The notes below the pieces were generated by a model. It was not told the origin of the DNA, did no database searches, and saw nothing but the letters and a program-made list of their open reading frames with translations. A stretch of 62,555 nucleotides of DNA, filler included, from Diploschistes diacapsis (Eukaryota): the NCBI GenBank assembly GCA_023645945.1. It is 16 parts of 16 records of this genome, joined end to end, with 100 filler letters (N's around TTAATTAATTAA, not from the genome) between each part and the next. Parts side by side here need not be neighbours in the genome. Positions count along the whole stretch, not along the records: positions 5,050 to 30,122 come from JALAIB010000222.1; 15 more parts are not named here. One strand, given 5' to 3'. Below are positions 1 through 62,555 of the stretch, piece by piece. The translations under genes were made by a program, and so were the position numbers. Position 1 is the first letter of the stretch, and the number at the start of each line of letters is the position of its first letter.

Positions 1-99
1 AATAACGATTATATCCAATTAATAATTACGGACGGAATATAATATCCCGTTATTTTTAATTTAAGAAAAATGATTCCCGCCGAAAGAAATTATAAAACC
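1..99 (+). mobile_element. Ty3/gypsy RNase H fragment (RIP-mutated)
   Basis: Translates to ...RKMIPAERNY, the gypsy RNase H motif. It stops abruptly at a TGTTG LTR start at 100. Confidence 0.7.
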
Positions 100-514
100 T
101 GTTGAGCAGACAGGCAGAAGGTATGACTGGGAGTTCGACTGAGTTCTAGAAGAAGGTTCAGTTTAGCTGAACATCCTGGAATTCCAACTAGATCGATTAA
201 GGAATAGTGTAGGTAATAGGGTTTAGCGTATCCTATGAGGATAAAAGTTTATAAAGTAAAATAATTTTTTAAATAAGATCTTTAGACTTCAATATATCTA
301 TTACGTTGTTAAATAGGTTATAAGCTCGGGTTAGCTTACTTAAACTACTTTATATCATTAATATATTGAAGATAAGTTTTCCCGGCCGCTGGAACGGTTA
401 CGAATACGGGACCGAGTACGCTGGTTAAGGGTAGGTCTAAATCGAAGAGATCCGAAAGCTCAGGATTTAAATTATAAGATTTTAGGATGAGCAGATTCGA
501 AAGTAGAAAGTATA
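100..514 (+). mobile_element. Ty1/copia LTR, 5' part, interrupted by a DNA transposon
   Basis: Starts TGTTGAGCAGACAGGCAGAAGG. Homologous to 1377-1780 and to the reverse complement ending at 37130. Confidence 0.8.
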
Positions 515-894
515 ACGTGTTTCACGGGGATTCCGGCTACCTCCAGATTCCGGCCACCTCAAATCACTACCGCTAACATTCTTCGGTTTTTAAATATAAT
601 CTATTCGTCGCAATTAGAATCTAATCAATCTAAATCGAATCTATTTTCTTTTTTTTTATTTTCCTCGATTTCAAAAACGCGACGAGGTTTTTTACGCGTT
701 ATAAATCGTTTCGAAATTTTCGACTCGATTTAACCCGAGTTGTTATTTTAAGAACTTCGTTTATACTAAACATAAAATGACCTTTTAATTCGATTCGTTT
801 ATTTAATTTACGTTTTTTACGATTATTAAGAAACGTTTTTTACTTTTAATTTTCTTTACGAAACTTTATGAACTTAATATACGTCGATTCAAAC
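515..894 (+). mobile_element. Fot1/pogo-like DNA transposon end (RIP-mutated)
   Basis: TA followed by ACGTGTTTCACGGGG and an internal direct repeat ATTCCGGC(T/C)ACCTC x2, the architecture of fungal Fot1/pogo TIRs. Similar ends occur at 37515 and 59779. Confidence 0.6.
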
Positions 895-1376
895 TAGGCT
901 GGCCGTTTCGTGCCACGGACACTGACACGGACACCGCAGTAAAAAATTTTAAAACACGGACACTAACACGGACACCGTAGTCAAAATTTTTAAACACGGA
1001 TATTAATACGGATATTATATTTCCGTGAATTCACGAACACGGACATCGCAATTAAAAAATTTAAAAGCCGGATATTAATACGGACATTATATTTCCGTAA
1101 ATTTACGGACACGGACACCGTAATTGATAAATTTAAAAAACGGATATTAACACGGATATTATATTTCCGTAAATTTATTGACACGGATACTATATTATAA
1201 TAAAAACACAGAAATACTTTTTTTTAATAATATTTTTAAAATTATTACGTTTATTTTTTACGCTTTTGTTTTTAAAATATTTTTTTTAATACGGACGCGG
1301 ATATTATATTACGGTGAATATACGGACACGGATATCGTAATTAAAATTTTTAAAACACGGATACTAATACGGATAT
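895..1376 (-). mobile_element. hAT-type MITE, truncated by a copia insertion
   Basis: Begins TAGGCTGGCCGTTTCGTGCCACGG, the reverse complement of the right end of the complete copy at 43812-44362. Contains internal ACACGGACAC repeats. Confidence 0.8.
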
Positions 1377-2427
1377 TGTTGAGCAGACAGGCAGAAGGCA
1401 TGGCTGGGAGTCTAACTAAGTTCCAGAGGAAGGTTCAGTTCAGCTAAACCTCTTAAAATCCCAATTAGACCGATTTAAGAATAATGTAGGTAATAGGGCT
1501 TAGCGTATCCTATAAAGATAAAAGTCTATAAAGTAAAATAACCTCCTAAATAGACCTCTAAACTTCAATATATCCATTACGTTGCCAAACAGGTTATAAG
1601 CTGGGGTTAATACCTACTTTACTACGCTTAATCGTTTATTAAAACTACGTTTCCCGGTAGTTATTACGGTTATAAACGCGGGTACCGATTACGCTACCTA
1701 ACGTAAATTAAATCGAAGAGATTTAAAAGCCTAAGATCTAAATCATAAAACCCTAAAATAAACTAATTCAAAGATAGAAGTTATATTACTTTAAAAGAAC
1801 GCGGGACCTTAATACGCTGGCCTAGGATAAACCTAAATAAGAAATAATTAGATTCAGATATTATCTGTATAGACCAACGAAAAACAACCTTTTTCTCTTT
1901 CTCGCCAATATCGAAATTTAGCTGAACTACGCTGAACCTTTCGATTACCTTTACTTCTATTACAAAAAATTACCTTCTATATTATTCATTAATCATTTAC
2001 TAATTACGAGTTATTCATTTAATAAATCTTCTTTATTTACGAAAAATAATAATAAGATGGACGACATCTTATTTAAAAAACGGGTTGCTCCCATCCTAAA
2101 AAAAAAAAATTAATAATAATGGTTCGAACTTATACGTTTATATCTTGAAAATAAAGAGGTGAATTACGTTCTTAATAAAATAGTCATTATCGTTTACTAT
2201 AGTTACTTTAGATAATTCTATATTATCTATCTTTACCGATTTAGGTTCAGTTTTGGATAAAATATCTAAACAATAGAAGAAAGATCAATTTAAAGCAAAC
2301 TACCAAATTATAATCTGTATAGAAGAGATCGATTAAGAACGTTTTCGTAATTTATTTATTACGAAAGCTAAATAAGATTCTCTATAAACAAAATACCAGG
2401 CGATTACTGAACCTGAACGTCATTAGC
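1377..2427 (+). mobile_element. Ty1/copia retrotransposon: 5' LTR (about 1377-2024) and start of gag (ATG 2057), RIP-mutated
   Basis: The LTR runs TGTTG...TTAATA (RIP form of TCAACA). The gag reads MDDILFKKRVAPILKK..WFELIRLYLENKEVNYVL, a copia gag N-terminal pattern, with RIP-type stops. Confidence 0.75.
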
Positions 2428-2527
2428 NNNNNNNNNNNNNNNNNNNNNNNNNNNNNNNNNNNNNNNNNNNNTTAATTAATTAANNNNNNNNNNNNNNNNN
2501 NNNNNNNNNNNNNNNNNNNNNNNNNNN
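2428..2527. other. Artificial contig spacer N44-TTAATTAATTAA-N44. Also starts at 4950, 30123, 32632, 35141, 37647, 40149, 42649, 45146, 47640, 50133, 52621, 55107, 57593 and 60077.
   Basis: Identical 100-nt block with a six-frame stop linker, present 15 times. Confidence 0.99.
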
Positions 2528-3668
2528 ATTCTTGACCGATGTTGTAAAATAGGAATTTATTATATATTAATGATACCTAAGAGAACGGGATAGTTAATCC
2601 AAACTAGGCTGATGACGGGTGATATATCATAATAATATTTAATAAATCATACGACAATATCCGCTTTATTGTTTATTGTACGTTGCCTTACGTCCTAATT
2701 ATAAACTATAGCTAATAAGTTATTTCTATTATATAAAGATTTAATTTCCAAGAGATAAACTGGTTTTCGTTATATTGATATTAACTTACGTAGGTATGTT
2801 AAGAGTGATACGGGTCGTAATATAATTTAAAGAGTTATTAATTTTAATAATAAAGCCAAAGACGATTATATTAAATTATTTTTAAAAATATATAAAAAGG
2901 TTCGAGAGTAATAAAAGATATTGTAGTCTCGATAAAAGGACGGATTGGTATTAAAAGACGGATCAGTACATACAGTCGATAAAAAGATATGGACCCCGCA
3001 TAATAAAGAACAAAATGATTTAAAGTTCATAACACAACCCTGCTTAAAAAAAACGTGCGTATATTAAGGCTTAAACTACCTCACGGGGCCATATCTACTA
3101 AACATATCCGCAGAACAATATTATTATAATACATAAAAATACAAACGGATTACTAAACCTTAAACATTATCGATACCGATATATAAAAGCAGTTATCTAT
3201 TATACATAAAGATTTTATATTTGGATTCTCGTCGCTATCCGAACTTCATAACATACGTAAATACGTACCGTATTTCTTTAAAACAGTAATTTAGGTTATC
3301 GGGTTTAAAACAATCTCGAACGCGCTAATAAAGAAAAAAAAATAAACGGATTTTTTAGTTATATAAGAATAAATATAGATTTTTCGGTTAAAAAATAAAA
3401 TATTTACTTCCGAGAATAGATCGAGAGGGCAACCTTGGCGCTAAAATAACATTTTTTTACCGTTAAATCAGTCGAACACGAGCTATATAATCTTATTAAA
3501 AAGAGCTTCTTTAAGACACTAAAAAGAGAAGGAGTGGCCTACTAAGAAATAGGGAGGTTTACGCCTCCTCCTGACGAAAAGGAAGAAAGGGACGAGGAAA
3601 AGAAGGACGAGGAAAAAGAAAACGATCTTAACCTCAACCTAGAGAAGATGGAGTCCAGGACGGATTAA
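2528..3668 (+). pseudogene. RIP-mutated PhyH-like 2OG-Fe(II) dioxygenase
   Basis: Reversing RIP changes by hand gives FR(H)IDIN at about 2765-2785, then IQ..I.FD(D)E..DD(C), QPC..NVR....LPHGA (PHG at 3079-3087) and RRT.L.W, with an acidic C-terminal tail. This is an HxD...H...R arrangement. Confidence 0.55.
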
Positions 3669-4604
3669 AAAAACGGGAAGGAGTGAATAACATGATTAGA
3701 GAAATAGGGTATAAGAGAGCATGTTTAAAAATAAGGTCACTTCGGGGACAGGATATTAAGAATAAACGTTAATATCATAAGACCCTAAAGGCTTATAATA
3801 GGGAACAGTCTACGTGTTTATATAACTATTCGATTATTTACTAATTTCATAACAAGCTTATTTTCCTATCTACTTATTTAATACTCCTTTGCTTACAAAT
3901 TTTTTTATATGATTAACTTTCCTACTTAATAATTTCTTGCTTACTTATTATTTATGTATTAATCTGCTCAACTGCTGTTCTACTTACTTACTTGCTGTTA
4001 CCTACTCGAGAGATATAACGAAGAAGAAAATAAAAGAGAAGAAATGAAAAGACGTACTACCGGTTATAATTATCTAAAAAAATATTTATAAATAATATAA
4101 ATATTATAAAAATTAGGAATGTTTTTAATTAATTACCGCCCTTCTATCTGGCTGTTTTTAAAGGAATAAAATATTATAAAAGTAAATCTAGAAACGCGGT
4201 TATATCGGGATAAAAACCTTAAAGATAATAAGCTTTTAAAGATTTAGATTGTCGGAAAGGTACAAAATTATATTAAGATATAAGAATAATAGGCTTGCGA
4301 TTTTCTGTTGTTAAGGCTAATATAAAGTTCGTTATAGGACAGCGAAATATTAAAAGAAGAGTCGTATATAAACATAAAAGTAAGCAATAAACTTAATAGG
4401 GGTAGTCCCCTTAAGGCAGCTCCATTTAAGGAGGCCTGCTAAGTAACCCTAAACAATTCATGCATCCTACACTTCACCAATTCCCTACCTAGCTATGCTC
4501 TTGACCACGAGAACACACTACACTCCTTTACTACATCACCTACGACCACCTACCTACTACAGCAAGGGAAGTCCCCCTAGACAGCGCGCCTTGTGTTTAT
4601 ACTA
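2528..4604 (+). mobile_element. Unclassified mobile element carrying a dioxygenase-like gene, copy 1 (one terminus at 4604)
   Basis: About 3165-4604 is homologous to the reverse complement of 46174-47639. The shared terminus ...CAGCGCGCCTTGTGTTTATACTA abuts different retroelements in the two copies. Confidence 0.75.
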
Positions 4605-4949
4605 TAATTAATATTAAAAATGAGCTCTACTTCTTGTTTATTTAAGATATTAATCCACCGCATAACTAAAAGATATGTCCATACGTAAACTTTCGATCTA
4701 ACTTGTTTCTCTTATAATCTACATCGGAATATCTCCGTAATTTCGAAAATTCAGGTTTAGTATTAAATTAAACCTTAATATCTTTTGTCTTTCGAATATA
4801 GCAGAATAATCCCTTTAAAGCATATAAATAATAGATATATAAATTAATCATATATTAACTTAATTTTTTAATAATAAATGCGATATCTGATCTAGTATAA
4901 ACCGTTAAATATATAATATTACTAATCATATCTTAGTATTATATCTTGT
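4605..4949 (-). mobile_element. Ty1/copia RT/RNase H fragment (RIP-mutated)
   Basis: The minus strand reads TRSDIAF..KLS, YSDVDY..NKLDRKFTYGHIF, matching the copia TRPDI and YSDAD...DRKST motifs. Confidence 0.8.
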
Positions 4950-5742
4950 NNNNNNNNNNNNNNNNNNNNNNNNNNNNNNNNNNNNNNNNNNNNTTAATTA
5001 ATTAANNNNNNNNNNNNNNNNNNNNNNNNNNNNNNNNNNNNNNNNNNNNCCCCTCTCCTTCCCTGCTTGGACGTCAAGCAAAAGAACTTTCTGTCGCGTG
5101 GCAGTAGAGGCAGGGTTTCTTGTTGCTGAAGTGTTACCACGGGGGAGGCGATCCTGCTGGCACTTTTCTTGTCGCATGCGTCGCTCGAGAGTTGCCGGTG
5201 TAGTTGGTCGAAGGGCCAGTATGCTGAAGGTTTGGATTATGAGTAACATAGGGGTTTTTGTTTTATGCTGGATCTCTGCAGGACCCGTGTGCGGGGATTC
5301 TGGGCTCGTTTGAGTTCAAGCGGGGGTTGAAACGGGGTTGTTTGATGATGATGATTATCAGGGTCTTCGGCTAAATGTAGCCAGACGTTGGATGGAGTTC
5401 TGCTTGACACGACCACCACCTCAAGTATCTGGGTGAGATGGGTAGTTTCCCACTTCACATTTTTCTTGTGGGAACGAGAAACTATTTATATGGGATTGCC
5501 CCCCGTTTTCGTGCATGCTATTCACGTAGATTCCATGAAGCTTTCAACACATGGGCTGAGAATCTTTCCCTCAGACCCCCCTAGATAACAAGAGTAATAG
5601 GCTCATCGTTCGGGACCCTTCAAACTAACCGGCAGGTCATGCAAGCAGACTGGAAAATACAGAAACCGGTAGCCCCCTTCAACGTCGGAATGGTAAGACC
5701 TTGCCTGAAGATTGCTTGGTGTTGTAATGCCTCAACAATTCA

Positions 5743-6294
5743 CTACTCTCTCCGATCCAAAAGCCATTTCCGGCGGAAGCGTGACGCACCGGGCCCCCTC
5801 AGGTCTGTCCGTCCACCTACGGTTCCGCCATCCCACAGCCCCCCAAAGCTTTTATTAGGGTAGGATGTTTCCCGGCGCAGTGATGCGATATGGCATTCCA
5901 CACTACCTTGTCCTTGCCCGACATGGTAAACTTTTGCAAAGTAGAAAGAACGTAAGGGCAAGATGATAGTTGGGCCCCAGCTTTTAGCAGGCTGCACGTT
6001 TGACTTGGCACCCATCTGGAACGCCCGAAGAATTGGACGGGTCGGCGCTTGGTAGCAGGGGAATGATCGATATCGATGCTGGAGCTTGATGGTTTCGGGC
6101 AAGGAGTGGGCCAGTTCGAAGCCGCTGCTGATATTGAGTTGGGTGTTGATAGCGTTAGGGGAAAAAGGGTCGAATCAAAACCTGACGTCCGTACGGGACG
6201 GAAGATCGGAGACGTTGGGTTGTTGGACTTCAGCTATAGTGATCAGATAGGGTCTTTTGGCTGTTAGGGGAAAGGGGTTACTAACATTGGGCAT
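5743..6294 (-). pseudogene. Frameshifted member of the small-protein array family
   Basis: Reads RPVQFFG...SLLKAG and, after a frameshift, GPNYHL. ATG at 6294 followed by a probable short intron. Confidence 0.4.
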
Positions 6295-6642
6295 TATGTG
6301 TTTTGATTTGTTGACGAGACATTGTCATTTTGGAAGCGGGAAAGATGATGGTGGAAAAGAGATATGATGAGTGTTATCAATAAGTAAGAATCGAGAAATC
6401 TCTAGCATTTTGGATATTTTTTTATATGTGTACATAGTCATTTTCATTCTTTAAAAGTACCCCTAACCGCATCCCTGAGTGTCACCCTCTTATACACACT
6501 AATATGTACTGCGATAACCACGCCTATCTTTCAAAAGACCATATGAAGTAACAAGCTCGTAGTATTCATGTCTCTCTGACCTAACTTCAATGTGACCCTG
6601 TTTTTGAGCGCGAGTCCAACGGTCGAGATGACTGCCCTTTAG

Positions 6643-7053
6643 TCAGTCCAGTTTTACCATCCCCGTGGACCAATCCAGGCACCCAACCCTTACAACCATT
6701 CCTCTCAACAAAAAGGCGCCCCTCTCCATGTTTTTTAGAAGTCCTTCCAAAGCTTTCGGCTCCTCGATTCTGAGGAAGGTAAAACTGAATTTGGAAAGCC
6801 AGTAATAACATCCACCAGCTTTCAAGAGGATTGCTTCTTGCCAATTATCTTTAAACGCACAGAGATATTCAATTGGTCTACCGTCGAGAGACTTGGGAAG
6901 ATAATAATCTTCGAGACAATTGTGAGTAACCATGGAGTAGGGTTGAATAGCTTGGATAGGCCTGTTTCTGACTTTTCTGTTGAAGTATTTGTGAGGCTGC
7001 ATACGATGAGTCTTCCGCTGAGTGATCATTGAAATCTGGGAGTATCCCACCAT
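6643..7053 (-). CDS. Small hypothetical protein, array family (M|PHKYF...LDGRPIEYL...LLKAGGCYYW...RIEEPKALEGLL)
   Basis: ATG is followed directly by a probable GT..AG intron at 6997-7050. Exon 2 is open and shares motifs with neighbouring genes. Confidence 0.65.
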   Translation of the reverse strand: MVGYSQISMITQRKTHRMQPHKYFNRKVRNRPIQAIQPYSMVTHNCLEDYYLPKSLDGRPIEYLCAFKDNWQEAILLKAGGCYYWLSKFSFTFLRIEEPKALEGLLKNMERGAFLLRGMVVRVGCLDWSTGMVKLD

Positions 7054-7272
7054 GGCCTCAGTCCGTAGAAAGTAGATAGTATAAGGTGGTTATGATGATA
7101 ATGGTATGTCGATGAGTTCAGTTTAAGAAGTAGACAAAGTGACTTGACTGTGCTTTGCGAGTCAGATACAACATTGAATCCTTTTCCAGCACACTAGAAG
7201 ACCCGTCAATATTGAGATCCAATGGCGTCTCGATTTACGCTCACTCAACACCGAGAGAAGTTTTATACCATA

Positions 7273-7725
7273 TCAGTTATCCTGGCCGGTTTCACGAAAG
7301 ACCATTCTCCTCTTTTTCCATGTGACCATGCCTATTCTTTTCATCTCCATACTTTCCGTACTCTTTTCTGCCTTCATTGCCTCCCAAATATGCTCCATTA
7401 GTGTCGATTTCCCGATACCGTAAATGCAATAGTAGAAGAAATCCCCTGCTTGTAAATGAAGATAGTAATAATTCATACCAGCTCCAAGGAAAATTTGTGC
7501 GTTCCGACATCCATATCCGCCAATGTACTCAACAGGCTCGCCAGAGATTGTTTTTGGTGGATTCCAATCCAGGAATAAACGAACGTTTGCGTGCGGAGGT
7601 CGAGTAAGATGCCCTTCAACCTCAATAAACGGGTTTCTGTGTCTCCGGTTTCCGCGAAGGACTTGGACGGCTTAATTGCGTGAGCATAGCCTCAATGTCT
7701 CATGGATGAACGAACCACTTGCCAT
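7273..7725 (-). pseudogene. Frameshifted array-family member (M|PSK...PKTISGEPVEYIG...FLGAGMNYYY)
   Basis: ATG then a GCAAGT donor, with acceptor before CCGTCCAAG. The conserved motifs lie in a different frame from the exon start. Confidence 0.55.
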
Positions 7726-8325
7726 GACGACTTTTCTAATCTTTCGTGAGAATAGGGTGAGGGATGACTCTTCGATTTGGTGCGAGACTTAATGTGTGAT
7801 GGTTGTTTTGACCTTTAGTGAGGATGAGGTGTAGTTGATGCACATTGAGTGATCACGCAAGTGGCCACACGTATATTTTCTTAAGTGGTTTATCGTTGTA
7901 TGAGGTAAACACAAGAACCCAGTGGAAACTTCGGAAAACTTGAAGATGAAACAAAATCTATGATGGTCTACTGCAAACCTTGGACCTAACCAGAAGTTTC
8001 CCGCTTGAAATCGCAGGCAATAAAATAGTGGCTGCTGCCGTACACCGTCATCTCAACTCGTTCTCTGTAGGTTGTAAAAGTAGGCAGTTCATGAAACTCG
8101 TATGAGAAGTCAGTTGTCGGTTACAACTGTGGTATTTGCATTTAGTAAAGTGTTTTGTAAGTTAATGTGAGCGCCTGCCTACCGATTATGGCTCAGGCGG
8201 CAGCTTTTCCGACACCACCGTATCCAACGTTGATCGATATTCAGTATGAAGAGCAGCACTCAGGTTCAATACCCAAATTCTCCCATCCTATACGTTCAAT
8301 CAGCCTGACCTGAGCCAAGAAGGTG

Positions 8326-8789
8326 TCACAAAGAGTACATCCACTTCCGTTGCACCATATCCCACCTCCCTATTCCAGCTATGCTAATCGCTTCCCTTGG
8401 TATCTCTCCTTTCAGAACGGAGAGGATTGCTTCGAGCCCTCTAGGCTCATCCACTCGAAGAACCAGATCAAGACTCCGGACACCCTTGCCTGGGTCTTCC
8501 ATTAGGTAGTAATATCGACCGGCTCTCATTAGCACCTTGTCCAAATGCGGTGCGCCCCCTACAACCTTCACAAAAAACGCCAGCTGCTCGGCCGGCCTGC
8601 CTTCGATGACATCTGGATAGCGTGGATCAGCGAACGCGAAGGGCAAATATCCGCGACCAACGCTCCATTCTCCCTCAATGGCTGGAATGCTGGTGACTCG
8701 TGTAGTTCTCTTAAATAGGTATTTTCCAGGCTTTATGGGAAAGGTTAGCTTGATGATTAGGGGCATCATGGACGCGACATGCTTACCAT
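8326..8789 (-). CDS. Small hypothetical protein, array family, 135 aa (M|PGKYLF...IEGRPAEQL...LMRAGRYYY...RVDEPRGLEAIL)
   Basis: ATG|GTAAGC intron at 8731-8786 with a GCTAAC branch point. Exon 2 (8326-8730) is open. Confidence 0.75.
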
Positions 8790-9389
8790 TATCTCTCTGA
8801 TCGCAGACCAAGTTGGTAGTAGAGTGGTAGGTTCAACGTTTGGGACAGTTGCGAGAAGTAATGCCGGTAGGTTTTCTTATAAGGAAATCGCAGAGGCAGA
8901 ACGGTGTTCATGTGTTTTCTGACATGAGCGGTTAGAGGGCTAAGACTCAGACTCCTGGCTGGCCTTTTCAAACATCTCTTTTAGGCTTATATGCTAAGCT
9001 AACACTCTCCAATTCTTCAACTCCTCAACCGAAAACGGAAATATAATCATACTTACTCTTTCTTGTAAACAAAAGGCGCAACTATGGCACATGCTACTGT
9101 TAAACCACCTACGCATGTATAGTTATGGCACTCTCCCAGTCCATCGTATCCAATTCATCGGCCCTTTCTAGTATCCTATAAGCACAGGATACCCCTGAAC
9201 GCACCATGCAGCTCGGTCATCCCCTGGCAAATTCTCTGTATCCCAACCATCATTCTCGTTGCTCCTCACTGAGTACTGTAAAAAGCTGATTTTATGCATT
9301 ATCCATCCCGTATACTGTTCATCCAATCCCTGCCGCCACCGCAATTCCCAGAGTACTAGCTCAGATCTGCCCCTCTCGCTCTTCACAGC

Positions 9390-9736
9390 CTAGGTCTCCC
9401 TGCGGAATAAAGCGGCCACGATCTCTGCAAGCCCCTTGCATCTGTGGATCCCGATAACTTGCTGCTGAAGTTCGAAATACACATAGTAGCTGGGGCCAGC
9501 TCTCAGTAATCGTGACGGCAGGCCGCGCAGAATCAGCCCTAGAACCTCGACCGGCCAGCCTTCAATCGTCTGCGGATGATCTGCCATGATGCTAAAGGCA
9601 GGTATGGAAAGAATCGAATCATCGTCGAAGGCTGGAATGGCATCGACGAGTCTGTTCTTCCTGGACAGATATTTGGACGGCTGGAAAGGCTCCGTCAGCA
9701 ATCAGATATACCACTGCAGTAAAGAGCGCTTGCCAT
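9390..9736 (-). CDS. Small hypothetical protein, array family (M|PSKYL...IEGWPVEVLG...LLRAGPSYYV), possibly ending at a premature stop
   Basis: ATG|GCAACG intron at 9681-9733 (GC donor, GCTGAC branch point). The frame stays open past the TAG down to 9168. Confidence 0.6.
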
Positions 9737-10559
9737 GGTGCTTGGATCTTCACGGTCGGAGAAGACTGCTGGTTCGAGAGCTTGATCTAGAGGGAGTTTC
9801 AGAATGCGGGAGAGGTATGAGGTCTAAGATAAGTAGTCATGGCGTATTTGTTGGTAGATGGGCTCAGCTAGGAACTCGGTTCCAAACCCACGACTCTTCC
9901 GCTTACCATGATAAGGTTTGTCTGTTATTTGCTGGGTTTCTGTTCATTTACCTCTCAATTAGGGCTGGGCAATAGGCTGTGTCGTTGTTAAAGTGTTTTC
10001 CGAGTTCTCGAGGGAAGTGTGCGGCTGTAAGCCGAACATCCTCGGACCAAGAGCCACTGGGCTTCTTCTCGTCGGTCTTCCTCCCATTACTCTCAGCGAT
10101 GAGATTACTTCATAGAAGTGAGGGACGACCTCCGCATGTGTAACAACAGAAAAGGTGTATCAAGGACCTAAGCGCACGCTGGGTTAAAACAACGCAAGCA
10201 GATCTTGGTCAAACCACCAGCAAGATATAAGGAATCTACAGGGTCTGTGCAGTATGTAGTACTCCCCATCTCGACGATGAGGTAAAGCGCAATATCACGA
10301 TGATAAAGATATAATTTTGCCGATCTGATGCATTCCGACTATTTAGACTAGACGTACACTCTTGCTCTTTCAGAGTCACTTGAATCGAAATTGGCATGGA
10401 CTCCTGGAATTATGCAAATGAACAAGTTTCATACCTGATGGGAGGTACCATATCCATCAATACCAGACTAGCACGTTGAGCACACAGTCGGTTTTCTAGC
10501 TCTCCATACTCGCCATACTAGGTAGGGAAGTTTGAAGCATTCCAAATCCCGTTTGCACC

Positions 10560-11050
10560 TCAAGCAATGATTTCCCCATTGATGCCCTCCACCATTTCAG
10601 CATCTCCAACCCAGTTTCCCAAGTACTTTCTCTCGATCTTGCTATTGTCGAGAACCAGACAACAAGATGTGGAACTGGCATTATTGGTGAGTGCGAAAGG
10701 ATTTGAAAACTCTTCCTCGTCTAGAATCTCAAATATGCCTTGGAGGGCCATAGGCTTAACAATTTGGGAGACCGTACCAAATTGATCAAAGAAATATAGA
10801 TTAGATCCCGCTTTTAACAGATTCTCACTGTCATACCAACCCGCACTGAGTATATGTAGTTCGATGCTGCCTAGAAATTCCACTGGGGCACCGTCGAGAA
10901 CAGAAGGGTACCCAAACCATGCGCCGAGGGCTGAGAGACAGTGCTCAATGATTGGAACCTTGCGCATTTTCCATTGTGGGTTGCGGAATTTGCGTTTGGG
11001 AGACTGGAAGAATTAAATTGGATATCTCATATTAGGAGGCCACTTACCAT
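10560..11050 (-). CDS. Small hypothetical protein, array family, 148 aa (M|SPKRKF...LDGAPVEFLG...LLKAGSNLYFF...IVKPMALQGIF)
   Basis: ATG|GTAAGT intron at 11004-11047. Exon 2 is in frame with ORF 10560-10967. Confidence 0.7.
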
Positions 11051-11383
11051 CTGAATGGAGAGTTGGAGTGGCGAATATAGGGCACCGGAGCAATCTTGAC
11101 CAAAAGACTTGTGCTTGAAGAAGGAACGCTGGTTTCCAGAAACGGCCGGAATAAATATACAGATGCTATTATAAACACAATTTCGGCTCAGTGTAGGGTT
11201 CTCGTGTACATGAGCTAGATGGTTGGCTTCAGGAATACCGCATAGTTCTGAAACGAAAAAGGTTGAATTGAATCCAAGCCATCTTACAAAGTGCCCCTGA
11301 CTATATGTATACGGTGGCATGGAATCATAATTCCATAGTGCAAGTAGAAGAACGGAACTGGGCACTACTATACAGGTTCGCTT

Positions 11384-11755
11384 TCAAGTAAGCTTCAAAG
11401 TACGCCGGATACCACTTCGATGGTTCGTATACCATTGAACAACAACATAAAAATTTTGGAGAGCCGTTGAATTCTTGATCCGACAGACGGCTTGATGGAC
11501 CAAGTCATTCCAGTAGTAACCAAGAACAGCTTTCAATAGATATATCTGGCTGCTGCAAGCTCGCAGAGTAGCCCAACGGGCTTCCCAGAGATGATAAGAG
11601 GAACCCTCTCGCATTGTCTAGCATGTATAATCCGCAACCTGGAAAAACGAGTAGACCGAGAGAATAAAAGATCCCTCTAGGGCGGTAAAGCTGCGCTTCG
11701 TACGAGCCTGCAGAAGGTCAACCTCATTTTCAAATTGAGAGTGGGCAAGAGGCAT
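11384..11755 (-). pseudogene. Decayed array-family member (YLLKAVLGYYWNDL...VCRIKNSTALQ)
   Basis: Motif similarity to neighbouring genes, an in-frame stop, and no clear start exon. Confidence 0.4.
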
Positions 11756-14360
11756 CCACCGTTTTTGACGCTGAACCGCAGAGAACTGGTTGACTTTGTC
11801 GTAGGTTCGCTTGATAGTGTATCAGCATATGGGGTTTGCAATTTGGAGTAGGATTGTATCCCCGAGGAGCCGGTGAGAGCTATGTGACTAGAACGGTAAC
11901 ATACTGTGGGTACAATGCTTGACTACTCATACAAAGCAATCATGACCTGAACTGTCGTCTCTTCCATAACTACCTGTAAGTGGTATTATTAATATACACA
12001 TGACTATTCAACTTGGACCAAAAGCCTCTAGTACACATGGGTATGAAAGGAAAGGGGATTGAATATGCACCAAATACTTAACATCTCGGGCAGAACACTG
12101 GCCATATATACGATAGCGTGGTAAGATGGCTCTGTATTATAACAATAACTCACGTACAGCATCCGAAGATCAGGTTTCAAGAGTAAAAGGGTGCCGCGTA
12201 GAGTGAATAGTTGGTGAGATCCTAGTTGCGCATGTTTGTGAAATCTTTTACAGCATCCGAACAGACATGTGCTTTCTACCTATTATCAGTATGTCTGTTG
12301 TTGCAAATCCGTTCTCAAACATGCAAAGAGTCCCAGAGGTCCCTCCCAGTAGATAACGTAGGTAAGCTTAGCAAGGGATAAGAACTGGCCTTGTCGTCCG
12401 CGGGATGTTCGCAACTCTCGTCAGCTCTATCTCGACCTAATTCCAGACTCATGCCGTCTTCCAGGTACTATCACCATCGTCGAGTGTGAAGGTCAGTGGT
12501 TGGAGTCTTATCAGGCTATCCAGTCTTGTAAGCTCTTCGAGACTAAGATACCACGAAGTTCAGGAGCGCCAGAATGAAAGACACAGAACCTTGGCTAGCT
12601 CTGGAGACGAAGTAGTTCGTCCCAATAATATCGAGGAATCAGCAGGATGACCTTTCCACAGTCTGTGGAAACTTTTCACAAAAGGTTAAAATGCTGCAGG
12701 CCCAGTCCGAAGGATAGCCTAATCCCTGGGACTCAAACATTGGAAAGGCTCTTTAGTGCGGGACTAATGAATTAGCTGCGTGCATAGATGGAAAGGAGTT
12801 ACTTACCGTGATGAATGTTATCCATCTTAGAAATGCAAAAGGGGTGCCTGAGGTAGAAGGAAGCTGGAGGTGGAAGTTGTTGGGGGAGTGCAACGAATCT
12901 AGCTAGTGAGAAGTATCTGGAGATGGACCAGCATGAGTCAACAAATCAAATCATCAAATACATCAAGCTCCTGATCAGAGGCCCTACACAGCAACAAAGC
13001 ATTTCTCACCCTTACTGAACTGAATATAGTATCAAGTCGCATCTGCACTACCTTTGACTCGACCCCGTGTCCAAGAGAGCTGAAACCAATCATTCTCACG
13101 GTAGATTTCTCTACTCTATGTTGCGGTTAGATACAACCATCTTCAGGCATACCAAAACTCTCCTCTCCAAAACAGCTGCCAACCCAGTTACTAACATAAC
13201 TCGAAAGTCACCCCATATCGAACCCGCAGTATATATACACTAAAATCATAACACAGTTTCACCATGAGTGCCATTATCTACAACAACCAGTCCAATCACG
13301 CATCTCCAAAGAGCACTTTTCTATCTCAACAATGCCTGCGCTGCGAGGCCCGCGCCCCCATCCATACCTCTCCACCTTATTCGCCTACAAAGCCATACTC
13401 TAGCTCCTCGCCATGCCTCCCAGCCTTGTGCTCTACTTACTCACCGTCCGTCCGTCCATCGCTTGCCAATATATCCCTCCTGAGGCGCTCCTGCGGGGAG
13501 GTGTCTTGGGGCGCCCCCGCCCTGATGGATACGTATCTGAATCTATATACGGGGCTCAAGGTGTTGTGCGGCCATACAGTGTGGTTAAGAGGAGCATTAC
13601 CGATCGTGAAGGACGGTAATGGTCAGCAGGGAGCTAGTGTAGGTAGATATATACGCATAGACATTCTCCTGGATATCAAGTCAGTGTTCCGACAATATCG
13701 CCACTAAGACAATAACATCGCTAAAAGAGGAACGGGTCAGATCACACTCTCTACACTATTTCAAAAACAGAAAAAAAAGTAGTGGTCGCATCGTGTAAAG
13801 CAAAATGAGCTCGATATGTGACGGATATTGGAAAGGTGCAAGAGAAACCAACTGCGTGTGTCTATGAACCGTTGTTCTGCCAAACATTGACTGATACCTT
13901 CGCTATATGTTCAAAGAAGCCCACCTAGCTGCTGGTATATACTTCCAGCGTCTGCAAAGTATGCATATTACTCTTCCACATATCCACAGCACAACATGCA
14001 AGGTATGTCTGGTCCTCGTTCACCGTGCTGTAAGTTACGGTAGTTGAAACCCTTCATGTGTTTTTTAAAGCAGTGGTAACCTCTTTACTATTTATCCATA
14101 TCCTGTGCACATGATATACAGTAGAACACTTCAAATACCTAGTGCCGGTTTAGTCTCCGCTAAGCCACATAGGGCAACAGACCACAGCGTTGACCTAAAC
14201 TGGATATATGTAAGCGAGACCACCCGGAGCCCTAAATCGTGCACGTGACATCATGACTTCACTCATTCACGCAGCAAATGTCATTAGGAAATAAGTGCTT
14301 TTATCATATACGTCAAAAACCTGAGAGCTTCCCTTGATTCACTACCCAAAATGAGCCTCC

Positions 14361-15769
14361 TCAAACTTGGTCCCGATTTTCACAGTCTTCCTCATATCTC
14401 CATCCCTCAGAACTCTTGCTCCCCGGCCTCCTAAAGTGCTTCTCGGGGCTCTGCACCTGCGCATTCGCTCCACCGTGCCCGTTGCCTTCTTCCAACAGTA
14501 CCCAGTCATCTCTCGACCGCGCCTCATCTTCGTTAAAGGTAGAATCACTAGGATTGCCACCGATACTGGGACTGGTTCCCGCGCTGCGCCTATTGCGACC
14601 CGGGCTGTAAGAGTGGCTAGTGCGATTGAAGGGACGAGTTGATGAATTAGCAGGTCGCTTGTCGAGGAGGAATTGGTAAAGGCGCGGGAAGACTGGGAAG
14701 GAGGCGACGAGGAGGGCGCTCGCGCCTTCCAGGCAGGCCGTCCAGGAAAGGTTGACGGCGTTGTAGGTAACGTCTGTGTTCATGAAGAGCAAGACACTGT
14801 AGTAGAGGCGAAGGAAGCTGGAGATGCAGGCACTGCGAGGAGTTAAGGCGCTAAGTATGTAACAGAAAAACAAAGGCTTACAGTAGGCCGGTCGCAAAGA
14901 TGGCGCAGATGCCGAGCTTGCGCGTGATGGTGATCTTGAGGCGTAGAATGGCGTAGATTGGAAGTATGAAGATGAGGAGGTCTAGGCCTAGGTTGAAGCC
15001 GCCTGCTGATATGACGGTCGCGCCGTTGTCGAGACAGGTCCCTGGTAGAAGTGGGTTCCAGATCTTCTCTCTTGGAGAACATTGGGCAAGCACGACTATG
15101 GCCGTTATGATATAGTAGAGCGTATTAAAGGCCATCAAGGCCATTGATAGCCAGTATACCGAGTCATTTGTAGTGCCTCGAAAGATTCTTTGGATTTGTC
15201 TGAGAATGGCGAGCTTAGTGAACAGCATACAGAAGGTGTAGAAGAACTCGGAATAGTTGAGCCACTATGACGGTTATTTAGTCGAGGGCACATACAAGCG
15301 CAGTGTGCTGATTACCATCAGGAAGTCCTCCATCTGAGCAACGCTGACGTTCCATTGGTGACGACCAAGACAGTGCGGAGTTTGTACGAGATCGAAGCCC
15401 TGGAACACCATGTAAAGCATCTAGTGTAGAAGTAAGTAATTTTGTACCCTCGTGTCCTCCACATAAAGTAATAGTACGCAAGATCATGATTTGCGTACCC
15501 ATCCTATTATCAGGTAATCTTAACGCTCGTGTTAACCCAGACACCTATCACAAGAGGTTGATTAACGTACAATCCTCAAGTTGCATTTGCTTCATTACAC
15601 GTATCTTTGTGAATAACCGGGCAGCGAACCCTAGGGTAGAGACAACGATCATGACAGAAACTCCCACAATTATTGGTCGAACTATGGTTGGTGGATCGAC
15701 GAAATTTGGGACAACGCCTGGAGGAGGCTCCAATGCCGGCGTGTTGTTGGGATCAAGCAGATTTGCCAT
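14361..15769 (-). CDS. PTH11-like (rhodopsin-domain) integral membrane protein, multi-exon
   Basis: Contains PALEPPPGVVPNF, ARLFTK, FTKLAILRQIQRIF, QCSPREKIWNP..GTC, DLLIFILP..I..L...RKLGICAIFATG and R.YYS motifs, split across GT-AG introns. Confidence 0.85.
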
Positions 15770-17198
15770 ATTGGGCCCTTCTTCGTGGGTTCTTTAGAAG
15801 CTAGATAGAAGAGAGCACAGTGGCAGGTCGAGCTTATTTGCGGTAGCATCTAGAACCCAGAAGAGCTAGAGCCATACGCTGTTACAAAAGAGTGAGAGTC
15901 TAACCTTGTATAAGAGAGCGAAAGTCATACATGCCCTAAAAAGGCTAGACAGCTGCTGGTATGAGAAAGCTATTGATGGGCGTTTGACGCACGGTGGGGT
16001 GAGCTAACAATGTATCCGATGTTTCAACTTAACCAGTGAGACCGATCAGCAGAGTCAGCATAGCAAACAGGTTTGCCCCAAGGCGTGAATTCGAAGTTAT
16101 GACCGGTTCAGTACCAATTTGTCTTACCCTTGATACCATCTCGGGCTTGTGGTTTCGGTTACTCAGTTGGGAGAGGCATCTTTTCTACAGATAACACGAG
16201 TCCCTCCCGATCGTCCATGCTTCAGAGGAGATAGCAATCCGGAGCATCTCATAATGGAAGAGTCGAATCGATGCAGTGACTGATTCGTAATTTGGGCTGC
16301 GTGTTAAAATAAGTTATAGCGCTATCATTGACAAAAGGTCAAGAGCTGGACCCGAGCTAGCCCTCCGTCCCGGATGAGGTCAAGGTAAGACCATATGTTG
16401 GCACCATGCTGCTGCTTCGGCTCAAATAGGCTCATTCGCACATCTTGCCGAGCGAGGGCTCGCGGTTGAGCTGTTTGAACTCTGTCCGCTTAGGACCTGC
16501 TAAAGAGAATTCAAGTTGACGGGATACCATCATTTAGAACGGCCACCGCCATCATCGCGCGCTGGGTGTGGTGTCGACTTTCAGTGCTATATTGCCGATC
16601 ATATCAGCATCGGCAAGCTCTGCTTTCAGGGAGCCATCTTATTTGGTGTTTGCGACTCCGACGAGGGGGTGAGATCTGCAGACTGTGAGTTGCTTTTAGT
16701 CCAGTCATTACTAGAAGGGGAGGAGGGAAACTCTTCCGGATGAACCTTTATCTTTAACAACACAGCATGGACTGCAGCGTTGTTGCCGGTGTAGTCTCTC
16801 CATATACCAGAAGCACTCTGATTTCACTGAGTGCGGAAAGCATCTGATATTTGTACGTATCACTTTGCCTGGTAACGGTACATAGACGGCGGAGACTTTG
16901 TGTTTGTTGATGACTGCGTGTATCGATTGCATGGTTTCCTTCTCCAACTGAAGTCCGTGACAAGCAGTACCTTGAGGCGCATTGTCTACGTTCCGCATCG
17001 AGTTCATGCTGTACTCGCCATGCTGCCAAGTAGGTATAACACGCGCGCCCCAATATTGCTCAATAATTGCACTTTAACAATGATATTTTCTTGCCGTGCA
17101 AATAGGGACTCACATTTGCAGCAGAGAATGATTGCTTCATATAAGCGTATATTGAATTGCTAGACTTACACTGCAGAGAGAACGGGAACATTCTCTTT

Positions 17199-18420
17199 TC
17201 ATAGCGAGTTTTGGTCTAGCACGATCGGAGCGGCCCCTAATTCGAGCCAGCTGCTCTCGAACACCGGCGCCGGTTTCTTCAATTGACCAGCATCCCAGGT
17301 ATGGCTCTGCTGACTCCTAGCAGGCACCTGTACGAATCTTCGAGAGGGCGAGGCCGAGTTTCGGTATTGACTGTAATGAAGCGCCATCGGCTTGATAAAC
17401 TTGGTGCATAAATGTTGGTATAGGCGCGGCACGATCGGGAAGCAGGCGAAAAGAACGATATTGGAGAGTTCCACACTGGATGCCACGGCAATTGCACCAT
17501 AAGAATACATAATGTCAGAAGAGTACAATAGCCAGGCGTTGTAGTAGATGCGGATGCACTTGCAGCACATCCTCTGTATGGGTAAGCTAGGATCCAGGAC
17601 TAGCCTTAGAGTCTTGCGGACAGCAAGCCACCACCATAAGTCTTGGAAATTCCTTGGTTCTCACGTATGGTAGATAGTACGGCGGAGGAACCATCTTCCA
17701 AGCACATAGAAAGGGATTAACTCACAGAAAGCCGGTGGGCGATGCAAGTCCCAGGCAGAAGAGGGAACCACAGCTGCTCTTGAGGCTTGCAGGGGAAGAA
17801 GGCATTGAAGAGACCGGCCGTGTAAAACAAGACATTTAGTATTTAGAGAATGTCAATAGACCTGCATACACCATCCTTCTTAGTGCCGGTAAAGATTCTA
17901 CGCAGCTGCAACAGTACAGCCAACTTGAGGAAGACGATGGATATGTCGTCCAACATGGACTTGATGTTAACCAACTGCATGCGTTAATGACAGGGAACTA
18001 ACAACGGAGCACGGGACACTAACCCATAAGAATCGAGATAGTTGCGTCCCACTGATGGCGTCCAGCTCCCCGTGACCGCGATTACGAACCCTTCAAGAAT
18101 AGCGTACCCTAACCGTCATCTGCTCTTAGTCGGTCACCGTGGACAGGGTTAATAACTGCGAACCCATCCAACGACCAAGGCATCTACGGGCCGGCCAGAA
18201 TGTTTAGTTGAAGACATGACCCACGGTCTTTTATCTGGAATGTCTTCACTATCAGCAACCTCGCAACAATCTTAGGACCCAGGCCGACGGCCGCAAACCC
18301 GAAAAGCAGGAGGCTCAAAGCACGTATAGTATAAACACTTTGATAAAAAGAGAAGAAATTATGAAGTGCTTCCCGTTGGTGCTGGTAGGGCAGGTACTAT
18401 GGCACTTTAGAATGAAATAC
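17199..18420 (-). pseudogene. Degenerate second PTH11-like membrane protein
   Basis: Reads VPALPAPTGSTS* with an in-frame stop, then GRHQWD, KLAVLLQLRRIF and ELSNIVLFACFP. Frameshifts and stops are present. Confidence 0.65.
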
Positions 18421-19551
18421 CCTCAAAGCATATAAATATCGGGAGAAAGATGCCGAACAAAGAGACTAGGATAATGTTGAAGCAAGGTATGTAAAAATAT
18501 TCCAGCACTTCCATGAGGTTAACGCCTCAGTATCAAGCCGTACGCACCTACACCGTGTGTACAAGATTTGTAACAGACATCTTGTCCCCCCCCCTCTTTA
18601 GCCTGTCTGTGCATTGATATGCTAGTCCGAATCGTGCGTCCGTTCACACCAACATAATGGTACGTGTGTCTCTGTGTGAGTGTATGGTGTGAGATGCACA
18701 CGCAGAGTACAATAACAGGGGAGTCCTCTATTTACACGGCTGGGCCAAAGAGGAAGCAGAAAAGGGAGCCATGCTGCTGGGCCGCACCTGTAGGCTCGAG
18801 AGGCTGGGAACACAGTCCAAACTATTCGAGTGGATGGACCGTCGAACGCACTGAAGAGCGAGAAAGTTGGAGAAACCAAAGCACCAAACCGTTAATTGGC
18901 AACAAGACGTGCACTTCCCCGATTTTCGGCATGTTGCTTCTGGTCACTATGTCGGTGACATGGTTGGATTTCACACTGCGCGTTCCCCTATGAAGCTTGC
19001 GCAGGCATTTTTCTTGGATCAGGGAAAGTGGCGTGAAGCTTTCAATTGATTGCCGCTGCGCATACCTTGACGGCGTCTGGTACCATGGCGGTTGACGAAA
19101 AGCTCGGATGTGTTGTAAAAAAGCAAAAATGAAACTTGAGGTTAAGCTCGTCGGAACTGAAACCCGGGGCTATTACGGGTTTGGAAAAGCGCAACCACCA
19201 ATTAGATCTTCTTCTATATACTCAAAGCATCATATAAAATTGGGCATAGTTTGATCACAAAACAATGATATTTAAGTTCTGGTTTGTGTATATCTAGAAG
19301 ACTTCGGTTTGTCCATGGAATTGACCAGGAAGATCAGATACTCTAGAGACGGCATCTTAAAATGGTTCCCCACAGACTCCGAATGATGGCGCCTGCCGAA
19401 TACCGTGGCTCAGATCTTAAAGAAATGCCATTAGCGAAGAGCTTTTCGTCGACTGAAATTATGGCATACCTGCTCCAGCAGCGAGCCTAGACGCTACCAG
19501 TTATAACTTTGCCGCAGTTATCGATTTGCTATGCCGCTATCCATCCATCTC

Positions 19552-20164
19552 TCACACACGGTTCAATAGGCTCTGGACGCTGATTCTCGTCGGCTTCATG
19601 ATCTTGAAGCGCAAGCCGGGCAGCGTAACCGACCACTCCAGGAAGTGGTGTTTTGCATAAGCCGCTCCTGCGGCGCTGCCAGTGTCGTCGACAATATTAT
19701 GAAACATCCAATCAAACGGTAAGCAATACCTTCGAAGTTTATCGGGCTGGCCATCTGGGACCCCCCGGAACAGGGCAATAAGCTTCTCAGTGGATACTGG
19801 GCCATCAATCTTCCGGAGGTCCACATGCTTTTCGCCCATCGTGCGCCAGGTAAGGTACTGGTTACCTCTTCTTATAGCTGTGACCCTGTGTAGGACGAAA
19901 TAGTCTTGGGAGAATGGTCTGCAAATATCGGGAGGGTTGTACTTGAAGAGGTCGTAGCAGCCTAGGCTAAGGAGGATTTCCGCATGGCCAAGGCCGTATT
20001 CGTACCTGACCGGTTCAAACTGGGCTGCTAGGTATGGGAACTCCCCAATTGGAATCCATTTGTACGGAAATTTGAGCTTGATTTCCGTCTCTACAACTGC
20101 TTGTCTTGGAGCCTGTGAATGGTTAGTATGGCCAATATCGTTCTCTGAAGGGGAATCCGACCAT
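19552..20164 (-). CDS. Hypothetical protein, 187 aa, possible distant member of the array family
   Basis: ATG|GTCGGA intron at 20113-20161 with a TACTAAC branch point and an open exon 2 of 561 nt. IRRGNQYLTW...RKIDGPVSTEKLIALF resembles the family motif. Confidence 0.65.
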
Positions 20165-21274
20165 TTTGAAGGCAGGTGTTACCTTCCTTTGTCACAGTCC
20201 TCCTTGTCCCTCGTTGTTTGACTCACGACATATTTAGTGTCTAACAGACTTTATATAACATCCCATGGGACGGCATCCTCTATGTTAACATGATATCATC
20301 TCGGCAAACTTACTACGGATGTCTTGAGTGTCTTTGTTGTGTCTCTACTTAGCGTCATGACCTTATATATCATTTTGTGTATAGAGAATTATTAGAAAAA
20401 TATCAATATCTTATGAATGTATTGTACTAACCTGGAGCAGGGTCCTAAAGATCAATGAACTGGATGGTGCGTTCCCGGAGTACCCCGTCCTCACGAGAGG
20501 AGTGACGATGGATTGGATCGATGGCATCTCCGCAAAGTTCTAGCTGTACAGACGCAGCAACGTGGTGGCATGGTCTGACCGTTGTACTTATAATATCAAC
20601 CTGCTCACCATTGTTGGCACAAGAAGCTCAAGCGGCTGGGGATTCAAGAGCTTGACAATGACATAGTAATGTGGAGGAGAACACAACGTTGTTTAGCAAC
20701 ATCCGCTATGCTACCAAACTCCATATAGTAAATGCCTAATTTCTCTGCTTCTATCCTTCTCTCCATCCTTTCTCTCGACTTACGCACTCTACCCAACATC
20801 CGCATTGTATCCGGTTAACGAGCTCAAGCATCATACAGTCCAGACACGGGCACACAGTTACCGGACTACACTTCCTTTTTCCACTTCTTCCTCCACAGGC
20901 CTAAGTCACCCAGAGTCTGGTGGGGAAAGATATTATGGACCAATCACCACGAGACGAAGCCAGATGATTACCAATCACCACCTCAGCGGAGCTGGTGCAG
21001 TCTGATGGGATTGCTGCGAGTCGGATCCCGATGTTGTCTGACAGCTCTGGGTAAGGGAGTTGATGGTCAGCATAGAGACGGTGGTACTCTTTGTCACGAA
21101 GGTCTGAACGGGATAGTATTAATGAATCCACAAGTAGGCAGGCAGCAAGCTTCTTAAATAAGAGGTGTGACGGAGTAGTCGACGACGTCGAATTCGGAGT
21201 GGTTTGAAGGAGCGATGTGCGAATCGTTAGCTTAATCAAGTAGCGAATCCGAGCAGGCAGCAAAATTTCGTTAG

Positions 21275-21652
21275 TCAAGGATCAATAAAGTCCAGCCCAA
21301 CGAAATATTCCAGCATCCTCTGACAAAGCTCCTCGTCCTCGCATGTCTTATTATCCTCCTCGATGTCTCCAAACAGACGCCTCTTCTCCGCCTCACCGCT
21401 AGCCTCTTCTTCCTTCTGTCTACGCTCACGTGCCTGCCAGGCCATGTAACGATTCTGCCAGTGACGCGCTGAGGCTCCATTGCGGTAGGCTGACGGAAGG
21501 GATTTGGCTTTTGGTAGGGAAGGTTGGTGAAAGGGTGATGGGCCCGATATGGAGGCCGGCTGATTAGGCACGGAGAAGTCGATGGAGGCGTTATGGGTCG
21601 AGATACTAGACTTATGACCGCCGCGGGTGCGGCGACGGTTGTGGCGACTCAT
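21275..21652 (-). CDS. Hypothetical protein, 125 aa (MSRHNRRRTRGG...ARHWQNR...MLEYFVGLDFID)
   Basis: Open frame with a basic N-terminus and a helical acidic C-terminus, next to ALO1. Confidence 0.6.
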   Translation of the reverse strand: MSRHNRRRTRGGHKSSISTHNASIDFSVPNQPASISGPSPFHQPSLPKAKSLPSAYRNGASARHWQNRYMAWQARERRQKEEEASGEAEKRRLFGDIEEDNKTCEDEELCQRMLEYFVGLDFIDP

Positions 21653-22105
21653 GATGAATGGACAGAGATGTGTGAGGGCGTGTCGAAAGTACGGATTGCA
21701 AGGTAGAACGAGGAGAAATGAAGGAGATGGATGTAGAGAAGGAGATATACTTAGTCGTGAACGCGAATGAATCACCACTTTTTGCGATGAGCAATCAATA
21801 GATGCGCCGTGCCGTGAGTCAAGGAATGAAGGAAGAGATCGGGTGGCGAATGTGGATGATGGGAGAGGATGGCAGTGACTCACATGACACATGACAGATC
21901 CCGGCTCCGGAATCGGCTATTGATAGAGCGAATAATTGGAGCACGTGATAGCGTGATATCGTAAACGATAGTGCCGCAAAATATGTTCAAGCACCACGAA
22001 GCGCTACACCATGGTGAACCTATGCAATTTCGATTCCTGAGTATAGAGCATGTGCTATACCTGCACGCTACAAACAGGGTGCGAATGTTCTGCCTGCAGC
22101 TACAG

Positions 22106-23722
22106 CTACTCACCATCGTCAAAGAAAACGCTCTTCTCCGCCTCCGCCCCATGCATTAAGTCAAAGCTTTCCTCACTGTTCTGTGGACTCAATAACCTCT
22201 TAGGTACCTGTCCATGCCACATAATCCCCCCACTCAAGTATGGCCTCGTCTTTATCTCTTCTTCTTCTAGACGCAGCTTTGGCTGGGTATCTGAAAATAA
22301 CAACTTCCGATGCCAATGACCTAAGAACATGCCCTCAGGATCAACCTCTTCCCGAATTCGCAGCCAAGTAGACAACTCGGGATACATCTTTTCTATTTCC
22401 TCAGGAGTGATGTTGGTGAAGTTTTTAGCCCAGTGCGGACGGCCACCCAGTTCCATCATCAGCCACTGGAAGGCTTCATAATACCTCATATGCGCCGGAG
22501 GGTCGAGATCATAAGGGCGATACAGTGTCGCATTTAGCAGTAGGCTTGGCTCATCTGCCATCGTGTTCTCCAAAAAAGGTCGGATCTCACCGGCCGCAGC
22601 GGCCGCAGCAACTCTCACCTCGATCGGTGCATGAACGTATATACCGGACGGATCGTACGGGATACCGGAGCCTTCTCGATCTCCGTGCAGCCAAATCGAC
22701 AGCCGCTTCATAGCCTCCGGACCTTTGCTCAAAGGTATTGCCCACTCATTCACAAACTGTGAATATAAGCAGTTCATCAGCAGTCCTTGGCTCCCATCTT
22801 CGATTGCTGAGACAGTATTCCCGCCATACTGTACGTTGATCACGAACCACTCCATGAGTGGAATAATCCGCGGTACCCATTGTGCTACATACAATAACGC
22901 ATGGTAGATGTGATAGCCGGCTCTCCCACTGAGCCACGAAGGTTTGGCCGGTCGTGGTGGCTCGCGTGTCTTGTCTGCTTGCCAATGCACACATTTCAAC
23001 ATGTAAGGGAACCACCACACCCGAGTGAACTCTGTCTCGTCCCAGAGACCACTATTCCATCTCTCCAACACATCATCCAACGTTATCAAGTTTTGCTTCC
23101 AGCGGATGTTGAATGATGGCACTGCTTGGAAAGTAACCTCGATGATGATACCGATTGCTCCCAAACTAACAAGAGCGGCTCTGAAAAGATCTCGATTTTG
23201 CTCAGCCGAGCAAGACACAATTCGTCCGTTCGAGAGCATGATTTTTAGCCCCAGCACCGATCGTGCGATGATGCCATGCTTGATAGAGCTTCCATGCGTG
23301 CCGGTCGTGAATGCGCCTGCTATTGATTGTTCGTTTATACTTCCGAGGTTGGGCATGGTCAGTCCATAACCTCCAAGTGCCTCAATAAGGTCTCGCAATC
23401 GTATTCCGGCCTGCATTGTGGCGACCTTTGTTCGGGAATTGATGGAGATGATGCTACTGTACCTGTCCAGGTTCACCATCCACGAGGAAGTGCAAGTCAG
23501 GTCTGACGGAGAGTGACCACTGCCCACAACAACGATCCTGCGCTGGCATTTCCGCGCAAGCGTTACAACTTTCTGAATTTCTTCGGTAGACTCGGGCTGT
23601 ATGTAAAGTTCCGGACGGGAATGGTATGTCCTAGCCCAGGTGTGGTGGCTGTGAGTGGTTTTCGCCCGGAAGGGGACATCGGGTTCGATGCGCGAGAGTT
23701 CGCGCTGAACCAAAGGATCCAT
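22106..23722 (-). CDS. ALO1: D-arabinono-1,4-lactone oxidase (FAD-linked), 538 aa
   Basis: Contains HHTWARTY, VGSGHSPSDL (FAD-binding His), GSINEQSIAG..TGTHGSS, HAPIEVR and GGRPHWAK motifs. Intronless. Confidence 0.93.
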   Translation of the reverse strand: MDPLVQRELSRIEPDVPFRAKTTHSHHTWARTYHSRPELYIQPESTEEIQKVVTLARKCQRRIVVVGSGHSPSDLTCTSSWMVNLDRYSSIISINSRTKVATMQAGIRLRDLIEALGGYGLTMPNLGSINEQSIAGAFTTGTHGSSIKHGIIARSVLGLKIMLSNGRIVSCSAEQNRDLFRAALVSLGAIGIIIEVTFQAVPSFNIRWKQNLITLDDVLERWNSGLWDETEFTRVWWFPYMLKCVHWQADKTREPPRPAKPSWLSGRAGYHIYHALLYVAQWVPRIIPLMEWFVINVQYGGNTVSAIEDGSQGLLMNCLYSQFVNEWAIPLSKGPEAMKRLSIWLHGDREGSGIPYDPSGIYVHAPIEVRVAAAAAAGEIRPFLENTMADEPSLLLNATLYRPYDLDPPAHMRYYEAFQWLMMELGGRPHWAKNFTNITPEEIEKMYPELSTWLRIREEVDPEGMFLGHWHRKLLFSDTQPKLRLEEEEIKTRPYLSGGIMWHGQVPKRLLSPQNSEESFDLMHGAEAEKSVFFDDGE

Positions 23723-24574
23723 GATGGGCTTTGAGTTGTCAAGCAAAGAGTAAGTTGACAGCACGATCTTAGCTGCGCTCTCACCAAGCAATACAGCTTC
23801 AATCAGATGGTGGGGTCACAGAGGCATGAGGATGTCATGACAGCACCGGGCAGGCCAAGAAGTCGATGACCCGATCTTGGCAGAATTCCTGAAAACTTCC
23901 TAATACAACTTACGAGCAGTTCCTACTGCACACCATATCCAGTATAACTCTCGGGAGCGTGGCAGCCTCAGCTCTTGGTAAATGATTCAGCATTACCAAG
24001 TGTTCAGATTACTTAGTACTCTTGACTGCCTACTGTTCCATGACGCTATATAAGAGGAGGCGCCCCGTGATCCACATGAACCTTCAGGCGCTCTATAGCT
24101 CACCATTGCCCCTCCGAGCTCAATATTGATACTGAGATGATGGCTCTTGCTCTTGGGTATAAAACAGTCGATGGTTTCACGTTTTGGGAGGTGGAAGCAG
24201 TCGACAGATCCGGATTCCGGCAACCAATATCACATCAAACGCGAAACAAGTTCTGAGAACAAACCCAGACACCACTTAATGTGAAGCCCGACGTCTTTTT
24301 GCTACTTGGCATCGCCAGTCTTGAACATGGCAGGCCACAGACAAGGAGGACATTGACGGGAGTAGGGTCTCAGAATGAATTACGGAGGATTTAGGACCTT
24401 GAGGTTGTTTCGAGGCTGATTACCATTTACTTTGCTCCTTATCGTGTTGCTGCTTCAGACCGATTTCCATGCACCTCACATCCCTGTTTAATGCTACTTG
24501 GCGAAGCAACAGTAGCTACTTGTTAGCGTTCAATGATGATGAAATTCATAATGCCTTTTACTTGCGTGTTCTGT

Positions 24575-25471
24575 TCAAGGGGAGGATAGCAGCTTGATAG
24601 TTGTGTTCACATTCGTATGACTTGCACTTCTGTCGTGATCCAGTTTGTGTCGAAAGGAGCGAAAAGCTACAGATACCTTGACGTTACTGCTAGATACAGG
24701 CTGAAAGTTGCGAGCTGCCACTACGTCAAGAGACGAATGTGTGCTCCAACCAGGTCCGTTTCCGTGTTGATCTGAAACTGGGCCCTCCCGGTTGAACTGC
24801 CACTGCTGCATCTCCTTTGGGAAATATCCTGCCTCCTCCCCATCCACTAGTGCCCGAATAACCAGCGTCCTGACATCGACCAGAATGTTGTGGTCCACCA
24901 AGTCGTAAAGGATGAAGACGCTGTTGACCGATAAGGACTGCTTGACTGGCCAATCCAGTCTGTCGTCCATCTCAATGACCCAGCGTGGCGGCATGACATA
25001 GCCGTTGAGACCTGTAGATTTGCTCTCGAGGTTGCGAAGCTGCGGCAGTACGGGTGTTCTGGACAAAGTCTTCGACGTTCTGGCGCACGATGCTGTGGCG
25101 GGCGGAGCAGGGCCCGGAGTCGGGCATCATGTGGTGGGGAGGTCGGCATCCGACACACTTCGGCCGCACGGGAGGCTTGAACGGTTCCTGTGATCAGCTC
25201 CGTCTCGATATAGAGATGACCTTTCCTGTCATAGCCGTACGAGAGGACTTGCGGGACTGGGATGGTGGTCTCCTCCCCCGAGGAGCTGGTACGTGACAGC
25301 CTCGGTAAAAAAGCGCTGGGCAAGTCGTGGATCGTCAATGTACGAGCCCTCCGCTTTCTGGCTGCGCTCTTGGAGGGGAATCTCGCATTTGATGAAGGTC
25401 GTCGACGTGGCGTTGTACGTCTTGAATTCCAAGCGGGCAAGTTCCCTTTCTCCGGGGCTTTTCTGGGCCAT
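24575..25471 (-). pseudogene. APH/choline-kinase-like phosphotransferase, frameshifted
   Basis: Segments RFFTEAV..LL, TTIPVPQVLSYG, LPQLRNL.S..TGLNG and DLVDHNILVD...ALVDGEEAGYFP lie in different frames. Confidence 0.7.
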
Positions 25472-25824
25472 TGTGAGATGCGAGTCTTAGGCTACCTGCG
25501 TAGGTATTTCGGCTGAATTGGTAAGAGAGAATGAAGGAAGAGTGCTCGCGTGGGAGAGGTAGGCAGCCTTCTGGCATCTCGCCAGTTATAATGTGCAAGC
25601 CACCAATACCCCACATTCTCCCAGCCATCACTCCTCATGCTGAATAGGGTTGTAAACAGAACCCATGCTATAAACGCCCAGTCCATCCCAACCCGGCCAG
25701 CTTGACGTTATCTCTCAGTCAATCCGCTTTCATGGTTCTCAGGCCGCCTGCCTAAGCCCCGGCGACAGTTCTTTTATTACCTTGATCTCTACAGCATCAG
25801 AAAGCTAACTTGACCTGCCTCAAG

Positions 25825-28093
25825 ATGTATGACCCAGATGTCATTGCCTACCTTTACCCGGTTCAGGGTCAGGGTAGAGATGGCGCGTTAGACGCCATCA
25901 ATATGGCCGCCAACCGCTCTTGATACCGCCATGCTCGACTGTATAACCGATCTGCTGCAGCCAGCGCTTAATACCGACACTCACTCCGTCAGAGAGGCAA
26001 CAGAGCAGCCAGAGGAAGATGAAGACCTGGAACGCCAGCCCTGTATGGCGCTGACATTCAGCAATCCCCCCACGACCCGTCGAGGCCTCATGGCAGGGCG
26101 AAGTCCGCTCGCAAACATTGCTCTGCCCAAGCTGAAAGGCGTCAGCTGGTTCCACTTCACGGTGACTTTTGACGAGCATTTCTACTTGATGGTGAAGGAC
26201 TTGAATTCCACGGTTGGGACACGAGTCATCTACGACGGCGAAGAAGGGCAGCAAGGACACGGAGTCGCCTGGAGCGCCCGCGGCCCAAGCTTGGTGAAGG
26301 GTAAAACGCCCGTCATCAAGGTCGTTGGAGATCTCCAGTTCAGGCTCGTCGTCTCAGATCATGACGTAACCTCCCAGACGTATCGCGACAACGTCGCGCG
26401 ATTCCTCCAGGGCACGGCAGCTGCCGAAGACCTCCTCTCGGACCTCAAACTGCTCAGTCGCACGCGGACCGAGCTCCCGTCCCCTGGCGAGGCCCACACG
26501 CCGTCTGCGCAGGCTCCAGGGCCCATACTTTGGAAGAAAGAGCTCGCGCGGGGGGGTTTTGCGGTGGTGAACTACGCCTGGGATGTGACCAGCAGAGCAG
26601 AATACACCCTGAAAGAGCCTCTGCCGGTGGAGGGGGGCGACTGGGAAAAGGAGGCCAGAATCATGAAGGGCACTTCCCATGTGGGTGCTACCCTGCTGAG
26701 GCGTCTCTGATTGCACTGACTCACTGACAATGCCAGCCAGGCTCATATCGTTGCGCTAAAGCACGCGAGCTTCAACCCTGGGCCACATCTCTACTTTGAT
26801 TACGTCTCAGGAGGCTCTCTCGAACGTTATCCGACCACGACGGCCTTCCAAGGAAACAGATCGCCATCCAGCTGCTCGACGCCCTCGCTTACCTCCACGG
26901 ACAGACGCCGCCAATCGTCCATCGAGACATCAAGCCGGAGAATGTGCTTGTCCAGCACTGGAGCCGCGACAAGATCCATCTCAAACTTGGAGACTTCGGT
27001 CTGTCAAAGCAGTCAAAGGACCTGGCCACCTTCTGCGGCGCGGCAATCTACATAGCTCCAGAGATCTTGTGCGCCCGGCTGGCCAAGAGCAAGGACGCCT
27101 CCAAGTACGATCCCCTGGTCGACGTCTGGTCTCTCGCCGTGCTCCTTGTCAAGCAGGTATGTCGTGGGCTGCCGGAATGCCACCAGAAATACATGACCGC
27201 TGGAACGACCTGGGGCAAGTTGATGCTGCAGTTTGTGAGGAGGCATCTGCTAGCCTCTGAGGACCACGACCCACTGCTACATTTCCTCCTCGACGACATG
27301 TTGGTGATTGACCCAAGGAAGCGGCAGCCAGCGCAAGTGTGTCTCGACAAGGCACTGCGGCTGTCTGGCGATGACGCTCCAGTCGCGACTCCTGAGCGGC
27401 CGTCCCCCATCGAGGACTGGGATCTTTCGCCGCATTCTTCGGGCGATGTGGATGATAGCAGCGAGGAGAGCATTCCAGCCACACCCAGAGTTCGGCCCGC
27501 GACTGTCGCTTCTCCTCCCGAAGACCCCGGGGCCGGCGAGGCCGACCACCATCCGCTTGTATCCAAGAGGCAGCGAAGACAGCAACCAGAGCCTGGAATC
27601 ATCAGACTCGAGAGACTCAGCGGCGCCGGGCAGCGCGAGCCTCATCCGTGACCTGGGTGAAAACGGCTCGTCATTCATCGACACCGTGCTTGGCGTCAAG
27701 CCTTCAGACATGGCAGAGTTTGAACGCTCGGGCGCTCGACCTCCCAGTGTTATTCCAGATAGTTCTGTGGTTAACAGCGAGCTATGGGGTATAGAAGCAA
27801 CAGCCGAGGCTCGTGGCTCGTTCACTGCCTTGCAACAGAGCGGGCACGGGCAGTTGGCGGCCGGTACGGACTCGCTTGGCTCGGAACTCGGCCTGGCCAT
27901 CACCAACCAACTTGCCAGAGCTGCGAGAGGAGAGGATGGTGCGGCTGCAGCAGCGACGCCATCTCAGCGCAAGAGGCCGCGGCCGGCAGCGAAGCAAGGC
28001 TCCGGGACTGCGAGTTTCTCGCTAGAGTCTGCCGTTCATGGTCCGGAGGAAAGCATTAGTAAACGTAGCAGGATAGAGTCCGCCCTAGGGTAG
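25825..28093 (+). pseudogene. FHA-like plus Ser/Thr protein kinase, disrupted
   Basis: MYDPDVIAYLYP start with an early TGA. An FHA-like GVSWFHF...VKDLNSTVGT segment is followed by LARGGFAVV, IVHRDIKPENVL, LGDFGLSK, YIAPE and DVWSL. Several frameshifts. Confidence 0.8.
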
Positions 28094-28284
28094 ACGATTG
28101 CCTGACTTAGACATTGTGCCTGGACGTTTAAACTATCTATGGGTGGCTGGGTCTTCCTTGAGGTTGGGGGGCCCGTAAATATAATGGGTTATAGTGGGTT
28201 GCCGGGTGGCGCCGGCTGAGCTACTGAGGGATTCAGCTGCTGCTGGCGGGGGGAGTTACGCTTCTCACGCGTGTAGCCGAACGC

Positions 28285-29968
28285 ATGTTATCACCCGAGT
28301 CTCTCGCACCTATGATTCCCTCCGTTCAAGAGCTCCTCGCCTTTAGCGACGAGCACCTCATTCGCTTCTTGATTGAAAGTCGTACCCCGGGCGGCGGCTT
28401 CGACATCTCGCGTATCGCCGGCGTGGATGACCTCCTTGCAAGCCAACGCGACGAGCTCAGCGAGAAGCTGAGGTAACTATACGTCTCTGCTTGTCCCATC
28501 CGTCTCGGCTCCAACGAGGAAAAGCCGCCGCTGATCGTGCTTCATCTGCAGTGCTGCAGTCGCGGAGGCCGGGCCCCTCGACGCCACCGAACTCACGAGA
28601 CTCCTGGACATATTCGCCAACCGTGACAGGACTGGTGACGATGCGTCATCGCCGCCACAGAGCAGACGCGTCCGGTCCCCAACCTCGAGCCCACCACCCC
28701 CCGAGGGCAACGAACGGTTCGAGGCCTTCTGCCTCGACGAGCTAGTCAAGGCTGGCGGCAGGCCGGCAGCGCCGGTTGAGCTGCTGTTTTGCACCGCGAC
28801 CAACGCAGAAGCTGATGGGTCCCAGTTTGAACCATGGCTGGGCGACGCAGACTCGGGCCGTCGAGAGGGCCATGTGCCACCAGTATTCTCCACGCAGTTG
28901 GAAGATTGGATGTCATTCAAGCACAAATGGCAGTGGGACAACCGCGGCAAGATTGCCGCCGAGGAAGGCTTTTCCGCCTACCTAGAGTCGCGAAGGAGGA
29001 GATACCTGCACAAGGGAGAGGTGGAAATGGTTTCTGACGGCTCATTTGAGACGACGGCCAGGCAAGCATGGAAGTACGAACAGCGATACCTCGAGGGGTC
29101 TGGGAAGATAGGCTTCGCGGCATACGCGCAAGCGGTGGGGCAACGCCTGGCGTCCCACAACTTCTCACGGCCATTCCAGCTTGCCGAGGACCCACGCCAG
29201 CAAGACATGTGGACGACATGGGTCGAGTACCTCAACTACGTCTACTGGTGGCGGGACCACCATTCTGCGGCAATGAAATCCGCAGAGCCGCAGTATCGCA
29301 GGGCTTGGGACGAGCTGCAGCGATTCGATGCGGCTCCATCGCCAACGACATCTGCGACAACCGTATCACTCGACGAGAAACTCGGCGCAACCAGAGCCGA
29401 ACTTCAGGAGACAAGGCAGCAAATCCGCAAGTTTCTCAGAGGTACAAGGGCTTTCCGACGGGAGGAGACGGCCTTCCGCCGTCAAGAACAGCGGGCACAA
29501 TGGGTCCTCGACCAACTGCACCTGGTCGAGACCCCGCCGTCTTTGGAAAATGAAGCGGCCAAAAACGACCCGCGCGCAAGCGCAGGTGGCGGTAACAGGA
29601 GGAAGTCGAGAGACGGCGGCGCCAACCTGACCGGACAGCGGCCTAAGAGCAAGAGAAGGAGGCACGAATTCGACCAAGGTGGCTCGAACCAGGATCCAGA
29701 GCCAGAAACTGGAAAGGCGACTGATACATTGATGCCAGACGAAAGAGTAGCAGCATCTGCCACGGCTGCCGCTGAGCCTCGTCGAAGCAAACGCCGCCGC
29801 ATGAACGATGCTGCCACAGTGGCTCTACCTCCCAAGCCTGAAGTTGGAGAACCAAGGACACGCAGGAGCCAACGACAAACAAGGGCTCACAAGGATTCAC
29901 TTGGCTCTGCAGCAGCATCATCATCACACATGTCAGGGTCGAGAAGGAGGAACAACAGAGCAATGTAA
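28285..29968 (+). CDS. Hypothetical protein, about 534 aa, 2 exons, helical core with a basic NLS-rich tail
   Basis: Intron 28473-28551 joins ORF 28285 in frame to ORF 28874. Motif FSRPFQLAEDPRQQD..TTWVEYLNY. Confidence 0.75.
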
Positions 29969-30222
29969 TAGTACAGAGGCCAATTGAGACCGCCGGATAA
30001 ATAATGATTACAAATTAAATATTGTGCAGTTGTCGTTAAAGCAGTGACACATGCTTCAGTCTTGGTCACGATACAGATTCTCTTCTCCCACTTTGATTAG
30101 AGTCATCTGCATCCCCCATAATNNNNNNNNNNNNNNNNNNNNNNNNNNNNNNNNNNNNNNNNNNNNTTAATTAATTAANNNNNNNNNNNNNNNNNNNNNN
30201 NNNNNNNNNNNNNNNNNNNNNN

Positions 30223-32631
30223 ATATTATATACTATTATTTTATTAAATATGTGCTTTTTTAGGCTTTAATTATATAAACGTTTATAATCTCTTGATTAA
30301 TTAAATTATTCGTATAATTTAAGAAGTGACTAGAGCTTATAAAATCTGAAGGTTAATACTTGCGAGATAGGGAATATCGAGTAGGGTATATAAACATAGA
30401 ATATTTTTTGAGAAGGGATTAAAGCTTGACTTGGAAATCTATAAATAACATGTACCGTATTACGTTATCTTTATATAAAATATATCGGATAAAGAAAAAA
30501 CTAATAGTTCAAATATAAGGAATGGAAAGGGGGAACTAAACGATCATAAGATAATCAATAAGGTTATTAAACATTCTTATAAGCTATTACGACAGAATCG
30601 AAACAAGGGATTTAATTAATAAAGTATCGCGATAAGTCCTTTCGGATCTTTTAAGATTTTGAAATCAACTCGGCCTGATTCTAGCTAGTCATAACTTTAT
30701 TAGTCTGTAACATGCCGAAGTACTTTTCTCGATCGAAATGCTCACGTATAGTTATCCTATTGTTTAAATTAATAACTTTAGTTTTAACCTAATTCTCTTC
30801 CACGTCGGTGACGTTTTTGATAACAAACGTAGAGGAATCGCCGGTATAGTAAGTTATTAAACATTTATTCTTATCGTTCGAATTTTTTATTGTGGCTTTA
30901 TATTTATGCTATAATACAATCCCAGTTTCAGTTTCATCTTCAGATTTTAATCTATATTGATCGTCGTGCTTTCTATTTAAAGCTAACGTAAGTATTGGTT
31001 GCACGGGTACCAAAAACATCATATATACAACCTTTAGATCTTAGTTAGTAGGAATAGTTGAGAGAAGAGTCTAAGCTAATTACTGGGTCCTTGCTTAAAA
31101 CCGCGATTATAACAGTGTCAGTTATAAAGAGCGCCTGGATGCCGTATGTAATCTAAATCTTCTATAAAGACCTCTATTTGCTATAAAGCAGTATAAACGT
31201 AAAATAAGGAAAACGCGAAAGGATACTGCTGATAATTTAGATCCAAATTAATACTTGGAGCATAAAGTTAAATAAGAAAGGGACGATCATTAAGAAGATC
31301 ACGGACGCTCGTGTTAAACGAGGGCTGAGTTTATTAAAAGGCCCACGTCTAAACTGTTAGACGCTATGTAATTATTATGTAATTAGATGGGTCTTGAGTT
31401 AATTCCGATAACTAATTTTTGACTATTGTTACAGTTTTACGGTCATAAAGCAGGCCGTAGTTTATATAATTCCATATGTTTTCACTGTAAACGGGTAGAG
31501 AATGGCCAATATGGCTTATAAGAGGCAGCTGAAAGCAAATGGCCCCTAGATATGCTACTGTGAGGGTGTCTCGGCCTTTCTGAAATCAGCGCGCCGGATG
31601 ATGACATAAAGGATAAAGAAAGGATGAACGACCATAAGGAATAATAGATACAAAAGATCCATATTAGGTAAATATCGAGAACAAAAATAAAACAAATTGG
31701 TAAAAAAGACATGTAAGAAGAAAGCAATGAAGACGAGGCTGAGAATGATATATAAGTTTGCTCTCGAGCGTGAATAGAGGTAAAAGGTATTACATCTTAG
31801 TTAAAGATACGGAAAGCTTTTTACTGGATTGAAATAAGAATTCAGGTAAGAATCTTGATCCTGTTTTGTTACGATTAGATAGAATTGATTTAAAGGTGTT
31901 TTTCTTTAACGTTAATATAAAAATGGCTCGATCGATATTCTATAAAGCATTCTATAATACGTCGGTATAATATATAAAATTAAAAACTTAAATAATTATA
32001 TTTTTATAACAGTCTATATTTATAATATAATCAGCCATTAAATCCGTATGTAATGATACAACGCTTACAAATAAAGCAGCCTTAAGGTCCTGGTATTAAA
32101 ATACTAAAACCCTAAGCCGATAACAACGATCAACTAAAGAGGATCAGCCTTCAACTAATATACAGAAACCTTTCCGGTAATATCGGATAAAGGGTTATCG
32201 ATGGAACGAGAAACGAGCAAGTATCTAAAAAAGAGCTTAGAAAAACCATAGTTTCGTCGCGAAAAGTGAAATCGTAAAAAGTAAAATTATACATATAAAG
32301 GTAATGAATCTTCGAGAAATATCTAAAAGACAGCACGAAACATACTGTAATAAATAACGGCAGGTTAACGTAACATAGGGTTCGTGAAAAGATAACCTCG
32401 CGTACGCATTGCGATAACTATAAACCACCATCGTTCGTTCGCGCAAACAAGCTGAAAGGCGAAGTAATCACCTTTATATCTTAGTACCTGCCAATTTTGT
32501 GCTAGCAGGCACTAGATAGTTTCTGGTATAATAACAAAAGATGAACTACTTAATATTATCAAGCATCATTTTTACGTTATAAAAAGTATAGTTCTTTCTT
32601 TATTTTCTTACTCTTCTTTTTCGTCCATTAC
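30223..32631. repeat. Unidentified AT-rich, RIP-like degenerate sequence
   Basis: TpA-rich and stop-rich. No motif recognised. Confidence 0.4.
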
Positions 32632-33278
32632 NNNNNNNNNNNNNNNNNNNNNNNNNNNNNNNNNNNNNNNNNNNNTTAATTAATTAANNNNNNNNNNNNN
32701 NNNNNNNNNNNNNNNNNNNNNNNNNNNNNNNGAATGGGGGACGAACGGGGTCGAGGAGGTAAGGAAGCTGGTTCCTGGAGGGGGGAGGGTTGTCGTCGCA
32801 GAGGATCGATTGTGGGAAGAGGACGTCAAGATTTGGAGAACACTACATGGAGTCGGAGAGACTATGTTATAGACACACTCTTGCTAGAAGAAATGAGGGT
32901 CTTGTCACTTTGGACTATGCAAGGTGCGTATGACATCCCATTATGTCCGTAGGCTTCATCCCGTCAAAGAGTATTTGAGGCTGCCCCTGAATGCAGGACT
33001 GGAACATAAGCTTGATCTCAACAGGAAAATAGGACCCGACTCAGATCTCGAGAATAAACACGCAGAAGAGACTTACAGGACCCTGCGATATAAAATCGTC
33101 AACCCAAGACGGAGGCAGAAGTATAGAAGGTGAGACATGGAACAGGGATAACCCCCTGCTTACATAAACCGCCCACAATCCATTGCCCCTCCATCGATAC
33201 AGAATCGATCCATCCTATCTGGCTCTGGAAGAATACACATCATCACAGGGAAAATTCAGTTACACCAAAGCATACAAA

Positions 33279-34462
33279 ATGGTCAAAGCCGGTGACTCCA
33301 TTCCCAGCGTCGAGCTCGCCATTGGCGCCCCGGACAAGAAGGTCAATCTCAGTCATGAGCTTGCCTCTGGGAAGGGGCTCATTATCGGTACCTCACTCAT
33401 CTTCCTCTCTTCTTCCTCCCCTCCCTTCCCAATCCCCTCTCTCCTCCTTCCTCGCGCCCCCTTTTCCCAATCCTAGCCCTCAACCCAACCACCCCCGGAC
33501 TACTCCTCTACCCCTCCAGGCACTCTTTCCCCTCATCTCCACTTTCAACAACCTCCATTCTCTTGCTTCCGCCCTGCTAACACAAGCCAGGTGTTCCCGC
33601 CGCTTTCTCCCCAACCTGCTCCGACGCGCATGTGCCTGGATACCTGACGTCCTCCAAGACAAAGAACGCTGGCAAAGTCTACGTCGTCAGCGTCAACGAT
33701 GCTTTCGTGATGAACGCCTGGGGCAAGCAGCTAGACCCGGACAAGAGCTCGGGAGTACGGCGCGCTCCATTCCTCCCCCTTTTATCTTTTACAGTCCCCC
33801 GTTCTTCCTTTCTACCTTTTACTTACGCGCATGCCCCTTCCCGAAACCCTCGGGAAACATAATATGCAAGCCATGCTGTACCACAATGCATGGCTCAAAG
33901 ACTTGTAGTTCATGCAGAGTTTGCTCGAACATCCTACAGTTTTGTTCCTCGCTTTTTCTAACTATCTACAATATCAGCTTGAGTTGATATTCGATATGTT
34001 GAATCAATTGCGAATGTAGCCCCAGCGATTCCGTGGATCGCTTATAAGCGAGCAGCAGAACTGTGGACTGTCTGAGCAAACACTGATGAACTACGAGTCT
34101 TCGATGCATAAGAGGGTGTAGCATACCGTGGCTTGCATAATCGTCCTCCCTCAACCCTGTGTCCCAAGCACGTCCCCGCCACTCCAACATCCCCTCTTAC
34201 CCCCATTCCTTTGATCATACCTACTCGCCACACTCTCACCCCTGCACCGCCACTCACTGTTCGACAGATATCCTTCGCCTCCGACGCCACGGGCTCCTTC
34301 TCCAAAGCGCTGGATCTTTACTTTGACGCGACGCCATTTCTGGGCGGTATCCGGAGCAAGAGGTACGCCATCACGACGGAGGACGGGAAAGTCAAGAGCG
34401 TGCATGTCGAGCAGGACCCGACGAAGGTGGAGGAGACCGGGGTGGATAGCGTGCTCGGTTGA
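33279..34462 (+). CDS. Prx5-type peroxiredoxin (Ahp1/Pmp20 family), 3 exons
   Basis: Exons 33279-33387, 33591-33754 and 34268-34462. Motifs GVPAAFSPTCS..HVPGY, VSVNDAFVM.AW and RSKRYA. Confidence 0.92.
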
Positions 34463-35240
34463 GACTCGAGGCCCTAGTATGGCATGAGGAAACGGGAGGG
34501 GAAAGTCTTACGTGGGTTGTCTAGAAAGGGAGGGGGGGAAAGAAACAAGGTGAAAAAGGTGTTTTGAAAGACTAGCTAAGGGAGAAGATGAGCTTGCTTG
34601 GTGCTGGGGTGTTTTGTTAGAGGACAGGGTTGGAGGCTACTTGCTAGAACCTGTGTGGATCGTGTGTTATCGACTGTAGATACAAAATACAACCTGAGCT
34701 ACAACCGACGTCGCGCCCCCACGACCTTATTTTCTCCTATCACCATCATACCTCTTTACATCGACCTCGACCTCGTTCTTGGGTTCTTTATTATCGTCTT
34801 GTTTCCGTCTTAGATCGCTTCGTACCATTGGCCGGCCCGAATATGGAGGCTGAACGAATGCCCTGAACACACCATCTCTCAAGAAGGGTTTTGGCCACCA
34901 TGCCCGATTCCTCTGCACTGCATTCCGACACCAGATGGGACGAGATCACACGCGGCCTCGCTATATACTACTAGCAGCGACCGACCAACGCACTGTAATC
35001 CCTCATCAAACTCTCATACTCGCACCGGCTGAGTCGAACCGAACCTCCAACCCCCGCTTCTAAGACCACTCTGCCGCCGCTCTTCCGTACCTACCTAATT
35101 TCACTTCTCCTTGCAGCATTCAACCTCCCACCCTCCCATCNNNNNNNNNNNNNNNNNNNNNNNNNNNNNNNNNNNNNNNNNNNNTTAATTAATTAANNNN
35201 NNNNNNNNNNNNNNNNNNNNNNNNNNNNNNNNNNNNNNNN

Positions 35241-37130
35241 TTATTACTTTTTTTTAAATTAATCTTTCTAATATAATCTGAATAAAGAATTCTTCTTCCG
35301 ATTTTGATTCGTCGTATTCGAATAAGAATCAGGTGTTTAAGTAAATATAATGAGATAGTTATATATGATAAGGCGCCGGTATCACCGATCTATTTAATAA
35401 GAGTAGTTTTATTTTTGGTAATAACGTTTTTAATTGTGTTATTAATTTTATTATTATATTTTAATCGAAATTCAGGTTTAAGTTTACATTTTGAACTTTT
35501 TAAACCTTTATCGTCTGAACTTTCTGTATTATAAGCGCGCTTGTTCTTGCTTTTCTTATCGCGGATGTTTTAGCATTCTTTTCTTTTTTCCCGTTTCTTG
35601 TCTTTTATTACGATGATCATTTGTTTGAACTTTTTGGCGAGTTTATATTATATTACGCGATGATTATTGTTTTTATAAAATAGATATCCTCTTATTGGGC
35701 TAGAATGGGAGCGTCGTTTTTCGTCGAGTCGTCCCTAATAGGTTGGAGACGATCTACCGTGACGAAAGGAATATATTATAGTTTCGTTTATTAGTTTCTT
35801 TTGTTTATCGATTAGCCTATTAAGCCATCTATCGAAATTGATATCGGCGGATAAAACACCGTCGATCTACGTATTAATAACGTCGATAATAATTCCGTAA
35901 TTAAGCGGCAATGTTGTAAATAATTGTTAAAAAGGAATTTTTAGGGCGTATTCGGTTCGTTTATACGATAGCTTCTTTAAAAGTTTTATTAAATATATCT
36001 AAGTTTTTTGAATAATAATACCGTCCTGAAGTTTATAATTAATAAACTCGTGGTTTAATTATCGGCGGTTAAGTTTAATTATCGCTTAGTATTTTGTTTT
36101 TAAAGAATCTTATCTAGCTTTCGTAGTCTGTAAACCATGAAGATATTCTTAATCGATCTCCCCCGTATAGATCATAATCTAATAATTTACTTTCGATTAA
36201 TATTTCTTTTATTATTCAGATATCTTGTCTAGAACTAACCCTGAATCAATAGAAATAAATAGCGTGAAGTCCTCTAAAATGACGGTAATAGACGATAATG
36301 ATTGATTATTAAGGACGTAATTCATTTCTTTATTTTCGAGGTATATACGTATGAGTTCGAATCATTGCTGTTGGTTTTTTTTTTTTAAGATGGGAGCAAC
36401 TCGCTTTTTGAATAAGATATCGTTTATTTTGTTGTTATTTTTATAAATAAAGAAGATTTATTGAATGAATGACTCGTAGTTAATAAGTAATTAATGAATG
36501 ATATAGAAGGTGATTTTTTATAGTAGAAATGAGGGTAATCGAGGGGTTCAGCGTGGTTTAGTTGAATTTCGATATTGGCGAGGAAGAGAAGAAGGTTGTT
36601 TTTCGTTAATCTGTATAGTTGATATGTGGATTTAATTATTTCTTATTTAGGTTTATTTTAGATCAGCGTATTAAAGTCCCGCGTTCTTTTAAAGTAATAT
36701 AATTTCTATTTTTGAATCAGTTTATCTTAGGGTTTTATAATTTAGATTTTAGGTTTTTAGATTTTTTCGATTTAATTTACGTTAAATGACGTAATCGGTG
36801 CCCGCGTTCGTAATCGTAATAATTGCCGGGAAACGTAGTTTTAATAAACGATTAAGCGTAATAAAGTAGGTGTTAATTCGGACTTATAATTTATTTGGTA
36901 ACGTAATGGATATATTGAAGTTTAGAGGTCTTATTTAGAAGGTTATTTTATTTTATAGACTTTTATTTTCGTAAGATATACTAAGTTTTATTATTTATAT
37001 TATTTCTTATTCGGTTTAGTTGGAATTCTAGGAGGTTCAGCTGAACTGAACCCCAGAGTTCAGCTGAACTGAACCTCCTTCTGGAACTCAGTTGTATTTT
37101 CAGCCATGCCTTCTGCCTGTCTGCTCAACA
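35241..37130 (-). mobile_element. Ty1/copia element: LTR (36459-37130) and gag, RIP-mutated
   Basis: Reverse complement of the 1377-2427 family. The LTR runs TGTTG...TTCAATA and the gag extends to the contig end. Confidence 0.8.
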
Positions 37131-37318
37131 ATTAATAACGTTGATAATAATTCTGTAATTAGGCGATAATATTGCAAGTAATTATTAAAAAGGAATTTTT
37201 AAAGCGTATTCGGTTCGTTTATACGATAGTTTCTTTAAAAATTTTATTAAATATATTTATATTTCTTAAATAATCGTACCTCTTTTAAGTTTATAGTTGG
37301 CGAACTTAAGGTTTAGTT
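37131..37318 (-). mobile_element. Fragment of an older gag of the same copia family (insertion target)
   Basis: Homologous to about 35873-36060 (e.g. GCGTATTCGGTTCGTTTATACGATAG occurs in both). Confidence 0.75.
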
Positions 37319-37514
37319 TAGGCTGGTCGTTTCGTGCCACGGTCACTGACACGGATACTGCAGCAAAAAATTTTTAAACACGGACACTAACACGGACATT
37401 ATAATTAAAATTTTAAAACACGGATACTAATACGGATACTACATTTTATAAATCCACGAACACGGATATCGTAATTAAAAAATCTAAAATATTAATACAA
37501 ATACGGATATTATA
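37319..37514 (-). mobile_element. hAT-type MITE, partial
   Basis: TAGGCTGGTCGTTTCGTGCCACGG terminus followed by ACACGGA repeats. Confidence 0.8.
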
Positions 37515-37646
37515 ACGTGTTTAACGGGGAACCGGGCCACCCCCAGAAGTGGGCCACCTTTCATTACAACTTTCATCTTTTTCTTCGATTTTTTTAATAA
37601 TAACTACCTCGCATCGTAATAATTCGATTTTAATAAAATCTAATAT
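37515..37646 (+). mobile_element. Fot1/pogo-like transposon end
   Basis: TA|ACGTGTTTAACGGGG with a GGGCCACC direct repeat. Confidence 0.6.
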
Positions 37647-37746
37647 NNNNNNNNNNNNNNNNNNNNNNNNNNNNNNNNNNNNNNNNNNNNTTAATTAATT
37701 AANNNNNNNNNNNNNNNNNNNNNNNNNNNNNNNNNNNNNNNNNNNN

Positions 37747-38700
37747 ACATAGTAAAAATGAACTTTAAGAAAATTGAATTTATTAAGAACTAAACACGAC
37801 TCAAATCAAATAAAGAAACGAAAGACATACGGAACTATTTAAGGTTCGTTAATTTCTATCGACGATTTATTTTTTATTTTAATAAGATCGTTAAATTTTT
37901 TTATAACTTAATTAAGATAAACACAGCGAGGGTTTATGATAATAAAGAAAAAAAAGTATTCGTTATTTTAAAGAAGGCCGTATCTTCCGAACCTATAATA
38001 GCGCATTTCGATTTAAACAAACGATCTTTAATAAAATGCGACGCCAGCGATATGATTATCGAGGGTATTTTATTTTAAAAAACCGATAACGGCCTATTAT
38101 AACCCGTGGTTTATTTATTTAAAAATATAGATCCGGCTTAACGCAATTGTACGATATACGATAAAGAAATATTCGTTATAATAAAATGTTTCGAAAAATA
38201 GAAACCCGAGTTATTAATCTTTTTAATTAATCGGTTTATTTTAGTATTAATCGATTATAAAGCCCTCGAGCATTTTATTACGAATAAATAATTAAACCGT
38301 AAATAAGCCCGATAGGCGGAATTTTTGTTATAATTTAACTTTAAGATTCAATATCGCCCCGAAGTAAAGAACGTAAAGACCGACTTACTTATGAGAAAAT
38401 TCAACATAAACGAGACCCCCAGGGCCAAAAAGGACCCTCATATGTGACAGACGTTGATCAAGCCCAGCTAATTTTCCGAAAAAATTAAATAGAATCTTAA
38501 CATATACGTTTTAAACGAGGAAGATTATACTTCCGGAAAGCGAGAAATAATCACGAAAAAACCGAATCTTATCGAAATATTTAACTCGATCGACGAAGTT
38601 ATTTTCGCGAATAATACACCGACGATAATTAAAAAAATAAAAAATATTAATCGACGTAACCTAATATTCAGCGAAATCAGAATTAAATTAAAATAAAATA
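37747..38700 (+). mobile_element. Ty3/gypsy pol (RT connection/RNase H), RIP-mutated
   Basis: Contains FVNFYRRFI, CDASD, IYDKE and QYRP..KNVK.D.L.R motifs with RIP-type stops. Confidence 0.85.
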
Positions 38701-38748
38701 AAATCACAGGATCCTTTCACGGCTACCGACTAGATACTTATAGAACGA

Positions 38749-40148
38749 TGTTATGATCTCTATCTATACAAGGTATACACGAGTAGGATCAAGGTGGGTT
38801 TGGTTTCTGTTAAAAGAGAAGTATGGCAGGAAAAGAAGATAGAGCAGTTATAAATCTTAGACTGTTTTTAAAAAAAAGGTTCTTTAATAATAGAAATAAC
38901 GAATATAAATTAATCCCGAATAATAGCTAAAAATATCTATAAAAGTAAATATATCGAATAAAAGTATGTCTAAAAGAAAAATTATATATTTAAGTTTTCT
39001 ATAAAGTACTAATATTAGCTTTTTATGCTTTATTAGAGCGAAGGGAGCGCCGACGATGGTTCCTATAAAATAAAAGGAGCGCCGCCTATTATTCTTATAG
39101 AGCGCACGGAGCGGCGTCGTTCGTTCTAATAACTTACGTGACCCGAACGTTAGTGAGTGTTTCTTAGTAAGTGATTTAGGACGTGACAGGTTAATAACCT
39201 GGATCGTAACACTATCTTTTTTTTTTGGAATTGTCGGCCCGATAATAAACCGAAGGGTCTAATTATATAAACGAAATTAATCTCTTTCCCGTTTCTCGAC
39301 AATGGATTTTTTAATTCGTCGTTAACGTAAAATCATATACCGTAATAGAAGAAAGGAACGTTTCTGTCTCGTCGACGAAATTAAATTCTTTCGATATTTC
39401 TTTAAAATAGTCTATGATTTTTATTTAGTTTCCGATTACTTTTGTTTTATGGCTTCTTTTGGTATTAATGTTGGTTCCAATAAATGTTCCGAATGCATCC
39501 GTTTAAAGAGGTCTTATTCCTTTCGCTCGTGGTCTTCGTTGAACAGGATCCGAAATTAATAAATTGTTAAGTTATTGTTTTTGGAACGGGATCGCGATTA
39601 GAAATTTAAAGAACTTTTTAAGATATAAATAAGAATTGATAGAGAGCGTAAGGTTTAGGAATTAGCGTAGAAGGAAGCGATTACGAAGACTCGTTGCCTT
39701 ATTTAATAATTGAAAAATGATAGCGAGGATCTATTAATAAAGGATATTTTCGTATCGGCGGATCTTCAAGTAAAGTTATTCGGTCCTTAATTTATTATTG
39801 AAGTTTTTGGAGATATAGATGCAAGTTAGGACATTTTATTTAACCCGGTGGCTTTTAGTATCTCTTTCGTAAAAGGGAGCCGCTGTTTTCTCGAGTTAAA
39901 TCAGGTATGCGTAAATGTTTTGGATTCTTTAATCCTAGTCTTAATTGTCCTTTATAAAGGGTTCATTGACCTTGTGAAACTTTGTTAATTTTTTCTTGTA
40001 GTTCTTTAGGTTTTTCTTGGGCTCCTATGTCATGTTTAATTCTAGATATCCTTTTTATTTGATTAAATATTTATTGTTTTTGTAATATACGACTGTTTCG
40101 ATTTCGTACTCGTTTTCGTTATTTGGTTTAAAGTAGAAGGTTTTTTAT
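38749..40148 (-). mobile_element. Chromoviral Ty3/gypsy 3' end: chromodomain, 3' region, PPT and complete 463-bp LTR (38749-39211)
   Basis: LTR TGTTATGATC...GATCGTAACA with a pyrimidine run (minus-strand PPT) at 39212-39225. The minus strand reads EYEIE...KYLIK*KGY...T*EPKKNL, a chromodomain, at about 39940-40115. Confidence 0.85.
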
Positions 40149-40612
40149 NNNNNNNNNNNNNNNNNNNNNNNNNNNNNNNNNNNNNNNNNNNNTTAATTAA
40201 TTAANNNNNNNNNNNNNNNNNNNNNNNNNNNNNNNNNNNNNNNNNNNNAGTATTCTGACAATATTAATAGTTTTATTGTATTTCATAACTTATTATCGGG
40301 TGTATAATAATCGAGGGATAATACCATTCGATCATGCCGCCAAAAATTACATCTCGTATCTTATACTTCTAAAGAAACAATAGCGGAAATTACGTAATAT
40401 AATTATAGATGGAATTAAATAAGATTTCTAAAAAGCCGTCTATATCAATCTGTATAACATTTAATCTAACATGTGCGCATACTCATGATCAGCCTTTTAA
40501 AGTTTATATAAAGTGTATGCGGAGTAGGTGATGCTGCTGAATCAAACGGCAGATTTTACTATATGCTAGGCATTTGTGGAATGATTGGTGAGATTTCATT
40601 GATCACGTCCAC

Positions 40613-41561
40613 TTATATTATAACATCTACAGGGTATTGCGGCCATGATGGATCTTCTAATCTCCTAAAACAAGCAACGAACTTCTTTCCTCCATTCCTT
40701 TTAACTTTCTTACCTTCCTCTGTCTCTGTAATCATAATTCTCACACAGGAATCTGCTTCTTCCTCTTCCGTACTGAGTTTAGCAAAGCTGGGATGCGCGA
40801 CGAAATGATCGACCATCCATTTGTGGAGATCTTCCACATCAGTGATTGTATAAATCACGCCGCCGGGTCGCATTATGAAAGCATACTCGGTATTCAAAGT
40901 AGATGATACAATTCTTGCCTTGTGCTTCCTTGCTTTGAAATGTGGATCCGGAAAACAGAAGAAAAGCTTGGAGAGTTGTGACTTGGTAAAGAAGTTGGGA
41001 AGAAACTTCATTGTATTGGCACGTAAGCAAGCGATGTTCTGATATAGCATGCTCTCGGCATTCTGATGACGCAGCGCTTTGATGCGTTCTTGTACAAAGC
41101 CGGCAACATGAGTCCTAATTTCCATTCCTTGTCCCATCGTTAGTCTCGGAACGTTTCGAACCCGGATAAATGGTGACTCACCTAGGAGCAATTCATCAGG
41201 AAGCCTTGGTCCCAAGGCCACAAGCAATCCACCATAACCACAGCCCATATCAGCAACGGTAACCTGAGAACGATGAGGAAGTCGATGGTCTTTGTGGGCC
41301 ATGAAATCCTTGCCGTCTCTATAATGCTTTGACCAATCCATCATCGCAGGACTTTGTGGACTAGCGCTAATTAGCCTCGATACCTGAGTTGTAGCTGAGG
41401 TCGAGGACTTACTATGTTAACTGGTGGTCTGAAAAGGGGTTGGCATGGGCTCTTTGCCTGTAGAACCTTTTCTTGGGGAATTCTAACGTCCCATTTCCGG
41501 GATTGGCGTTTCTGAGTTCGTCACGACCTCGGCGCTTACCGGATATCTTTGGGCTGCCCAT
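40613..41561 (-). CDS. TRM8: tRNA (guanine-N7)-methyltransferase catalytic subunit, 3 exons
   Basis: Contains PKKRFYRQRAHANPFSDH, DMGCGYGGLL, FPDPHFK and TETEEGKKV.RN motifs, with two GT-AG introns. Confidence 0.95.
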
Positions 41562-41820
41562 GGATGCCTCACAAGATGACAGTTAACCGAAAGGAAATTT
41601 TATGGTCTATAATACTTTATAGGATGCCGAGCTGTGGATGGTAACAAACTATGAAGAAAACAATGAAATTGGTTAAACCATGAAACAAATTCTTGATATA
41701 CTGCTTGATTCCTAAGCGAAGCGCAGGACTATATTGGCATATTAGTGTGTTTATGGGCGCAGAAAAAACCGTAGATAAGAAATTAATTGCGTAAGTCGTG
41801 GTCAAGGATATTGATTGGTC

Positions 41821-42648
41821 GAACTGAACTGTAATTAATTTAAATTGAATTAAATTGAACTGAACTGAACTGAACTGCTCGTCGTGTTTATGTTTTCTCG
41901 CTCGTCGTGTTTGCGTTTTTCGCCCGTAGTCTTTTTTATTTATTATCTTTAGTATGTCTTCTAATATTTATCGTTGTGTTTGTTGTAGGGTATCTAAACC
42001 TTCTAATTAATTTAAAATATTCGCCAATAATCGATTTACGAAAACTTATATCGAGTGTTTCGAGGTAACGTATCTTTTTTATGTTATTATATAGTTGTGT
42101 AATATCGTTTAGATAGTAATTCGTCGACGTTATGAAACCATTAAAGCCAATAATTTCGTTATTATAATTAAATCTGAATTAAAACGTCGAAAGCGACGGC
42201 CTTTAGATGAACTTAATATTAATTTTTAAATTGGCGAGTGTTTAATAATAATGGTAACGCGTTTAGTAGTATTCGTATTAAGATATCATCGTCTTTAAAA
42301 CATAACCGGTTTTTAGAACCAGTTTAGGCGTTATAATGATACTAAATCTCGAGTCTAAAAAAGACGTTTGCGATAAAAATAAAAGGATGAGGTTCTTTCG
42401 TAGCCGATCCCGTCGCGCTCGCAACGCGTATTTTTGCCAATACGAATGAATCCTACTCCGCCTCAATATTCATTTGAATCTGAACCTGAACCTGAACCTT
42501 GACCTGAACCTAAACCTCGTCCTGAACCTGAACCTCGTCCTGAACCTGAACCTCGTTCTGAATTTGATATAAGAGACTTCCTCTCGACTATTATAGATAA
42601 ATTGAAGGATGATATGTTCGCAAATAATAATACCCGATAGAAAAAGGC
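41821..42648 (+). mobile_element. RIP-mutated element 5' end with (GAACT)n repeats, a Cys-motif ORF start and an EPEP repeat; possibly Helitron-like
   Basis: GAACT tandem at 41821-41877, then MSSNIYRCVCCRVSKP...KT(C)IEC followed by a GT donor, and a (CCTGAA)n repeat at about 42476-42563. Confidence 0.35.
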
Positions 42649-42748
42649 NNNNNNNNNNNNNNNNNNNNNNNNNNNNNNNNNNNNNNNNNNNNTTAATTAA
42701 TTAANNNNNNNNNNNNNNNNNNNNNNNNNNNNNNNNNNNNNNNNNNNN

Positions 42749-45145
42749 GCGATTAGGGGTAATAGATATCGATTCTTTTTCGTGATGTTATTTAATCCTC
42801 GATAGTCGACGCATACTCTTAATTCGCCCCCGTTGGGTTTCTTTACGAATAGGATCGGGGACGCGTATTCTATTAAATTGGACGTAATGAACTTATTTGT
42901 TAAATATTCTTTTAAATAGGTCTTTAGTGTTTATAGTTCGTTTATTAATATTCTTTTTAACGGAATTAATTTCGATAATACCGCGTTTTTCTTTAATTCG
43001 ATCTTATGGTTCTATTAAGGTCGATATAAGAATAGTTCGTTAACTTTTTTGTAATTAAACACATTTAAATAATAGTAATACTTTTTAAATACTAAATCGC
43101 GAAAGTTCTTCGTCGTTATTTCTTATCTCTTTTTCTTTTTTAACTGTTGATCGATCTCTTTTATAAAGATAGCGAATATTTCTGTCCCGGTTTGTCGATT
43201 GGCGACATTGAAGGCTACGGCGTTGATAATATAAATTCGCTTGAAATTATCATTCGTACAAGCTCGTTTATCGGTTTCACGAGAAGTAAGCGAGCAAGTT
43301 AAATCCTTTATATTAATTCTATTATTACTATCTATTATTCCACGCGGTAAGATCTTGGTAATTAAAGGTCTGCCGTTCTTGGTCGCTTCGGGATCTAATC
43401 GTGGAACAGCTGGAGCTTTCTCGACTTCCTTTTATCTCTTGACGGGTAGTAATCCCAAATAATTGCAGTAATTTGGTTTAAAGGTCATTTCGGAAGTAAC
43501 ACAATTTATTACCGCGTTATGCAAATAAAACCACTTTCTATCAACAATCACGCGGTACTTCCCGATCTTTAGTAAGATATAAAAAAGAATTATGTTACTA
43601 AAGTAATCTTTTAGCTAAATTGATAAATAAAGGACGTAAATAATAAATTATTATGGTTTATTATCGACGTAAGTATTATTTATTTTTTTCGATAACTTTA
43701 TCGGGACGAAATTAAACCGATTTTCGAATTATTCGACGAATTCTTTATTAATAAAATATATTCCGTTAATTCCCGTGTCGATTAATATTAAGGTCTTAAA
43801 GCTCTTATGTCTAGGCTGGCCGTCACTGACACTGACACGGCCGTGTTAGTGACACGGACACTGACAGTGTCAGTATCCGTGTTTTAGATTTTTTAATTAC
43901 GGTGTCCGTGTCCGTGGATTTACGTAAATATAGTGTCCGTGTCAATATCCGTATTTTAAAATTTTTAATTGCGGTATCCGTGTCCGTATCCGTGTTTTTA
44001 AAAATAATTTTTAAAAAATAAAAGCGTAAGAAATAAACGTGATAATTTTAAAAATATTAAAAAAAAAAAAGTGTTTTCGTGCTTTTACTGCAGTGCAGTA
44101 TCCGTGTTAATGGATTTACGGAAATATAATATCCGTATCAATATCCGTGTTTTAAATTTTTTAATTATAATGTCCGTGTTAGTGTCCGTGTTTTAAATTT
44201 TTTAATTGCGGTGTCCGTGTCCGTAAATTTACGGAAAGGTAGTGTCCGTGTTAGTATCCGTGTTTTAAAATTTTAATTGTCGTGTCCGTGTCAGTGTCCG
44301 TGTTTTGAAAATTTTTGCTGCAGTGTCCGTGTCAGTGACCGTGGCACGAAATGGCCAGCCTACTTATGTCTTTTTTTTAATATTGTATTTACCGTTAGTG
44401 CGGGCGTAGTTAGGAATTCTTCGTCTAAGGTTTCTATGATCGCTAGGTCATGCTACCGAGGCGCTTTCTCGTCGTCGTCGTTTATCTATTCGTTAAATCC
44501 TCTATTTAGGGCTTATAAGGAGGCTAATCTTTTCCCGACTTAAGTTCTCGCTCGGGGCAGCTATTGGCGAAATATCCTTTCTTATAATAATTATAGCAGG
44601 TTTCATTGTTGATCCATTCTTTGGTAAATATGGTTGGTTTTTCGCTGATTGCTTCGGCGGAAGTTTTAATTTCTTTTTTATTACGATTCTTGTAAGTCCG
44701 CCGGGGGCGAGGGATATACGAATTATTACTTCGGGTGTTAGCCGCGAAAGTGACTGTTTTATTACGATTGTTTACTTTTATATATCGGTCGAGTATATGT
44801 AGTTTATCTTTCATCTCCCGGATCGTTCTGGGGTTTCGACCATAAAGGATAATTTAGAAACGATAAATCAACTTTTTTTTTATATTTAATATTTAATCTT
44901 CTTCGGGGATTCTTGTCTCGATTATAAGTACCGTGAATTAAGTTAAAAATTCGTTAAATTCGTTATTATTTTATTATAATTTCCGATAATTATTTTTAAC
45001 GATTAATCGAATATTTTTATTTATTTATCGATTATTTAATCGTTCGAATAATATTTCGAAAAAGGTAATTCGGTTAATTAAATCTTTATTCGTAAAAATT
45101 TTTATATAATTAAAGATTATATTTTTAAGACGGGAGATTATATAC
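42749..45145 (-). mobile_element. Ty3/gypsy gag-protease-RT, RIP-mutated
   Basis: Zinc knuckle CYNYYKKGYFANSC (degenerate CCHC), protease LIDTG, and RT start [11 protein letters not shown]...[10 protein letters not shown]. Confidence 0.88.
43812..44362 (+). mobile_element. Complete 551-bp hAT-type MITE with 8-bp TSD
   Basis: TIR TAGGCTGGCC...GGCCAGCCTA. Perfect TSD CTTATGTC at 43804-43811 and 44363-44370. No coding capacity. Confidence 0.92.
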
Positions 45146-45245
45146 NNNNNNNNNNNNNNNNNNNNNNNNNNNNNNNNNNNNNNNNNNNNTTAATTAATTA
45201 ANNNNNNNNNNNNNNNNNNNNNNNNNNNNNNNNNNNNNNNNNNNN

Positions 45246-46173
45246 GCTTTTAAGTAATAACGTTATTATTTTGAAGGCGCGTCGTAAGCGATTGAAATAA
45301 TTATTAATCATAATAATTTGAAAGGATTTATAAATTAAAAAATACTTTTAAATCGTTAAGCTAGATAAGCAATGAAATTGGCATCAATAGATTTTATTAT
45401 ATCGTATCGTTTAGGGGCGAATAACTTAGCTGACGGTTTCTCGCGAAGGCCAGATTATTTTAAAAAAGATAAAAAAATTCGGGGATTATTATTAATGTTA
45501 TAAAGTAAATTGGCGTAATTGAATGTTGTTATCGCCTCGCCGGCGAAAAAAGAGTAAGCCGCGCTGTAGAAGCAAACGAAGATTAGAATTATTAATCTGT
45601 TCCAGGGGTTTAGGGAACTTCATTCTAAAGTAACAATCTTAGGAAGTCTTGGCCTAGAAAAGTAAGCTTAGATGAATAGCGATCTAATAATGATATTATA
45701 CCCTATCGTTAGGATTATTAGTTGTAAACAACTCGTCCTACGTTTAATCATTTAAAAAATAATGATAAATAAAACGGTATATGGATTGCCGTCGGAAAAA
45801 TTACGAGATATAATTATTATTTTATAGCGAAAGGATGAATTTGTTAAAGAAAAGTAAAGTTTTTTAAAATAAATAATTCGACGACGAGACACCGGTAATA
45901 CGCCGTAGAAATTTAATAAAAAAGATTTATTACGATATAAAGGTAGAATTTATATCCCGATAAAAGAATCTGTACGAATAAAATTCCTATATATTTATTA
46001 TAATAATAAATTGGTAGAATATTTCGGTATCGAGCGGATCTTAGAGCTGTTATAAAGGTACTTTTATTAAAAAGGGTAACGTGTCGCTGTCGAGTAGTAC
46101 GTAAATAGTTGCGATATATGTTAAAGGGTCAAGATATATAGGCATAAATCATATAATAGTTTAACGTTATTAT
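45246..46173 (+). mobile_element. Ty3/gypsy RNase H end and integrase Zn-finger, RIP-mutated
   Basis: Reads N.ADGFSRRPDY, LLRYKGRIYIP, FGIERILELL and VNSCDIC.RVK..RHK. Confidence 0.85.
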
Positions 46174-47639
46174 TAGTATAAACACAAGGCGCGCTGTCTA
46201 GGGAGACTTCCCTTGCTGTAGTAGGTAGGTAGTCGCAGGTGGTGTAGTAGGGGAATGTAGTGTGAGTTGTTAGTCAACAGCATACCTAGGTAAGACATTT
46301 GTGAAATGTAGGATGCATTCCCCTCTCTAGAGCTATTTAGCAGGCCTCTTTAAATGGAGCTGCTTTATAGAGATCACCCCCACCAAATCTGCGGCCTATT
46401 TTTATATTTATATACGACCCCCCCTTTAATAGTTCGCTGTCTCATAACGAACTCTATATAAGTCTTATTAATAAGAAATCTCTATCCTTCTATCTCTATA
46501 TTTTAATATAATTCTATACCTTTTAGGCAATCGAAATACTTAGAAATCTATTATCTTTAATATTTCCTTCTCGACGTAATTGTGTTTCTGGACGTAACAG
46601 TGCTCTTAAATCTATTCCCCTATATTTCATTTTCTTGAACACGGTAGGATAGAAAGGCGGTAACTATTTAAAGATATCCCCAATTTTCACCGTATTCATA
46701 CTATCCGTAAATGCTTTTTAAAAGATATCCTTATCCTTTATAGTGTTCTTACTATCCGTTAATGTTCCTTTAGATAAATATAACTAATAGCACGTCCGCC
46801 TCTTTCATCTTTTTCTTATCTTCTTTCCCGTCTCGTTACTATTAGCAAGGAATTAACTACAGATAAGCAAGCAGAAGAACAGATAAGGAAATTTATTATA
46901 AAATCGAGCAAGCAATAAAGCACAAAACAAGCATATTAATACATAAAAAAATAAACACGTAAGCAAGAAAATATTTAATAAATAAATAAGAAAACAAGCT
47001 TATTAAAAAACCAACAAACAACCGAACAACCATATAAATAAATAGATTTTACTTTATTATAATTATAGGCCTCTAAAATCTCTTAATACTCATTTTTTTT
47101 ATTATACTATCCATTTATTTCCGCTTTCTTCCTCCTTCTTTTCCCTAGATTCTACATCTTTTAAATTAAGGTCCAGATCATTCTCTACTTTTTTATCCTT
47201 CTTCTCTTCTTCTTCCTCCTCTTCCTCGTCCGGAAAAGGCGTAAATTTCTTTATTTTCCAGTAATCTATTCCTTTTTTTGTCAGTGTTCTAAAGAAGTTC
47301 TTTCTAACAGGATTATATAGTTCCTGTTCGGCTAACCGAATTGCAAGGAAATGTTATTTTAGCGCCAAGGTTGCCTTTACGATTTATTCTCGGAAGTAAG
47401 TATCCTTAATCTCGGGTCGGAAAATCTTCATTAATTTTTTTATAATAATAAGATCCGTTTATCTTTTCTTTCCTACTAGCGCGTCCGAGATTATTTTAAG
47501 TCCGGTAACTTAAATTGCTATTTCGAAGAAGTACGGTACGCTTTTATACATATTATGAAGTCCGGATGGCGACGAGAATCTAGATATAAAATCTTTATAC
47601 GTAATAAATAATTATTTTTACGTATTAGTATCGATAATG
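46174..47639 (-). mobile_element. Dioxygenase-carrying element, copy 2
   Basis: Reverse-complement homologue of about 3165-4604. Its terminus interrupts a gypsy integrase. Confidence 0.75.
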
Positions 47640-50232
47640 NNNNNNNNNNNNNNNNNNNNNNNNNNNNNNNNNNNNNNNNNNNNTTAATTAATTAANNNNN
47701 NNNNNNNNNNNNNNNNNNNNNNNNNNNNNNNNNNNNNNNAGTATTACCGTTATAGAGGGCGCCGAGGAGCTCCGAACGCTCGAAGGGCTTCAAACGGCGT
47801 TATGGTGGCATAATTAGAAGAATAATAGCAAGAGTTGAATGTTTATTTACTACCGCTTATGGTGGACCTAACTACTTTTGGCCTAGTACTGTAAATTAAA
47901 TTTGGGATTGTATAAACAGGGGACTCCAAGTAATGGTGGGGCATGTTAATTATTGGACCCATCCATTTTGTGGCTGCAAGGTCTCCATAATCTACAACTT
48001 TGAAGAATGCGTGTGTGCACTGATGTTCACCTTCTCCAGCCCGTAACAGCACGGTCAAGAGCTTTGTTTGGATGCCTACGAAACCAAGGTCGCTCTCAAC
48101 ACAGCTTTTCTGCAATGACGACGAGTTGAAAATGCTCTGGTGCGATGTGCGCAATGCGATACTCAGTCAGGGAGCGTACCAAAGAGAGGTCACAACACGT
48201 TCCGTGGGAACGCGCCATACATTCCGATGCAGGCCATGATATGATGCGGTTATGTTTGATAATAAGTTCGATTCCCTATCAGTGTCGGTCCGACGACTGG
48301 ATTCATCCTTTCCTCATGGTGCGAGAGGCATCCGAGAATCGTCAATCCAACCATTGCAGCAAAACGGATTCGGCGCCCGCTCATACCATACTTTACAAAA
48401 TAACGGTTCAACCACGGGCCATCGCTGGGGGGGTCACTGTAAGGAATCTAAAAACGCCTTCGTTCGCTATCATCAAGGACCCTGAAAGACACTTATCCAC
48501 TCTCTCGCATGCACAAGCCGCGCATTGACTCCACAAGGGGTCCAGTTATCGCGCCCTCCATTCCGTTCACCGTCGGACATGAAGAAAACCCCCGCTCCTG
48601 GCCCAGGAAGAGAGCTCACTATCGCGGCGGGGAATGCAGTTGTGTGGAGCGGTCATCGTATCTCGTCTGGGACAGAGCTCAACGGAACTCACGGTTGCGT
48701 TGCTGGTTGTGCTTGTTGCCGTTGGCGGATGACGGCCCTCCCCACCGTGGAACTCGATCTACGTCTCATTCTGCAGCTGCTGCATGTGGCTGCGAGGACT
48801 CTGATGATGCTCCACGGATCATCGCTGGAAGTCACCACCCAGTGGGGGCGTGAAAGCCTGGACGAGCTCTGTGAGATGGCCGAGCAGCGGATGGGAGATA
48901 CAAGCAACCGGACATCTTCAGAACCTCTTTAGTAATACTAGCTAGAAACCTGAAGTGCTAGCGGACAAGCTGAGTTGCTTCAAAGAGTCTTCCCATATGA
49001 TGAAAAGTTGCAACTGCTTCGCATCCGATAGACGAGAAGACGGTGACGGTGTGATGTTCCACGGCTCCCTCTGTAGAACTCCTAGGAACACTAGGACAAC
49101 GCCCCCCCTCCGTTTTCTTTTGTTTGCAGCCGGCGGTTACAGTCAAAGAGCTCTGAAAGGTACTCATGATGTTGGAGAGAGGAGAGATCTAGCAACGCCG
49201 ACGCTGTTGCTGTCAGACACCTCTGGACCTGAAGGGGCTTCGGATGTTGCCTTTATGGGGGCAAGTTAGTTTTCAAGTCAAAAGCCCTCCCAGGCCTTCG
49301 AGCCCGTCCCTTGCTGCTAACCAGTTTCCTCACTGCACAGATTCCACAGCGCCAAGTACTGTCTCAGTTGATCTTCATCATGCACATAACGGTCCAGTTA
49401 TGAAGTTGTCGCTAGCGTTACCTGGCCTGGTGTTGCCTGCATGGGGCCCGATCCAGCTTGGGTACAGCTGCTCGTTTCGAACCGCAGCTCTCTGATCGAA
49501 TAATGTTTGGGTTGAGTCTTATGAACGGTCCGAACTTCGGCTCGCTATGCTATAATAGAGCGAGAGACAAATGGGGAAGGTGCATTTCCCGAGCTTCGTT
49601 TCTTTTACATTCGCCCTCCTTTGCAGTGGCTCCCTTTGCGTCATCTTCTTGTTTTTGAAGTTATTGGCAGAAGGCACGTGTTGATGGACTTGGCCTCCTT
49701 TGGATAACGATACGAATTCCCTCAACTCCTCAAATAGTGTAGTTACAGCGCTTTCTCTCCGAGTAGATAATGCTCAGCCTGCTGCGGGCAAGACTTGCTT
49801 GCTGCAGCACGAAGAGAAAGACTGTATATTCACTTGGAATGCCTGATTGCAAAATGGTACATGAGAAGCACAGAGGTGGCGGGGGCAAAGAATAGTGAGT
49901 TGCATTGGCTGCAATGTAGTTTCCGGTCTTCTTCCGGTATCAGTCGGGAATGAGCGGAAGGCCGTCGAGCAGCGCGGAAGCTTCCTTCCGGAGCGCGATA
50001 TCCTCGACCGAAAAACTCCAGATCGTAATGACGAAAAGATATCAACGGCCCCCCCGCCTTGAAGCAAGACAAGAAAATAGGAATAGCAGAAAAGTTCCAC
50101 CTGGCCGCGTCCTCCCGCCGATCCCCCATCCCNNNNNNNNNNNNNNNNNNNNNNNNNNNNNNNNNNNNNNNNNNNNTTAATTAATTAANNNNNNNNNNNN
50201 NNNNNNNNNNNNNNNNNNNNNNNNNNNNNNNN

Positions 50233-51719
50233 GAAAGGGAAGAGGGGAAGAAGGGGGAAGGAAAAGGGGAAACGAAAGGGAAAGTGATGGGCATGCAAGA
50301 ATGCAAGTCAAAAGGGCAAAAAAAGGCGCGCCCCAACGTACCACGCCACAGGCCCCCACGACAGATTGTACGCCGCGGCCTCGAGATAAACCATGGCGAT
50401 GCTCGCCGCGCCGGAACTCGAGATCCCCTTGGCTCCCGCGCCCGGCGGGTGCGTCGCCGTCACGCACGCGATGATCAGCATCAGCACCGCCATCGCCGCC
50501 GCGCCGCCCATGAACGCCGTCTTGCGCCCGACCCGATCGATCACGAACGCCACGAACGTCAGCACGGACGCCAGCTTGACCAGCCCGAAGAAGCCCGTCA
50601 CCAGCAGGTTCGCGTCGCCCGCGCCCACGGCCTTGAAGATCTGCGGCGCGTAGTACGCCAGGCTCGTGTTGCCCGTCAGCTGCTGGCACAGCTGCAGCGA
50701 CACCGCGATCGCCAGCCGCCAGCGGTTCGCCGGCAGCCACAGCTCGCGCCACGTCACGCCCTCCGTGGCCCGGATCTCGTTTTCCAGCCCGGCTGTGATC
50801 TCCGCGAGCTCGGCCCGCACGAGCGCCGAGTCCTCGCCGCCGCGGACCCACACGAGCGAGGCGAGCGCTTCGTCGGTGCGTCCGCGCTTCGCGAGCCAGC
50901 GCGCGGATTCTTTGACGAGGAGCATCCCCAGCCCGACGAGGCCGCCGGGGAGGAGCTGGAGGCCGATGGGGATCTGCCATTGGCGGGTGATGGAGGGTTG
51001 GTTAGTCTGTTGGCGGGCGCTTAGCTTCGTTGCTATGTGCGGGGGAGTTTGTGAGAGGAAGAAGAGGTGGGGCAAGAAGTAAATAGGAGACAAGAGAAAG
51101 AGGAAAGAGCGAGGAAGAAAGCGTACCTGCACCCCGTAGTCCACCCAATACGACACGAAAACACCCGCCGCGAAAAACAGCTGGAAAAAGCTCCCCAGCT
51201 TCCCTCTAATCTCCTTTGGACTCATCTCCGCCGCGAAAATGGGCACAATCGTCGTTGCGGCACCAACGCCTAGCCCGCTGATGACCCTCCCAACGTAGAA
51301 GCATGCCAGCGAGTGCGTGTTGATGACCTGCAGTATGGCTCCAATCTCGAAGACCACGGAGGCGGCAACGAGGGACCAGCGCCGTCCGAAGCGAGCGGCG
51401 ATCGGCCAGATGAACCAGCAGCCGAAGAAGGCGCCGCCCTGCAGAACGGAGACGGCGTTGGCGTTGACGGAGGTGGATTGGGCGGAGGTGTAGTGGAAGT
51501 CGCGCTGGAAGGAGGACAGGGTTAGGATGCCGCCGACGATGCCGGTGTCGTAAGCGAAGAGGAAGGAGCTGCGGTGACGTTGTTAGTCTAGGATTGGAGA
51601 GTTTGGGAAGCGTAGTAGTTTTCTTCAATCCGCGGGATAGTGGTGATGATGTTCGCTTACCCTATGCAGCATATAGCGACGAGGTACACGGCGCGAAAGG
51701 TGCCGAGGCGCTTTCCCAT
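50233..51719 (-). CDS. MFS sugar-porter family transporter (quinate permease-like), 3' truncated by the contig end
   Basis: Reads MGKRLG...SFLFAYDTG, FGRR, GRVISGLGVG, AEMSPKEIRG, ESARWL, QQLTG and IDRVGRK, with GT-AG introns. Confidence 0.9.
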
Positions 51720-52309
51720 CTTTGCGGTTTCTCTGGACGATTGGAGGGACGTATAGGAATATCCAGACGGGACGAAGCAGGAGGTAAGATCGAGAAACAT
51801 AAACCGCTACATCAAGTACAAAGATATTGAAAATCCACGAAGTTCCTGGGTGAGAAGGGACGCACACACTCCCGACTGAACGGACGCGGCACAAGCTCTA
51901 TAGAGCCAAACAAACCGAGGAGGAAGTCAGTATGTGAGAGAAGGGTTAGTAGATTGGTTACACGCCATAGTCGGTGGATTCGATGAACATCCCACGGTAA
52001 TTGTTCAAGGCTCCAATGCAAGTGGGTGGGTGGACTAGCTGTCGACTCCGCACCCTGTTATTGCGTGATGGATCGAGCATTAATGGTACATAATGCCACC
52101 AGTTTCCGCTTGCTAGAATGGAATTTGCGGTGCGGGTGGATGCGATTAAGAGTTTGGAGTTGCTTCCCAAGGAAAGTAGGGAGCTGACAATTTACATAAC
52201 ACTATGATAATCGAGACAGTCCTGTTTTAAATGGACCTGAAGTACTTGCTGTAGGAATAAGCGGTCACAAATGGCCCGTTTATCTCAGGAGCAACTACCT
52301 GTGCCGCTC

Positions 52310-52515
52310 TATTATGATCTCTATCTATACAAGGTATACACAAGTAGAGTCAAGGTGGGTTTGGTTTCTGTTAGAAGAGGAGTACAAGCAGGAAAAAAAG
52401 ATAGAACAGTTATAAATCTTAAATTATTTCTAAAAAAAAGGCTCTCTAAAAATAAAAATAACGAATATAAATTAATCCCGAATAATAACTAAAGATATCT
52501 ATAAAAATAAACACG
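52310..52515 (-). mobile_element. Partial copy of the chromovirus LTR at 38749
   Basis: TATTATGATCTCTATCTATACAAGGTATACAC... is near-identical to the sequence from 38749 onward. Confidence 0.8.
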
Positions 52516-52720
52516 TCCCGAATTTATAAAGGCCGTAACAACGTTCCTATATAATTTAAAACGATAGTTAGTTATCGATAACAAAATTATCGTAATAAAA
52601 TTATTATTAATAAATCTCTANNNNNNNNNNNNNNNNNNNNNNNNNNNNNNNNNNNNNNNNNNNNTTAATTAATTAANNNNNNNNNNNNNNNNNNNNNNNN
52701 NNNNNNNNNNNNNNNNNNNN

Positions 52721-55106
52721 GAGTATTCGTTATATTTACTAACGAGTCTATTAACGACGTTTAATAAAGAAAATATTTACGTACCGATCTTAATACAACC
52801 CGATTTATCGACGAGCACGTTTTCGTACGTTAAATTATCGTGGATTATATTTAATTCGTCGTGAATAAATCGAAACCCTTAATAAAGTTACGGCTTTTAA
52901 AACGGTTCTTTTTAAATAGAAAAATACGGACTTATTACTTTATATACGGTTCTTATTTTATTATAATTTAAACTTTTTATTAAAGACGTAATATTTCGTA
53001 AAAAAACGTTTATATATTCGTAAACGAAATAAAGGTCCGTTAAAGATAAATAAACGTCGAGTAAGTTTATAATATTTTAATAAAAAACGTATCGAAAGTC
53101 CCGAACCTCGCTAATTTCGCGTTATCGCCGCTCGATCGCGACGTATAAACGTTCGTATCGACCGCCTTTATAAATGATCGTAAATCTTTTTTTAAATAAC
53201 TTTAATACGTCTATTTACGGCTCCGAGTTACGATAAACGAACTTACGGATTACAACCGTTCCGGATACCGTAAAGAAACCCGATCCTAACTGTACGATAA
53301 ACTTTCGTACTAAAAGAAACGGGTCTCCGACTTCTATAAACACATTCTTTAACTTTTTGATTTAAAATTCATATTCTAATTCATTGAACTGGAACTTATA
53401 CTTATTAATTCTACCGCCGTAGGCCAATTAGGTATATCGTTTCTTTATAAGATCCATCTCTTCGTTACGAATAATAATACATAAGGATTTACGAGGCAAT
53501 CGTAGAATAGAAGTTAAAAAAAAGCGAAAGTACTTTAAAAATAAAGTAAATAAAAATCATATAACGTTTAATAATTCGAAGAATCGCTTCCGCATAATCA
53601 AGCTCGAAAAACTATTATTTCGTCTTTAATTTACATAAAATAGATTTAACACAGATCTTTCGATCATTCCATTTACAAACTTTATAAAATATTTTGATTC
53701 AAGTTCTACCCATTTTTAAAAATTATGGCTTCGCGTCGCTCTCCGTTTCTATCTTATACGCCCCCCGAAATCACGTCGTTAGATCACCGTGCTAATATTT
53801 TTAATATTATTACGTCGATAACGGTTCTACATCCGGTTTATTTTTAAATTATTAAAAGGAACTTAAGAAACGACGCGAAAAAGATTTTTAAATTTATTAA
53901 AGAAAACGGTTCGCTTCGTTATTAATTTATAAGATATCACGAGATTATCGAGGCTTAAAAGAATCTTCACGGCGTAATTATAGAAACCTATAAGCTACTT
54001 AAAGTAATCAAGGATGTCATTCGGGAAAGGCTTTAAAGATTTAATAAAAAATAGGCAGTAATAGACGGGACGTTGTGTAAATACTAGGAAATTGACATTA
54101 AAAATGGCGATGTTCGGGTAGTCTGAATTCTGTTTTTTGGGAACGTTTCTTCCGTTTACTAGCTTTAAAAGAACGTACTAAACATAAGATCTTATAACTA
54201 AACTGCTGGCCATTTGTATGGTTGACTATGAAGTAAGCGAACGGTATAACCCGGGGATTTTACGCCGGTTTCGTCCTTTAAAGTCGTTCAGGGATTACCT
54301 ATTTATTAAACCTAAGTTTAAATTCCGGTATTGACAGAATAAATACGGCGATAAAAAAATTAGATTGATGTCGCCGAAAAGAACGGCCGAGCGTAACTTG
54401 CGTTTAACGTAATTTTTGATATCCGAATCTTTCGATATTAGGCTCGGCAATGCAAAGAACACGATACTAAAATAATATTAAGAATACATTAAGTTCAATC
54501 CTTTAGCCTGCCCGTTTTTAGGTACCGTAGAACGCTTTTAAAAAGCTTCCCGGAACAGGAACTATTGCTGGAAACGTATAATGAAACGGCGAAGTAATCT
54601 CGGGCCATTATAAATAACTAGATCTATGCCATCCTTCAACGCGGTTGAGATCCGATATTTTGGTTTAACAGGTCCTAACTGATGATATCCTCGGCATTAA
54701 TAAAAGAATAGAACCGAGTATTCTTCAAAGAACATTAATAAGATCTTATGTTGTAAGGAAGCCATACTAATCTAATAGAGAGATCAACAAATCAACGTTT
54801 GGGCACGGCGAGGCGAGACCCGGTCTAACGTGATATAAATTGCGATCAGCCGATAAACGTCCTCTTATCTCTATAATCGCGTGTTATTATCTTATAATCC
54901 AGGATACTTTTTCTTTAAGCCTTAACAACGTCCTTGAATGACGGGTATACTACGGATTCGATTATATTTATTTAAGATTTACTACGGATAATTATATTAT
55001 TAAATCTTTCGAATAAGCGAATTAAATAACACGATATTTTCTTTAAGGAATTAAAGAATTCTATAAAACATTTTTAATAAAAAAAAGAAGAAATAAGATT
55101 ATATTT
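52721..55106 (+). repeat. RIP-mutated repeat with decayed ORF(s), family not identified
   Basis: Strong TpA excess. Contains a possible His-Cys-box-like relic near 54860-54925. Confidence 0.45.
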
Positions 55107-55206
55107 NNNNNNNNNNNNNNNNNNNNNNNNNNNNNNNNNNNNNNNNNNNNTTAATTAATTAANNNNNNNNNNNNNNNNNNNNNNNNNNNNNNNNNNNNNN
55201 NNNNNN

Positions 55207-56294
55207 GTTTAGGGGCGGGGGCTGCAGAGAGAAGTGATGGTGGTATAGGGCTGTGAGGTCGGCGAGGGAGCGATGTAGCACGCCTGGTCTGAGAGGCGTC
55301 TACGGCTGTCAGTTGTAATGTACTATGGGTGAGTTATGGGCTGCGTACTTTGTTCTCGAGAGCAACGACCCAGCGGACCGGTAGCCTCCAGTGCATTTCG
55401 TCGGGTATCAGGCGGAAGGGGCGGATGAAAGGCACTTCTTCCGTGGTCGACCATCTATATAGTACGCATGAGCAATAGGTAAGCTCGCATACGGGTCGCT
55501 ATCGCCTACCGATACATGTCTCCCAGCGAGATCGGCATCCGCAGCAACATCATCCCCATGTAACACAACGCCAACGAATCCACAAGCGACGGATACGCCC
55601 GTTCGCTCTTACGCTTTCCCCTGCGCTCTCCCTCCTCATCGTACGTCTCTCCGGCAGTCGCATCCTCGGTCTCCGCTCGGGAGCTGTACATCCTCGGCTC
55701 CCCCTCGCTAGCACTGCCCCCCGTTTCGTCATCAGTCACGTCTGGCTGGCTTGCAACGAATTTCCCTTGGATCAGGGGTAGGCGCAGAGCCCACAAGTCC
55801 TTGACGATGGCTTCGAGTTCCTCGGGAAGACCTTTGTCCTTGACTAGAGCCCAGCATTGGTGCCTGAGGAGTAGCTGGTAGCAAGAAAGATAGAGGTGGA
55901 GGCCTTGCAGCCCGGTGAGGACTGGTTGGAGGTCAGCAGTGAAAGAAGCGATTCGGGACAAGCCAATAGCAACATTATGGCAAGGACCATGGGGGATCGA
56001 CTCGCATAACTACATACCTCGCTTGACCTTCTCTTTGGGCTCCTTTTTTGTTTTTGTGGATTGACTGAATCGCGTCGGAAGTTCTTCTCCCTGAGTTTGT
56101 TGGCCCTGGAGTGAAGCATTAGTATCTTGGGAATTGGATGCATTTGGCAGGATTCTCACCTCATATTGCTGATGTCCGTACCTACAGAACTTTAGACCGT
56201 CTTGAATATAGAAGTAGCGAGTGCGACAGTTTTCGGTTTCACATCGATTGTCTGCTTTATAAAATTCTGGGCGGCGCTCATCCGGGTCGTCCAT
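55207..56294 (-). CDS. RRN7: RNA polymerase I initiation factor Rrn7 (TAF1B), 5' part
   Basis: N-terminal Zn ribbon C..ENC.....DGLKFCRYGH, then LYLSCYQLLLRHQ, ELEAIVKDLW.LRL and P.LVDSLALCYMG..LLRMP. Confidence 0.85.
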
Positions 56295-56914
56295 ATCCTA
56301 TGTTTTTGTCTAGACTCCAATATTTCTCGGACGTACCCTTACTTCTAATTGAGCGTGGAGTCATTACGAAAAGGTAGTGGATTTCCATGTATAGACGTCG
56401 GTGTAGTATCTGGCAGGAGCTCCAAGCCTACATAAATATAAATGAAAGCAGAGTAAAGTATGGCTCACCATCTCTATACCTCAATTACAGAAATATGTAT
56501 GGCTGTGGAAAAGTTGCTATTCCTTGGATTTCCGCAGAGGTGTTTAGACTTGCCCTCCTGATACGAAGTGAAAGCTATGAAGTCTGATGAAAGTGTTGAG
56601 ATAGGAGCCGAGCATTACTACAAGTACCATCAAATAAGATATGCACAAGGACCAGGCTTGAAATTGCGTACTCATTCATAGAAGCGCCCTGATTCAACCA
56701 TGCTTGTAGTTCCTAAGCCTCAATGTGGTATCATTACACTACCTGAAGCCAGTCCCCATATTCCTCGTACGTGTGTAAACGTAGACTTATGTGATCGTCC
56801 CCATCATAATAGCTTTCACATAACAACTGAGCACATCCAGACCCTCGACAGCAAAATGCTGATCTGATAAGGTCTTGCGTACGGAAAGGGACACTGTAAT
56901 AGAGTATAGTGGAT

Positions 56915-57478
56915 TTAAGAACCACGAGGAGCTTCCTTCGCATCAATGGCGGTCTCTTCGCCCATGGAGGTAAGAACGATGACATCTACACACATTAGCT
57001 TCAAGACATTGTTGCCGCTTCCGCGTAACCTACTGGTATCCTTCTCCTCAGTGCGAAAAAGCTTCTCAATCTTCTCGCCAACTTCGCCATCGGGAAGCTT
57101 GACATCATCCTTGGTGGAGCCGTCGTCACCCATAAGGGAAAGGAAACCGTCGTCGGTGATGTCAAGCTACAGCAAGTTAGACAAACAATGAGACACTTGA
57201 GGCAGACTTACAAGCTGCATTTCCTTGCGGGACACGTTGGGGACGTCCATGTTGTGGGTGGAAGGGCACAGTTCTTCTAGCTTCTTGCCGGTGAAGATAT
57301 CCAAAGCAACAAGATGGACCTTGGCGTGGCCGTGCTTTCCGGTCTTGGAGGTGGACATGTCAACGATCTTACAGGGGCGGTTCTTGATCACAACGAAACC
57401 ATTCTTGCGGAGAGCGGAACATTGCATGGGGAAGGTCGCAGAAGCACCAGCATCCGCGCTCTCAAAGGTGTGTTCATG
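56915..57478 (-). CDS. HYP2: Translation factor eIF-5A (first exon lies beyond the contig end)
   Basis: Hypusine motif [12 protein letters not shown], plus [10 protein letters not shown]. Introns are visible. Confidence 0.96.
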
Positions 57479-58246
57479 CTGTTGTACGCCATGATCAGTA
57501 TATATACGCTCGCAAGCGATTTGCGTGCGCCTGCCCCTGCGCCGGCGAGTTCGCGCATAAACCATAGGCCATAGACTAGGATGGTGGGGGAANNNNNNNN
57601 NNNNNNNNNNNNNNNNNNNNNNNNNNNNNNNNNNNNTTAATTAATTAANNNNNNNNNNNNNNNNNNNNNNNNNNNNNNNNNNNNNNNNNNNNATGTAATA
57701 TTTATAAGAATTGGTTTAATTTAAGGATACTATAATTTGTATATATATGCTTAATAAACTTGAGTGTATTAAATATAGGGCCCATTCCGCCATACTAACA
57801 TCTTACGCCGCACGCTAAAATAAATGACCACAAATATTTCGGTCAGAATAACTGCACCCGAATAACCCGGAAAACTATTCGCTAATGTATTACACCATCA
57901 TATGACGCACTATCAGATAACGTATCCGCGTGAAATGTTACAAGATTGCCAAGCCTATATTAAATTAACTTTCTTCGTACGGCATCTCTTTGAATCATGG
58001 CGTTTTCTATGGGCACCACAAAGCAAAAACCACTTATTCATGCAAGTGATCTGGCAGGTCTTGGCTCATAAAAATGCCAAGTCCAAAGTGCAAGCATCTA
58101 TGTGGAGACCATTGAAAGCCTGTGCATAGCACTAATCAAAAGACTAAAGTTTGCGAATATAGCGTATGGACAAAGGTATTGGTGGATTTTTTTTAAAAGA
58201 ATTGCAGTGCTTGCCTTAGTAGCACAACTTTGAGCTCATAGAGGAA

Positions 58247-59473
58247 CTATGCTGATAACAAGGAGGAGACACGCTCAACATCCTCCACCAGACCTTGTAC
58301 GCGATGATTCCATGTTTCCAGTGTTCGTGCCATCGAGGAGAACCCAGTTTGACCTGTTCCATTGGCGGCGCCTAGATCCCCAAAGAAGATTATGCCTTGA
58401 ATCTGGTCTATGCTCCCTACCAAGCGCCTCTGCTCGAGCATTTGAGCTGCGTATTGCTCTGCCTTCTCCGGATCTAGGTTGAGGAGAAGTCCGAGTTCAT
58501 CAATACTCAAGTTACTGTATAGCTTTGAGGCTCCAAATAAATTATGCTCGATCACTGCCTTCGCCAACACAGTTGAACCGTCTGAGGTGTGGGCCAATTG
58601 ATGGGGCTCTAATTTCTTAGCAAAATCCTGGACCTCGACAGGGGAAATCAGGCGGTCCAGGAACATCTTTTCTAGCATTGCGAACTCGCCAAGCTGGGCA
58701 GCCCGCTCATCTTTGTAGAATTTACTTAGAGTTCGAGACCTTTGAGGCCCGGCAGGCGCTAGAACAGCACAAATGATAGCCTTGGACATGGCCATACTCC
58801 TCTCTTCATCTGCCACGGCTGGCGACAAGCTGACGGCATGGTATGCCTGACTAGAATCGAGGAATTTACGCCTGGAATCGAGGATTCTCGCCTGGCACAG
58901 CTGGAAACTTAAGTTCAATTCTTGATCCTGGAATTTGTACAGCAGAGTCTTCACTCTGTTCAAGTAGTTCTCGGCACTAGCTGTGTCGTCCTCTTCGAGA
59001 TACAGCCTGCATATTCGAATCCAGTAATTAATCTTCTCTTTTTCTGAGAATTTTCGCTGCGAGGTATCGAGGCAAATCCCCTGCAGAGCCTTCGCAGCCT
59101 GAATAAACTCTCCTTGCTCTTGATATGCGTCAGCCAAAACCTGCCTGAGCAAGATGTCCTGATCCTCGAAAGACGCAACCCTAGGTTCCAGACTCTGTAG
59201 AGCATATCTTCCACACTCGATTCTAATGGATGGATCAGAGAGCTGTTTGATAGCTCTAACGCAATTGCTTAATAATGGTCTTGCAGCAACAATGCCGACA
59301 GTCTCTCCGAGAATAGAGTCAATAAACTCGGCAAAATTGGGCGCCAGATGTTGTGGTTGCGACTTGAATACTATATGTTTCAACAGGTCCTCATAGCCCA
59401 GTAACTTGGTGTCTTGTGTGTCCGAGGAGCCCTGAAGTCTGGTAATGTAATCAATCACAGTACGGTCTGCCAT
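58247..59473 (-). CDS. CSN4: COP9 signalosome subunit 4
   Basis: 408-aa PCI protein with RVASFEDQ, RLYLEEDD, LAPAGPQRSR.L, DGSTVL.KAVIEHNL and IDQI motifs. Confidence 0.93.
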   Translation of the reverse strand: MADRTVIDYITRLQGSSDTQDTKLLGYEDLLKHIVFKSQPQHLAPNFAEFIDSILGETVGIVAARPLLSNCVRAIKQLSDPSIRIECGRYALQSLEPRVASFEDQDILLRQVLADAYQEQGEFIQAAKALQGICLDTSQRKFSEKEKINYWIRICRLYLEEDDTASAENYLNRVKTLLYKFQDQELNLSFQLCQARILDSRRKFLDSSQAYHAVSLSPAVADEERSMAMSKAIICAVLAPAGPQRSRTLSKFYKDERAAQLGEFAMLEKMFLDRLISPVEVQDFAKKLEPHQLAHTSDGSTVLAKAVIEHNLFGASKLYSNLSIDELGLLLNLDPEKAEQYAAQMLEQRRLVGSIDQIQGIIFFGDLGAANGTGQTGFSSMARTLETWNHRVQGLVEDVERVSSLLSA

Positions 59474-59778
59474 TTTCTGACACGTCAGTTTTCAGGAATA
59501 TTATTATTGAGCAATATATAGCTGTGGTCGGTAACACGGTGGTTGAGAAGTTTAATTATTGATAAATAGCACGTAATACGCCGTGCACTACCGATGTGAT
59601 GTGATTGCATAATGTATTCAAATTACACTGTACGTAAACTAAACAATGTAAATAAAATGGCTACTATCAAGTTTTTGAGATGTTTCTAAAACGCAATCAC
59701 ATCCTGCCCTATTCAACTTTAGGCGACTCCATCACCATTTTCTTGGTATGAATTTTCCCATCTGTAACGCTTTATTTA

Positions 59779-60076
59779 ACGTGTTTGACGGTCAGCTCGG
59801 CCACCCCCAAAGCTCGGCCACTTTTGCCAAGAAATATTTTAAATCTTTAATAACTCTTCACATTTAATCGTTATTTTTGATTTTATTTCGAAATATTACT
59901 ATCAGGTCGCTCATCTATCATACTCGAAAAGTGCACATTATTTATGTTAACAGTTATTTTTTTTAAAGCGAATTAAAAATACCGACTCGAAAACACGTAT
60001 TATTTTATCTTTTAAAATCGCTTATAAAGCAGTTAAGAATATGTTTTTCAAATATATCATTATAAGCAGTTTTATG
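59779..60076 (+). mobile_element. Fot1/pogo-like transposon end
   Basis: TA|ACGTGTTTGACGGTC with AGCTCGGCCAC x2, followed by an abrupt switch to AT-rich sequence. Confidence 0.6.
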
Positions 60077-60185
60077 NNNNNNNNNNNNNNNNNNNNNNNN
60101 NNNNNNNNNNNNNNNNNNNNTTAATTAATTAANNNNNNNNNNNNNNNNNNNNNNNNNNNNNNNNNNNNNNNNNNNNCATCCTCTC

Positions 60186-61795
60186 TCACTCCGCCAAAAA
60201 GTCGGCCATCTCGAACCGCAACCCCTTCGCAACCTGCTGCACAAACTCCCAGCCCACGTTGACCCTCCACCTGCCCGCCTCCCCCAGCGCATCTCCTGCC
60301 GCTCCCGCGCTGCCGCCACCGCTCTTGACCACCATCCTCAGCGCCCCCAGGCTCGCCACCTGCGTCAGCACGTCCGCCGCCCCGCCCGGCGCCCCGTCCG
60401 GCACGATGGCGTGGAACACGGCGAGCCAGCGCTCGAGCCCGAACGGCTGCGGGCCCAGCAGGCGGCGGGAGAGCTTGCGGTATTTGGCGGGGCGGCCACG
60501 TGCGGTCGTGCTCGGCGTGCCTGTTGCGTTGTTCTTGTTGTTGTTGTTGTTGGTGGTGGCGGCGGCGGCGGAAGCGGAGGTGTTTTTCTTCCTGCGCCGC
60601 TTCCTGGCGCGCTCGGACGACTTGCTGAAGAAGGTCTGGTCGGTTCGCGGTGGGTTGTGCGAGGCCAGATACGCGGCCAGCAGGAGGTAGCGGGTGTAGT
60701 AGGATAGTTCCATGGAGGGGGGGGCCGGGCGCTGTTTTTGGGCGGTCGTGGTGGAAGGGGTGGCAGAGGAGAGCGGTGTTGAAGCAGGAGCGCTGGCTGG
60801 TGCGGGGGCGAGGAGGCTGCTGACCAGGACGTCCTCGCCCTGAAAGAGCGCGCGTGTGCGCACCATGAGCCTCGAAAAGTCCCGCGTGCCGTAGGTCCCG
60901 TCGCGGATGTGCGAGACGAAGGGTAGCCAGAGCTTCGCGCATACGCCGCGGAACGTGACCACGTCCCGGGCGGCGGTTTTTCCGAGCGAGTCCCATACGG
61001 CGCCGGTGAAGCGGCTCCAGAGCCAGGTATTGTCTTCCTCTGTCTCAAGCAGGCGTTGGGGTGCCATGGCGGCTACTTGCTCGGCGGAGAATATGGAGGG
61101 CGTGCCGAGGGCGACGATGGCGAGGCTCTCGTTGCGGGTGTAGGGGGGGAAGTGGACGTGTGGGGTGCCTGGTGCAGAAAGGGAGCCATGGCGGGGGTAG
61201 GCGATGATCGGGAGGACAGTGAGGGAGGGTATCTAAAACTCTTCCATCAGCTTAGGGAGCATGATAAACTCGAGTCGACATCTTGGACTTACAATCTCCC
61301 CGAGTCGAGCCAGAGCAGGGAGGAGGGTGGGGGGTGCCTCGCGCTGCTTGTCAACGCCATCGAAGACGAGGACGAACTTCTTTGTATGCGCAAGTAGACG
61401 GCTCAGAATTACAGATAAGCTGCTAAGGCTCTCGCAGCGACCGTCGATATCGTTGAAGGCAATTAAGCCGCCCTTTTCAACTTCATGCTTGCAGGCGAGC
61501 ACAGTCCGCTCCAAGAGATGACGACCAGTTATACATTCGCGCGAGCGAATAATGGCGTGCGGTATGTTGAGGCCATTTAGGACCTCGGACACTGTCAAGC
61601 TCTTGCCTGTTGCCTTTGTGCCGTGGACAACGAGTGCTGGCGGGCTGGGGATTTCGGGCTATGTTTTATCAGTTACGGCATCCTGACGTTTCATGTAGAT
61701 GTGCCTACGTCGAGTATGCTGGTGAGCTGTTGAATATGTCTTTCACGAGATAGTATGCGCCCTTGAAGATAGAGGAGCAGATGCTCTGGTGGCAT
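60186..61795 (-). CDS. ORC5: Origin recognition complex subunit 5, 3 exons
   Basis: Walker A-like HGTKATGKS, ECITGRHLLE, FVLVFDGVD, HFPPY, YLLLAAYLASHNPPRTD and F.LERWLAVF. Confidence 0.92.
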
Positions 61796-62555
61796 TCTAG
61801 GCCATTGACAAGGCACAAAACTCGTCTATAAAGGGTGGTGGGGATAACTCAGTGAAAGTAAAGTGCGCTAATTACTAACTAGCATGTATTAGGATCGCAT
61901 CTTCAAGACTTTCGTGGCATAACCCCTATTACCCCGTCAGGCAATGTCAACAATTTGGCCATGTAGTCAGTACAAAGGATTTACGGAATGCTGAAGATCG
62001 TGTCTTAATCAAAAGCGGCATGGTGGAGCAGCCGAAGCCAACAGTGTCTGTTTCTAATTACTCGTACTTCGCTGCTGTGTCGTGATAGCTAACCGTTGAT
62101 ATAAACTGAAAATGCATGTAGGGTAAGGCAGGAGAAGGGAGTGAGCATACTCCACTCTCTGCGTTTAGTGTCGAAGATTCTCTTCCTGATAGCTCGTCTA
62201 GCCTCTCCTCTTTTGCTTGCGCTTTCCCTTTCTCTTTCTTGCAATTTTTCATTTGGTTTTCCTCTGTTCTCGTATCGTTCGCTTCTTTGATCAAGGTTAA
62301 TCAAAAAAAAACCAAGTTTCTCCTTACGGTCGGTCATCCCATTTCAACACCCAAATCTAACCGTTTCGAAGCATCTCCACCGCAAGACGTCGACCGAACC
62401 TTCTACTCCAGAGCCCTACGCCGACGCCGACGACCACGCAGCCACCGACGCCGGCATCGTCGCCCCTGCCGGAGTCCTACTCGAAGCAGAACGGCCTCCC
62501 AATGGGCGTCGAGATCCTCTGCGCCGCCGACGCCACCCCTCCCCCGCGCTGGAGC

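What the first reader, a model, noticed from the sequence alone, without database searches (positions are those of the whole stretch)
5743..11755. Co-oriented array of about 7 highly diverged small paralogues, five with an ATG-only first exon
Seen: genes spaced roughly 1 kb apart on the minus strand. Five have the start codon followed immediately by an intron of about 45-55 nt, then P-x-K-(Y): PHKY, PSKS, PGKY, PSKY, SPKR. They share P..(I/L)(D/E)G.P(V/I)E.L...LL(K/R)AG..YY...RI..P..L..I. Nucleotide similarity is not obvious, there is no RIP signature and no signal peptide is evident. Intact and frameshifted copies are mixed, a birth-and-death pattern. The ORF track misses the true starts. Inference: a fast-diversifying cytoplasmic family. 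The beta-rich LL..G..Y...I...L..IL pattern is reminiscent of SUKH/US22-type immunity domains, so this could be a fungal poly-immunity or defence locus.
Basis: partly seen in the sequence, partly recalled or inferred. Interest (0 to 1): 0.78.

Follow-up and report, generated by a model that had tools for sequence, protein, structure and literature searches.

The report
Lichen fungus immunity-like gene array
A lichen-associated fungus carries a row of seven or eight very different copies of a small, unnamed gene, some intact and some decaying, whose protein shape loosely resembles the toxin-blocking 'immunity' proteins of bacteria, though what they bind is unknown.

Summary
The array is real. 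Five minus-strand genes share an ATG-only first exon and a 44-56 nt intron (5 seen, 0.11 expected). They align at 21-31% identity. Two broken copies lie inside the range and a probable eighth remnant just outside. Three copies are intact, one is truncated, one frameshifted. A related genome has deleted copy 6.

Best reading: a birth-and-death array of non-secreted, non-catalytic, reduced SUKH/US22-like binding domains, each catching a different conflict protein. Expression, splicing and targets are untested. SUKH membership is inconclusive; 'poly-immunity against bacterial toxins' remains a hypothesis.

The parts
6643..7053 (-). Copy 1, intact, 118 aa (M|PHKY...). ATG 7053-7051, intron 7050-6997 (54 nt, GT-AG, in frame), exon 2 6996-6643
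7273..7725 (-). Copy 2, frameshifted near 7660 just after the GC-AG intron (7722-7671, 52 nt); the rest of the family frame is open for about 128 codons: a recent pseudogene
8326..8789 (-). Copy 3, intact, 135 aa (M|PGKY...). Intron 8786-8731 (56 nt, GT-AG)
9390..9736 (-). Copy 4, 97 aa (M|PSKY...). GC-AG intron 9733-9681 (53 nt). Ends at a TAG right after the core helix, earlier than its paralogues; core domain retained
10560..11050 (-). Copy 5, intact, 148 aa (M|SPKR...). Intron 11047-11004 (44 nt, GT-AG). Acidic (pI 4.9) where the others are basic (8.5-9.4)
11435..11755 (-). Copy 6, pseudogene with frameshift and stops; 11449-11757 is deleted in run X2
   Evidence: 43 bits, 0 of 100 shuffles; table 5
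5813..6233 (-). Copy 7, degenerate remnant (RPVQFFG...LLKAG) mostly in frame 5817-6233, not in the 143-aa ORF 5743-6174
   Evidence: 27 bits, 0 of 100 shuffles; not significant with the cruder matrix (z 1.3) or plain HMM (E 4.5)
12570..12810 (-). Probable copy 8, heavily decayed; a canonical 43-nt GTAAGT...CTAAT...TAG intron at 12806-12764 preceded by ACG
   Evidence: sequence; 18 bits, 1 of 100 shuffles; z 2.3; borderline
9823..9909 (-). Extra ATG|GTAAGC intron-like unit upstream of copy 4, possibly a duplicated 5' end; deleted in a low-depth contig of run X3
   Evidence: table 5 (joint 9826-10038); no family match

Best explanation
An old tandem array of 7-8 paralogous genes in a lichen-associated ascomycete, each with its own ATG-only first exon. 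They encode small intracellular single-domain proteins of an unnamed fungal family whose core is a four-stranded beta-meander packed on a helix, most like the C-terminal half of SUKH/US22 domains. The proteins are most likely non-catalytic binders that bind and neutralise another protein. Each diverged copy would recognise a different partner in a biological conflict (incoming toxins or other foreign proteins), and copies whose target is gone decay or are deleted. The same domain is also strung into 2-5-repeat proteins, the counterpart of bacterial poly-immunity proteins. Shown: the array, homology, gene decay, the link to the repeat family, the repeat's predicted fold. Inferred: splicing, expression, SUKH ancestry (about 0.55), binder role, conflict role.
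Confidence: 0.4

Rival explanations
1. The domain is a SUKH-like or unrelated binding scaffold used as an adaptor or inhibitor of the fungus's own proteins, or of a symbiotic partner's proteins, as Knr4, FBXO3 and viral US22 proteins are, and not a guard against toxins.
For: Eukaryotic and viral SUKH members act as adaptors or block host defence (PMC3113570). US22-type proteins are the closest viral matches. Basic N-termini (4-7 K/R in the first 20 residues) could direct them to the nucleus.
Against: Conserved eukaryotic SUKH adaptors show no lineage-specific expansion. The genome has a separate true Knr4/Smi1 gene. No F-box or other Pfam domain is fused. No signal peptide for export to a partner. 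Five of 8 copies are damaged.
Confidence: 0.2
2. The SUKH resemblance is convergent: the proteins are a generic beta-meander binder (cystatin-like or similar inhibitor fold) of fungal origin, diversifying for an unrelated reason.
Against: US22-type proteins dominate the viral list. The profile test lacks power: SUKH families matched each other at only 0.1-4%. The helix after the meander is aligned in the SUKH hits, while cystatin hits mostly cover the part before it (model ranges).
Confidence: 0.17
3. The array is decaying: it was once functional but is now neutral, and the remaining open frames are just not yet broken.
For: 5 of 8 copies are damaged. In low-depth run X3, copy 2 differs at 21 of 289 bases against 7 of 413 in the rhodopsin gene. 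The array sits at a contig end beside RIP-like DNA.
Against: Copies are saturated at third positions yet three keep full frames, core motifs and splice signals, so selection acted for most of their history. The array is covered end to end in X2.
Confidence: 0.13
4. The genes are antidotes to the fungus's own toxins, spore killers or incompatibility factors encoded elsewhere.
For: Fungi have acquired bacterial toxin domains for intra-specific conflict (PMC3482391). Antidote arrays would show the same turnover (inference).
Against: No toxin, HET or killer domain was recognised among 14 neighbouring ORFs scanned or beside the repeat gene on contig C34 (ORFs read by eye). One neighbouring ORF (19552-20178) is unexplained.
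Confidence: 0.1

Closest known systems
SUKH superfamily immunity proteins (Smi1/Knr4, Syd, SUKH-3, SUKH-4) and bacterial poly-immunity loci and proteins
   Same: Predicted four-stranded meander followed by a helix; small single-domain genes, co-oriented, about 20-30% identical, no toxin between them, variable between strains; tandem-repeat proteins of the same domain (PMC3113570, PMC3482391, PMC12247911).
US22 family (SUKH-5) of betaherpesviruses
   Same: Dominates the viral fold matches of the two-repeat model; occurs as multigene arrays and as tandem-domain proteins.
   Different: PF02393 does not hit the array; matches have E 0.007-0.5 and rmsd 11-20 A over the two-domain model; the locus shows no viral genes.
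Unnamed fungal P.GW repeat family (P0013-P0049; named members from Imshaugia aleurites and Mycena galopus)
   Same: Shares the LL..G..YY...I..P..L..IL core (HHalign 96.5%). This genome has its own 5-repeat member on contig C34.
   Different: Those proteins carry 2-5 repeats that start P.GW...YGL; the array's proteins have one domain with P..G.P+E and a basic N-terminal tail.
Fungal Knr4/Smi1 and fungal F-box-SUKH-4 proteins
   Same: Fungal intracellular SUKH-fold binders.
   Different: Knr4 is single-copy and lies elsewhere in this genome; the array has no F-box and is expanded.

Membership tests
SUKH superfamily | Four-stranded beta-meander (strands 3-6) followed by a helix | tested here: met
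   Repeat model: E58-63, E71-76, E79-84, E89-95, H99-106, pLDDT 81. Window model: E45-57, E60-70, E73-78, E90-93, H99-106, pLDDT 55. Confident only for the relative.
SUKH superfamily | N-terminal beta-hairpin (strands 1-2) giving a split sheet, and four conserved helices | tested here: inconclusive
   The repeat model has two short helices before the meander, one after, a 2-residue bridge at P.GW and a C-terminal strand; no clear hairpin. The window model is unreliable in this part. Coordinates could not be inspected.
SUKH superfamily | Profile similarity to SUKH families | tested here: inconclusive
   No Pfam hit. HHalign to small home-made SUKH-3 (8 sequences), SUKH-4 (5) and SMI1 (16) profiles under 1%; best is array against SUKH-3, 1 of 40 column shuffles as high. 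Positive controls also failed.
US22 family (PF02393) | Match to the US22 profile | tested here: not met
   No hit in the array; the only genome match is E 0.3 on another contig, below cut-off; hmmscan negative.
Poly-immunity locus | Four or more co-oriented, divergent paralogues with no toxin gene between them | tested here: met
   7-8 minus-strand copies at 21-31% identity; the spacers scanned as controls match nothing and hold no ORF over about 120 codons.
Poly-immunity locus | Copy number differs between close relatives | tested here: met
   Copy 6 deleted in one contig of run X2, depth 97. One comparison only.
Poly-immunity locus | Products bind and neutralise non-self toxins | not testable with these tools
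   No target known; no complex job was run.
Knr4/Smi1 orthologue | Match to PF09346 | tested here: not met
   The single match in the genome is on contig C4119 (77.5 bits).

The most novel reading that the evidence does not exclude
A eukaryotic poly-immunity locus: lichen fungi, which live among dense bacterial communities, have expanded a reduced SUKH domain into gene arrays and multi-repeat proteins that neutralise toxins injected by bacteria, such as dual-kingdom type VI nucleases that enter the fungal nucleus, with the basic N-terminal tails taking the proteins there.
Probability: 0.17. Interest if true: 0.87.

Novelty: new variant of a known kind. Interest (0 to 1): 0.56.

Why it matters
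Bacteria inject nucleases into fungal cells and nuclei (10.1101/2025.10.28.685041, abstract seen; PMC9973263 and PMC12574953, listings seen). Transfers of bacterial immunity domains to fungi were noted in 2012 as an open question (PMC3482391), while the conserved eukaryotic SUKH lineages were described as unexpanded (PMC3113570). A fungal family that copies both bacterial poly-immunity layouts, gene arrays and tandem-repeat proteins, would be a candidate protein-level fungal defence against bacterial effectors and would be directly testable in yeast. Even if the function differs, this defines an unannotated domain family in lichen fungi and Mycena whose starts gene callers miss.

Full report
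Setting. The window lies in a 29-Mb, 4361-contig genome; the array starts about 700 bases from the start of contig C1358. Across the gap, bases 1-5000 are AT-rich with RIP-like dinucleotide ratios, while the array is not. The only run holding the whole stretch is labelled lichen metagenome and may be the source. Neighbours are ordinary fungal genes: a fungal rhodopsin-domain gene, a lactone oxidase, an FHA-kinase (5 of 14 ORFs had a Pfam match). The host is therefore most likely a lichen-associated ascomycete.

The observation. Five minus-strand ATGs (7053, 7725, 8789, 9736, 11050) are each followed at once by a 44-56 nt intron, two with GC donors. The pattern occurs 5 times in the region against 0.11 in 1000 shuffles and once in the rest of the window; the donor pattern was fitted after the fact. 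In four of five the unspliced frame is closed; the 7053 intron is in frame and least certain. All 10 protein pairs align above chance, leave-one-out profiles give 25-38 bits against at most 9, identity is 21-31% and third positions are saturated. Copies 1, 3, 5 are intact, copy 4 stops just after the core, copy 2 is frameshifted near 7660. A cruder matrix supported only copy 6 clearly.

Variation. Run X2, mostly 90-99% alike, covers all 30 bins and deletes 11449-11757, which is most of copy 6. Among listed pieces the array differs by 4.4-6.6% against 2.1% over the rhodopsin-domain gene; 175 pieces and 512 differences were not shown, so no dN/dS could be computed, and these pieces include spacers. 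Whether the lesions in copies 2 and 4 are shared could not be read.

Relatives. An exhaustive profile search of 1.84 billion representatives gave 13 hits: 4 from the window, 1 chance hit (P0012, dropped) and 8 proteins made of tandem ~100-aa repeats. A second search returned 22 proteins, 19 new. Named members come from Imshaugia aleurites and Mycena galopus; most others are unnamed ENA or Logan records. P0019 and its cluster are this genome's own 5-repeat gene on contig C34 and are not an independent taxon. Each protein has 2-5 repeats. Five pairs share a contig length, which suggests clusters elsewhere (inference). The array and the repeats share 43-44 columns at HHalign 96.5%; 4 of 5 copies score 16-23 bits on the repeat profile. 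The N-terminal halves differ, and the first repeats were selected with the array's own profile. No Pfam family describes either group.

Mechanism. No signal peptide, no membrane helix, and no conserved catalytic set in the repeats (the array has one invariant Glu): binders, not enzymes (inference). Strong divergence with charge reversal between neighbours, long survival, then loss is what target-specific binders in a conflict would show. Both layouts, an array of divergent single domains and tandem-repeat proteins, match bacterial poly-immunity loci and proteins (PMC3482391, section 39 and passages read; PMC12247911, passages). Bacterial nucleases do reach fungal nuclei (10.1101/2025.10.28.685041, abstract). 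No target is identified, no linked toxin was recognised, and expression is untested, so the conflict-binder reading gets 0.4 and the specific anti-bacterial-toxin reading 0.17. Adaptor function, a convergent fold, decay and self-antidote remain open.

Novelty. Four searches of the open-access library found no description of this family or of a fungal SUKH-like array (the one further hit was a false match); supplements were not read. ATG-only first exons and tandem arrays are common in fungi (recalled); what is new is the domain family and its poly-immunity-like layout. Verdict: a real feature, a new variant of a known kind, interest 0.56.

Noticed in passing
L010:1999-3825 (G000 contig C34): A five-repeat protein of the related family in the same genome, so single-domain and multi-repeat forms coexist.
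   Followed up: partly
window 19552-20178 (-): 208-codon ORF with no Pfam, PADLOC or PHROG match; weak by-eye likeness to the repeat motif is not significant. Unexplained.
   Followed up: partly
window 7053, 7725, 8789, 9736, 11050: All five products start with a basic tail (P-x-K or S-P-K-R). From recall, S-P-K after Met removal is the N-terminal methylation motif of Tae1/NTMT1, and such tails can be nuclear signals; not tested.
   Followed up: no
window 9823-9909 (-): A sixth ATG|GTAAGC unit upstream of copy 4; could add an upstream exon, be a short upstream frame, or be a duplicated 5' end.
   Followed up: partly
window 14361-15793 and about 16500-17900 (-): A fungal rhodopsin-domain gene (PF20684) and what looks by eye like a second, more decayed one next to it.
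   Followed up: no
window 24575-27651: An FHA plus protein-kinase gene in GC-rich DNA, facing two ORF pieces that look by eye like a phosphotransferase-type gene with no Pfam hit.
   Followed up: no
window about 5015-5027 and other gaps: N gaps contain TTAATTAATTAA, an assembly linker and not genomic sequence; the 62-kb window joins separate contigs, so long-range neighbourhood is unreliable.
   Followed up: no
L011 (G000 contig C4119): The genome's true Knr4/Smi1 gene (PF09346, 77.5 bits).
   Followed up: yes
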